DNA of 64,000 nt, taken from Octopus vulgaris (taxonomy: Eukaryota). The notes beneath the pieces were generated by a model. The model was not told where the DNA came from. It did no database searches and saw nothing but the letters and a program-made list of their open reading frames with translations. Positions 1 through 64,000 of this stretch are shown here, piece by piece. The translations under genes and the position numbers were made by a program. The DNA is taken from NCBI GenBank assembly GCA_951406725.2, contig OX597822.1, positions 50,282,001 to 50,346,000 of the forward strand, read 5' to 3'. Each line of letters starts with the position of its first letter. Positions within the stretch are counted from its first letter, which is position 1.

Positions 1-173
1 ATAATCTCCGCGCTGCAGCTATCATCACCATATATACAAGACGAGAGACCGAGAGGATTGCAACAAGTATCGGGACATTCACGCCTGAGCATTGCAAATA
101 ATATCCTCACCCGTAGCCTACACAATCGCCTCCTCATTCTCGCGGAAGACGTCCTCTCTGAGTGCTTTTGTTA

Positions 174-208
<35 letters not shown>

Positions 209-480
209 TTAACTGAAAATTTTTATTCACCTTTTGTTTTGAGTGAATTTGTGAGTGACTGTCAGCGAAACGTTGAGAAACGTTATGTATGTATGTATGT
301 ATGTATGGCTTCAGCGACACACGCACACAGGTACACACATACACACACACACGTACACACGCACACAGAGGGCACACCAACTTCAAAAGAACTTCCCCGA
401 TCCAATCGCACTCTCTGTGTCTCTTTCGCTTTTACGCCGACTTGAAAAGATACCTTTCTCCCATCCCGCATATATAAAAG
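1..480. promoter_or_regulatory. Possible core promoter / 5' end of a gene at the window edge (orientation uncertain)
   Basis: TATATAAAAG at 471-480 in locally CpG-richer, non-TE-like sequence with (GA)n/(CA)n tracts. A minus-strand ATG at 92 stays open to the edge (MLRRECPDTCCNPLGLSSCIYGDDSCSAEI). Confidence 0.2.
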
Positions 481-1602
481 ATAAAAAATTACGGGAAGCG
501 ACGACCTTCTTCACAAACATAAACAAAAACACGTGCCCCATAGTTTGCCATCTATGGTACTCATACTGTAATTTAGCCAGTCTGTGAATAATGTAAGACC
601 TTTGGCAGTGTACAGCAGTAAATGCAGACAGCCCTATTACTGATTAGTGCACAGTGTACACCCATCCGATGGTCTCACTTCTGAAGACAGCATCTTCTTC
701 TCAGACTTCAACGCGTGCTCATGGCTTGCATCTGTTTCATCTATTATGGGCCCAGATATAGTACACGGGGACATCTACATACAAAAGTGTTCGGGCAAAC
801 AGATCACATTGGCATAATTTGAAGAAAAATGCGGAAGTGGTTTCTGAATACGTTTCGATCATTGTCTTCTGTGAAATATAGACGCTGGCTATTTTCAAGG
901 TGTCCAGATATATTTTAAGAAGGTGTTGCTACACGTAAACAGGGCGTGACTTTTGTGATGACAGTGCATTTGTCTGAAAGCAGAACAGTTCGTCATGCAG
1001 CGCTTGTCAATTGGCTGAAGTAACATGAAAGGAATCGTCAATCAAGGTATATTAGTGAATAAATCACTAACCGAAATAAGTGGATTGTTTAGGAAAAGAC
1101 TATTTACTTCTCTAAGGTTTGTACTGGATAATTTACGAAAATAACTCTGACAGTCCAAATACTAAGAAATAAACATACTCATCTTGATTTATACTAAATA
1201 ATATAGGAATGGTTTATTTCCATTGGCTAGGAAAATGAATGGGTTCTTTCTCTTGGGTGTTAATAGTTATATGTGTGGATCTCTTCCAGGAACCTTAGTC
1301 ATCCAATTCTAGATTTTTATTAATCTTCAATGAGCTTAGTAACAAACTGAATGTTGCCTTAGCACGTTTGGAAAGAGTTACACGAAAATTCCTTAGCGGG
1401 TATAGACGGCCATTTGACAAACAGACAAACACAGAGAGAACGTGATTATATATATATATATATATATATACGAATGTATATGTATGGATGTATTTACGCA
1501 TTTATATAAGTATAGATATACACACACATATATAAACACCTAGGCATATATATACCTATATAAATATATCAATATATATAGATATACATTATATGGGTGT
1601 AC

Positions 1603-1642
<40 letters not shown>

Positions 1643-1646
<4 letters not shown>

Positions 1647-1761
1647 AAAGTTTACGAAATAAAACAAAAGACGAAGACAGGTGGTGTACAAAACAAACAG
1701 ATGTATTAGTATAACGCTCAGGAATAAAAAAAAGTCTTTTACGTTTCGAGCCTACGCTCTT
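1643..1761 (-). mobile_element. Short HHR-bearing PLE-type element, family H2, truncated within the ribozyme core
   Basis: Near-identical to 40016-40135. Minus strand reads AA-GAGC-GTAG-GCTC-GAAACGTA-AAAG. Flanked by (TA)n on both sides. Confidence 0.7.
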
Positions 1762-3129
1762 ATATATATATATTATAGCTACACACACACATATACATAC
1801 ACATCTATATGTGTATGTGTGTGTGTGTGTGGTGTGCGTGTGTGTGCATGTTTGTTTTTTGGTGTACATAAATCTTGTGTACTGTACGAAGAAACAAATG
1901 TACTACTATTCACGTAAACCTTCGATAGGAAATATGGCAAATATAAATATAACCTCAATAGACATTAGCTTTTTTATGCTGCAATACAAATTATAACTTT
2001 TTTAGTGAAAATCGAATAAAAACAAATGTGTTTGTTTTTTCTGCACTTTTTTTCCTGCAGACAACCAAGATAATAATCACATTTACCGTTTGAGGAAACA
2101 GATAAGAATCTATAAACAACTTTTTAAAAATTGTATTTTATAGCTATTTTCTTTCCTATTAGTAGAAGAAAATAAAAGTCAATTGATTATTTTTTTTAAA
2201 GATTTTCGGTTTTTACTTTTGCAATTTTTGCGATGCAATCGCTAAAATAAACATTCTTCAGATTTATCATTATATTATTGGACTAAAGAAACAGGTTTTC
2301 ATATAAGTCTCCGAGCTTTTCATTACAATGTAATATTTAACGGACAAAATATATTGATTAAGAATTTGTCGTATTCACTTTACAAATTTACTGTGATTTA
2401 GATGCAAATCTCAAAGAAAAAAAAATGATGAAAATCATTTCTTATGCGCGATATATCGTGTAAAATGGAAATATGAATTTTCAGAAATTAATTTCTATTG
2501 AAAATTTCTGTTGTTCAGTTCATATATTCTTTATATCGACTGAATATACTTCAAATAACAAGTACAAATAGTAAATTATGTTGCAGTATGGAATCACTGG
2601 AAAAAAGGTTTATATATTAGGACATAGAAAATGTTTCGAACATAGCTTTGTGAGAACGAGCCTAAATTATTTCAAGAGGGAGATACTATCAGGTTTAATG
2701 CGATACAAACGTTGGATTTTATAAAACGTCAGAAGTCCTTCATGAGAATTAAATTATTCGTAACATTTCCCTTATGTAAAGAGCATTCCCAACAAGACAA
2801 CCAATCTCAAGTAGACAATTAAACACAAGAAAATAAAGAATAGATTTCACAAACGGAGACCTTTGCATGTCTCTGACATGTCAGTAGTCAAAAATTACAC
2901 AAATTATTGCCAAAGGTTAATTCTTTATTTCTTAAAATTATGTCTCCATGCTAAGAACTACTGTTATGCTTTTTTCCCCTTTTTTGAACAACTGCGATGA
3001 ATTATGTTTAAATATTTATTTTATCGTCGTTTTCAGCACATCGCAGTATAATTTATACATATTTATGATATATGCTCCATTTGAATTCTTTGAATTCTGC
3101 TATACAAAAAAAAAGCCTGAAATTATGGA

Positions 3130-3305
3130 GAGGGGACTTGTCGATTTCATCAACGCCAATACTCAAATGATACTCAAATTATCGACACCGAAATGATGGA
3201 ATGCAAAGACAACCACGTCGGAATTTGAACGCAGAACCTAAAGGCAGGCAAATGTCGTAAAATATTTTCCCCAGTGTGCTAACGATTCTGCTAGTTCACC
3301 GCCGA
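3130..3305 (-). mobile_element. SINE family B, degenerate copy
   Basis: Reverse complement similar to 37785-38017 (ggaatttgaac..agaac, ctaacgattctgc..cgcc). Confidence 0.6.
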
Positions 3306-3830
3306 TTAAGCAAGAAAATATATTTAGAGATATTTTGCAATATACGTTCGGTGTTATTAAACATATATTAAACCAACAATGTTAACGTAAGATTTTCATG
3401 CAGTGGGAGTCAATGTGTATTTTGACGTAACAGGCTTTACAATGTATCATATATTAAAAATATCTCATAAGTCATCTTTCCAGAAAGCCCATCTCAAGAC
3501 TTACTAATTATACATAAATAAGTCCAATACATGACATTTATGGGTGCACAACTCGAAAACCAGATAAAACTTATGCTCTATGAAAGGATTTTTAACTACT
3601 TTAATTACGCAGTGGTTGTTGTCTGGTTTGACTCCCTACACTGCTTAACCGCATGTATATATAATTTTGATTAACGAAAAGTAAAAAAAACTAATAAAAA
3701 TTTAGCAGTGACTTTTAATGAACTGAATACTAATGTCCTCGTATTTTCTAAATATGTATGTGCTGAACTAAATATATATATATATGAGTTGAAACTGGAA
3801 AAATCAAACTGGAAAAATCAAAATCAAAAT

Positions 3831-3915
<85 letters not shown>

Positions 3916-4188
3916 CATATAGATATATTCGAGCTAGAACATGGAGGTTCATCACAGTTAATACAAAAGCGTCCCAAATAAACAAAAGTAAGATGGAATA
4001 TGAAAGAGATATGAAAGAAAGAAATATGGAAGCCCAATATATTAAAAACATATACTCTTCCATTATCGGGCTTTAAAGTCCGTAGGTAAAATAGTGATCT
4101 AGCAATGGTGTAGGGAAAACTATTTTGGTGTTATTTCAACATGAAGGGGGAAACAAGATGTTTTAAAAGTTATGAAAAGAAATTAGCA

Positions 4189-4220
<32 letters not shown>

Positions 4221-4739
4221 ATGAAAATTACTAACATGCCTATAAAAGGGCATTACCTGTGCTAACATAAATAACTCTAGTTAATATTTATCCAAAATAT
4301 TACAGTAGTGTTTTATGATAGCGTACTTACAGAAATATAACAGAGAACACCACCTGTTGTCCGCAATGGGACACCGATCTCTACAATTGGTCAATAACAT
4401 TTGAACCGAGGGCAAATGTTAAAACCGTTCCAATGGATGTGTAAATAAAAGAAAAATGAGTAAATAAGTAATTGGGTGCGGGAGAGAAGACCATGTTAGA
4501 AGTGGTACGAAGCCGTTATATCCTTCTGTAGCTTTTCGACAATACAGAAATAAGAAAAATAAATAGATAAATTCGGTCAAATTAATACAATAAATTATAA
4601 TTAAGGGAGAAACAACTCGTACAGATATTACACCAGAATATATATTTTAAAAAAACTGCTAAAATAAAGCTCCAGTACGAACATTTCAGAGTGTTTAGGT
4701 GTCAATCTGAGTATAGTGCATGCACTAAGAGTGATAAAA

Positions 4740-5339
4740 ATCAAACATTCAGGCACATCATGGTGTTTGAAGCGATCACTAGTGATGGTGACGTTATGCC
4801 TCCATTTATCGTCTCACACGGCCTCACACTCAACACGGATGCCCATACCAAGTACCTGGAGGAAATAATGCTACCTGGGTCAAGTGGGTGGCTGCTGGAA
4901 GACCCTATGTCTAGTAACAGGATTCTGCACCATACCACACAAACAGGAGAACCCAATCATCGCTGTCAGACAATTTCTGAGACTATACCAGCCCTAACAT
5001 CTGGCCACATAACTCCTCAAACGGCAACAGCCTTGATTATTTTGTGTGGGGCGCAGCTGAGTCAGAGACCAACAAAACTCTTTGTAATACCAAAGATGAA
5101 ATTAAGGAAGGATTATGGCAGCATTCACCAAATTGAACAAGGAGACAGTCCAGAAGAGTTGCAGGAGATTCCGAAGTCATCTGGAGACTCTGCTTGGAGC
5201 AATGTTGATTTTACTCAATTTAATCTTTAGTATTTCAGGATATTGCTATGTAATCTTAGTAAATATATCTGTTAAAATGAGATGTCAGTGTTATTTTCAT
5301 TTTTGCGTAATTTAGACAATATGTTCACTACACCCTGTA
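4740..5339 (+). mobile_element. Tc1/mariner-superfamily transposon remnant (3' half plus right TIR)
   Basis: Frameshifted translation IMVFEAITSDGDVMPPFI..QDSAPYHT..IWPHNS..LDYFVWG..CRRFRSHLE. Terminal caccctg-TA at about 5331-5339. Confidence 0.8.
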
Positions 5340-5394
5340 TATATGAGACGCTCTCTTTTCATTTCTGTTCTAGTAATCAAATCTCAAATGTTTG

Positions 5395-5505
5395 AACGGC
5401 CCGAGGCTATAGTTGAAAGCACTTGCCCAAGGTTCCGTCACGCTGCGGAAGCCGGAAACATGTCGTTGTGAAGTAAGTTTCTTACCACACAGCTCCGTCT
5501 GTGCC
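5395..5505 (-). mobile_element. SINE family A, 5' head fragment
   Basis: ggcccgaggctatag..cacttgcccaagg..cttaccacacagc is the reverse complement of the head at 7736. Confidence 0.65.
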
Positions 5506-5699
5506 TATATTTTCACACACACACACATAAAATATAAATGAGTAACTAAGAGGTACAGGTGTCCATTCATTACGGCCGTTTGAATTCATTACGACTCCTT
5601 TGAGTAATGAAAATATTACATCATTGTAATTAAACTGTTTTCGTCATATGAATTCATGATCTTCAACATATTTAGCCAAAAAATTAGTTAAAAACATAT

Positions 5700-7620
5700 A
5701 TAAAAACACATATAGGAATGTGCAGGCTGCCGTTTTGCACATCAAAGACCCTGCCACATAAACACGAAACAGGTCAGAAACCAACTACCAAAAGAAAAAG
5801 GAATGGACCACGCACCACCTGCCCCAAAACAGAGGTACGCAGATGGGGTAAGTGCTACAAACCGCCAACATGTTATTGAAAGGGCAGCTGCTGAACAAGA
5901 ATCTTTTTTGTGCATGGCACAAAAGAATGTACAGCAGCTAACCTGGTTCCATCAAACTCAAACTCGCAGATGGGACTATCCACAATACACAAGACCGCCA
6001 CAGCAAATAGACCCAAGGTGGACACCGCCGGCAACAGCATACACCTCACCTCGATGCTCCTACTTAACATCAGAGGACTGCTAACACTCAGTAATTGGAT
6101 AAAAATCCCGTTCTTGAGAGACTTTGTTGCATGCAATCAAGCCTTATGCATAGCACTTACGGAAACACACCTGAAACCGGACATAGCAGATGCAGAATTA
6201 CACATACCACAGTATGATGTACTACGGACGGACAGAAAAGAAAGGAGTCATGGAGGAGTTGCTATGTACATCCGTGAGGACCTCACACACCAGGACCTTT
6301 TGTCATACTCAAACTCGGTGTGTGACACACTAATTGTACATATAAGGCAACTTGGTGTAGTTGTGTGTGCTACATATCGCCCTCCAGAAGCCGCAAGACA
6401 TGTAGGCAAGTTTGAATACTGCCTTATAAAAATAGAAGTTCTAGTCACATTAGAAGAACACATAAGTGTAATTCTTATGGGAGACTTCAATCAACCCAAT
6501 GTCAGATGGCCCGAGGGCCTTTCTCTCCCAGAAATGACACGATGTGAACGAGGACAGGCGAGGTCCCTCCTGAACCTCATCAACACTCTGTACATGGAGC
6601 AAGTAATACTCCAACCAACCAGGGCAGGTAACATACTGGATCTCTGCTTCACAAATAATATGGATCTCATCCATAATGTGAAAGTGACACCAACACTACT
6701 CTCGGATCACAACATGGTAGAGCTGACTATGTACGGGCCAAAGGAAAGCATGGACATGCAGCCTACAAGAAACTCTCAGAATCTTTCCAGCTTGAACTTC
6801 CATAAGGCAAACTGGAAATAAATTGAGAAAGAGATCATCAAACAAAACTGGCCTGAATGTCTATCCTCAACAGACATCGACATGAAACTTCAATAATTCA
6901 TGTCTGTAATGCAAGCCATATGCTACAAATGTGTCCCAGAGAGAAAGGCCACTGTACACAAGAGCAAAATCCCCAGAGAGAGGAAAATTCTAATGAGACG
7001 GCGTACAAAAGTTTCAAATCGCCTAAACAAACGAATTGAAAGCAGTGAAAAGTTCCGCCTGAAAATAAAGCTGTTGGAAATTGAAAAATGTCTGTAACTC
7101 TCCCATGAAAAACAAAGAAGCCGGGGCTATAGACAACACAAAATCTAACCCCAGAGCTTCCTACAGGTATGCCAAAGAAACAGCTACGGTGCACTGTAGG
7201 ATAGGGCCACTCCTTGAAGAGGATGGCACACTCACAGGAAATCCAATGAGGGTAAGTGAAATACTAAATGAGCAATTCAAGTGTATTTTCACTCCACCCC
7301 TAGGGAATTTTCAAGTCAGCAATCCAACTGACTTCTTTACCACTGTAGATATAAAATCAGAGGGAGCGATGATTGATTACATCAATATAAAGGAAGACGA
7401 TGTAATAAAGGCTATTGATGAAATGAAAACAAACTCAGCTAAGGATTCCCTTCTAAAAGTATGTAAGAGAGTCCTAGCAAGACCACTGTAGTTCCTCTTT
7501 CAGAGCTTCCTTGCAAGAGTCCTAGCAAGACCACTGTAGTTCCTCTTTCAGAGCTTCCTTGCAACTGGTAAACTCACAAGAAAACTGAAGGAAGGTAAAA
7601 TATGCGCCAAATGGCAATTG
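5700..7620 (+). mobile_element. CR1/L2-group non-LTR retrotransposon: APE endonuclease and ORF2 N-terminal part (pseudogenised)
   Basis: ORF 5910-6821 has APE motifs NIRGL, LTETHL, DR..GGVAMY, YRPP, GDFN, PTR..NILDL and SDH. Downstream frames give NEQFKCIFT with stops and frameshifts. Confidence 0.9.
7468..7563 (+). repeat. Perfect 48-bp tandem duplication inside the LINE
   Basis: agagtcctagcaagaccactgtagttcctctttcagagcttccttgca occurs twice. Confidence 0.9.
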
Positions 7621-7735
7621 CTAAAATGCATTCGTAAAGTAAAATCATGTAGCAATACCAAATGGCGGTGCCCCAGCATGGCCACAGCTTGTGAGCTAAA
7701 ACTAGATAAATAAAAATAAATAAATGTATGAGATA

Positions 7736-8138
7736 GGCGCAGGAGTGGCTGTGTGGTAAGTAGCTTGTTTACCAACCACATGGTCCCGGGTTCAGTCCCA
7801 CTGCGTGGCACCTTGGGCAAGTGTCTTCTACTATAGCCTCGGGCCGACCAAAGCCCTGTGAGTGGATTTAGTAGACGGAAACTGAAAGAAGCCCGTCGTA
7901 TATACGTATATATATGCGTGTGTGTGTGTTTGTGTGTCTGTGTTTGTCCCCCTAGCATTGCATGACAACCAATGCTGGTGTGTTTATGTCCCCGTTATCT
8001 AACGGTTCGGCAAAAGACACCGATAGAATAAGTACTGGGCTTACAAAAGAATAAGTCCCGGGGTCGAGTTGCTCGATTAAAGGCGGTGCTCCAGCATGGC
8101 CGCAGTCAAATGACTGAAATAAGTAAAAGAGTAAAGAG
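7736..8138 (+). mobile_element. tRNA-derived CORE-type SINE, family A, full length
   Basis: A box TGGCTGTGTGG, B box GGTTCAGTCC, CORE-like ccttgggcaagt, internal (TA)/(TG) tract, tail ggcggtgctccagcatggccgcagtc..gtaaaagag. Other copies at 14672 and 59938. Confidence 0.9.
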
Positions 8139-8140
8139 AT

Positions 8141-8312
8141 AGATATATGAAAATTTAGACTTTTGACTCATAAGCTAATAACGAATGTATTTAAATAAAT
8201 GTATGTAAAAGGATATAAACATAAAATATACACGGTATGATTATATCGTTATATTTAAAATACATTATATTCCTTATTAGATTATGAGCCAAAATTCTAA
8301 ATTTTTGTATCT
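8141..8312. repeat. Imperfect inverted repeat (hairpin / MITE-like)
   Basis: aaaatttagacttttgactcataagctaataacgaat pairs with attccttattagattatgagccaaaattctaaatttt. Confidence 0.7.
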
Positions 8313-9149
8313 AATACACTCTTAACTATATATATTTTAAAGATATTTTTATCTACACTTTTTCCTAATAATTTTAAATATAATTTGCGTCACTTATATA
8401 TCTAATCATTTAAATTTGTTTTAATGCTATAACATTATAAGTATGCTAAATCGTGACTTGATCCTACCCCTATTTAATTTAGTTTAGAATTTTAAACCAT
8501 TATTTCTCAAGATGTTTAATACATTAATGAATCTAAGTAAATTCAGTTTTCTTTATCTTACTTTCTTTCACTATCACCCCCTCCACATCACTTTCTCCAT
8601 TATTACTACCCTATGCCTTGGCCACTTTACGAAGATTAAGCTGACATATAATCCTATCACTTTAGATAATTTAGTAGGCTGGCCTGACATTAATTGCTTC
8701 TCTCACCACTGACCAGTACACAGTATACAGCTTACTTGAGATAAAAATCCAGACGATCAGAGCTGGATATATAATTTTGAACAAGGAATTAGCAGCGCCA
8801 CCTCTAAGCGAGCAGTTATTCGGTACCGTGGAAGAAAAATATCCCAGAAATTGCTGTCCGCAGATATTGCTTTGTGGTGAGAAGAGATGCTAAACTCCCC
8901 AGTTCTAATTTATAAGGACACAGATGGTGTGTCGTATAGCCAGCTGGAGACGATGTTTTCTGGGGCTAAATAACAGTAACTTTCATCCCAACCGGGGCTG
9001 TCACATTATGTTGGCCAATAATCTTTACTTTAAAGTACTATTACTGAATGCCTCTCCTTGACAGATTTAGAAATAATAATGTTTGAAATTTTCCGTATTA
9101 CCAAGGGTAAGGCACTAGTGTGTCCGCAAGTAGAAACTTTTCACAGACA

Positions 9150-9850
9150 GCTTTAGTACGACGCTGCAGCTGGTCACTGAATATCCTGGTGCTGACGTTG
9201 GTATCTACATCTGGTAACCAACTGACGTCTGTCTCTTAAACCTGACGCACCTGCAAGTTCACAGCTCACAACAGAAACAGTGGAACAAAGCAACCCCCGA
9301 GTAGTTTTAAACATGTTGTTTCCCTCAATGTCCACAACCGTACAACGCAACCCCCAACGCTTTGGCTGAGACATCATTTTCAAGTAAACACAAGTAACCT
9401 ATCAACTCACACCGCAGCAAGGATATCACACATCTCATCACCGCTGGGAAGATTGAACTAATGACTGCCGTCTAGCTCGGCTGCCTGAATTACACCATAT
9501 CCTTAGATGGCAAAATCGAGAAGGAAGTTGAAAAGAGACACGCCAAGACAAACAGACAAACATTTATTGAGCGATTATATCAGTACTGCCTTCGCATCAT
9601 TCTCAGAATTCACTAGATTGATTTTGCACTAACGCCGAGGTCGCAGAGAAGGCGAAGTTTACCAGCATCGAAACATTTCTGTGAGACACACTGCTACGCT
9701 GCGAAAGACAGATCACGGTGATGGGGGATCATCGACATTTCAAGATCACGCAGTATGGCGGACTCTCCTGTAGTCACAGAAATGGAGGAGAACTTAAAAG
9801 AAGCGGTACAGCATCTTCCTAAAGACATTTATTCGTGCCTTTCGCCCATG
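9150..9850 (+). mobile_element. RTE-clade LINE, degenerate RT C-terminal fragment
   Basis: ISLDGKIEKEVEKRHAK..ERLYQYCLRIILRIH..TNAEV..TSIETFL..YG.L..RNGG. Confidence 0.7.
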
Positions 9851-10464
9851 GGCCGTGAGATAGCTACTTATCAGTCTCTTAAAACTGTATTATGTTTGGG
9901 TAGTATTTGTTGCACAAAACAATAGATCTCCTATGAGCAACCAGTCCCACTGAGAAAAAGATTATGTCGCTAAATATGGATGATTTTTTTACGTCCTCTT
10001 CCTTGCACTTGTGACCTTGTTCAGCCTAACTATGATTTTTATGATCTAACTATGATCATTGCAACGTTATTTGGAAATAAAAGAGTGTATGAATTGTGAA
10101 TAGGATACGAATGATATTCAAAGTTTCTTTGTTTTGAAACTCGAACAATTTATGCTTTTGAATCCAATCCTTGCCAATTGTATGAGATTATTTTATGGAT
10201 AAACAGAGAAAATAGCGCGTGGTGTAACGAATGAGGTACATTTCACAGGCAAAATATATATCATCGTTACGTTTCGAGTAAAGACACGCGAAGCAAAATC
10301 ATTCGTTGTGGATAATACAATCTATCTGTTTGTCAGAGACTTGTTAGAACTCTTCGATTTATGGCACTTCCTCATTATTCTTTACTGCAATAACATACAC
10401 GGTTGTCCTGTTAAAAACAAGTTTTCAGAGGAACTGAAGAAAATAAATTGAAAGATGTTTCCTG

Positions 10465-10596
10465 TAAATTAGCGGTTCGGCAAAAAAACTGATATCATAA
10501 GTACTAGGCTTGCAAAGAATAAGTCTGGGGTCGATTTGCTTGACTAAAAACGCTGCTCCAACATGGCCAGAAATGTCTGAAACAAGTAAAAGAGTA
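10465..10596 (+). mobile_element. SINE family A, 3' fragment
   Basis: agcggttcggcaaaa..ataagtact..gggtcgatttgct..tccaacatggcc..gtaaaagag. Confidence 0.75.
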
Positions 10597-10853
10597 TAGT
10601 AAAATCGTTGTACTACACTTTGACAATTTGTGATGTCGTGGCATCTGAATCAGCTGAATAGTTTGTCCAAAAGAACCGGCTATTGCAAGTAAAAATAAAT
10701 GCTGGAAAAGGCTCATTAGGCCAAATTTAGACATAGCGCATTTAAGCATATTGGCAAAGGTATGTATGTATATATATGTGAGTGAGTATGTATATGTATC
10801 TGTGTATATACATATATACATATATAGATAGATAGATATATTTACATACATAT

Positions 10854-11030
10854 ATCTATAATATAAATTGGACATGGAAGATCGATGTATTATTTCTTGT
10901 CTTGAGGTTAACAGCCAAACGGTAGGGTGGATTCGCGTGAAAAATGGCACACACGCGGAGTCTAGTGCATACATTGGAATGCGGTTAGTCCCCCTTTTTT
11001 CTTAGTCCCCCTACTTACAGAGAAAATCGA
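10854..11030 (+). mobile_element. Non-autonomous Helitron-like element, 5' end
   Basis: TCTATAATATAAATTGGACAT..tttcttgtcttg..aaacgg..ggatt..gaaaaat. Homologous to the reverse complement of about 16000-16103. Confidence 0.55.
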
Positions 11031-11271
11031 TTAAAACGTTTCTAATGGAATTCCCCTGTTTGTTCCGCCATTAAAACAACCAGTTGCTCACACAGCAGGC
11101 ATATACCATTTCCCTAGCAACAAAGGGAGTACAGGATGACAGTCAGCCAAAGAAGTCAATCATCATGACACACACCTTCACTCACTCACCCTATCTCTCT
11201 TTATCACCCTCTTTTTGTCTCACATACACACGCGGAAGCACAGACGCATGCACGCACACACAAACGCGCAC

Positions 11272-11285
11272 ACACACACACACGC

Positions 11286-11345
<60 letters not shown>
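11272..11345. repeat. (CA)n microsatellite, representative of many (TA)n, (CA)n, (GA)n and (AAT)n tracts
   Basis: Direct observation. Other long tracts include (TA)n 3833-3911, (TA)n 22604-22673, (GA)n 14405-14470 and (ATT)n 46452-46517. Confidence 0.95.
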
Positions 11346-11348
<3 letters not shown>

Positions 11349-11722
11349 CATTTCAAATATCTTCTTTCAATTTATGCTCTCTGCAAATAATTTTTTTACG
11401 GATACAAATGCTTACAAAAATAGGGATTAATGCATATTTTCTTTCTATGTTCATAATTAAATCAATGTTTTAATGATTAGACAGAGGTCCAAAAGAATAA
11501 CTCTCAGAAACAGACTACGTACACATTCGTTCTTCAGAACACCTGAAGCTGTTTTCTGGGAAGGATGGGGGAGAATCAGGGAATTTTCATATAGCTGGAG
11601 GTTCCAATCGAAACAGGGGACCCGAAATGATGAGGTTGAGAAACGCTGTTATATATTATACCTAACCGAAAACGATCACAATCACATCATCCAAACAGAC
11701 CAGGTGAAACAGGGCTTAGCTG

Positions 11723-11769
<47 letters not shown>

Positions 11770-11779
11770 CTCTTACTAA

Positions 11780-12480
11780 CTATGCAGACGACACGAAAAT
11801 ATCTCGCAGAAGATACAAAATCGAGCGATGTTGCACGCCTGCAGCAGAAGTTGGATGCAATATACAAATGGGTTGAGGATAATAGTATGCAGTTTAATTC
11901 CAGCTCTCGCTACCGGCCACTAAACTGGAGTAAAAAACATACAGGGTACACTGGCCCGAAGGAGGATTACAATCCCAGAACATAAATTAGTTCGTGACCG
12001 GAGTATGGACATGAGCGATGATACCCATGTCCAAGTGCATATTACCAAGATGGTGACAAAATGCAGACGGCTGGCTGGATTATCCTGAGAATCTTCACAA
12101 CCAGAGAAAAAAATGCCATGATTGTTTTCTGAAGGACATTCGTCCTCAGCCACCTGGACTATTGCTCCCAACTCTGGCCACCACACAATGTAAAACTGAC
12201 AGCCGACACTGAAGCAATCCAACGAACCTACACAGAGAAGATCGTCTCATTGCAATGGCGAAGCGACTGGGAAAGGCTGGAATAGCTAAGACTCTACTCC
12301 CTGAAGCGAAAGCGAGAAAGATATGCAGTAATATACATCTGAAAGATCCTGGAGAGGATTGTGCCAAATGTTGGTATTGGAAGCTACACAAATGCCAAAA
12401 CGGGTCACCACTCCAAAGACAATGAACCCAGAAATGCCGTAACGCTTCAGGACCAGTTACTGTAACTACCTGGGTCCAAG
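11780..12480 (+). mobile_element. CR1/L2-group LINE, RT C-terminal fragment
   Basis: YADDT..LQQKLDAIYKWVEDNSMQFN..CRRLAG.ILR..SHLDYCSQLWPP..EAIQR..RLYSL..RERYAVIYI. Confidence 0.85.
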
Positions 12481-12925
12481 GGCAGATTCAAAATTGTTTT
12501 GAAAACACCTACATCCACTTAGCGTAGGTCCCACAGATTTTCGATATGTGTGTGTGTGTGTAGAAAACTGCAAGCAAGAGAAATAACATTCTTAAGATTA
12601 TAAGCCTGGGAAATTACAGGAGAATATATTACACTTGGAAAAATTCAGAACAACTTATTACAGCTGGTACAGTACAGAACTAGAATCATTTTACTTAAAA
12701 CATCGGTGCTAAAGATAAGTTTTCAAATAAAATATAGATTTTAAAAATTTTAGCTGTTAATAAAACTAAAAATTTTATTACATTTTATTACTAGTATTTG
12801 TTACTAATTTTCTTTCGTCTATTAGAAGTAAAAATAACTCAAATAAAAAAAAATGAGGCATTTTAAAATAATATAGTATTTTAATTATTAATTAATAAAT
12901 CAGAAATTTGAAAAAACAATAGTTT

Positions 12926-13165
12926 ATAAAAAATAATAGTACTACATAATTAGTACAATAAATAGAATAATACAAAAATTATGTATACATTGTAAAATTT
13001 ACTTGAGTTATTGCCTAAGCTATTTATTGCCAGGTCTTCACAGTTTTAGTGTTGAGCCAATGCCTATTTGGTAATAATCGGAATTTTGAAAATAGGCTAT
13101 AAAAATAATAGTAGTACATAATTAGTTAGCACAATAAATGGGATAATACAAAAATTAGTTATATA
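12926..13165 (+). repeat. Two diverged direct copies of an AT-rich unit of about 60 bp
   Basis: aaaaataatagtactacataattag..caataaat.g.ataatacaaaaatta at about 12928 and 13101. Confidence 0.6.
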
Positions 13166-14099
13166 TTACTGTAAAATCTACCTATAACAACAAATTCACA
13201 GTATATATACTTTTCTACTTTGCAGAAAACTTTAGCTATACTGGTAATTTTCTCTCATTTTGTAAGTTTTCTAATGTGTCGATATTTTAACAAAATGATG
13301 GTACCTTTCCTTTGTAAACTAAAATCAAACAATTTTTAATATTCAAATTTTATCCTTAGCTGCAATTTTTGTGAGTAAAAACTTTCTTGTTCTGTACTTT
13401 ACCAGACGTAATAAGTTTTCCTGTGTAGTAACTTGTTCTTCAATTTTCCAGGTTTATAATCTTAAGAATATTATTTCTCTTGTTTGCATTTTCCTATGTA
13501 ATCCATGGTTTATTTCCACGCTAATTAATAAAGTGTCAAATGAGTCAATTAGCGGTGTGGATGATAATTTTCTTTACCAAAATGATGCCGGTAACATGCA
13601 TTAAAAGTGCCTTTATAGAACTTTATTTATAAAAAAAGCATAGAACTATATTATCACCTTCAAATTTGAGAAACAACCACTCATAACGTTTTTCTTTTAA
13701 AATGTCATTGCATGAGACTGATACAATAAAATTCCACGAATTAAATTATAGTTTGTTTTTAAAAGTTAATCATACTTAAATTTTAATCATACTTAAATCC
13801 AATTTTTCGAATTATATTTTTTCATATTTTACCACACAATTTTTTTATACAAATTTTTGTTGCATGGAACCCAAACTAGAAAAATGTTCACGTGTTCTTC
13901 TATCATTGAAGCTACGATAATATATTTTGCTTTTAAAATCAAAAAAGTTATTTATATCTAAAATTGCTTGGCGGTGTTACTCTCCTATAAAGTTGCTACA
14001 TATTTTCAATTTTTTATATCACGATGTAGCTAGGGAGCAGCCCTCTTCAAAACTGTTCACTATTTTCAATTTGTTTAAGAACTGAATTAACGACAAGCT

Positions 14100-14300
14100 C
14101 TGAAACAAGGATCGCTATCTGTTGTAAAGTTAAGTATAGGATAGAATACTGCCCCACACCTGACTTTTATTACCCTTATGGACCACAAAGCTAATTTCAA
14201 TAGAAACCCTACATGTAGACTAATGAACCCAGCTAAAACTAAAATAGGCATTATTAGCGAAAATATTTTAGATTCCGTTTGAAATTAAATAGAGAACAAG
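14100..14300 (+). mobile_element. Penelope-like element, RT N-terminal fragment
   Basis: FITLMDHKANFNRNPTCRLMNPAKTKIGIISENILD matches the PLE motif FITLKDHK..F..NP.CRLINP.K..IG.IS..IL. Confidence 0.75.
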
Positions 14301-14401
14301 TTGTTTAGTTTTGGCGAAATAGTGAGTGCCCCCAAAAATTAAAATAAGTAATCTTGTAAGGAGAACGTACAAATACTGTGAAGATAAAGATATTTACAAA
14401 C

Positions 14402-14459
<58 letters not shown>

Positions 14460-14671
14460 AAGAGAGAGAGTGAGTAGAGAGTGAAAGAAACAGACATAAA
14501 CTTAGAGAGGGGAAGCATTGCAGAGGGTGTAAGTGAGAAAATGAACAGATAAACAGAGAGAGAACAGGGAGAGAATCGATTGAAAACTGTAGAAATTCAT
14601 ACGTACTACACACACAGTCGTCATTTGTTTGATATATGTAGATATATCTATAAATACATATATTATTTTAA

Positions 14672-14879
14672 TCTTTTACTTGTTTAATTCATTTGACCGT
14701 GGCCACGCTGGGGCACAGCTTTAAGTCGAGCAAGTCGACCCGAGGATTCATTCTTTGTAAGCCTAGTACTTCTTCTATCCGACTCTTTTTGCCGAACCGC
14801 TATGTTACAGGAACGTAAACAGACCAGCATCGGTTGTCAAGCGATATTGGGAAAACAAACAGAGGCACACATACACCCC

Positions 14880-14928
<49 letters not shown>

Positions 14929-15066
14929 TATGGGCTTCTTTTAGTTTCCGTCTACCAAATCCACTCACAAGGCTATAGTAGAAAACACTTACCCAAGGTG
15001 CCACGCAGTGGGACTGAAGCCGGAACCATATGGCTGGTAAGCAAGCTACTTACCACACAGCCACTC
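14672..15066 (-). mobile_element. SINE family A, near full length
   Basis: Reverse complement of 7736-8138 with an internal (TA)n expansion. Confidence 0.9.
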
Positions 15067-15074
15067 TAACACGA

Positions 15075-15154
<80 letters not shown>

Positions 15155-15161
15155 CTGCATG

Positions 15162-15201
<40 letters not shown>

Positions 15202-15569
15202 CATACATATATACATATACGCATATATACATATATATGCAAGTAGCATCAATGCGATGGTTCAGTAGTAAAATTCTTTCTTTTTTTAGGTTATGTTGCT
15301 TTTCCAGGCCAGATTATTACGTATGCCACTGGTATAGATAACACTGATACATTTTGGGAAAGAATAATTAAACTCTTAAGACATTTAATAGAACAAGGGT
15401 ATAGATATGGTAAGTAGGTTAAAACGTTTAATCGCTGTTTAGGTGAGAGACTGGAAATTTTAAATAAATATTGTGTAACATCTAGCATTACATTTAATAA
15501 ATATTTGTAAGCGTCTAATGATTTGGATTGTAGTTTGTCCATATTTGGACTGTTTACAAGTAACTGTTT

Positions 15570-16103
15570 CAAACCAAATCAAACAAGCGAACAAAGATGA
15601 ACCATCCCTCTTCCATTGTGCGTGCACACACACACAAAACCTCGCTGACACACACGCACACACACATACATTAACACACCCCACTTTTACATACACCCAC
15701 ACATATTCACACAGAGTTGAAACGCTGTTTGATTTATTTTTCAGCGTACAATTTTTATCATCCCACTACCAAGTATGTCATCACCCCTTCCTTTTTCATT
15801 CATAAACACAATAGTATTATTATAGTAGATTATCTCGGTAAACATGCGAGATATGAAAAAAGTTGCATCACTCATTCCTTCCTTATTCATCTATCATCCC
15901 TTCCTTTCTCATTCATAAACACAAGAGTGTTATTATAGTAGATTATCTCGGTAACCATGGGAGTTATGAAAAACTACAAAGCCCAGGATCTCCACCGGAT
16001 CATTCTACACATCTGTGTAATTTTTCGCCCAATCCCACGTAGCCGTTTGACCGTGAATCCCAAGACAAGAAAGAATCGCCTATGTCAAATTTATATGTAT
16101 AGA
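15570..16103 (-). mobile_element. Non-autonomous Helitron-like element with an internal duplication
   Basis: Minus strand starts TCTATACATATAAATTTGACAT..aaacggctacgtgggatt. An 80-90 bp segment is duplicated at about 15786 and 15898. Confidence 0.55.
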
Positions 16104-16738
16104 TTATAGAAACAATACAGGTTTTTTGCAAAACTTCAGGCATATATTCTAATACCAAACCAGTCTTCGGATTACTTTTCGGTTTTGTAGCCGGGAATAT
16201 TGGATGAGCTTGATACGGTAAACATCATGGTTAACGCCTAACTGAAACTGCTATATCGGTAGAGCAGGAGAACCTTAAACTCGGGGTCGTGGGTCCGCGG
16301 TGGTGCTCCAGCATGAGCGCAGCCGCATGGCTGAAACGAGAAAAAGAATTAAAAGGATATATATATTGCGCGAGATACCTCCTGAAAAGTCACCTGACGA
16401 CCTATCGAGAAACACCTGGACGGAAGGATGCACCACAACCAGTTTTGCAGTATCTCACAACCGCAGGACCGATGCAAGATGAGTTGAAACGACTGTTCTG
16501 AATAATAAAGAATCTCGTGAATTCCATTTCCTTTGTCTGATTTGTTACACACATACATACATGCAGACACACACACACACACACACGTGTGTTTGTGTTT
16601 GTTGACTGCCGCATAAGACAATTTAAGCTCTTATATCTAGCATTGCAGGTGTTTTACTAACCCTCTGTCGTATTTAATAACAATTATAATTTACCTGTTT
16701 GGTGATACACTAGTAAACAGCTGCCTAATGTGATTTTA

Positions 16739-16799
<61 letters not shown>

Positions 16800-17889
16800 A
16801 AAGTATGTGTCATAATACTATTCCATAGCCATACCAACAATCCAACATACATCAATCATCAGCTGTCCCACAGATATCATTATGGTTTCAACAGCCGAGC
16901 AGCGCCATTCAATCCGGCGCTGTCAACATCACTAAGATAAGTGTTGTTTGGGAACAAAGAAACTACAACAAGAGGCATTTAAACCAACGTACAACGTGTC
17001 GGTTTTAATAATAAACAGCATAACTAAATTAGATGCTAAATTGCGATCCATCTTTAGGTTCATATATGTAATAATCCCAAGGTGTTCTATTGATATTATA
17101 ATAATGAAAGTTCAAACCTTATAATTCTATTCCAAAACGCAACACGATTGACATTAATTTAACTAATATTTTTATGAGTGATATACATTATTTCATCATT
17201 TATAATAAAAGGCTGCAAACCCATTAGCATACTACCACTACAAGTTATAATATTAAAGTACCAGTGACTAATATGCACTGGTATTTCATTAAATAGGAAC
17301 AAATAAAACTAGTTGTAATAAACTAATATTATAAACATTTCTAGAGAGTGAAGACTATTGAAAAGGTTGCAAGACGCAACGAAAATTTTAGAAAATAAAA
17401 ATAAGAAATAAGTGGAAATTTTACCGGTGAGTGTTTTAAATAATAAGGCACTAAAACAGAGTGACTCTCCTCAAAACTTTCTATGTTTAAGCTAATTAAA
17501 CTGTTTAAAAGATTATAAAACTGTTTAAAAGACAATAAAACTACAAGTATTAACACTTTCATGTTTAATCAGACATGTGGCTCCCTCGCAAAGAATTTAA
17601 AGGGCAAGTAAATATTGATGACGTAGTGCGTAGTTACCACTTTCTCAATTGTCTCAATACTCGTGACGTAGTGAGCAAATAACTCGAATCGTAAACATTG
17701 AAATTCTTAAAATATTTCTGAAGCTGAAGATTTGATATTACCTCATATTTATTTAAAATTTCAAGTTTTCCCCCAGACACCGATAAAATTTTTAACTATC
17801 TTACCATGTTTATAACCTTGTTTTCTTAATAGCTTATTTATTCTTTCTAAAATTTTATTAGCAGTTCATTACGCAGCTGACACTAGAGT

Positions 17890-18195
17890 TTCCATTGGTG
17901 CAATGACAACTGAGTGCATTGATTGCAAAGCAAGGAATTGGCCTGGAGAGACACCTGCAATGTGCTGCATTGATGGGATGGTTAAAATCTCTGAATTTCC
18001 CTAACCAGCAGAGCCTCTGAAGAAGTGTTGTCATCAACTAACCAATATTCCAAAACAAAATTAGATAATACAAAGATGCACTACAGATGCCAATATTTGG
18101 AGCCACAAGAGATTTTTTGAGCTAGGATTCATGCAAACTTTCAAGATCCAATGTCAAACTTATCAGCGGATTGGCTCTCTACTACCTCTGTCAAA
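17890..18195 (+). mobile_element. Helitron Rep/helicase N-terminal fragment
   Basis: IGAMTTECIDCKARNWPGETPAMCCIDGMVK (zinc motif) and GFMQTFKIQCQTYQRIGSLLP (cf. PTFKIQGQVYHRIGSLLP). Confidence 0.8.
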
Positions 18196-18491
18196 TGATT
18201 CCGAAAAATCGGCATTTCATTGTTTATAATCTTTACCTGTTTTTTGGTTACGAAATAAGCTACACAAAACGTGTTTATGAATTACGTGTGTTTAATTTAT
18301 GTATATATATATATATGAGCTGAAAATTTTCTTCTAACATTCCACTTAACATCTATATTCCGTGCTGGCATGAGTAGGAGAATTATTAATGCAGAAATTT
18401 GGCAGCTCAGCAACTAGTAGTTGAGACCTGCGTAATCTAGACGGCATTTAACATTTCATTATCTTCTTTAACACGACCAACACCGGGTACT

Positions 18492-18529
<38 letters not shown>

Positions 18530-18749
18530 CAGGATTGACCAATAGTCACCAGACAGAAAATGAAAATTCCATAAATACGTAATATTCAAGATTATTTATT
18601 CATTTGGGAAAATGTGTCGCTCACGAACTTCAGTTTGAACAATTTTCATTACGTTTGGTATTTATGAAATTCTTTCAGTTGTTAAACATAAATAAATTTT
18701 GGAATTAAATGCTTTTGATCTACTGTGAAGTGACTTTTGGTCAATCCTG
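18530..18749. mobile_element. Tc1/mariner-type MITE (220 bp)
   Basis: TIRs CAGGATTGACCAAtAGTCAC and GTGACTTTTGGTCAATCCTG, with TA on both sides, inside (TA)n. Confidence 0.85.
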
Positions 18750-19844
18750 TATATATATATATATATATGTGCAGAAATATTTATGTTACCAATGCAGTTA
18801 AAGCTAAAGAATTTTTGTATAACATAGTCAGTCACTCGAAAGTGAATATATATATGAAATCTATATAGTAGGTTCTTCCTCGTTTAACGGACAAAAATAT
18901 AGTACTGTGCTATGAATACTGCCGAGTGGTTATCAAATGTGATGGGGGTGAGTTTCTGGAGGTGAAATCTGCCTTACAGTTTCCCCGAAATTAAATCCAT
19001 AAGAATTTCCTTCCAATGTTAATTATCTGCAAAGAATTATGGTTTAGTATACGTGACCAAAACTTTTGCTCAACCATATCTATGCGTAAATGAAGAGATG
19101 TCGTTTATGCAGGTGTTACAGTATTCTAAATGGTAGAATTTGTAATTTTGATACCATACATATTGTCTTATTATACATTTCAGTATTCTATATAATATTA
19201 TAATGTTTGAAATTACGATGATCATAATATATTACACATGAAGATGAAAAGAATCATATCACCCTCAAAACGCATTACTTGTATATACGCCAAAGTTATT
19301 TGACATAGATTTGATCAAACTTCATTGTCTCGTAAATCGCTGCTTATTATTTGTGGACCTGAATATTAATATGAGAATATATTTTCATTCTGTGTATCAT
19401 TCACTATTCATTGACATACCATATAGCAGAAAGTGTCTTGAATATTTTTTGCATAAAATATATCAACGAATAATAAGTTAATAATTTAAAATTGCATGTC
19501 AGGTACAATCACATTCAGTGCACCTCTTGAAAATATATCCGATTCAATTCCAAAGTAGTAAGAAACATATCACTGCTTATTAATATTTGATATTCATTAT
19601 TGAATAGTTTCTAACCCACCATAAACAACAAAAAAAAACTCCTGAAATTGAAACGTGTCAATGCACGAAAACTTAATATTCAAGTTTATTTATTCATTTG
19701 GGAAAATGTGTCGCTCAAGAACTTCAGTTTGAACAATTTTCATTATGTTTGGTATTTATGAAATTCTGTTATCTTTTCTTTCCATTGTCTCTGATGTATC
19801 GTGATTTATCACTGTATATTGTCAATAATAAATATTGCTTTTAG

Positions 19845-20045
19845 AGTTTGGCACAAAGCTAGCAATTTCAGAGGAGGGGTTTAGTCGAATACATCGACCC
19901 CAGTGCTCAACTGGTAATTATTTTATTGATCTTAAAGGATGAAAGATAAAGTCGACCTCGGCGTAATTTGAACTCAGAACCGTAAACAAAAAATGCCGTT
20001 CAGCATTTTAACCGGCCTGCAAACGATTCTGACAGCACACCGCTT
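19845..20045 (-). mobile_element. SINE family B copy
   Basis: ggcacaa..agtcga.tacatcgaccccagtg..ggatgaaag..aaagtcgacctcggcg.aatttgaactcagaac. Confidence 0.8.
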
Positions 20046-20810
20046 TATTGATAATATGTATTACAAGCTTTTCACAGCAGCTTTAAATTTTGTCCAGATT
20101 ATATTATTCTCTCCTTTACAATGGTAACCAACGGCATTTTTGTTTATTAAGATACATACATAAAAGTGACATCCAATATAATTGTCAGAGTTTAGAGAAA
20201 GACTGTAAATCAATTTGTTGTAGTTTCTTATAACAGAAGTTCAACCTGACTAACCGATGATTATACGAGATTTAGCATTTTAAATTTTCATCATAATTTT
20301 ATATCTTGCTTATATGAGATCATACCTTTCAATACAAACGCGCACGTATACTTATGCACGCAACACTTGGCCAGAGAAAAGAGTTATAAAATACGAGAAT
20401 ATAATTCTGAAATACACAAATGAAAGTATCAGACATTTATTGCTGATTCTAGCAACTATGAAAATTGAAAGAAACAATAAATCAGTTTTGGACAAGCGAC
20501 AGTTCACATATGATAGTTAACGCTTTATGACCAGTAACAGTCACAGGAATAGGCAGTGGAAAATTGGAATCGTGGCACAATGTCACCCGTTGAACATTTA
20601 AATTAGAATTATGATTAATATTGCCTTTAAAATCACATTTCACAAAGAGTAAAAATTAGTGAAGTACACTGGAAACGTCGGATGTATTGTATTTGACTCG
20701 TTAAATAGTACAATAGAATAGTGATAAAAATAAATAAAAGGTTAGTGGAATGTGTGCTGTGCTTCGAACTTTCTATGTGTACAAGCTAAGTAATTTTTCA
20801 AATGAAAGTA

Positions 20811-22040
20811 TCAGGTCATCCTATAAATTCTGTCTGCTCTTGCCTTTCTTAAATTCGAATGAACTTTAATTGTATTTTAGAATGTCTAATGGAATTTATT
20901 TTTATGCATTTGTGTACATTTAAACTAATTAAATATTATTTTACAGAATAATAGAATTGAAATTTCTTTGATTAAAACCCTTTCTAATATGGAAGTATGC
21001 AAAGAGCATTTGAGGCACATAGTACTTTATGGGTACAAGAAAGGAAACTCTGTAGCCGAAGCGACTCGAAACATACACTCAGTTTATGGGAAAGAATGCT
21101 TGAACGAAAGAACTTAGAGAAGATGGTCTGCAAAATTCAGAAGTGTAGATTTCAACCTTGAAGATGAAGATCGAACAGGACGTCCAGTTGAGTTTGATAA
21201 TAAGATCCTTGAGACATTACTTCAAGAAACTCTTGCATTATCAGTTGAAGAATTGGCAATAAAGCTTCATTCATATCATACAACTATTCATCGTCCTCTT
21301 CAACAACTTGGAAAGGTTCATAAACTCGGAAAATGGGTGCCTCAGGAATTGTCCGAAAGCAACCGCAAATCCTGAGTTGACATCTGCTCTTCTCTCCATT
21401 CTCGTGAACACATTTCTCCCTTTTTGGATAGACTTGTGACTGGTGACGGAAAATGGATCTTGTCTCGGAATGTTAAACGGCTTGCTAAAAGGGAAAAATC
21501 GCATCCACAAACGAGAAAGAAACCTCATGGGAAAAAGGTTCTTATCTCTATCTGGTGGGATTGCAAAGGAGTAATTCCCTTTGAATTGTTACCACCTAAT
21601 GCAACAATCAATGCTCAAGTATACTGTCAGCATTTAGGGTGATTGAACCAAGCTTTGAAGAAAAAAGTCCCGCTTTAGTGAATCGAAAAGGAGCAGTGTT
21701 TCATCAGGACTATGCGCGATCCCACACTGCAAAAATTTCTCATCTACCTCATTCTCCCGACCTTGCTTCTTTAGACTACCATTTGTTTTGTAGTTTACAG
21801 AATCATTTGGGGAACATAACTTTTGCAAGCCAGGTTGAGGTCGGAACTGACTATTCAGAGTTCTTCGCTTTGAAACCGAAATAGTTTAACATTGATGGAA
21901 TTAAACCGCTTGTAAATAGATGTAAGAAAATCATAGATAATCAGGGAAAGTACATTGATGATTAAATTTCAATTAAATATAACATTTGGTCATTTGTTTT
22001 CTTTATTCAAAATCCAGACAGAACTTATGGGATGACCTGA
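20811..22040 (+). mobile_element. Full-length mariner (DD34D-type) transposon, inactivated
   Basis: TIRs TCAGGTCATCCTATAAATTCTGTC and GACAGAACTTATGGGATGACCTGA with TA target duplication; 1230 bp. Confidence 0.95.
20989..21965 (+). pseudogene. Mariner transposase pseudogene
   Basis: MEVCKEHLRHIVLY..EATRNI..RRW..KFRS..EDRTGRP..WVPQEL..VTGDGKW..SIWWD..HQDYA..HSPDLA..DYHLF, with stops and deletions. Confidence 0.9.
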
Positions 22041-22601
22041 TACGTAGTGGCGCATTATCTGACACTGCATCATTGAGACACACAAACCCACTAATTGTTA
22101 CACAATTTCGGTGCTTACCTTTTCCACAAGCTACGTACATGACATGTCTTTTGCTGCCGCCATCATGTTCTCACTACAACTATATATTATTGAGAGTATT
22201 GAAGAAACGATATATATACATTTTGGAAAAGTGTTGGGCGGTTATTCAATTTATAGCACGTGGGCTGCATAAAATATTATTTCAACTCAGTGATGAGCGT
22301 AATTTTTGAAGTCGGCATAGGTGGACAACTATCTAAGTTATTTATAATACTTCTCTAATTATAAAGTGGACAGAACTGGTTAAAGAATCTCCAGTTACAT
22401 GGAACAAATATCCAGGTGTCATTAATAGCCACATTAGCGCAAAAATTCAAATTTCAAACATTATGTTATATATATATATAATTATTATTTGAGGGAATAA
22501 AATCCAAACTTACAAGGAAAAAAAATCCAGTTCAAAAATACTGAATCAAATTTCACACAATATAATATATATATTTGAATCGATAAAAGGTGGGTTTTTT
22601 T

Positions 22602-22676
<75 letters not shown>

Positions 22677-23264
22677 GACAAATTAAAATGTAATTTTCCT
22701 TTAAATAAATACATTACTTCTTTTGCAATAGAGAGAAGAAACTTTTTCCCGTAAAGTTACCTTCTCGGTAGTGGTTGAGCCTTTTCCCTTTTACCTACCC
22801 ACTGTTTACGACGTTTAACATTTCGAAAGAAGATCCATTTTTTGTCACTAGTCACAAGGCTATCCAAAAAGGGTGAATTGCTATTGTTTTACATGTTTGC
22901 GTTTTTGAAAAACCTTATCAAAATTATGTACTATAATAGAATATGGATAAAAAAAGAGCTATCAATAAAATTAAAATTAACATTCATAATTTACTTTTCT
23001 TTTTTCTGCGAGAGCACGTAGTAATTTCCTTTAATTTTCTTGGCATGACAAGTTGAACTGTCCGTGAGCACAAATTACTACTATCTGTTTGTTTGGTAGA
23101 TTAAATAGTGTGGTCAAGACATGTTATCTGTAGGGGTGGCGGTAGCAATCGAATAACTAGCAGCAGTTATATTAATAGTAGTCGTCGTGGTGAAGTTGTT
23201 TTCCTGGTTTTTTACAGAAATCGGGTTCTTCGACTTATTGACTTTTAAATATATATTTACATAC

Positions 23265-23343
<79 letters not shown>

Positions 23344-24260
23344 TGTATGTGTGTATATATGTATGTGTGTGTGTAACCGAAGAACAAAAAAGGGGTTACG
23401 GTTCACTACAATCTGTTTATTCACTTTGAATAAACTGATTATATCATGGAAAAATCGTTTTCTACAGGTGAATTAGAAGTTAGAAATTTAAAATTTCACT
23501 CGAAAAATATGAAGATGTGGAATTTTGGAAACAAATAAGAGGATGAAAGCAGATTTCATGACACGTATGGGTCACAACGTGTATTGCCAGATTCTATGAT
23601 GCGTATGCGTCATAAAGACTTCATCAGGTAAAGCCACAATAAAATAATACTTTAAAAACATGACACAAAGTTCTACGAGAAGAGAGGGAGAAGGATAAAG
23701 ACAGAGCTAGAAAGAGAGAGCGAGAAAGAGGGAGGGTAAGCTAGAGAGAGGGGATAGATAGATAGATAGATTGAGAGAGAGGGGGGCAGAGGGTAGAATG
23801 GGTTCGTCATTTAAGGCTTTATTTCTCATTTTTTATCTATCGTTTTATCTATCGTAATCAATAAACATTTCAGTTTTCGATGCTTTGCCTTCCCATCATT
23901 GACACCACTTATACATTAATGCGAATATAATATAGAATAGCCAGTACAGCAATATGTGTATGGTGGTAACGAATGAAACCACGCCCCAATTTATCTATTT
24001 TAGATAATCTGTGAATAAGGCACGCCATTTGTTCTTTACCGATTCTAGTCTCCACTCCCACTTTTTTGTTTTTATGCAGTCAGCCTAGTTTTGCTTTTTC
24101 TTCTGCAGCAGACTATTTCAACAAGAATGTCCAATACAGCTGAAGAGAAAGTGAACCGGATAGTTGAGGGATATACATAATCGTATGAATGATAGATCTG
24201 AGGCGCTTTTGAAAGAACTGCTGTATACGATGAACTCTCCCTTCCCTTTAATTTACACGG

Positions 24261-24301
<41 letters not shown>

Positions 24302-24457
24302 TACACACACATACGCACACACATCTATATATACTATCGTCACCATGTATCGTACCCCTGCAGCGCGTTGATGACATTAGAACAAAACTTATCCCGATAA
24401 AAAATGAGTCGTCCATTGCATGGACACGCTTGTCCATCTAGCTTGTATGCATGTAGT

Positions 24458-24648
24458 TGAAATTTACAGGAAAAACAGAAGACGAAGAAAGGTGTATGAA
24501 CAGCGAGCAAGGGTATTAGTTTGACGCTTGGGAAAATGAAAACATATTTTACGTTGCGAGCCTACGCTCTTCAACAGAAAGAGATAAGAGAAAATATACA
24601 GAGAGAGAATGAAAAAACGTTGTAGATTTCAGCGGTCCATCATAGCGA
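24458..24648 (-). mobile_element. Short HHR-bearing element, family H2, diverged copy
   Basis: Minus strand 24581-24547 reads CTTT-CTGTTGAA-GAGC-GTAG-GCTC-GCAA-CG-TA-AAA. Confidence 0.65.
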
Positions 24649-24784
24649 CGTATGTATGTATGCATGTACATACGTGCATATAATTTGTTTAATAAAGCAT
24701 TTTTTCTGAAAAAGAAGATTGAAACCACATCACGTATCATTGACTTTGTTTCATAACCTTTCATATTATTAAGGCATTATAGAC

Positions 24785-24940
24785 AGAGACATTAGCACAC
24801 GGGACAAAATGCTGAGAAGTATTTAGTCGGCTCTTATCATCTGAGTTCTAATTTCGCCGAGGCTGATTTTGCCTTTGAACATTTCGTCATCCATAAAATA
24901 ATACCACCTGAGCATTGGAGTCGATGTAATCGGCTTAAAT
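24785..24940 (+). mobile_element. SINE family B, degenerate copy
   Basis: ttagcacacggg.caaaatgc..ctgagttc.aatt.cgccgagg..tttgcctt..gtcgatgtaatcg. Confidence 0.65.
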
Positions 24941-25364
24941 ACTTTTGGGTAAGAGTATAAACAAAAACAAACAATAAATTGCTTCTCTCTGCCAAGCAAG
25001 GTCGAGCCAGTGTGTCAGAGGACTTTCATCAAACCTGTACGATCTCAGGCTGAAAATCACACTCTCTACATCAGGCTGTGTTTAGTGGAGAAAACATGAT
25101 GAGCTCTTCGTCCTGTGATTGACTGAACATAGACAATTCAACTCAATCCAATCAGTACAGTCCTTAAATTTCAGTACTTCTTCAGGCGTTTCTTTAACAA
25201 TATTAATATTCTTTAACAACATTTAAACAATATTTATATAGATGTGACATTGCCATAAAAAATACCTTTGTATTTTGCGTACCATAAACTACTGTAGACG
25301 AAGTTCCTTCTTGGGTTTCAATTCATATTTGGATAACAACTACATTTAACCATTTAAAACATTG

Positions 25365-25866
25365 CAGGAAAAAAGTTCAACCACAACCGAGAAGGGAATT
25401 TCATGGGGAAAAAGGTTCCTCTTTCTATCCGGTGGGATTGCAAAAGTGTAATTCACTTTGAATTGTTACTACCTAATGCTACAATCAATGCTCATGTCAA
25501 CTGTCTACAATTAGAGCGTTTGGACCAATCTTTGAAAAAAAGACCCGCTTTTGTGAGTCAAATAGGAGTGATGTTTCATCAGGACAATGCGTGACCTCAC
25601 ACTACAAAGATCACATCACATTTCTCCTTCAGACTATCATTTCTTTCGTGGTTTACAGAATCATTTGGGGGAAATAGCTTTCGCAAGCCAAGAGGAGGTC
25701 GAAACTGACATTTCAGAGTGCTTCGCTTTGAAACTGAAAGAGTTATACATTGATGGGATTAAAAAGCTTGAATTAGATGGAAGGAAGCCATATATAATCA
25801 GGGAAAGTACATTGATGATTAAATTTCAATTAAATATAACATTTGAGAACTTATGGGATGACCTGA
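25365..25866 (+). mobile_element. Second copy of the same mariner (3' half plus right TIR)
   Basis: HGKKV.LSI.WDCK..HQDNA..SDYHFF and the TIR gaacttatgggatgacctga-TA. Confidence 0.9.
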
Positions 25867-25911
25867 TAGTTTCTCAATATATTTATAAATATACCACATT
25901 CGTACTCACCA

Positions 25912-26390
25912 AGGCGCCGAGTTGGCAGAAAGGATATCGTGCGGGGAAAAATCTTTAGTGGCATTACTTCCGACTTTACGATCTGAGTTCAAATGTCACC
26001 AGTGTTCGACGTTGCATTTCATCCTTCGGGAGTCGAACACCCCCCCAAATATGCCGGCCTTTTACCAAAACTTGAAATCAATATTAACACTCCTATTGAC
26101 CGATATAAACACTTGCCTAGGTCAAAAGCTCAACTTGCCCCGCCTTCCCTTATCATTTCGTTTTCGTTGATGTTAAATTATAAACTAAATCAGTAACATT
26201 CTGAAAATTCATTTCTACCCTAGGTACAAGGCCCGAAATTTTGGGGGAGAGAGCTGGTCGATTAGATCGACTGCAATACGCAACTTGTACTTAATGTATC
26301 GACCCGAAAATAAACGACTACTGGCAAAGTCGATATCGACGGAATTTGAACTGGGAACATAAAAACAGACGAAATACAGCTACGCATATT
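25912..26390. mobile_element. Two SINE family B copies in opposite orientation (25912-26085 +, 26210-26390 -)
   Basis: ggcgccgagttggcagaa..ctgagttcaaat on +; aaggcccgaaatttt..aaagtcga..ggaatttgaac on -. Confidence 0.7.
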
Positions 26391-27024
26391 AATCGGTATT
26401 TGATGAAAGTTGGATATTTTTATTAGTGTTACTAGAATATTTTTGATATTGTAACCACTTCCACTTGTCTTCTTCCCATCTCATTTTTGTTTTTTACCAT
26501 TTGAATCACAAACTTCAACGCGAAAGCTATTTTATCGTCGACATGGAAAGGGATGGGTATGAACACCCCTGTGCAGCTGACAGGATGTTAGTATTGGTGT
26601 TACGGCGCTGCCGTACATTACAATGATTTTTATTTATTTATAGGAGTGCTTTAAATTTTTATGTTCTACCATTAAATGCAAGGAACTGAGGTGAAATCGA
26701 AAAATATTTTAGATCTCACCTTTCATTACTAAAAAGTTTGACACAAAATTGTGCAACACAACTCGAATAGCTGAGGCTCTATGGCACGCTTTGTTTTCAT
26801 TTATTGAACTGAAAGTGTAGATTTTTCTTCTTTATGAACACACACATACTCAACGCGCACGCAGACACAGAAGCACACACACACATGCATACATAAATAC
26901 ACACACACTCTCATATATATATATGTATGCATGTATGTATTTATTTATTTATGCACACACACACACACACAACAGGCAGAAACACACACATACACATACA
27001 TAAATATATTTAATATGCATACAT

Positions 27025-27076
<52 letters not shown>

Positions 27077-28184
27077 GAGTGTACATACACACTCATATGC
27101 ATTTCAATTTAAACATTTACTTTTCTATTATAGATCGTTTGTCCTTTTCCTCGATGGATCTGGGGGTGGGGAACCGATGTAGTAGCATCTGCAAACTCAT
27201 ATCAATAGATAAATAAATAAAAACATTTAATATTTCATGCAATGCTACGTTAGCATTTGCATTGGAGTCATATTAGGAAATTATATTCTGCTGATCATGA
27301 TCAGTTTCATTGTTAATATTCGTTTGTAAATATTGCATTAAGACTACAAATTAGAGGGAAAATGTGTATGTTATTAAATTTACTGCAATATATGATAGAT
27401 AATTATTGTTACATGACAGGAAGATCAAAAGCAACAACTCTGGTAAACCATTTTCTTTACTTGTAATACTAAAATTTTACCACATTTCACAGATAAATTT
27501 TCATTTTCAGTTACGTAAACAAATTAATATTACATTTTCATTTGTAGTTTTACTTTGGTGTCTACCTATATTCCATAATGCCACTGTTGCCGCATTTAAT
27601 CGAATAAAATTCCCTCTTATATTACTGAATAATAACGCATTTTCTGTCCTTTCCTTTCAGAAGATAAATATAATAATGGAGTTTCAACGTTATTTCGTCA
27701 TAAGCGTTTCTAGTTCCTGCATTTCCTGAACATAATTTTGCTAAACTAAGCAATTTCAAAAACTAGATATGTTTTTACAAAACGTGCATTTTATAAAAAA
27801 TATGTGTTCTTTTACTAATAGAGCAGCTTTTAAACTCATGTTTTATAAAAATCGCACTTAGCAGAAATTTCCAGTTGAGTGTCTATTTAGTGTTCTGTAT
27901 TCCTCTATTATTTCCTTACTCCTTTTTCGTAATTTTCCCTTATGGCTATTCACATGCCAGAAGCTAAATAATAAAGTCTGCAATGCTGTCACTGCTTGCC
28001 GTGATGAAATATTGCTCCCCGTAATAGATTATTTCATCTAGATGGAATGGATCTATTTGTGTAAATTTGTTCGATTATGCAAGCGAAACAGTAACAGAAT
28101 AACAATTTTAGCTTCGTAACCAATGTTATAGGAAGTACTTCTTTGTTGTCTCAAAATGTTAACGGCCACAGAAATGATAATAAT

Positions 28185-28393
28185 GGTTTCAAATCTTGGC
28201 ACAAGGTCAGCAATTTCGGGGGAGGGAAGTCGATTACAGCGGCGCAATGTTATACTAGTATATATTTCATCGACTCCGAAAGGACGTAGGGCAAAACTGG
28301 CCATAAAAGAATTTGAAGTCAGAACGTAAAAACGGACGTAATGCTGCTAAGCATCTTGACCGGCGTGCTAAGAATTTTGCCGTGTCACCGCAT

Positions 28394-28431
<38 letters not shown>

Positions 28432-29090
28432 GTACTACTACTAATAATAATAATAATGATAATCATTTCTATTTTATACCTGTGGCCTGTATTTAAGGGG
28501 AGGTTGTAAGTCGATTACATCGACCTCAGTGTTTCACCGGTACTTAATTTATCGACCCCGAAAGGATGAAAGGCAAAGTCGACCCCGTGGACATGTGAAC
28601 TCAGAACCTGAAGACAGACGAAACACCGCTAAAGAGTTTCCCCCAGTATGCTAACTATTCTGTCAGCTCGCCGACTTAATATTATAATAATAATCCTTTC
28701 CGGTTGAGGCACACGGCCTCAAAGTTGGGGAGAAGGGCATTAAGTTGATTACATCGACTCCAGTGCGTAATTGGTACTAATTTTATCGCCTCCAAAAGGA
28801 TGAAAGGCAGTTAAATTTGGTGGAATTTAAAATTAGAACGTAATGGCAGACGAAATACCTATTTCTTTACTACCCACAAGGAGCTAAACGCAGAGAAGAC
28901 AAACAAAGACATACAGACGGATTAAGTCGATTATATCGACCCCAATACGTAACTGGTACTTATTTAATCGACACCGAAAGGATGTAAGGCTAAGTCAACC
29001 TCTGCGGAAATAGAAGTTCGAACGTAACGGCAGACGAAATATCGCTAAGCTTTTTGCCTGGAGTAATAAAAATTCTGCCAGCTCGCTTAT
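28185..29090 (-). mobile_element. Head-to-tail cluster of about 4 SINE family B copies separated by (ACT)n/(AAT)n
   Basis: Recurrent gtcgattacatcgac..gaaaggatgaaaggc..agaacgtaa..agacgaaat units at about 28190, 28470, 28700 and 28860. Confidence 0.85.
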
Positions 29091-29094
29091 TTAA

Positions 29095-30125
29095 TAGGCT
29101 TTGTAGGGGAATAGGAGTCCCTGCTCTGTTCCTCTCGTCGGATGTGGGTTTTCCCCAGCAGTTCCTTGTAAAGTCGGATGTTGTGTTCTTTTTAAAAGTC
29201 CCCTGCAAGCTGGTGATATCTAGATTTCAAAATTTTGTAGTCACTTTGAGTAGCTTTCAATACTGGACGTAATTTGGATTCATTAATATCCATCTGTTTG
29301 TGGATGTGTTCTATTCGTTATTGTTTGTGCTTATAGCCGTGATATTTATAATGTCTGTTTTATCATCATTTGGGGAATGCAATCCATCTGTTGTGTATGT
29401 AGGCTATGTTGTGTTTGTGATCGGTGTAGAGGTTGGGGTGGTAGTATTTTTTCGGTTGACTCTAGCAGGTTTAGTGTGGTCTTTCTTTCTTCACGTCTTA
29501 TAATCCACTCAGCTTCATTTAAATGTTCTTCTTTATCGTTTAACGACATAATTTCACACATTTTTGTAACTCTTTCGAAGGAAACTTTATTTCTGTTTGA
29601 ATCTTTTCTTTCTTTGTTCGAAATTTTACTGATTTGTGTGGTAGTCGTAGTGGTGGTGGTGTTGGTGATATTTTCCTTACACAATTGGCTGCTGCCAGTT
29701 ATATTTCGTGCTTCCTTGTTTGAATTCTCATTACTCCTGACACTACCACTGTGGTTGTTGTTTTTGTCATTGCTATTGCTACTCCCCCTGCTACTATCAC
29801 TATCATTTACATATAGAATGAGTGGGATGAGTGACTGTGAAAAACAATTTCACGTTCTACATGTCCTCCCAGTTCCCTCACTTGTTGACTCGCTGGCAAA
29901 GACGACGACGCCATATTAAATTTTCCAAAGTTTAAAAAAAAAAATTTTCTTTTCGATTGATTTTTGCCCCGCAGGGCAAAAAAAATAACACTGTTAATCA
30001 GCCCAATATGGTCTAGATTAACTTAGTCACAAATTATAACAATAGAATGTAATAATAACAATATTTTTATAGGTAAACAGGGCACACACTTAGGGACCTC
30101 CGGAATGCACGTCAAGATCTGGCGA
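29095..30125 (-). mobile_element. 5' portion (UTR plus low-complexity ORF1-like region) of an L1/Tx1-like element
   Basis: Paralogous to 31320-32070 (shared ttt.cc.cagggcaa.aaaa, aaacag.gcacaca..agat.tggc and acaatttc.c.ttcta). T/N-rich minus-strand reading. Confidence 0.5.
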
Positions 30126-30149
30126 CAACAACAACAACAATAATAATAA

Positions 30150-32070
30150 TTATAATACTTTGTTTATTAGTCACAGGGGCCCACACTAAAACAAAAATGA
30201 AAAGGACATTACACATTCTGAGTGAGATTGGCCACCCTGCTTGTCACCTCTTTCCACTTCTTGTCCACGTGGAGATCTGGGCCAAATGAAACCCCGGGCA
30301 ATTTTACCGATCCTTCGGTTTAGTGACACTGCAGGTCCACTGACCTTTCCAGGTTAATCTTTGCTCCTGTCATCGATTATTATTCCTTTAGTGTAGTGCC
30401 AATCCCCACCCCGATTTCCGAAACTTCCGACACTACTACAGTAATACCGTCCTCATATGCTGACACGAATCTTCTACAACCTAGTTTACGCAGAATGCAG
30501 AATGCCTCTGGGAACATCCAGCTTCTACGATAATGGCTCGAGAGCCACAACGTACAGAAAGGCATCCTTGATGTACCGAACGCGCGATGCTAAAGGATTC
30601 CGAAAGGTGATTATTTTTAAGTGCTGTGGTATGTTACTGTTGAATCTTACTGTAACGGAAGTGCTCTGGTTAATGTGTTTGTAATGTTGAAAGTCTTGCA
30701 TTAGTTTTGTTTTCTGTATTTATTGTAGTCAAGTATATAATTCTGGTTTTTATTTGTTTGACGGGATGTAGATTAACTGTTGTGTGTGTAATTTATATAG
30801 TGTCACTAATGGGTGCAGAGGTAGTGATAGTGATGTTGTTTTTGTTGGCTGTGTCAGTGGTACTGTTGTTAGTAGTGTTGTGTTGTTGTTGCTGCTATTG
30901 CCGTCCATCTCCATGGCTTAAACCTGCTAGTCTTCTCTCTTCCAGCGGGTGCGTTTTTTTCGTTTTCTTCTTTTCTTTGCTTTATCAACTATTTCCCAGT
31001 TCTCTTCATCTCCATCCCCTTCATTTCGCGGTCCCAAAAGGGGAGGTGGATGTCCTGTGGAGGTTTTTGATTCTTTGTTAAAATTGTTGCCGTAGCTGTT
31101 GTTGTGGGGTTTCCTGACGTTGCTCTCTGCGATGCAGTTGCTCTCGATGCTGGTGTGTGTTCTGTTGTACTATCTACTGTAACTACCTCTCTAGATGCTG
31201 CCATCGTTGTTGTTGCTACTGCTGCTGCTGCTGTTGCTGCTGTAGGGGCTGAAGTGGTTCTTTTGGTTACTGTTGTCTCCAATTGCATCTGTTGGTACTG
31301 TTGTTGCTATTTCTGCTGATTCTGTCATCGTTGAAGTGGCTGCTGTTGTTCTGGTTGTAGTGCTGATGGTAGTGTAACTTTTCTTCTCGTTTTATAATCC
31401 TTTCAGCTTCCTTTAAATAATCTTTTTTATCATTTAATGAAATCCATCCAAATTGCTGGTAACTTTTGCTGAGGAAAAGTTATTTCTAGTATTCCTATTG
31501 CAATCTGATGCGTCACTTTGGTTGCTAGAATTTTTACTTATTTCTGTGTTTATGGTGATGATGGTAGTGCCAGTTTTGGCATCTTCTTTGCTTCTTCTAC
31601 TTATTTTTCATGTTTCATTGTTCGAAATATCGCTGCTCCTGTCACTTCTGCTTCTTCAGTTGTTGTTGATGTTGTTATCGTACTCGCTGTTGTTGTTGAT
31701 GTTGCCACTGCTGCTGCTGCTGTTGTTGTTGCCGCTGTTATTATTGTTATTATTCATACTGCTCCTAACACTTAAGTTTGCGTTTAGAGAATTCTGGGAA
31801 GTGAGTGACGGCGAAAGACAATTTCGCATTCTAAATCTCCCTTTTTCTTCTCTTGTTTGCTCGGTGATGAAGTGACGACGCAGTGTTGAACTTTTGAAAA
31901 GTCCGAAAAGAAACACATTTTTCTTTTCAAGTAATTTTTCTCCTCAGGGCAAGAAAATTAAACTGTTAAACATATCAATATTGTCTAGTAACAACAAAAA
32001 ACAAACAACTTTTGTTAGGAAAACAGAGCACACAATTAACGGAGCTTCAAAAACAAGTCCAGATATGGCT
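30150..32070 (-). mobile_element. Internally deleted L1/Tx1-like element
   Basis: RT fragment LYVVALEPL..VSAYEDGITV (cf. YADD) at 30380-30560. The 3' end has AATAAA and an (ATT)n tail at about 30150-30200. Low-complexity ORF1-like region upstream. Confidence 0.65.
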
Positions 32071-32553
32071 ATAATAATAATACTAATAATAATAGTAATA
32101 ATAATAATAATGATAATAATAACGATAATATGTTTCCTATATTAGCACAGGCCGCTTCCTCTCGGAGATTACACATTATATCTCGCACGGTTGTATCCAT
32201 GTTAAATCTTTAATCTTGTCATTCTTGTAACCCTCTACCATTGTGACATTCAACTTTTCTCCATCCCATTTCAAATATGATGCTCTTGAAGAACACCAGT
32301 TTTCGGTGTAGTGACAAGGTAGCAGGCACAGAAGGGGTGCAAGAGGATTCCGTCGACGGACTGAGAAAGTTAAACGGGTCGGTTATCAGATCATTTAAAT
32401 CGACTTACGACCAGATGCAACTGTGTATTTCAAGGGAATCGCCAGTTCAATACAAGACTGAAATCGTCTGCCTTCATAAGAATCATCCACAAATGATAGA
32501 CCACCATATAAAAATCTCTGGCTTGAGCCGAAGTGATCGGAGTATCACAAAAG

Positions 32554-32603
<50 letters not shown>

Positions 32604-32609
<6 letters not shown>

Positions 32610-33178
32610 TTATAATTACGCGTATAATTATAATTAGGGTTCAGCAAAGATTTGTTTTACCACATACCGAAGTATAGAAATAGCAGCCAAACAACCTTAG
32701 CTAGTTCTTCTACTATAAGAAGAGACTCCCGGACAAACAAAATACTCGAAATAACCCACGCAGACAGAGAGGAAAAATAACGAAATTCACTCGGTTTCGG
32801 TACTGGACGTTGAATATGATCTGTCCGATACTGTTTTGAATTGGATAGGTATGTTCAATTTTTCCAGTGCTCCAAAATTTAATATTGTGGAATCCTGTGC
32901 TGAAGAGGAAAATCTTTGGGTGAAATATGATTTTTACATTCTTCATACCGATCTAATTCCGAAACGCGTCCACAGGTAATCAAATACCGAGTGAATTTCG
33001 TTATTTTTCCTCTCTGTCTGCGTGGGTTATTTTGAATATTTTGTTTTGTCGGGTAGTCTCTTTTTATAGTAGAAGAAATAGGTAAGGTTCTTTGGCTGCT
33101 ATTTCTAAACTTCGGTATGTGGTAAAGCAAACCCTTGCTGAACTCTAATTATAATTGTTCTCGTAATTATAAAATATT
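32604..33178 (+). mobile_element. Inverted-repeat HHR element, family H1 (PLE pLTR-like)
   Basis: Inverted arms of about 200 bp (32604-32809 and about 32967-33178) flank a spacer with a canonical hammerhead. Abuts (TA)n. Confidence 0.85.
32894..32976 (+). ncRNA. Type I hammerhead ribozyme, canonical core
   Basis: Stem I CCTGTG/CACAGG; CTGAAGA; stem II GGAA/TTCC with a 46-nt loop; GAAA; palindromic ACGCGT stem III; GTC cleavage after 32970. Confidence 0.9.
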
Positions 33179-33489
33179 GTTTAAGTTTACCAAAAAATGG
33201 TCCTTTTAAGAAAGGGATAAATAAAATAATTACTAAAACCATCATGAAATCTGATCAACTAGGCAGAAAAATTCATATGGAAAATATACTTTGTTTAGCA
33301 CGCTAACTAACTATACTATATAGCTTTTATTATATTGTAATATATGTAATGTACATTAATTTCCAAACTAAAAATATTGAAATTAAGTTTCCATCAAAAT
33401 CAGTTCAAGCACAAGACCTATGAAGTCTTACTTTCGAAAATATTTAAAAGTACAGGTTACACTATGTACGCATGATGCCCCGAGGTCTT

Positions 33490-34640
33490 CAGTCGAGCCT
33501 TTGACCGCCCCAAATACAGAGAACACTTATGGGGGTATCCCACATTTTAAATATCTCCATGCATTCTCTGCCAAATACGCTTCATGATTTTTTCCAACAC
33601 ATAAATATTTCCCCGTTTCGTTTTACCTCGAAAAGTTACATTGCAAATGCATTCACCGATAAAATACAATTTCCTCCAAGTAACACTACATGCTGTTTTA
33701 TTTGATCTAAATAATTTCGGCTGGTTTTACCAGGAAACAATCTCTGCATTGGATTTCTTCTATGTCATATCTTACTTTTAATATCATGTCGCAATGTTCT
33801 GAAGTTTCTGTAGTGTTCTATCGCAGTTCATTTACAGCTTTGTAAGATTTCGTTCTGATTTCTGCATCCTTTTTAGCAGTAAGTCCCTGTGCAAAACTCA
33901 GGCATTTAAACGAATCTGGAGTTAGTTTATCCAGTTTAAAACTCTCGCATTCCCTGTTCACTCTACCTGCATACGTAGTAATATTCTTCGTCATCACTTT
34001 TCTCAATGTTCAAACACTTCCAACGAGTGTTGAACAGTGAGGTTTTTTCACTGAACATCTTATATAAAATGTCAATTCTGCCCATAAAACTTGTCAGAAG
34101 ATTTTATAGACTGTATTAAGTTACTGGACTTTTCCTGCTCAGTTGCTGCCAGCTCCCTCAAAATTAGACGTGTTTTCATTTCAGTAATATGCCTTGAAGG
34201 TGACTCCTTCTTCCGAGTCATATTTAAATTGATTTATTGAATTTGCTACATGGTCTGGCGAAAACATATTTTCCAGGTTGGTTATCAACTTCATAAGTTC
34301 ATAACTTCATTTGTTGTAACATTTGTTGTTGCTTTTGGTCTTTGAGTTGTCGTTGTTGCTGTTTTTGCAACTCGAATAAACCCGCCAACATGTTCACCAT
34401 AATTTTTGGTATAATACGTACTACAAAGCGTTTGTTACTCCTCTGTCGAGATGTTAATTTCTCAACGCCTAATATTTCTTTTTTAATTGCTCCGCGTGAA
34501 TGTTTTTTGAACGCTTATTTTCTCGTCACCACTGCTATGTTGTGGTGCTTTCCACAGTTAGAATGTGTGGCGACTGTTGTTACTGTAGCTGTTGTATCTA
34601 CCCTAGCAGCCACGATATTTTCTTGGTATCGTATACAACG
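33490..34640 (-). mobile_element. Ty3/Gypsy LTR retrotransposon remnant: LTR end, PBS and gag
   Basis: FSEKTSLFNTRWKCLN..TTYAGRVNRECESFKL..FKCLSFAQGL..DAEIRTK. PBS-like TGGTGACGAG at 34530-34521 follows the LTR end. Confidence 0.75.
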
Positions 34641-34644
34641 TGCA

Positions 34645-35905
34645 TCTAGGGTAAGGGTGGAAAGAATAACTCCGGAGGTGGACGTAAACTGGATAATAGC
34701 GGCAATTTTAATGGACTTCAAGGAAAGGATTACAATCCTACAGACGACAAAGATACCAACGAAGAATTGACTAGTGCAGACATTGGAAATAATAATAATC
34801 CAGGCTACCTTAGAGGACATGGAAAAAATGGTCAACTCCATAACGGAGGGAGGCGAGGTGAGGTTTAGGGTTTTGATGGAAGGTAGAAGGCCGAGGTGCT
34901 ACAACTGTGGACAGTTGGGGCACATAAAGGCCAAGTGATTTCCTCTCCACCTCGTAGAAGGACCAAAAGTAGCTCCAGTAGAGACCGCGTCCCCGACAGT
35001 CGTAACATCAACTTAGAAGGATGGAAAACAAAAACGAGGTGTACAAACAAAAGAATCAACACAATGGACAAATATTGGCAAGAAGAAGAGGAAAATAAGA
35101 AAACAGCAAACCAGTGAGGAAGAACTCTAACCTAATCCAGTACTTCTCCTCCCGCTCCGCCCAACCCTCTCTTTACCCCTCCAGATAGGAACGCAAATAA
35201 TGCAAGCAAACACACAAATGCCACAAAATCCCAACCCATCACCCAGGGAAACGTACCTTACCGTTTATACAACATTGTAAATGCCTCAGTGAGAAAAGAA
35301 TTTGAGATGGTGAACTCTGATATAGAAGTGGGCACAAAAGATTGTGAAGGGTTACGCCAAAGTGTATGGTGTTCCGTCATGTTGAAAGGGAATTATCATA
35401 AGTTAAAAGAAAAGTAGAGGAGAGATGTCTACTACACGGGAAGAGATGTCGACCTGAACACGTTACAGCCTAATGTATGTTTGAGTGAAGTTTACTCAGG
35501 GACAATAGGAATGAACGGTAATTGAAACTTTAAAATGTTTGCCTCAGTTTTGAACAGTGATTAACAGAGTAATGTTTTAACGGCTTAAGTGATGTTTTAT
35601 AATTGTATCCCCCCAAAAAGGGGAAAAAAGAGTATGTAATTGCGTATAACAGGATCCAACATAGAACTGTATTATCATAGTATTTTGTGTAGATGAGGTT
35701 TTAGAAGGAAAAAAGAAAAGAAGAAGCAATTTAATGCGTTGTAAAAAAAACATCAATGAAACTAATCAGTCATGGGGTCGAGTAGCGTTCATCTTTTTCA
35801 TTTTTCAGTTCCATATTTTTCATTCGTTTTCTCTTTGCCTTTCCCACTTTGTCTCTCCTTTTTTGTCCCTTCTATGTCAGGCCCTGTGTGGCCACATAAA
35901 GAAAT
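34645..35905 (+). mobile_element. L1/Tx1-like ORF1 (CCHC knuckle) element running into a 3' tail without a recognisable ORF2
   Basis: RVRVERITPEVDVNWIIAAI..VLMEGRRPRCYNCGQLGHIKAK*. 3' end tgtcccttctatgtcaggccctgtgtggccacataaagaaat. Confidence 0.65.
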
Positions 35906-36180
35906 TGAGTCGTGTATCAGTCATTGTACGGGTCTCAATTAGAGTTAAGAGTCAGTTGCATGTTATATTCCAGCTCGGGTCAGAATCAAGGTAGTTTAAA
36001 TTTGGTGTCTTGCTGAGCTATCAGCGATAGCATGATAGACGAAGCGGTTTATTACCATTCCGGTATAGAATATATATGCAGTATCCAATACCAAAAAAAA
36101 TCATTGCTACCAGAGTAGATACAACAGCTACAGTCACAGCAGTGGTCACACATTATAACTGTAGAAAACAACATATCATA
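35906..36180 (+). mobile_element. Probable solo/partial LTR of the Gypsy family at 33490-34640
   Basis: 36075-36180 is a diverged reverse complement of 34535-34645 and ends ..aacatatCA. Left boundary is uncertain. Confidence 0.45.
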
Positions 36181-37782
36181 TCAAATAATAATAATAATAA
36201 TGATGAATATGATGATGATGTTTTCGTATATTAGCACAGACTTCTTCCTCTCGGACATTACACATTATATTTCTTTGCAATCAATAGCTAACTGGTACCA
36301 GATGAAACAGGATGTAAATGAGGCTACAAACTAAAAGTCACCGCCTCTAAATATCTGTGCTTTAACAGGTATTAGTATTAATTGTAGTATTAGTTATCGT
36401 ATGAACAGAAGTAGTAAAAAACGGCAGTTTTAAATGTAGATATGATATTGAGAAAATCAGAACAGCAAAAAGAATAAAAATTTTGGTGTCAACGACACCG
36501 ATGATATTTGTGTAATTTTTTTCTTTCGATGATATTGATAATGTTGATGATGATCAGCAGGACGATGTTGATGATTACGATGGTGATGAAAATGATTAAT
36601 GTTGATCTTCATGTTTTAATAAATAAAAACCAAAATTAGAATAAAAATATACAACACAACACAAATATTTTCGAATTTTTTTTTTTCTGACGTTGAAGTC
36701 TGAATATATCACATTATTTGTATGTCATTTGTATGTCAGACTTTTTTTTTCATATCTTTCGATTCTACACAGAGGTTAGATTCAAATGCAAATATTAAAA
36801 TATCGATTGATTATAATTCTTATCAATATTATGTTCTTCCAAGTGTCCTTCAATATATTGTTTCTTTGCACGACTTTCATTTGAATATTCTTTGACTTAC
36901 TTCACTTTCATTCTGTATGACTCGAAGATCAATATGTTTTCATTTGGATTCAAATAATCAGACACCAAGCAGAAAAAATAACACAAACACACACATTCTC
37001 ACACACATTCTCTCTCAATCTCTTTCTTTCTCTTAAAAAATGTAAAAAACATTTAGATATATAAGTATTAGCTATTTGTCATCGATCTATCATTGATAAT
37101 TTGTTTTAAAATTTTGAAATATTCCATAGCTTTGGGGTAAAGTATCCAATAGTAGAGAATCTAATAACATATGTTCAAGACATTTTATGTCTGATTTATT
37201 TACTTTTACTCAGCTTTCTGAAATTGCTTCAATACTGTGAACTTCAATAAATCGTAGTAAAATAGTGGAAATATACAGCCAAAGGCTTTAAAAAAATGGT
37301 GGCTAATAAAATTGGATTCCACACCGTGATATTCAAATTAATCTTTAAAGAGTAACAAAAAATATTAAAGCGAACTACAAAATGTTTCGCGATATCTATT
37401 TCAAGTGTTTATTGAAATCATATTCGAGGACAACCATGCATTTCATCTTTGCCATGTCATTAGCATTCCCAAATGGAAACGTTAAAGTTGCTTTAATCAA
37501 CTATATACTTTCTTCAATCATTTTTATTGAGTCTGTATTTTAAATATTTACTAATCCTTTGCGTGTAATCATTGCAGCGTAGTTAATTCCTATACAAATC
37601 TAATATAGTTACCATCACATAATCATCATAAAAGTTGGCTCTTAAGGGGCATCATTTTAGAGCGTTGAAAAGAATGACTTAAAGTATTCCTTTGGTTCCT
37701 ATTAGATAAGTTTACACATCTAGCAATAATCGACTCTGAGACTTTAGATTTTAATTTTTCTCGTTCATATATAAAGCTCCAT

Positions 37783-38017
37783 AAGGCGGCGAGCTGGCAG
37801 CAACGTTAGCACGCCGGGCGAAATGCGTAGCCGTATTTCGTCTGTCGTTACGTTCCGAGTTCAAATTCCGCCGAGGTCGACTTTGCCTTTCATCCTTTCG
37901 GGGTCGATAAATTAAGAGCCAGTTACGCACTGGGGTCGATGTAATCGACTTATTCCCTTTGTCTGTCCGCGTTTTTGCCCTCTGTGTTTAGCCCCTTGTG
38001 TGTAGTAAAGAAATATG
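37783..38017 (+). mobile_element. tRNA-derived SINE family B, young full-length copy with a 13-bp TSD
   Basis: Head ggcggcgagctggcag..ttagc, B box GTTCAAATTCC, central gactttgcctttcatcctttcggggtcgataaa. TSD tataaagctccat at 37770-37782 and 38018-38030. Confidence 0.95.
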
Positions 38018-38242
38018 TATAAAGCTCCATTGTCAGTGTTTTACACAACTAAAGCACAATCCACAATTAGTTATCCTTCAATTACAAAATTATCGTTCAT
38101 GTTGCTTTAATCGACTATAGACTGTATCAATTTACATTTGATTTAACTATAGCGCTATGCCGTAGCTTCTTTTACATGATAATGCTGCTAAATTTGATGA
38201 AAGTGAACAGTCTACATGAATATTGTGGAATAAATAAAGTCT

Positions 38243-39720
38243 AATAATAATAATAGTATTTTGTTTATTGGCAACAAGAGCTGAACACAAATCAATAAAG
38301 GACAATACAAAACAAGGAACAGGTGGGCTTTAGCACAAGAACATGTGTATACATTAAAACCAAAATTTAAACATGAAAATTTAGCAAAATCGGAATTTCC
38401 ACCCTGGTCCAAGTAAGAAACTCCACACGTACTGGCCGTACCGAATGCCAAGGATATCTCCGGCAGTTATTTTTCTTCTCCTAAACTCCTCCGGTTTACA
38501 AGTGTATGTTCAGAGCAGACCCATTCACATGGGCTATCCTCGCAACATTCATCCACGTTCTAACAAAAATCTGGGGTGGCGGCAAGACTTCTCTCCCTCT
38601 CAATCTCCATTACAAGTGGAACTTGTAAGCCAATGAGGACTTCGCCGAAGATGAGAGGCTCTGTCTTCAGATCTTTAATCCTCATTCACGATATCTCTCT
38701 CTAAACCAAAGAAATCAGTGTACCTTTCTCAGCTAAAATAAGGTCGTGCAGCGATTTTCACTCGGCAGTTAGACGGGTCGGTCCTACACACATCAGCAGT
38801 TGTTCCACAAAGCTCCAGAAGTCGGCAATATTCGAGCACTGGACGAGTGCACGAACACTTTCACCGCCCTGGGTGCATCTCGAACAGGTCAGTCAGACAA
38901 AACTTACGTGTCTGTTGAGCTTTTCTCGGACCGGCAGAAATCTCCCGGTAGCATTGCAAAGCGAGTGATTCCTGAAAATTATCCATAGGCCCCGGCCCGA
39001 AAATCCCCCGGTAAGATCAGTTATTTGTTCCTTCCCGACGCCCAAAGTTTCCCCGAGGACGTTATCACTCTTGTCCGTCACTAATCCATACTACAGCTCC
39101 GATATGGAACTTCCTCCGGCTATATTCACCGATTGGTAGGGAGCGGTGAGCACGTCTGGACACTTTAGATGCCCAGCACCTTTTCTCGGTATATTCTTGA
39201 TCCATGACTGTAACTCCGTCAATAGGACGAGCTGCAGATAAATCCCGTTTGACAAACGGCGGCTACACTTGCTCAAGGTAAGTGACTACTCAGTCACTTC
39301 CAACTGGCTGACAGGTTCCCACTGGATTCTCGGAACACGCCAGTATGTACATAAGCAAAGAGCATCAGTTCTTCCAGATCGTATCTTATTAGAGTAATTT
39401 TGGGGATTGTACATAGAAGTAGTATAAGCATTCGCATTTATCTCGTTCCATTTGACAAACATTGTCAGCGTTATTTATTACAATTATTACAGCACCGGAT
39501 ATTACCACCAGGTAAAACTCCTTCGACTAACACCGCCGGTCAACTAGTCATTTTCCCCACTTATTGCTCTATTCATCTAATTGAAGAAGCGTACACGGAC
39601 GAGAAACCTATAAGGGCACAAAAATGTAAGCCTAAAAACTTAACGAACTTCTTCCTTTTTCTTTTCACTTTCCTTTTTCTCCTCTCTTTATTCCTCCGAT
39701 AAACTTTAAATCATTCTGAC
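38243..39720 (-). mobile_element. L1/Tx1-like element: ORF2 C-terminus and 3' end, internally deleted
   Basis: LPVREKLNRH..TCSRC..ESVRALVQCSNIADFW (C-terminal zinc finger). 3' AATAAA and (ATT)n tail at about 38243-38270. Confidence 0.7.
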
Positions 39721-39978
39721 TATGTGTGTTAAATGGAACGAGATAGATGCAAATTTACTATGAAATTTCAAACTGAAGCAGTTGTAAATGTTCTTAAACT
39801 AGAAATAAACTATGACATTTTAATACCAATAATCGACATTTAATTGTGAATTGTTGCTCCATTTCATTTCTTATCTGAATATATTAAATGACGCTTCTTG
39901 TAGTTTAATTACCAACTACTGTTACCCTTATCGCAAAGCCTATACAGAGCAAGGTAATACACCATCTGTGCCTACGAA

Positions 39979-40015
<37 letters not shown>

Positions 40016-40017
<2 letters not shown>

Positions 40018-40190
40018 GGAAAGTTTACGAAAATAAACAAAAGATGAAGACAGGTGGTGTACAAAACAAACAGATGTATTAGTATAGCCCTCAGGAATAG
40101 AAAAAAGTATTTTACGTTTAGAGCCTACGCTCTTCTACAGAAAGGTACCCAGAAAAAACAAGGAGAGAAAAATATGTATGTAGTGGCTGC
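40016..40190 (-). mobile_element. Short HHR-bearing element, family H2
   Basis: Minus strand 40144-40110 reads CTTT-CTGTAGAA-GAGC-GTAG-GCTC-TAAA-CG-TA-AAA. Flanked by (TA)n. Confidence 0.7.
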
Positions 40191-40203
40191 ATATATATGT
40201 ATG

Positions 40204-40266
<63 letters not shown>

Positions 40267-40430
40267 ATATGTATATATGTATATGTATGTATGTACATAT
40301 ATGTATATCATTTTAAATTAATAATAAAAGGGTAACATTTATCAATTAAATTAATTAATTAATCAATCAATTAATTAATAATTTTACCAAGTAGATCGTT
40401 AAGTTCAAATAACATTCATAGGTAAAATTA

Positions 40431-40956
40431 TACAAATATTTTATAATTTCAAAGATAATTATAATTAGGGTTCAGCTAATTGCTTCACCACATACCGAAT
40501 TTAGAAATAAAAGTTAAAAATTCCATGATAGAATACTGCAGTTTTCTGCGGTACTGCTGGTAGCATATACGTGTGTATAGGAGATGGATAGTGTATTCAC
40601 ATTCGGCTCTTTAATTTTGGAAGTGTGGGTTGGATATATTTTACATGATGTCGCTCGATCGTGTGCATATTTAACCCTAGCACTTCCAAATTTTATAATT
40701 GAAATTACTACACTGAAGAGAGAAGTAAGTAAATTTTTAAGCCCTTTAATCTCGAAACGCGTATGTAGTTAATCTTGGTCGTGTTGATCCACTGTTTTTC
40801 TCTTTGCCTACGTAAAAAGAATATTTTACTGTCATGAGATTCTTACAGTAGTAGAAAAGAAATTTTTAAGTCCTATTTCTAAATTTGGTATGTGGTGAAG
40901 TAATTAGCTGAAACCTAATTATTCTTTTGTTTATATGTTTATAATCATAAAATATT

Positions 40957-40960
<4 letters not shown>
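40431..40960 (+). mobile_element. Inverted-repeat HHR element, family H1, second diverged copy
   Basis: Arms tacaaatatttta..ttcagctaatt.cttcaccacatacc.aatttagaaata and their inverse are homologous to 32604-33178. Abuts (TA)n. Confidence 0.85.
40707..40769 (+). ncRNA. Type I hammerhead ribozyme, canonical core
   Basis: Stem I ACTACA/TGTAGT; CTGAAGA; stem II GAGA/TCTC with a 26-nt loop; GAAA; ACGCGT; GTA cleavage after 40763. Confidence 0.9.
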
Positions 40961-41013
<53 letters not shown>

Positions 41014-41016
41014 CAG

Positions 41017-41142
41017 ATGTGGCTGCTTGGTAATAAACTTGGTTCCAAAGCATTTGGTCGTGTGTATCAGTCGCACTGTGTGGTAACTCAAATTAACCAG
41101 TCTTGTGACGTTGGTAGACAGAAGCTGACAAAAACCCATCGT
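41017..41142 (+). mobile_element. SINE family A, degenerate head
   Basis: gtggctg..tggtaa..cagtc.cactg.gtgg..gtagac.gaa.ctga.a.aa.cc.tcgtatata. Confidence 0.5.
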
Positions 41143-41172
41143 ATATATATATATATATGTGTGTGTGCGCGC

Positions 41173-41224
<52 letters not shown>

Positions 41225-41379
41225 ATGTATATGTATATATCTAAAAGTATATGCGTGTTTTTGCGTCTATGTTTCCCCATCTTGCTGTTGATGAAATTTT
41301 AACCATAGATATTAGACACAAATGAAGTTATATTCCTGAAATTTCAAATTCTTAGGAGTTAGTGAGACTCATTATTGGT

Positions 41380-42000
41380 GCTTAACCCCCACAATTGAGT
41401 CAGTTTTCCTAAGCTAAGACGAATACAGTTGAAGTCTTGGAAGCTGTAGAGTCACACGAGGATGCTTGTTGAGCGTTATTAGTAATTCAATGGTACAACA
41501 GTGTAAAAGTTTGCTTTGAGATATATTTAGGTTGTGAGTTTTGAAATGTGATGCATAAATTGTCGAGTAAGGGAGAAGCATTTTTGCTTCCACTGATTCA
41601 GTTGCAAAGTGTTAGTTTGGGTAAAGTTATTAGGTTTCAGACCTCCTTTGAGTCTTCTTATTAGCACTGGATCAGAGATAGTCCCCTGATGTTAACATTG
41701 ATTTCAAACCTTTCCAGATATGTAATTGGCCATCCATAGAGATTTATAGATTGCAAATTTATTCTGTTCAGGTATCTTTCAGCACAGTGATTATTGGCAA
41801 ACGCCAGAGGTGACACTTTCATTTCCCTTTAACCCTCACGTCAAAAAGTTGTTAATGTTTATTTGAGTTGGGTCTATAGATCCGTAATGCATCTTACGGC
41901 TGTGCCGGTCACCTGTATGGTGATGAATCCTGCATTCGGGAATGGTGATGACTAGGGTACGGTAGCAGACTGCTTATTGTGATCATTCGTCTTTTGGTTT
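41380..42000 (-). mobile_element. Ancient LINE 3' remnant (I/Ingi-group-like)
   Basis: Weak motif ITIQVTGTAVRCIT resembling RIITG..R.T; heavily degraded. Confidence 0.3.
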
Positions 42001-42599
42001 CATCTAGCTTTCTCGCTTTTACACACCCAGTGAACATTCATGTATTTCCGATTTCAAATAAATTTGAACAATAGATATGACACAAATTAAAAAAGATTCC
42101 CAACAACTTAACATCTCTGATTGACTTTAAGACCCTGCCCCTAACCTCCACATTTTTGAGCTTCATGTGCTCCGTTTTCCAGGAGAGAACACCTTTGAAC
42201 AGGATTTATAAGATTCAGATTTTGGAATCTGGGCACAAAGTTGAGTATTATGGGATAAAAATGTCATGTTTAGAATTTTTGTTAGGGTGTGTAAAGAGGG
42301 AAAGAACCCTCATTATACTGCAATTTTGATGAAATTCGAATCATAGGTATTCCAGTTCATTAGAGGAAATATAAAATATATAATATATAATTCTTCCATT
42401 CCATGTGACACAGGCAACGCCAAGTTCCCTGCTAGTATTAGACAAAAGCGTTTAAGAAGATGTGACAAAAATAGGAAATTTTGGGATATGTAATAATTTA
42501 GGGTGCTAGTGTGTGTGGAGTAAGAAGCTAGGACACCTGTGATGTGTTTAAATGTATACGGATGGGGTTAAATGAAAGGTGTTGAAGAATTGAAACCCC

Positions 42600-43000
42600 G
42601 ATGAACAGAAGTATGGAGAGAAAATTAAATCCAGCTCCAGAGGGAGCAAATTTCTGTACTTCACACAATCACAGCTTCACCTTTTTCAGCCGATTTCAAG
42701 ACCATGGCTCTTTCTTTTCCTACCACTTGGTTCAGAATATTATATTCTCTTTTCTGCAAGCCATTTTGCAATTTAAGTTGACATTTTTGTCTTTGCTTTC
42801 CACGTGTCTTTCGAATTTTTATCTATGTATCAGTTTCACAATATTCAGTTTAAAATGGCACCGGTGACTTTTTGAAAATTCTCGCCATACATCTCTGATC
42901 TGTAGTCTTAAATAACTTGTCTAGCTTTTCGAATATCTTAGTCATGTTCAATAACACACAGTAAAGCATGTCACATTCTGCAGATAGTAATGTGGACGCT
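42600..43000 (-). mobile_element. Penelope-like GIY-YIG endonuclease remnant
   Basis: RHV.SKDKNVN..K and LCEVQKF resemble the PLE motifs LS.H.W.LKD and CxLC..EK. Confidence 0.4.
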
Positions 43001-43357
43001 TATGAAATAGTAACGTGCGTGTCATTATCTAACTGGTAGAAATTGACAATTCTTTATACTTTCAAATATTTTAATTTTAAGTTTCAAATCGCGTAATACT
43101 TTGCTAAATTTAAACGCTAGGTGTCTTTATGAGAGTGTTACAAAATATAATCCACTGGAAATTGCTGTTATTAAAGAATAGATTCTTGACTCTGTTACTT
43201 TTTCTTTCTCTTTCATGTACCTCTATGTTACAGGGACATAACAAACCAACACTGGTTGTAAAGTGGCGGTGGATTCTACGCACACACACACATACACACA
43301 CACACACATATAGGCATATACACGCACAGACTCACACATATACATATGCGATATCTA

Positions 43358-43485
43358 GCGAATCTACTCACAAGACTTTGATCAGCCCGAGGTTATAGCA
43401 GAAAACACTTGCCCAATGAGCCAGGCAGTAGAACTGAACATAGGACTATATCGTTGAGAAGCACACTTCTTACCACACAACCACG
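43358..43485 (-). mobile_element. SINE family A head fragment
   Basis: ctcacaagactttg.tcagcccgagg.tatag.agaa.acacttgcccaa..cttaccacaca.ccac. Confidence 0.7.
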
Positions 43486-43499
43486 CAAGTATAATACTG

Positions 43500-43920
43500 T
43501 ACCAACCAGGAAAGTCCGAAGTCTCAATTAGTGGACATTACATCATATTCACACATGGACTACAATATTTTCATAGCTTCAGAAAAAATTCTATAATGTT
43601 CTAGATTTGCAGTTTTAACGAACAGGGTGGCTGACTGTCTGCAAATATTGCTGTAGAATTATCTGGGGAAGATGTATTAATTCCTTTACATTTGAAAGTA
43701 GTTGATTCTGTTTAAGTACGCCTTCTCGAAATTGATCCAAAATTGTTAGGTTTCCATTGTTCTATTGTTCTTGTTTTACTCTTCCAATATTCGTCTGCCA
43801 TTCATTCTAGCTACCGAATAGGATGATTCTTGTTAGTTGTCTGCATATGAGTGAATGCAAACACCTTTTATTCATGTCCATTAGATCACAGATATGTGTA
43901 GCACACCATGTCTGTGAGTA
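43500..43920 (-). mobile_element. RTE-like RT remnant
   Basis: INFEKAY (cf. IDFEKAFD) plus degraded flanking RT motifs. Confidence 0.4.
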
Positions 43921-44609
43921 TGTGTGTACATATGTGATACATATTTGTTTAAGCTAAATATTTTTGTAGATAATTATATGCGTATGTGTGCGTGCATGTG
44001 TGTGTGTGTGTGTGTGTAAGCAGAGAGAGAAGAGATAAAACAGAGAAAACAAGTACGTGCCTACGTGTAGTTTGAGTTTCACTTTAGGTTTGAATGTATG
44101 TACAAATACATCTCGGCGTCTATATATAGTCATATAATGCCATAAAATGTACAATTAAACATTAAATCTGTAAAGAGACCTAAGTCAGTGTTTCGTATTA
44201 ATGTTCCTCGAATGAAAATCGACGTCGATGTAGAATATCTTACCATATATATAATCTTATTTCCTCTAACATTTATTGTAATTTAATCCCGCTATTAAAT
44301 CTTGAAGATGGCATGCGCTGTGACGTAAAATCTTTATACAACAAAGAATTTCACTATATGCCATATACAATTCTAAACTCCTTACATATTTTGCGTGCAA
44401 TAGCCCGTCTCGTAATATTTTGAATATATTATTACTTTTCTGTATCCCTTTTGTAAGTTGGACAAGATTTGGTTATGAAATTTCTGGTATGTCAAGTGAA
44501 ACATTATAAAAGTATATTTTACAATGTTATGGTATAGAATATGGAATTATTATTATATTTTGGGGCGGGCATTTAGCCCTTAAACAAAGGCACTATTTAT
44601 TTTAGCTTT

Positions 44610-46445
44610 ATTATTATTATTATTACTATTACTTTTTTTTTCTTCTTTCAAATTTGCTTCCATTTCTTGCCGAGTGTCTTCCCAACTCCTAGGGCAAAGA
44701 AACTCATAGTATACATTGGTAGGCCATTTAACCAAACTCAATAGTTCGTTCATTTTTTTTATTTATTTTTTTTAAGTTAAATTAAAATACATGAGCAGCA
44801 ACAGTTCTCACATCGACAATGCTCTTCTCAATACGTGTGATGTACCAGTTAAGACAATCTTTTGCACTTCTTGCAGGGATGGTAAGTCAGGGATCATTCT
44901 CATATAATTTTCGGTTCCCTTCTTGATCATTCCTAGTGCTCCTACGATCACTGGTATTGTAACCGCCTTGAGATGCCACATTTTCTCAATTTCAATGAGT
45001 AGGTCTTTATATTTTCTGAGCTTGTCAAACTCTTTCGCTGAGATATTATGGTCACAGGGGATGCTCATGTCGATCAATAAGCAAACTTTATTGTTTTGGT
45101 CTTTCACAACAATATCTGGTTTATTGGCCTTGATGGTTCGGTCTGTATGTACTGGAAAGTCCCACAGAATGGTTACATTTTCTCCTTCAGTTACAGCCTC
45201 AGGGTGGTGATTATACCACTTGTCGGCAGTTTTGATATTGTAATGCCGACTTATTAGCCAGTGTAGATATTGGCCAACTCTGTCATGTCTTAATTTATAC
45301 TCCACTGGAGCTAAGACTTTACATCCAGAGATTAGGTGGTCCACTGTTTCAATCATGTCGTTGCAGAATCGGCATTTTGGGTCTGCTCCATTTTTCATCA
45401 CATTGGCCTGGTAGTTCCGGGTTAATAGCAGCCAGGATGAAACCTTTGCTCTCTGCTTTTAGCCCTGAGATCCGTAGCCACTGATGGGTTTGCTTCTGGT
45501 CAACATCAGCTTGTTTGCTGCGGGTCACATATTTGCCGTGCAGAGGTTTCTCCTCCCACCTATCAGCCAATTGCTCGTGCGCTTTTTTCGTTGCCATTAT
45601 TTTCACCTTCTTTGCAACAATAATTGCCGTACTTCCCTCGGGTTGTTCTGTTTGGGTATCCTGCACGAGATCAATAGCAAATTTTTTGCTTTCCTTTATA
45701 ATAGAATGAAGCTTCTTTCGTCTCTCGTGATTTTCCACGAGCTTTAGCATCCAGTCATTCGATATTTCGAGATATTTGGCCAGTCCAATTGTGGTTGTTT
45801 TGTAAGCTAGTTCAAATTGGATCAGGCCTCGACCTCCTTGGGCTCTGGGAAGGTAAAGGCGATCTACGTCTGCCTTTGGGTGGTGCATCCTATTACAACT
45901 CAGCAGCTTGCGTATTTTCCTATCTATATTCTTTACTTCACTCATATTCCAGTTCAACACATTGTAGCTATAAGTAACAACTGGAACTGCTAAGGAATTT
46001 ATAGCTAACACCTTGTTACGTGCATTTAGTTCAGATTTCAGGACTGCACCAACTCTCCTATAACATTCATTCCTGATCTTCTCTTTCATGCTTGCATGCT
46101 GAATACCAGAGCCTTCATTTATCCCTAAATATTTGTATGTTTGTTCTTGCTCAAGCTCTCTTATGACTGTGTCAACATCTAACACGACTGAATTTGTGGT
46201 CTTCACTTTCCCTTTCTGGAAAGTGGCCTTGGCACACTTCTCAAGTCCAAACTCCATCCCGATGTCATCGCTGAATGCTTTCACAGTGCACAATAGGCCT
46301 TCAAGTTCATTATTGTCTTTACCATAAAGTTTTAAGTCATCCATATAAAATAGATGGCTTATTTTTTTATTGGCAATTTTATACCCATACCCTGTTCTGT
46401 TTAATTCAATTGTAAGGGGTATTAGGGCTATGCAGAATATTAAAG
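44610..46445 (-). mobile_element. 5'-truncated Dong/R4-clade (RLE-type) non-LTR retrotransposon, young
   Basis: RT YMDDLKLY, KYLG, RLYLPRAQGGRGL; CRFC..ETVDHLISGC; RHD; PDIVV..ID..K..KY endonuclease. One frameshift near 45420. (TAA)n at both ends. Confidence 0.92.
44808..46445 (-). pseudogene. Partial RT-CCHC-RLE polyprotein of the Dong/R4 element
   Basis: ORFs 45349-46344 and 44808-45401 join across a small deletion (GFILAA..TRNYQANVMKNG). Confidence 0.88.
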
Positions 46446-46451
46446 GTGAAA

Positions 46452-46518
<67 letters not shown>

Positions 46519-46959
46519 GTTTATTTCTTAAAGGTCTTTCGTCACACATTTTGCGACCCGTTCAGTCAGTATCTGTTCTTTTCCGTGTCTCATCTTTACT
46601 CTGGTTTTGTTCTATGTGTTCCATCGTGTCTTTCAGTAGCATGTGTGCCTATCTACACACGCTCTGCGTGTGTTCCTGTATGTGTGTTTAAGTGTTTGTT
46701 ATTTGCAAGCTTTGTGTACGCTTGCATGGGTTTGTGTATTATACTGCTTGTACCATTATCTCTTTTTTTCACTATTCTGCCTTCAGTCTTCAGATAGGGA
46801 TACATGACACAGAAATACAAGATGGAAGAGACTGGACACGATCAGAGAGAACAAGAGACACAGAGAAAAGAAAGATTTAGTCAGTGAATAGATAACAAAG
46901 TGTTTGACGAAAGAACACTTACAAATTAACTAATAATATTACTAAAGCTAATCGTCCGT

Positions 46960-47105
46960 CTTTAAGTCTGATTTGAAATTCCGGCCATGTCATCTTTGGC
47001 TTTCATTCTTTCGGGGTCAATAAATTAAGACCCAGCTGCGCACTGGGATCGATCTAATTGACTAGCCACCTCTCCAATAATTTCGGGCCTTGTGCCTAGA
47101 GTAGA
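46960..47105 (+). mobile_element. SINE family B, 3' fragment
   Basis: ctttcattctttcggggtcaataaattaag.cccag..cactggg.tcgat..aatttcgggccttgtgcct. Confidence 0.75.
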
Positions 47106-48099
47106 AAATAATATTGATTAAGCTAAAGAGATTACATAAATAGTGCGTGTGTTTATTTGCAAAATGACCGTCCCTAAATATAATATCTGCCTCAACACAC
47201 GATTTCATATCAAGAATATTGCAAAACAAACATATAAAAGTTTTGACCCAATTTTCTTGTTTTGTCATCAAGGGCCCGGAACTGTGGTTGAAGGTGATTC
47301 GCTTCTACTCCCTAGAATTTTTGTGGCGAAGCAAATTCAAAATTTGCCTCTCCCAACATACATTTGTCTAAAACTTGATCTGCTTAAAGTCTCAAAAGGG
47401 AACAGATAAATAAAATAAAAAAGCCCGGAATGTTTACTAATGGTCATAAAATTTCCAATGGTCATTAAATTTTCCTACAACGATATATTACTGAACTAAA
47501 GCAGCGTCAACATAAAAATATATAACAACAACGACATATCCAGCAGCTACGGCCACTTCTCAGATACGAGTGCAATTGATGACCTATTAAACTCCACATT
47601 CAACAGCTCTTCACAGTCAGCTATCACATTCTTCATGTCTTCTTAATACTAAAACTGACACATCATCATCATCATTGCCATCGTGTTCTACTGTTAATAT
47701 CCTTACCACAACTAAATATTCCTCACTCTCTCAGAATAACGCAAGAGATCCATCACCTCCATTATCATCATATACCACTGCTACTATCTTAAACACCACT
47801 ACTACTTCAATTAGTGAAGAATCATCATGCTTTTCTTTCACCACAATGTCCAGCCTAATATGAATGTATACCTCACAGCTCTATGACAAATGTGCCAACT
47901 GTAGATAAATTAAAATCTATGAACATATAAATCCCCAAAATATTTTAGTATTCTCAACACAAGAGACTATACTTACGCAGTGACTGCAACTTCACACATT
48001 TGGCTGAGACAAGATGCACAGCTTGTACAAGCAACATCAGCTAACGCCAAGGCACACATCTTATAACACCACAATCAGCACCACTAAATGCTAAATCAG

Positions 48100-49050
48100 A
48101 CTCAATAACTTCCACACGTTTAACCGGGAATCATAAAATTACCAGCTATTCCCAATGCGAAAGATTATTTCTGAAGCATGACTGCCCTTTCACTAATATT
48201 TCAGGGACTCAACACTCTATTAATGGTATGACGCCAGGCGACCACTACGTCTACATTAGAAACAACCCTTACAATAACAATGTTAGTCCAGACTTTCATC
48301 AAATTCCAGATGTCGCCCCGAAATCCACCGGCTGCAATAGTAAAATCAACATTCACAAATCATATAACTATAACCATTTCCAAAAGTGCAACCAGAACAA
48401 CTCCATAGAACAGCCCCTTCCAAAACAAGACAATTCCTTTTTAGCCATGATGAATCTGGCTAAAGAATTCAAAAGCAACCTTCTAGCTCTCACACAGCAC
48501 TAACCACTGCTGTTAACCCAGTGCACAACCACACAGCATTTCTGTCATTAACCCACAAATTCAACCCAGAAATAATAATGAATATACAAGTTCTCTTACA
48601 CTTTAGAAATTGAACAAAATATCATATGTTAAAGATTTTACACCAAAAGAAAAGTTGATTTGTCTAGCGCTTAGTGGAATGCATCTGATTGGAATAACAT
48701 ATTCACTACATGGAAATGACAGCAGGATATGGAAACAAGTAGGAGTAATCATGAAAACAAACTGGTCTCAACATATTACCAACCTCAATATTAAAGAATG
48801 AATGAGGCTTCTGTACGAAGAGCGAAGCAGGATATGCCGAAAGCCTGCCCTATATAAACATCTAAAAATCCAAACTCTCTCAACAAATGAAATTGAGATA
48901 AAATATAAGAAAATAAATAACGTTGGACTCGAGCTAAACCTATCTCATGAAAAAGAAACTTCTGTAAAGAAACAACAAGCAGTGGAAAATATAAAATCTA
49001 TTCTTAATTTCTTTTTCCACTTTGATAAACAAGACTCGTCTACATATAAC
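48100..49050 (+). mobile_element. Highly degraded CR1-like LINE related to 5700-7620
   Basis: AVENIKSILNFFFHFDKQDSSTYNQIHSL parallels AIDNTKSNPRASYRYAKETATVHCRIGPL. Confidence 0.45.
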
Positions 49051-49560
49051 CAGATTCATTCTCTAATAGCATTGAAGATAACCTTAAGGATCAGATTATT
49101 TCTCCATGTATACCTGTCCAATGCTAATGAACAGTTGGAAAGAATATTTTTCAATGTTCCGACCTTTCTGCATTTGCATATGTTTTTCTCTGGGACGTTC
49201 AATCTTACTAGATTTGTAGGTGATGGCAAAACCTCATAGGATGAATGAATCAGAAACTTAGCCGATATGTGGTCCACTTCCATATCTCATCTCAACTTAT
49301 TTTCCTCTCAGTAACATGTTCTTCCCATCTCGTCACCTGTCCTCGTTGAACACAACGGATCAAATGAAGCTCTCTTCTCTCTCCTTCCCTCGTTTTGACG
49401 CTGTTGCTAACAACAGATCTGCGTTCACTCCACATCATACTGGCGAACGGTCTGAACTGATCTGCGCCAAAACCAAGTTATTTCCGATGGTTTTGCGTTG
49501 CACCCACCATATATCTGTGTGTGAGAGAAGACGAGATGTCATCAGTCCACACAAGGATCT
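49050..49560 (-). mobile_element. HERO-like RLE non-LTR retrotransposon fragment
   Basis: YEVLPSPTNLVR..CKCRKVGTLKNILSNCSLALDRYTWRNNLIL (cf. HILS.C..AL..RY.WRH..VL). Confidence 0.7.
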
Positions 49561-49574
49561 ACACAATTTTTTCT

Positions 49575-50487
49575 CTGGCGTTAACCTGTATTTTACCTTC
49601 TAATATTCCCACAAATCTACTAACTTTTTAGACGTAACTTTAAATTCAGAAATCTCGCAATACTCTCTTTATCACAGACCTAACCAATACCTTAAATTCT
49701 TAAGCATTCTTTCCAATCACCACAAATCCACCTTTGATAACATAGTCAAGGGTATCTCGATCCGTGTATCTGACATATCTTCTACTGAGGAAGTATTCAA
49801 TAAACACGCACCATATTACAACCAAGCGCTCGCTGCCAGCGGCTTCTCCCAACAAATTATATACATCCCTAATACTAGGCTCAAGCAACATATATCTCAG
49901 CTCACATCGCAACGACACACCGAACATCAGAATCATAACAGACCACGCATACACTATGCTAGAACGCCGAAAGAACCCTATTAAGACAACCCTGACCCCT
50001 CCCACGCACGCATATAATACTAAGTCAAAAGCGAAAACACCTAAAATTCCTGACAACAATGAGCCATGCTGCCCTCTCCATTTTCCAAATATATTGATAG
50101 TACTACCCCTAAGCACCTCGAAAAGTGGTATAAGCTCTATTCTATGGTATACACCACGCTTCTCGCTAAACATTAAGAGCTAAGCTAAATCCTTCTTTAA
50201 TAGGCTATTCCAACTTCCCTCGCCAATATAAATATTACTCTAGTTTTTAATAGATCTACCCTGATACTACCCTATTCCACTCCACCTAACTTCGAGTCTA
50301 TCATAACCGCCTCTAATAAACAAATGCTTTCTCTCTACTATCAAAACTCACATTATAACAACGCTGAATACACGAGCGCCCAACATGTACACAGCTCCAA
50401 GATTGAACACTATCGAAAATACTACCACAACTTCTACTACCGTTAGAGATAGAATAATTAACAACAACGATAGCAATAATTATCATT

Positions 50488-50530
<43 letters not shown>

Positions 50531-51302
50531 TAATAAAAATTAATAATAATAATAATAATTATAATAATAATAATAATAATAACTTGGACCTTTCTATCCC
50601 CATCCCCAACCTCCCGTTGGGCAGTATTACCTCTTCCGTTCCTGAAAATAACCCCCAAAATACACTCACTTGTAACTGCCGTCCTGTGTCCATCTAACCT
50701 CTGCCAACCCATTGTAGAAGATCTAATGTAATTTATAAATGCACCGTCCTCAACACATTACACTATTCTATAGCTATATACATAGATTCAACCATAGATT
50801 TTAAACAACGATATGCCGCTCATCTCAGTTCTTTTAGATACGAGAAACACAGTAAATCCACAACACTTGCCAGCCATATACATCATCACAAAATTAGAAA
50901 TATTCCCCATATTTTGGCATAGCCCATAGTAGATTCAGGGCTACCGTACAAAGTTATGCTTCGAAGAGGCATTTCACATATTAAAACAAAACTCCTCGAC
51001 ACAGCTAAATAAATATAATGAAGCACTAGTTACATGCAAGCATTGTTGTTTTTATCATACCTACAAACTTTACCACAAATCTAAATGTAATCTACATAAC
51101 CACAAAGCATATAACCACAACATACCTTAGGTAATCCCCAACAACTCTACTTAACTTTCCCTTAACTCCATTTTAATCTTTAATCCTTAATTTTTTAAAT
51201 TCCCTATCTTACTTTAAGATACTACATATTTGGACATACAAGCTGATATATGTGTGTGCATGTATTTTTATGTATGTATATATATATGTTTGTGGGTACA
51301 TG

Positions 51303-51336
<34 letters not shown>

Positions 51337-52300
51337 CGTGTGTGTGTATGCATATATACATGCATATGTATATACAAATATAAATATGAGTGTGTGCATG
51401 TGTATATAAGTATACGTATGAACCTGTATGCGCACGCATATGCGTGTATGAATACATTATGGATTCGTGTGAGCATGAATACATGTATGTATATGTGTAT
51501 GTGCGTGCGCATATATATATATATATATATATATAGTTAATCCAAACGAGAAAACGCAAAAAAACAACAACGCGAGGACGTGGAACAAATATAGTATTAT
51601 TGGACGCTCAGGAAAGAAGGGAAGAAGGAAGGTTTGACGTTTCGAGCGGAGCTCTTTGTCGGAAACATATGAGAAGAAAAGATCCCGAGAAGGGAAGGCA
51701 GAGGAAAAAAATCGCCAACGGTACACACGAGGTCACACGTATACATGAGTATCTTTTTGTATATATGTATGTATATACACATATGTGTATATACAATAAA
51801 TTTTACTACTAAAACGACTACTTACTTTGGTATCACGCTACCCATACTTTTTCTCTACCCATCCCTTAATACATCCCTATCATATCATCCCTACCCACAT
51901 ATCCCACACTTATTCACTCCTTAACTTCTCATCTCTACTTATCCACTCCTCTCTCACTCTTCTCCCATCTTCCCCACATTATCTTGACCCCCAACTAACA
52001 CTCCGTTTCTCACCTCTGTCGGCCTTCATATTTTTTCTTGTCTCTCACTCTTTCTTTTTCTCTTTTTATTATCATTACTCTTTAAACCTTTTTCTTTTTT
52101 CTCTTTTCCTCTCATTTCCCTTCCTCTCTTCAATTTGACCTATCTCTTCATTCTAAACATACACATCTCCCCCCACCTATCCACAAATACTACCAATACA
52201 TTCTCAAATTTTCATCCACACCAGAAAAACCCTTCGAATGAGTGTCTTATTTGCTGTTGAAATCCTTCATCACCAATGCGATCGAAGCACCGCAACACCG
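49575..52300 (+). mobile_element. Penelope-like retroelement (RT thumb, GIY-YIG and 3' region), pseudogenised
   Basis: NFLDVTL..SNH..KGISIRVSDISSTEEVFNKHAPYYNQAL..ILWYTPRFS..FNRSTL..YS..CNCR..NVIYKCTV..DFKQRYAAHLSSFRYEKHSKSTTLASHI..CKH. Pyrimidine-rich 3' region. Confidence 0.85.
51535..51742 (-). mobile_element. Short HHR-bearing element, family H3 (relative of H2), nested in a (TA)n tract of the PLE 3' region
   Basis: Minus strand 51666-51632 reads GTTT-CCGACAAA-GAGC-TCC-GCTC-GAAA-CG-TC-AAAC. Shares TTCCTGAGCGT..AATAC with H2. Confidence 0.7.
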
Positions 52301-53015
52301 ATAAGCGTGTGGAGGAACTTTTCTGTTTAGTTTTCACTTTTCGATTCCTTCAATTTTGTCATACTTGATTTCAAATTTGGTGTATTGATGTAGTTTTGCA
52401 TGATACTTCTGGAAATGAAAGTGAATTAAGCCATAACGCAAATAAAAAGTTAATAGCTTTTAAGATATGCAAATTTTGGGCAAACTTAGACAATCGAAGC
52501 GTAAATCGATCGGTACATAAACTGCAGGACATTTCTTTTGTGTCATTTAACGTTCTCGCTGCAAAATATGTATTTTTTGCATGAACTAAACTACTGTATC
52601 TTTTTACGTAAATTAAGATTCTGGTGGTTTTTGCATTGCTTGTTCCAATATTTAACAAAATTTTATTTATTAAATCGTATTAAATCTTTCATCGCTGAAT
52701 GTTTTGTCGTTGTAATGTTGCCATTAGTCGCTGTAATGTTGTCGTTACGCACAAAAATACCAACTTCCAAATATTGTTTTCTGACTGAGCTAAAATTAAC
52801 AAATTTTAAATCACTGTAACATTTTTCTAAATTATTTCAGAAATTGAAGGCAAGTAGAAAAAGATCATGTATGGATCGTAACGGGGACTATGCTATAAAA
52901 TGAATTTTATTTGGTCACATTCCAGGAGAATAGCTTTGCCAGCCTATGAACTTCTCAGGCGATCCTAATGATATTATTATTATTATTATTGTTGTTGTTG
53001 TTGTTGTTGTTGTTC

Positions 53016-53046
<31 letters not shown>

Positions 53047-53187
53047 CACTATACCTGTTTGTTTTCATATTATAATTGAGAAAATACACCATGTTTATAA
53101 ACAAATGTTGGACCTGGGTTTTGCAGCCCCTAAGCAAATTTCGTCCCCGGGCCATTCTTTGTCATTAACCATAATATTTTTATGATG

Positions 53188-53988
53188 CTAGTACCGGGAA
53201 ATAAAAGGTGACACAGTAATAAAATGGTGACAGTGGGGTGCTTTGCTGAAATAACTAAAGCTGAGCTAAGCGGAAAGAATGAACAAGTAGAAGGCGAAGT
53301 TGATACTTGTGGGGTTTAGCGGTTTATCGATAGGGAAAAACCAAAGGCTAAGATTGAAAGATAGCAGAATTGAGCAATGAAGTGAATACCTTGGAGAACT
53401 GAAAAAAAAAATGAAGAATTCAAAAATTGAAAAATGAAGAATGAAAAACGAAAAGAGAAAAATATTAGAAAAAAAAACTATCGTAAAAAATTAGAAAATG
53501 AAATGAAAATGAAAAGATGACGAGAAGCTGTGGTATTAATACAAATATATTATATGAACAGGGAAGAGGTATTTTTCATTTTGTCAGGTCTCCAGGGTTT
53601 TCTCTACATTATTCAATTCTTGCATCCATTTCCAAAAGCTCCTCACTGTTCACTGTTCATATAATATATTTATATTAATACCTCAGCTTCTCGCCATCTT
53701 TTTAATTTTCATTTCATTTCCTAATTTTTAATATTTTTCTGTCGTCTTTCATTCTTCACTTATCAATGTTTCAAGTTTTCATTTTGCCAGTTCTCCACAG
53801 GTTGTTTTTCATTGCTCAATTCTACCATATTTCACTTTTAGCCTTCGTTTTCCCTATTGATAAACCGTTGATCCCCCAAGTATCACCACCACCATTTTTT
53901 CCCTCCTAGCTCAGCTTTACGTATCTTAGTATAGCACCTCGTCTCACCATCCTACTACCGCGTCACCATGTTTATCTCCTTGTACTAG
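53188..53988. repeat. Long foldback: arms of about 370 and 335 bp, spacer of about 90 bp
   Basis: CTAGTAC..tatatgaacag (53188-53561) is the diverged reverse complement of ctgttcatata..GTACTAG (53653-53988). Confidence 0.85.
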
Positions 53989-56289
53989 ACAACAACCATG
54001 TTGTCTGAGATATTTTTAAGAATCATGTGTTAGAAACTCCTTTTCATCCATTTTTGTTTAAAATGAGAACGCAGAAAGCCGTATGTATGTAACAATCACA
54101 ATGTCTAACCGTTAAACACGTTCATAAAAAAATCTAGTATCTATAATGTTTCGTTGTTGCTTTCTTTGTTTGTTTTTGAAGTCCTTCCCTCCTCCGTCAA
54201 ACATTGTAATCACGTTTTTCACGTTTATACTGAGCGGATATTAGCCGAGAAAATATAAATATATTATTAGAAAAGCAAGAAGATTACAGAATAGAAAATG
54301 ACTCTCATTCAGTTAGCGACATTAAGTGAATCTATTATTCACTCTGCTGCTGTTTAAAAGCAAATGATTTTATATAAACATCGATAGTTATTAAGCTGTA
54401 CTTATGCGTCGCACAACTGTCACTTATGTACCACTTATACGCTTTCATTCAATCGCAGATTGATATCTATTCGTTTTACATTTTCCTAAAATTGATAATC
54501 AATTTTGATATATTGGAATTGGTAAAAACCTCTTCATTACACACAAATACATAGTTCAGTTTAGGAACGTTTTCTGCTGGGAAGGCATACTTCTACATTC
54601 AAATATAATTGTTTATGTTACATTTATTTCCTACTTTATCATTTCCACAAGTAATGATTTCTGATAGCGCATAGTTGTAAAACAAGGCATTTTTATAAAC
54701 TAATGGTTCTACTGATTCAACTTCAACTGTAAAAGGTGATGTATTTACAAGTGTTCATGTAAGTGGAAATCTGGACATTCACTCACCACAATTGATGCAG
54801 TGTAAATAATGCTATTTTAAAGCATATTTGATAGTTCCTCTCTTTATTGGCCAATTTAACATAATCAATGTTAATATTCAGAGAATTTAAATATCTCATA
54901 CAATTTCCGTTTCAGAAAATAATTAATTAGAATAAGATATACATATATCGGCAAACGTTCTTACTATGACACCGGGAGATCCCTTCCCCATCATCTGGTA
55001 TGTGGTTGCTCCATGTGCTAGAAACTGAAGCTAAATTACTTCAAATGATATGAAAGAAGTTTTGAAAAAACGAGCGACAGATTAGAGAATGAAGTAGTTG
55101 ATAATAAAAAGTAGACGTAAAATTTGATCTTGGGTGTCTTCAATAGGGACTGGCCTAGAGCTAAACAATGACATATCGGACAGGAAATATGCGTACGCCT
55201 AAACGCCTATGGTTATCGAGGATTATCCTGTATTGCATTTCACGAAGAAAACCTGGTATATCTTAGTCTGCCTATCTAAGGTAATCCAAACATTACTTCC
55301 AGTTTATATTGGTGGTAATATGATACATAAATACTTCCACTCGTGATAATATAAGAAGTTCACTCAAATGAATAGAGATGTAGTAATCAAGTGCTTCGTA
55401 TAACATACGTTAAAAATCAGGTGTAGTATTAATGGGAAATATTCTACCCAATTATGAAAGGTATAGTTGAAGTAGCCTCTGAATGTTAGGTCGCAAGAGA
55501 TAAAGCATCTGCGAATACGTTAATGAACAACTACGATAGGGAATCATCAAATATGCAAATTGATTTTAATTGAATTGGCACCTCTATAAATTTCTAAAAC
55601 GTTCGGTTTCTAAAAAGATTAGGATTGTTTTATGAATTTCATCTACAATATTACAAAGAACGTCTTGGCTCGTTGAGCAACGACATAAGTGTAGTGAGCA
55701 CGTTAGCTGTTTCCTCAATTTGGATATCTTATCTTATGCATATATAAAAGCAAGTTGTCTGTTTGTATCAATTTGCCGTCTACACCCGTTCGTGAATTTT
55801 CGTGAAATTTGCAAACATGCTAAAGTAACATCGCGTTTGTAACTACGCCCATTGGAATTTAATAAAAAGCTATAATTGGATGACTAGGGTCCCTAGAAGG
55901 GATCCACATATATAATCAATACATTTTCCTTCAACAGGCAAGGGAAATAACATTCATTTTCCTATATATAGGAAGACATTTTCGTTTGGAAACTAGCTAG
56001 TACTAGAATCGAAATTAAATCTTTAATTTTCCTATTAGCTTACAAATAAGATGGTTCTTATTCAAAAACAGCTAAGAACTCGCAAGTTGACAGCCAGAAT
56101 AATTACTGTCCTTAGTGATGTATTGTATCGCCACTTGACATTTAACCTCACTTAAGCAGAATTCACCTGTAAAACAAGCTTGACTCATCCTGACATTTCT
56201 TTCTCATAAACAGCAAAATATAGCTATTTGTATATCTGCGAAATTTCCTATATATAGTCAAGCTATTTCCAAAGCAAGCAATGTTACAC

Positions 56290-56450
56290 TGACAGGTTGC
56301 AAGTTGTTACGTTGTATAAATGCGTGTACATTCTACATTGCCTGCAAGTTCCTACGAGAAATTGTCAGAGTGACAAGCTGCAAGTGGTTACCTTGTATAA
56401 ATACGTGTACATGTACATCACATGGACTTCTTACAAGAAATTGTCAAACA
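56290..56450 (+). repeat. Two tandem diverged units of about 81 bp
   Basis: tgaca.g.tgcaagt.gttac.ttgtataaat.cgtgtacat..gaaattgtca occurs twice. Confidence 0.8.
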
Positions 56451-57229
56451 AGCTCAGTGATTTTATTTGGTATACATCAAGTTGAGTATGTTTATTTTTT
56501 AGTATTTGAACTGTTAGATTATTTTCGCAATTTACCCAGTACAACCCTTACACAAGTAAATAGTATTTTCCTAAGCAATACATCCATTCATTTCGGTTAG
56601 TGACTTATTCATGAATATACCATGAATGGCAATGCTTTTCTTGTCACTTCAGCCAACTGACAAGCGCTGCGTGAAGAACTGTTCCGTTTTCCGACAAATG
56701 CAGTCAGCACAAAGGTCACACCTTAATTACATATAGGAACACCTTAATTTATATTGATAGAGGTGCTAATGATTCTAACAACCAACCACACAAACATACA
56801 GACATCGTCATTTGTCTATCAATAATATTGCAATCTACACTGTTCTCATATAGTTCACACGCTGTTTACTTCTAGGAACATTTTCGTAATTCATATTGAT
56901 AGCTGTGATATTTTCTTTACGATATACACTTTACTTATCTTTAACGGCCAAGGGGAAATAACCCATGTAAAATCTCTTATTTTTCTTTTCCACCAACCGG
57001 TCATTTGCACTGTCATAAAGGTCACTTTCTTAAAAAAAAATCAATATTAGATTCACCTATTTCGGTTAGTGACCTATTCACGAATATATCATGAATGACG
57101 ATAATCTATCATGTCACATCAGCCAACTGACAGCCGTTGCATGAATAACTGCTTTTAAACAAATGCACTGTTATCACATATGTCACACCATGTTTACATG
57201 TAGGAACACCTTAATGATGTTGCTCATGG

Positions 57230-58125
57230 GAAGTGCCACAGTCTTGCTTGCACAAGACTTTATACAAACTACTTCTGTGGTTCCAAAGGAGACAAGAGCT
57301 AGTGAAGTAAATACCAGCATAAAGTCGTCCTACCTATGGAGCTGTGTGCGAAAGCTAAGACTCACAACCAACATGACAGTGCAGCTCAGTGATAATGATG
57401 CAATCGGAACCTTTTCAAAGCAATTGTTGGATGTTGTTAATCATACGTCGGTTGGCCAGAAGGATGGCCAGGCAAGCTTGCCTTTTGGACATACGATATC
57501 TGATTTAAAAGAACTAATGTATAAGGTGATTCCTAACCCAAGGAATCAGTTTACAGACCACACCTGGCTGGAACCCTTGCCAGTTTCGCTCCAAAGAATG
57601 TGGCAGTTGATTATTTGAACTTTAAATTCTACAGTTCTATTGACGCTGTACTCAACATCGTTGAAGCTTTGAATTATCCAGTTGATTTCTTGAATCGTAT
57701 AACACCACCTGGTCTCCCACCTCACAACTTGCACCTATTCTACTACTTTGAAACATCGACTCACCAAAGCTTTGCAATGGTACACGACTTATCATAAAGA
57801 AGATGATGCCAAGAGTCTTAGAGACAAAAAATTTGCCTGGTAAAACAAGCGGTGAACCTGTATTCATTCCTAGAATCCCGCTTATTCCCTCGTATATGCC
57901 TTTCCAGTACAAGCGCCTGGAATTCCGGTTGCAAGCGAGCTTTGAAATGAGTATTAACAATGTTCAGGAGCGGTCCTTGGATGCGGTAGCTCTGAACTTT
58001 GGGGAACCGGTTTTCTACTATGGCCAACATTATGTGGTATGCTCAAGAGGAGGAAATCGTAATGATTTGTTTATTCATGCTCCACAAGGAAAGGACAAAG
58101 CTGTTGTTTATCAAGCCCTGCAAAC
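57230..58125 (+). pseudogene. Helitron PIF1-family helicase C-terminal pseudogene
   Basis: LAQDFIQT..IKSSYLW..LTTNM; YPVDFLN..PPGLPPHNL; LCNGTRL; VFIPRIPLIP..SINNVQ..GQHYVVCSR. Confidence 0.88.
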
Positions 58126-58761
58126 AATACGATTCACCAAATCAGATATTTATTATTTTACTGTAATATTAGTAAGTGTTGTAAATGTATTGATAATCTA
58201 CATGTTATTATATTCTTAAATCTATATGCAGATTCATTTGTATGTCTACTGTAAAACTAAATGTTAGTCTTTTCTACATTGATTGTGAATCTATTTCAAC
58301 ACTAGTGCCTCTGAGGGTAATATTCTTTGGGGACGCACAATAGCACTTTTCAAAGTGATTTAATTTGAATCATTATTATCTCATATCTGACTAGCCTGTT
58401 ATTACGAAACATGCTTCACGATTGTGGTGTACATACCTCATTAATATTTCCTCCTATGTCACTCATTAAAGCCCTTTTCGGGGCTACTTTATTTGAATTC
58501 TTACTATCGGGTAAGTAATTTCATGTTATTACGTAACTGACTTCAGAATTTGGCTAATTAATAATTTATTGGGATTTCCTAAAAACAAGGTCCTATGTAA
58601 GACAGTTCTGTATTCTCTATAAATGCACAAAAACCGTTTTAAGGGCTATATACATTGTATTGCTGTTATTAGATTAGTGAAACATTTATGAGAGCAGAAC
58701 TAAGGGATTAACCATGCTATTTCGGGATTTACCGGGTACGTCAGCTTGTATATATATATCA

Positions 58762-58900
58762 GACGCCATGATAAATCGTTAGCCACTACACACATTTTTT
58801 TCTCTCCTTGTTTCTCTCCTTGTTTTCTGTGTCCCTTTCTGTAGAAGAGCGTAGGCTCGAAACGTAAAATACTTTTTCTATTGTTTTGTTTTTTCGTAAA
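58762..58900 (+). mobile_element. Short HHR-bearing element, family H2
   Basis: Reverse-complement homolog of 40016-40190, lying between a TA run and (CT)n/(TA)n. Confidence 0.75.
58836..58869 (+). ncRNA. Minimal hammerhead variant (CUGUAGAA core)
   Basis: TTT-CTGTAGAA-GAGC-GTAG-GCTC-GAAA-CG-TA-AAA. Confidence 0.6.
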
Positions 58901-58963
58901 CTCTCTTTCTTTCTCTCTCTCTCTCTCTCTCTCTCTTTATATATATATATATATATATATATG

Positions 58964-59044
<81 letters not shown>

Positions 59045-59390
59045 CTTTATCACTAATGCTTTTTAGTATAACACCTACACAAATTCCATAAACAAACTTT
59101 TCAATAGAAATATTCTCCTGAATTGAACTGCAACTGCTAGCCCTCACTGACCATTCAAAATACGACAATCAAGGCACTCCCAAATTTTTCCACCCCTTCT
59201 CCTCATCAACCTTCTTCTTCTTCTACTTCTACCCTACCAAGAATTCACAATGACCTCGAACACACAAGTGCAAACAAGAGAGACAGAGAAAGGCAGAATG
59301 AAGGAAAATGCCACTTATATTTGAACACTATACAAATATTCCTTTAAAAAAACTTTTCTTTTAATTTTTCTAAATTTGATTATTTAATCG

Positions 59391-59434
59391 TTACAGTTGA
59401 AAATGTCTCAAAATGACCGAAACCGGTACTGAAA
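59391..59434 (+). ncRNA. Degenerate hammerhead motif
   Basis: CAG-TTGAAAA-TGTC..GACC-GAAA-CCGG-TA-CTG with palindromic ACCGGT stem III. The core carries 2 substitutions. Confidence 0.5.
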
Positions 59435-59473
59435 TGTTCATTATAAAATTGTTTTAGCATTTTCTATCTTGAC

Positions 59474-59521
<48 letters not shown>

Positions 59522-59937
59522 GTGTGTATGTGTGTACGAGAGAGGGAGAGAGAGAGAGAGAGAGAGTTTAGAGGGATATACTATCCGGACGGATATCATG
59601 GAAGCTAGCAATTACTTCTTTACTGGTTAATGTCCAGGGGAAAGCGAGTGAAAGTTGCTTTGAATTTGAAATTTGATCTTGCTGTAAACTAGTATGGTTG
59701 ACCTCAGCTTCACAGCAGTTGCGGCTCGGAGTCTAATCAGGTCAAAATTATGTTACTGTTTTAGCGGGTTTCTTTGTGTATTGTAGTAGATTGGTACTTC
59801 ATAAACTTACTTTCAAGTATATTTCTTGTAATATATTTTATCTTAGAGTGGTTCACTCTAAGCTTTTAGTTATTCAGGTATTTGTGGTATATAGTATGTT
59901 TGGTAATGAAAAGTAAAAGAATATTTAGTAGATTATA

Positions 59938-60334
59938 GGAGCAGGAGTTGCTTTGAGGTAAGTAGCTTGCTTACCAAGCACATGGTTCCGGGTTCAGTCC
60001 CACTACGTGGCACCTTGGTCAAGTGCTTTCTATTATAGCCTCGGGCCGACCAAGTCTTTCTGAGTGAATTTGATAGACGGAAACTGAAAGAATCCCGTTG
60101 TATATATGTATACATATGTGTGTGTGTTTGTGTGTCTGTGTTTGTGCCCACAACATTGCTTCACAACTGATGATGGTGTGTTTACGTCCCCGTAACATAG
60201 CGGTTCGGCAAAAGAGACCGATATAATAAGTACTATGCTTACAAAGGTTAAGTCCTGGGGTCGATTTGCTCGACTAAAGGCGGTTATCCAGCATGGCCGC
60301 AGTCAAAATGACTGAAAAAAGTAAAAGAGTAAAA
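59938..60334 (+). mobile_element. SINE family A, full length
   Basis: Colinear with 7736-8138. Confidence 0.9.
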
Positions 60335-60995
60335 TAGATTAGGTAAAGATAGGGCATTGTCTGGATGTTAAGAACATAGGTCCCTAGGTTTCTATTCCCA
60401 CCTATCTGTGGGTCGGCTATTGACCCTGAATGAAGTTACACATACATGTATATCCGGTTGCATATACAACTGCACATACTCTGTGCAGCGGAAGCATGTG
60501 GAGGTCGTCGTAGCCATAAAGAATATGCTGTATGACATTGTAAAATAAAAGGAAATAAATTTCGCATGAACCAGTTTCTATATTCTCTTTTATTTTAATT
60601 ATTGCATGTATGTGTATGTGTGTGAGTATGTGTGAGTGTGTGTGTATGAGTGTGTGTGTGCCTGTGTGCGTGTTTATCAGTCAATCTGTTCATTTGTTGT
60701 TGCAATACGTACGATATTTGCGAGGATTGACTGTCGTTCCTGGCTCTTCCTTTTACATAATCTGCATAATCTCTGCTCTGACTCTGTACTGATTGATTTA
60801 CCTGCCAGTTCGCAAACGACTGGTAGTTGCAGGTGCTACCAACTGAAAGTTCCGCAAAGCGGCCACTATTCGGCTTATTGAGTCATAATGAGAGAATGTG
60901 CACTGTTTTGGATTTTCCGAGCCGCTTTCTCAGTAATATAATCGTGCACTGTCATGAGGCCCTGCTTGCTAGATCAACTGGTTACTAAACTTACT

Positions 60996-61036
<41 letters not shown>

Positions 61037-61074
61037 CGCGAGAGATAGAGTGAGAAATAGAGAAATACCATACA

Positions 61075-61158
<84 letters not shown>

Positions 61159-62199
61159 GGGTAGACAGTAAAGGAGAACACCGTCTCTTCCACCGATCCA
61201 CTGATACCGTCTGTCTTGTGAATAGCCGAAAGTATTTAGGGACTAAATGAAACCAGACGCATGTGATATATTTTATTAACGTGTCTTATATTGCGGGATT
61301 TCAGACATAAGAAACGAAATTACTATGTGATTGACGTCTAGAATCCACTATTTGACTTAATGTCACTGGAAACATTGCAATTTTGTTTGAGATATAAATA
61401 TGTCACTCATTCAATACTAGTTCAAATATCACTATGTACAGAAAGGTTTGACATAGTAATTTCCTCTACAACATCTCTCCTACAATCTTAGAATGGTAAT
61501 ATGTAAATATATTGGCAATAACTGGAACTTAAGTCATGCTGTCATTGATTCAAATAAAACAGTAAATAAGAATTTGACATGAACAAATTTGAACAACGAT
61601 CAGACAAGTTGCGCATTACTACAATATGTTACTAAATTTAGTTATCCATGTTCATTATTTCTTCTGCAAAAGGAAGTTAGTTAATGTTAGCTAGATGAAA
61701 TGGGTTGCTTTGTTTTGTTTTAATTCTATAAACTCTAAGTTCAAATTCTTGCAAATGATTTAAAATTTCGTTGTCCCAGTTATTCAAGCTGATACAAAAT
61801 AGTATTTTCCGAAACAGTAATAGATTATTATATTTATTTTATACAGTGTAACAGAAGCTAATCTATACTAATCAGAACAAAGGTGTAGTGAATGAAAACA
61901 ACTCAAGAAATTCATTTATTGATCCTGGTAAGGATGATAGACATTGTTTTCACGGTAGAAACCAAACTCAGAATACACTATTCTATCATCTATTCTACCA
62001 AACATCGCCTTTACTAATATCACATTTCTTCATGAACGTTGAAATCGACTAACTAGGATGATGAAATATACGGCATAAACCATGGAATTTGTATACGGAA
62101 TACAATGGAATGTAGCCAATTATTGTAAAGTATTTGGATCAGTTAATAACCTAGTATGATTTCAATGATGCTTCTACTCATTGCATAAAAACATATTTT

Positions 62200-63700
62200 T
62201 CAAATTGTCCAATTTCATTTTATTTCTGAAAGGCTATTCGTCTCATAAGTTGCTGTAGCTACATGAGTGGTCTATCTGAGGTTTGTCTTCCAGTGTTACT
62301 TCGACAGAAAGCTTAAACGTTCTAAAACCATTCATAAATGTCTCAGTTCGTGCAGTAGGGAGGATGATGCAGTTCTACTTATTCGATTAATATATATGTG
62401 GCTATGTTTTATAATCAATGAGACGTTGTTCTCCTTAGTATCTTATGGGTAATACTCGTTAGCCGCACAAGAAGAGTCGAAGTTGCTCTAGAAAACTCGT
62501 GCTACTGCATTTTATTTGGATATGTAAAATGCGATTTAGTTCGCTTGTAATATTTCCAGTTTTATGGTAGAAAATTTGAGTATATCCTGAAGGGAACGAT
62601 GCCGTGATCTTCATTATTTTTTATGCTCAGTATAACATTAATGCTTGTTATAATTGTCGTAAATTTCTTGGGCTTCATATGTGTAATAAATTAGCAAATG
62701 GAGGCGTACAGTATCTGTGGTATAGAATGCTGAGGGGCTCTTAGATTGCTGAAACCTTCGTTTTATATCGTAAAGTTATTAAAATTTCACTAGTCTTCCT
62801 GCCAACGTATAACTGCCGGATTGTTTGGCAAATTATACTTTCGTATGGGAAGTACATGTTAGCACTGCTTAACTACAGAATGATGTTTCAATTATCTTGA
62901 TCCCCATCTATGCAAAGGTGTATCTGTTATCTATTAGAAACACTTTGGGATATTTCCGGAACAGTGTTATTGGTTGGGAACTACCACCTAACATTGTTGG
63001 TAGGTGTGTGATTCAAAGCTTGAGTATATACAAGACTTGCCACTCCGTTTCTATTGTTCAAAATGATACATATAATTTTTGTTGCCCCTAAAAATAACAC
63101 GTATATTTAATAGCAGAAAATGTACAATGTGTAGAAGTGATATAATGAGCAAGGTTTTGTGCGCGTGTTTGGTTTGCGTGGTTATAGAGATGTTCTTGCA
63201 CAGATCGCAACAAAGTAATGCAATTCTTTTCGGGGTGGTAAGGCAGTACGGCATGCATGTATCTTCTTATCATCAAGGGAAAAGTGAATGGACTGCATGT
63301 AGTTAATGGGCAGTCAGATTTCTCATGATTATTTTATGTGATGATGGATGAAAGTTGTTCTTTTGTCTTAGGAATTGAAAGTTAAATTTACTGAACTGTC
63401 CTGCTCTGGCGAATGGTCTAGTACTGGTTCGAATTGCGGAGTTATTAAGATATAAGGGTTAGAGTATTTTCTGACTGGAGACTCGTGCATTTTTCAGTAA
63501 TTGTTAATTTGAATATACCCCTTCTCTACGATTACATTCGAAACTCTTCATTTAGTCATTATTTTTGCAGTTATGATTTGGCATGCTTCAGCGAAAGGTG
63601 GTAATTCTCCTCCGAGAGTGTTCATACAATTTGTTCCATTACAGCTAAGATAAGCTAAGGAGAGGATGGCTAAGTAGATGAATATCAACTTTCCTGTCTA
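62200..63700 (-). mobile_element. Ancient RTE-like LINE remnant
   Basis: Scattered degraded RT-like words (RIALL, RSVQEHLY, IILPTARTET) in the expected order. Confidence 0.3.
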
Positions 63701-64000
63701 CGAATTTATACAGTGCTTAACTTAGACTCTGATATTCGAGTCGAGAATTGGTTCTGTATAATATGTTCATGCAATTGTCACCAAGTCTTCAACTGTAAGT
63801 AAATGTAATTTGAATTGTGCTCTTGTTTGGGCTGAAGAATAGAAATTAAACACACTGCTGTGTGAGAAACAAATTTATAAAGGATGTTTTGTCAAAATAC
63901 CAGTAGCTTTATGTTTTTTCCATTACAAAGTGCGTGTATATCACGACCCTGTGTACTCTCTAGAGGACGAACCAAAAGAGTACTACGATGAAGATTGCTG

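What the first reader, a model, noticed from the sequence alone, without database searches (positions are those of the whole stretch)
32604..33178. Canonical hammerhead between 200-bp inverted arms, with the inverted arm ending at the cleavage site
Seen: an intact type-I HHR (CCTGTG-CTGAAGA-GGAA-46 nt-TTCC-GAAA-CGCG-TC^CACAGG). The right arm begins at the ribozyme 3' strand, and the left arm is its inverse, ending ..tggacg (32804-32809), the complement of cgtc^ca. Established: PLE insertions often carry an inverted, truncated pLTR. Inference: the left arm is a cDNA copy of a self-cleaved RNA whose 5' end was set by the ribozyme, followed by a second opposite-polarity synthesis. The result looks like a MITE but is a retroelement. 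The stem II loop is unusually long for a minimal PLE HHR.
Basis: partly seen in the sequence, partly recalled or inferred. Interest (0 to 1): 0.85.

Follow-up and report, generated by a model that had tools for sequence, protein, structure and literature searches.

The report
Mirror-image Penelope insertion with hammerhead
This is a shortened, non-coding copy of a Penelope-type jumping element with a hammerhead ribozyme motif, and its mirror-image arm does not stop at the predicted cut site; in three element families of this genome the two outer ends of such mirror insertions nearly always lie at two different fixed sites, which likely means both halves are copied from RNA as the element lands.

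Summary
The type I hammerhead is real and covaries across copies, and the 192-bp inverted arms are real (91%). The headline claim is wrong. The arm ends at 32795, mirroring 32986, 16 nt past the predicted cleavage site. TGGACG belongs to the forward body, in a conserved family hairpin. Across 53 inverted copies, arm inner ends span -348 to +285; 1 lies within 5 nt of the cleavage site and 14 run through it.

The element is a 5'-truncated member of a non-coding, partial-tandem (~600 bp unit), (TA)n-associated Penelope-like/retrozyme family. It is not a MITE.

The more useful result is an end rule. The family ends at site A or at site B (A plus a ~100-nt tail). Inverted insertions pair A with B in 39 of 41 classifiable copies, 12 of 12 in a sister family and 9 of 9 in an autonomous Penelope-like family. 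In 11 of 17 cases the short arm is largely absent from the long arm, which excludes fold-back copying for those. Best model (inferred): the two target strands are primed at two different RT start sites. 'Tail at one end' is known qualitatively; I found no count of it in print.

The parts
32556..32603 (.). (TA)n microsatellite abutting the arm's outer end; inferred insertion target
   Evidence: 47 of 55 solo copies have TA-rich sequence after the 3' end, 29 of 39 A+B copies at both outer ends
32604..32795 (-). Inverted, 5'-truncated copy covering +16..+208 relative to the cleavage site; outer end at preferred terminus A
32790..32802 (.). Central junction: 1 extra T between arm and body. The arm's expected continuation and the body start share TCGGTA (6-nt microhomology)
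   Evidence: over 53 inverted junctions 29 overlap, 22 have inserts, 2 are blunt by BLAST ends
32797..33207 (+). Forward body of family A, -173..+237; 5'-truncated; 93% identical to natural copy L006
32799..32871 (+). Conserved long hairpin upstream of the ribozyme; contains the TGGACG hexamer
   Evidence: -35.2 kcal/mol, z -7.46, 0 of 200 shuffles; 26 consensus pairs in 34 copies, kept mostly by one-sided G-U changes, only 2 pairs with two-sided change
32894..32976 (+). Type I hammerhead motif; helix I 6 bp, helix II 4 bp plus extension, helix III 1 bp capped by palindromic CGCG; predicted cleavage after 32970
33165..33178 (+). Preferred terminus A (+208)
   Evidence: 29 of 55 solo copies end in the A window
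33179..33207 (+). First 29 nt of the ~103-nt tail between termini A and B; the rest is missing, probably lost by a later deletion
33208..33488 (.). Internal fragment of an unrelated dispersed repeat, joined at a TTT microhomology
40310..40960 (+). Sister family B element: inverted arm 40310-40524 ending at B, forward body 40524-40960 ending at A, hammerhead about 40707-40769

Best explanation
This is a 5'-truncated insertion of a non-coding, hammerhead-bearing, partial-tandem repeat family, with an adjoining inverted copy of its own 3' part, likely mobilised in trans by a Penelope-like RT/GIY-YIG enzyme that likely primed one cDNA on each strand of a (TA)n target. SHOWN: the family unit is about 574-600 bp with one hammerhead, occurs as partial tandems with no ORF, ends at two preferred termini (A, and B = A plus ~103 nt), sits next to (TA)n, and pairs A with B in inverted copies. 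INFERRED: A and B are the two internal RT start sites; one cDNA starts at each, on opposite target strands; the two 5'-truncated cDNAs join head-to-head at short microhomologies or with filler bases. The tendency of B-primed short arms to stop near A suggests both primings often happen on one RNA (twin priming), with strand displacement or a second or multimeric RNA explaining arms that overlap. In this copy the left arm is the A product; the right half is probably the B product, later clipped inside the tail. The hammerhead is a passenger in this event: by its helix III it would cleave efficiently only as a dimer in tandem transcripts.
For: Partial tandems and no ORF: L006, L054, L055, L058, L076, L165; longest stop-free stretch 98 aa. 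End classes in 55 solo copies: 29 A, 22 B, 4 other. Inverted copies: 39 A+B, 2 A+A, 0 B+B of 41 classifiable among 53, Fisher p 9e-10. Family B: 12 A+B of 12 clearly classifiable among 18 inverted in 28 loci, read by hand. Autonomous 781-aa RT + GIY-YIG family: 9 of 9 inverted copies are tail + no tail; 7 of these are all the head-to-head pairs among the first 100 of 733 pattern hits, where 27 of 100 carry the tail base, so p about 0.0015 for 7 and 2e-4 for 9. Short B arms median 90 nt vs short A arms 142 nt (Mann-Whitney p 0.02); 11 of 17 short B arms are at least 75% absent from the long arm. Literature: PAc cleaves and extends both target strands, starts RT at two internal sites bounding the tail, is predicted dimeric and does not need its hammerhead in vitro (PMC11167929). 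Dimer cofold pairs the ACGCGU palindromes, -45.5 vs 2 x -19.3 kcal/mol.
Against: The mobilising element was not identified: the young 781-aa family has a different pLTR, with no BLAST match to family A. In most A+B copies (about 24 of 39) the B half runs past site A, which simple single-RNA twin priming does not predict. Two A+A copies exist (L007, L189), and family B L265 ends 21 nt beyond B opposite a B end. This very copy is not classifiable (A plus +237). The A and B windows and the 137-nt cut-off were set after seeing the data, ends come from BLAST (a few nt of error), and copies are the top-scoring hits of several queries, not a census. No RNA evidence.
Confidence: 0.7

Rival explanations
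1. One reading: the left arm is cDNA of a self-cleaved RNA whose 5' end was set by the hammerhead.
For: The hammerhead is intact. 3 of 161 inner ends lie at +1/+2 and 12 of 161 within -15..+10. The head 32796-32826 has weak complementarity to the ribozyme 3' half (shuffle p 0.024).
Against: The arm ends at +16, and TGGACG is forward body in a family hairpin. 1 of 53 arms ends within 5 nt of the cut and 14 span it. The adjacent window +11..+55 holds 14 ends, so there is no sharp peak. 28 of 380 body windows score as well against the same target.
Confidence: 0.05
2. The arm arose by fold-back or self-priming on the element's own cDNA or on an antisense template, followed by staggered endonuclease resolution that leaves the tail at one end (ideas in PMC3846280 and PMC8557442).
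For: It explains A+B when the long half ends at B and the short arm lies inside it (most of the 21 such copies, and probably this one). Junction overlaps are common (29 of 53).
Against: 11 of 17 short B arms are mostly absent from the long arm, so they cannot have been copied from it. Both outer ends run into TA in 29 of 39. An antisense or multimeric template could rescue this model; I could not test that.
Confidence: 0.2
3. It is a MITE, a non-autonomous DNA transposon with long terminal inverted repeats that happens to contain a hammerhead.
For: 192-bp arms at 91% identity and TA-rich flanks.
Against: 55 of 108 copies have no arm; arm length varies more than 20-fold; the two outer ends differ by about 100 nt; copies are 5'-truncated and form partial tandems.
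Confidence: 0.02
4. Two independent insertions into the same (TA)n tract happened to land head-to-head.
For: Several PLE families pile into the same TA tracts (L136, L155, L170).
Against: There is no TA spacer at the central junction (median gap near 0). About half of sampled copies are inverted. Independent events would give A+A and B+B about half the time.
Confidence: 0.03

Closest known systems
Endonuclease-bearing Penelope-like element insertions with an inverted 5'-truncated pLTR and optional tail (PMC8557442, PMC3846280, PMC2377424; passages read)
   Same: 5' truncation, partial tandems, adjoining head-to-head inverted copy, tail at one end, (TA)n bias, hammerhead in the repeat.
   Different: No ORF in any sampled copy; tail about 103 nt rather than 30-40 nt; autonomous partner not found; the A+B pairing is counted here as a near-absolute rule.
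Metazoan non-LTR retrozymes (PMC7229834, passages; bioRxiv 10.64898/2026.07.22.740005, part 1 of 5 and passages)
   Same: Non-coding repeat unit, one type I hammerhead per unit, low GC, dispersed monomers plus tandem copies, proposed PLE origin.
   Different: Unit about 570-600 bp against about 170-400 nt reported; mostly 1 to 1.4 units, with a two-hammerhead tandem seen only in L165; circular RNA and cleavage untested.
Canonical metazoan type I hammerhead with weak palindromic helix III (PMC4209133, parts 1-2 of 4; axolotl HHR_Amex1 in PMC7229834)
   Same: Helix I 6 bp, helix II 4 bp, helix III 1 bp plus palindromic tetraloop; predicted to work as a dimer.
   Different: 46-nt extension of helix II (about 26 nt in family B); loop 1-loop 2 tertiary contacts not tested.
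PAc (Poseidon, Anolis) in vitro mechanism (PMC11167929, parts 1-2 of 4)
   Same: Two internal RT start sites bounding the tail, AT-rich target, both strands cut and extended, hammerhead dispensable.
   Different: That paper reports no difference in start site between top and bottom strand in bulk, and the parts I read do not address pairing of start sites within one insertion.
LINE-1 twin priming (PMC2837659, listing abstract only; mechanism details recalled)
   Same: Inverted, truncated 5' part made during target-primed reverse transcription; 11 of 17 short arms are non-redundant with the long arm.
   Different: Here both start sites are fixed and internal, and the halves often overlap.

Membership tests
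Type I hammerhead ribozyme | Core CUGANGA / GAAA / NUH with helices I-III | tested here: met
Type I hammerhead ribozyme | Covariation of helices across copies | tested here: met
   9 of 11 pairs with two-sided change; 0 of 500 shuffles reach 93.7% paired
Type I hammerhead ribozyme | Self-cleavage activity | not testable with these tools
   needs in vitro assay
Penelope-like element (autonomous) | RT + GIY-YIG ORF inside the element | tested here: not met
   no ORF in the unit; no tblastn hit of the 781-aa PLE protein in the window
PLE-derived non-autonomous element | 5' truncation, partial tandems, adjoining inverted 5' copy | tested here: met
PLE-derived non-autonomous element | Optional tail giving two 3' termini | tested here: met
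   51 of 55 solo ends at A or B; the tail is longer than the usual 30-40 nt
PLE-derived non-autonomous element | Microsatellite (TA)n insertion bias | tested here: met
   47 of 55 solo 3' ends against 18 of 55 5' ends
PLE-derived non-autonomous element | Sequence homology to the pLTR of an autonomous PLE in the genome | tested here: inconclusive
   no pLTR match among the 30 of 148 GIY-YIG loci examined, only neighbouring insertions; 7 extended loci gave none
Non-LTR retrozyme | Tandem non-coding units each with a type I hammerhead | tested here: met
   L165: two same-strand hammerheads 574 bp apart; most copies are under 1.4 units
Non-LTR retrozyme | Expressed as linear and circular monomer RNA | tested here: inconclusive
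   no listed holder on record as RNA; contigs only
MITE | Fixed symmetric terminal inverted repeats in all copies | tested here: not met
   55 of 108 lack arms; outer ends differ
MITE | Fixed target-site duplication | tested here: inconclusive
   (TA)n flanks hide any TSD

The most novel reading that the evidence does not exclude
Head-to-head Penelope-like insertions are made by obligate asymmetric twin priming: a dimeric RT/GIY-YIG enzyme bound to one RNA nicks both strands of a (TA)n target, and one subunit starts at site A while the other starts at site B. The 'optional tail' is then the footprint of the dimer, and every inverted insertion must carry it at exactly one end.
Probability: 0.4. 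Interest if true: 0.72.

Novelty: new member of a known kind. Interest (0 to 1): 0.45.

Why it matters
The family sample does bear on an open question. Craig et al. 2021 name the formation of tandem and inverted PLE structures as something an in vitro system still has to explain. A near-absolute pairing of the two termini (60 of 62 classifiable inverted insertions over three families, one of them autonomous and young) links the two RT start sites found in vitro to the inverted structures seen in genomes, and gives a prediction that the existing PAc assay can test with single-molecule sequencing. It also warns that such inserts look like MITEs and can be mis-annotated.

Tried and rejected
Rfam: no hit at gathering threshold in the window; at E<=10 only hairpin-type chance hits such as MIR2630, far below threshold. 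mis-set the cleavage coordinate because reference copy L006 has a mutated core; corrected, and all relative coordinates here use the corrected origin. Search for the autonomous partner: a GIY-YIG scan gave 148 matches, 30 examined, plus 7 extended loci; no pLTR homologous to family A was found. A resemblance by eye between the 3' ends of family A and the 781-aa family was not supported by BLAST at E 0.01. Anti-ribozyme pairing of the head with the hammerhead 3' half: weak (p 0.024) and explained better by the local hairpin. An apparent pile-up of forward 5' ends near -171..-190 was not used, because the first query began at -173. A cluster at -401..-403 (5 copies) is unexplained and partly exposed to query bias. 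Expression: no RNA holder listed; 4 of 24 runs were laid, all contigs, uninformative on ends or strand. Earlier-findings look-ups by sequence and place returned nothing. Literature searches for PLE twin priming or a count of tail pairing returned nothing relevant; the library lacks most subscription papers, I did not read Evgen'ev & Arkhipova 2005 or Arkhipova 2006, and I read no supplements, any of which may already state the rule. No tree was built; 'Neptune/Nematis-type' for the 781-aa ORF rests only on its CX4CX2C motif upstream of GIY-YIG (motif definition).

Full report
OBSERVATION. Rfam misses it. A core pattern occurs 176 times in the 2.8-Gb own genome against 0 for the reversed control. 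In 55 distinct copies 93.7% of cells pair, 9 of 11 pairs show two-sided changes, and shuffled and slid controls fall far below. Helix III is one A-U pair capped by palindromic CGCG. PMC4209133 (parts 1-2 of 4 read) calls this architecture canonical for metazoans and says such a helix III impedes monomer cleavage but allows a dimer; a two-copy cofold pairs the palindromes (-45.5 vs 2 x -19.3 kcal/mol). The 46-nt 'loop' folds as a helix II extension. The arms are 32604-32795 and 32986-33178, 91% identical.

THE HEADLINE CLAIM FAILS. Genome copies match the query from 32797 onward as one forward unit, and upstream they continue in family sequence, not in an inverted arm. TCGGTACTGGACG is therefore forward body. 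The motif, in family context, was found in 35 of 62 copies that run through this stretch (strict regex). It forms the 5' strand of a 73-nt hairpin (z -7.5) conserved in 34 copies, mostly through G-U-tolerant changes. The arm's inner end mirrors +16 relative to the cut. The junction has one extra T, at a point where arm continuation and body share TCGGTA.

THE FAMILY. From 161 loci plus 31 later ones I kept 110 distinct insertions after removing identical re-finds, then dropped L062 and L063 as duplicates of the L061 segment, leaving 108. These are top-scoring hits of several queries, not a census. The unit is a partial tandem: L006 repeats with a 597-bp offset, and L165 has two same-strand hammerheads 574 bp apart. 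There is no ORF (longest stop-free stretch 98 aa). Copies are 5'-truncated and end at site A (+180..+223; 29 of 55 solo copies) or site B (+286..+314; 22 of 55). 47 of 55 solo 3' ends run into TA-rich sequence against 18 of 55 5' ends. This matches the described structure of endonuclease-bearing PLE insertions: partial tandems, adjoining inverted 5' copy, optional tail, (TA)n bias (PMC8557442 passages; PMC3846280 passages). It also matches non-LTR retrozymes (PMC7229834 passages; bioRxiv 10.64898/2026.07.22.740005). It does not fit a MITE. In this copy the right end (+237) joins an internal position of an unrelated repeat at a TTT microhomology, so a B end was probably lost later (inference).

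BREAKPOINT TEST. 53 of 108 copies have an adjoining inverted arm. Inner ends run from -348 to +285; 1 is within 5 nt of the cut and 14 arms span it. Pooling 161 inner ends, 3 lie at +1/+2 (Poisson p 0.02 against the local rate; 0.11 if L101 is dropped, whose flank resembles another part of the element). Counts are 12 in -15..+10, 14 in +11..+55 and 7 in -60..-16. One query began at +1, so this is at most a weak hint. It fits PAc, where hammerhead mutants did not change insertion and no reads ended at the cleavage site (PMC11167929).

THE END RULE. Of the 53 inverted copies, 41 have both outer ends at A or B: 21 A+B, 18 B+A, 2 A+A, 0 B+B (Fisher p 9e-10); 12 have one end elsewhere, this copy among them. 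The class windows were set after seeing the data. Sister family B, which has a second copy in the window at 40310-40960, gave 18 inverted copies in 28 loci: 12 clear A+B, no clear homotypic pair, 6 unclassed, of which L265 is closest to B+B (read by hand). A young autonomous family encodes a 781-aa RT + GIY-YIG ORF and has a 38-nt tail. Among the first 100 of 733 exact end matches, 27 carry the tail base (hand count), and all 7 head-to-head pairs are one with and one without. Six were fetched and verified and the seventh was already held as L164; with two more that makes 9 of 9 (p about 2e-4 under independence, 0.0015 for the 7). Short B arms are shorter than short A arms (medians 90 and 142 nt, p 0.02; L014 left out as complex). 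11 of 17 short B arms are at least 75% absent from the long arm, so they cannot be fold-back copies of it.

MECHANISM. Shown: the anatomy, the two termini, the TA association and the A+B pairing. From the literature: PAc cuts and extends both target strands, starts at two internal sites that bound the tail, and is predicted to be a dimer. Inferred: each target strand primes one cDNA, one at A and one at B, and the truncated products join head-to-head. B arms that stop near A suggest one shared RNA in part of the cases. About 24 of 39 B halves pass A, which needs strand displacement or a second or multimeric RNA. The main rival is fold-back or antisense self-priming with staggered resolution (PMC3846280, PMC8557442); it covers many copies but not the non-redundant arms. 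The mobilising enzyme is unidentified: 30 of 148 GIY-YIG loci and 7 extended loci showed no pLTR homologous to family A. RNA evidence is lacking (see Tried and rejected).

NOVELTY AND VERDICT. The element is a new member of a known kind. That the tail sits at one end of inverted PLE insertions is in print qualitatively. Four searches found no count of the pairing and no twin-priming model for PLEs, but the library is partial and I read no supplements. Observation partly confirmed; interpretation partly supported; interest 0.45, carried by the end rule and not by the ribozyme-breakpoint idea.

Noticed in passing
window 40310-40960: Second inverted insertion, sister family B (unit about 564 bp, 74-76% identical to family A over the terminal region), with a shorter helix II and a GUA cleavage triplet; B+A ends.
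   Followed up: yes
L159 2245-4587 (G000:C16): Young autonomous Penelope-like family: 781-aa RT + GIY-YIG ORF, many identical copies, 733 exact end matches, 38-nt tail. Its pLTR holds only an atypical hammerhead-like core (UGAUAAG ... GAAACAUGUUA).
   Followed up: partly
L309 and L314: Two short arms of the autonomous family end at the same base, 62 nt upstream of terminus A and just 3' of the hammerhead-like motif; possible RT stop, only 2 cases.
   Followed up: no
L249 about 918-922 and L250 about 4612-4615: Family A units joined directly, in sense and without a TA spacer, to 5'-truncated ORFs of two different PLE families; could be RT template jumps or nested insertion.
   Followed up: partly
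L007, L014, L016, L018, L072: Five forward 5' ends at -401..-403, close to site A of the preceding repeat unit, all in inverted copies; unexplained.
   Followed up: partly
window 33046-33147 and its mirror 32604-32705: Much higher contig depth than the rest of the element in all 4 runs laid, suggesting a terminal motif shared by further families; candidate enzyme-recognition sequence.
   Followed up: no
window 32150-32560 and about 33800-34000: Broken fragments resembling LTR-retrotransposon (Ty3/Gypsy-like) coding sequence on either side; resemblance recalled, not searched.
   Followed up: no
window 5895-6821 (+), 44808-46452 (-), 57145-57618 (+): LINE-type endonuclease fragment, RT plus zf-RVT fragments, and a PIF1-like helicase fragment.
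   Followed up: no
window 33208-33488: Fragment of another AT-rich dispersed repeat, 49 matches in the genome; class not determined.
   Followed up: partly
L137 455 (+) and 3057 (-): A further hammerhead motif of different sequence, in inverted arrangement around a Penelope-like ORF.
   Followed up: no

Follow-up and report, generated by a model that had tools for sequence, protein, structure and literature searches.

The window analysed here, a 64,000-nt stretch of the 2.8-Gb Octopus vulgaris genome (contig OX597822.1, positions 50,282,001 to 50,346,000), is rich in AT and microsatellites and includes two related repeat copies, named element 1 and element 2, each consisting of an inverted piece and a direct piece that carries a hammerhead ribozyme motif. 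Element 2 spans nucleotides 40306-40960. The first-pass annotation had started it at 40431, overlooking a 125-nt piece on the left, and had ended element 1 at 33178, whereas its right part extends to 33207. The parts of both elements are listed below; unit coordinates refer to the consensus repeat unit, and B and C designate the two zones where most copies have their outer 3' ends.

40235..40305, no strand: TA-rich microsatellite forming the left flank of element 2, the likely target (from sequence)
40306..40430, minus: the "tail", unit ~240-363, with which the inverted copy reaches its end at site C (from segment mapping of locus L001, whose minus segment is unit 146-363)
40431..40524, minus: remainder of the inverted, 5'-truncated copy, which is the visible left arm, unit ~146-239
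40522..40524, no strand: head-to-head junction, where 3 nt (TCC) can be assigned to either piece (from sequence and BLAST overlap)
40522..40960, plus: direct copy running across the unit seam, with the hammerhead, ending at site B (unit 238)
40707..40769, plus: type I hammerhead of element 2, whole (from sequence and covariation)
40707-40712 and 40764-40769, plus: stem I, ACTACA and TGTAGT
40713-40719, plus: core, CTGAAGA
40720-40723 and 40750-40753, plus: stem II, GAGA and TCTC, with a 26-nt insert
40754-40763, plus: GAAACGCGTA, with the predicted cut after 40763
40754-40762, plus: GAAA and the palindromic stem III
40874..40960, plus: likely RT recognition and start site B, a function suggested by conservation and by the clustering of 3' ends
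40961..41012, no strand: (TA)n right flank, the likely target (from sequence)
32604..32795, minus: inverted copy of element 1, 601-nt subfamily, unit 86-278, ending at site B
32799..33207, plus: direct copy of element 1 with the hammerhead, 96% like its consensus
32894-32976, plus: hammerhead of element 1, with CCTGTG/CACAGG, GGAA/TTCC and the triplet GTC

The motifs, the helices, the core and the cut site after nucleotide 40763 are all present in the sequence where the first-pass annotation had placed them, and within the window the pattern CTGANGA...GAAACGCG has two matches only, which are elements 1 and 2. The characteristics of a type I hammerhead found here include the core CUGANGA, GAAA, A15.1-U16.1 and a NUH triplet, together with a helix I of about 6 bp, a helix II of about 4 bp and a short palindromic helix III; the canonical metazoan type I hammerhead is described in PMC4209133 with 6 bp in helix I, 4 bp in helix II and a helix III that is weak and palindromic. 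A T-T mismatch directly after stem I is conserved in 81 of 90 copies. The first pair of stem II is G-C in only 59 of the 90 copies (L159-L248), several subfamilies having an added base or a mismatch at the bottom of this stem, a feature that PMC4209133 also describes for the hammerheads of Penelope-like elements (PLEs). An Rfam scan of the window at E<=1 returned no hammerhead family match, its hits being microsatellite-driven miRNA noise; this is perhaps due to the 26-46 nt insert in stem II. When folded in isolation the element 2 hammerhead was no better than its shuffles (z=+1.11), and its helices have predicted probabilities of 0.12-0.30 as compared to 0.81-0.96 in element 1. Motifs resembling splice donors (GTAAGT, CAG/GTAATC) and acceptors lie close to or after the hammerhead, in the window at 40724-40730, 40840-40850 and 32972-32981; introns are frequent in PLE 5' regions. 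Hammerhead-like motifs with long stem II inserts were also seen outside the family at loci L069, L068, L082 and L064, the first of which has two in opposite orientation.

A genome-wide first look gave 1,881 and 2,389 candidates for the two window elements, with 40 scored for each. A 20-mer common to both elements has 2,279 exact matches in the genome, a lower bound on the copy number of the family, versus none for the control, and the intact core pattern has 375 matches versus 3 for a reversed control. A sharp 5' boundary in the first-look matches was rejected as having been produced by the query. Beyond the usual 3' ends, longer copies return into the sequence located 5' of the hammerhead, and the unit is therefore closed, its head joined to its tail. 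The two consensus units, of 601 and 562 nt, can be aligned round the whole circle with 400 identities in 534 aligned positions; tandem periods in other subfamilies are 503-588 nt, for an overall range of 503-601 nt. Identity between the two units is 16/17 in the core, about 90% around end site B and 68-69% in the flanking regions, and, the core apart, the two families agree best in the region corresponding to nucleotides 40874-40960 (about 90% versus 68%). No ORF of 150 amino acids was found across either window element, a tblastn search of the window with a 781-aa PLE protein gave no match, and no ORF combining RT and GIY-YIG was found in the repeat family, which is therefore at most non-autonomous. 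Broken frames elsewhere in the window, at 44808-46452 (minus), 5895-6821 (plus) and 57145-58219 (plus), show motifs that, judged by eye, resemble those of a LINE RT, an AP-endonuclease and a Helitron helicase, of which they look like remnants. A dispersed SINE-like repeat is present in several copies in both orientations at window positions 3137, 19881, 26254, 28507-28991 and 37770-38020. At locus L036 (1207-1992), the summed contig depth in run X15 is ~100-fold higher over the B and C regions than over the hammerhead, which, depth being a crude measure, suggests that most relatives are short 3' pieces that do not include the ribozyme; two runs guessed to be RNA had no coverage over the hammerhead at this locus.

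That the helices differ and stay paired, which had been noticed in the two window copies, holds across many subfamilies. An alignment of 77 copies (A1) was built from rows picked for having the core motif along with a family marker further downstream, the stems playing no part in the choice, after removal of one spurious row, L117. In this alignment 95.3% of the stem cells are paired as compared to 17-52% in slid registers, and two-sided changes occur in all six pairs of stem I and in three of the four of stem II; depending on the pair, stem I is intact in 77-88 of 90 copies. Since the kinship of the copies inflates raw covariation, a tree-aware test was used, a G-test with APC in which substitutions were shuffled along the tree; it was purpose-written and should not be equated with R-scape. 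When the structure was given, six of 12 pairs reached E<0.05 among 76 copies, five of them in stem I and one in stem II. The second set comprised 78 largely new copies with a tree from the downstream sequence only, 12 of 90 rows having been excluded because they did not include the family marker; 4 of 6 stem I pairs passed with the structure given, two stem I pairs ranked first and third among 14,535 pairs, and joint changes amounted to 16 versus 4.9 expected. The significant covariation anticipated by the first-pass annotation is thus found by the tree-aware test in four to five of the six stem I pairs when the structure is given, and in no pair in the unguided all-pairs tests of both sets. 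Covariation of long-range helices between the two consensus units was not significant (9/14, p=0.14). Because the helices covary across many subfamilies, the hammerhead fold is likely to be under selection in the source lineages, with few independent events behind this indication. The earlier view that selection maintained the ribozyme can be kept at this level and does not extend to the copy in the window: element 2 is, judging by its sequence, a decayed passenger copy, its direct piece showing 88% identity with the family consensus, and selection therefore need not act on it.

The inverted arms, which had been regarded as a conserved design, are absent in 52 of 96 insertions and variable in length. 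One locus, L101, did not map. Mapping of 120 loci rendered 96 unique insertions, 52 of them a single piece, 40 head-to-head pairs and 4 more complex; none was a two-piece tail-to-tail insertion, and a second set of 83 mapped loci included 19 head-to-head and 0 tail-to-tail arrangements. The arms are from <50 to >300 nt long and their inner junctions are scattered. On the other hand, 114 of 138 outer 3' ends belong to zone B or zone C, which are separated by 110-125 nt, and (TA)3 follows 99 of the 138, a raw count with no background rate for comparison. Head-to-head pairs combine one B end with one C end in 30 of 33 classifiable cases (half expected, p=7e-7), so that an extra tail of ~110-125 nt is found on one end and the other end has none. 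Element 2 fits this rule, as its inverted piece ends at C and its direct piece at B. In the second set the B+C combination was found in 5 of 6 pairs under preset limits (p=0.10), and post hoc in 9 of 10 when four ends located 1-2 nt past the limit, in the TA repeat, were counted as B. In 33 of 36 cases the arm was nearer to its own direct piece than the median of the other copies; element 2 is an exception, its arm differing from its direct piece by 16% with no variant in common. LINE-1 twin priming yields 5' inversions, and it is resembled by 9 of 10 non-B+C pairs, in which the inverted piece ends close to where the direct piece begins; an end of one piece lies within 50 nt of the other's start in these 9 pairs, as compared to 6 of 30 B+C pairs. 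The family differs from twin priming in that 30 of 40 pairs use two fixed start sites and in that sequence found in the direct piece is repeated in the inverted one. The arms are therefore by-products of insertion and not a fixed architecture, and they are likely the scars left where a PLE-type enzyme copied RNA into a TA microsatellite on both strands. A literature search by title and start of abstract found no description of the family or of the paired B+C rule; supplements may hold a description of either, and Repbase or Dfam entries one of the family.

Autonomous PLEs are present in the same genome. An intact one (L121:430-5672, G000:C16) has a 781-aa frame with RT and GIY-YIG, an upstream 359-aa open frame, 456-nt direct terminal repeats and a minimal hammerhead with a U3-A8 core variant, and ends in (TA)n; the 781-aa frame has many near-identical copies in the genome. 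A second abundant PLE-like family (L249-L278; 16,469 first-look candidates) has frames of up to about 730 aa and a long AT-rich 3' region. A search for a helper among these two families (30 loci each) found no recurrent DNA similarity to the unit in their 3' regions, and the 30 GIY-YIG loci, 8 longer stretches and 30 loci of the second family showed only scattered neighbouring repeat insertions.

The presence of head-to-head pairs, a tail on one end, two 3' zones, TA flanks and PLEs in the same genome leads us to regard the family, with considerable confidence, as a non-autonomous element mobilised by a PLE. Comparable features have been described in PLEs: head-to-head inverted copies with a tail on one end only (PMC3846280; PMC8557442), and, for the anole PLE protein, a predicted dimer, extension of both target strands and two internal start sites bounding the tail (PMC11167929). 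As a whole, element 2 can probably be considered a decayed copy of a dispersed, non-coding hammerhead repeat of 500-600 nt, which likely spread by way of a ribozyme-cut, and likely circular, RNA that the RT/endonuclease of a PLE would copy into its TA target, leaving the two arms.

The nature of the template is where the closest alternative arises. Of 93 segments extending as far as the cut site, just 2 have ends within 6 nt of it, and therefore the RT template is intact there, either uncut or re-ligated. An uncut linear transcript of a partial-tandem copy could thus serve as template for the same PLE-mobilised non-autonomous element, the hammerhead being retained as a selfish passenger or because it trims read-through RNA, and insertion proceeding without it. 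The lengths of the segments agree with such a template, since none reaches two units, the longest being 917 nt. So do experiments with PAc, the anole PLE, whose hammerhead mutants still inserted in vitro, where cleavage was dispensable and unprocessed RNA was the main substrate, as reported in PMC11167929. However, the 5' ends are scattered round the unit with no fixed start, and upstream and downstream laps are nearly alike, with 4 positions showing 3-4 same-direction changes among 286 covered at least 5 times, whereas a fixed linear master should let the laps diverge. The unit is moreover predicted to be a strongly self-paired circle, the circular folds of the two consensus units having z=-8.9 and -11.1 (25 shuffles each) with 67-69% of the nucleotides paired. 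The uncut template seems to us unlikely, while deserving serious attention; the scattered 5' ends and the few recurrent lap differences favour a circle, a choice that DNA alone cannot decide. There are 26 segments longer than one unit by over 30 nt, and two span two cut sites. Two whole hammerheads in direct tandem, an arrangement that could release a monomer, were found in 2 of 90 intact-core loci (L176 and L231), and no higher multimers were seen among the 90. We lean towards cleavage and circle formation as the source of the template. The proposal of the first-pass annotation that cleavage is needed for mobility is at most plausible, and in one form only, that of a step in making the template.

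According to another interpretation the copies are 5'-truncated ends, or solo pseudo-LTRs, of a further autonomous PLE. Every footprint is PLE-like, and truncated PLEs with single or opposite-strand hammerheads are known from PMC4209133. Furthermore, PLE fragments adjoin or lie near 5 of about 210 family loci (L039, L167, L171, L192 and L248), and at L192 a repeat copy is fused head to head with a PLE endonuclease piece. However, these fragments come from different PLE families in mixed positions and orientations, and the sequence 5' of the hammerhead returns into the unit and not into an ORF, which makes this interpretation improbable. These contacts may be chimeras made by template switching, in which case they would point to the helper, or the result of common TA hot spots. 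A MITE or fold-back DNA transposon that acquired its hammerhead by chance, suggested by the resemblance of both window copies to long hairpins in TA repeats, has next to no likelihood and is refuted by the lack of fixed terminal inverted repeats, since the arms are missing or of very unequal length, their inner ends are scattered, and the two outer ends are usually different.

Under the circular-template reading, transcription would start from the rare two-hammerhead copies, and the two ribozymes, probably pairing via an ACGCGU palindrome, would excise a monomer that is then ligated into a self-paired circle. A PLE protein acting in trans, probably as a dimer, would nick both (TA)n strands, priming one cDNA at B and a second one at C, which lies 110-125 nt downstream. 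The cDNAs would halt at random points, to be joined head to head by microhomology or with one of them lost. It is conceivable, and we put it forward tentatively, that a PLE dimer reverse-transcribes the circular retrozyme RNA with its subunits priming at B and C on opposite target strands.

As they are described by Cervera and de la Pena (2020, PMC7229834) and in the preprint by Li et al. (2026, 10.64898/2026.07.22.740005), metazoan non-LTR retrozymes share with the family a non-coding unit of low GC, a canonical type I hammerhead (helices I and II of 6 and 4 bp, helix III weak and palindromic), a highly self-paired circular fold, which for the family is a prediction, and coexisting autonomous PLEs. 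The family differs in its unit of 503-601 nt, as opposed to about 170-400 nt (repeats 150-450), in its long stem II insert, head-to-head inversions and one-sided tail, and in having at most two hammerheads at a locus where retrozymes form tandem arrays; the word "inverted" is absent from the main text of PMC7229834. Retrozymes are expressed as circular RNA, whereas the family is known here from DNA. We therefore do not class it as a standard non-LTR retrozyme, since the unit is too long, no arrays were seen and it is known as DNA alone. EN+ PLEs and their pseudo-LTRs, as presented in PMC3846280, PMC8557442, PMC4209133 and PMC11167929, have in common with the family partial tandem and head-to-head inverted 5'-truncated copies, a tail on one end, a microsatellite target and a hammerhead near the 3' end. 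Their tail is of 30-40 nt and not 110-125 nt, and their hammerhead is minimal where that of the family is canonical; the family has no ORF, and for this reason we do not class it as a PLE proper. We regard it as a non-autonomous, retrozyme-like element whose insertions bear the footprint of a PLE.

The hammerhead, its covariation and the inverted arms are features already known. PLEs have been called "a strong candidate" for mobilising retrozymes in PMC7229834, and the preprint 10.64898/2026.07.22.740005 adds pLTR similarity to this argument. Arguments about what mobilises animal retrozymes are still based on co-occurrence and phylogeny, and the family presents a mechanistic PLE footprint on a retrozyme-like unit. 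As the element is short, both ends of an insertion can be read together, showing that ends with and without the tail are paired, and this pairing can be put as a sharp prediction to the in vitro PLE system that already exists. If the proposed reading is correct, thousands of insertions in this genome would be direct genomic footprints of animal retrozymes moved by PLE machinery, and the PLE "tail" would be the mark of two priming events with fixed, separate roles.
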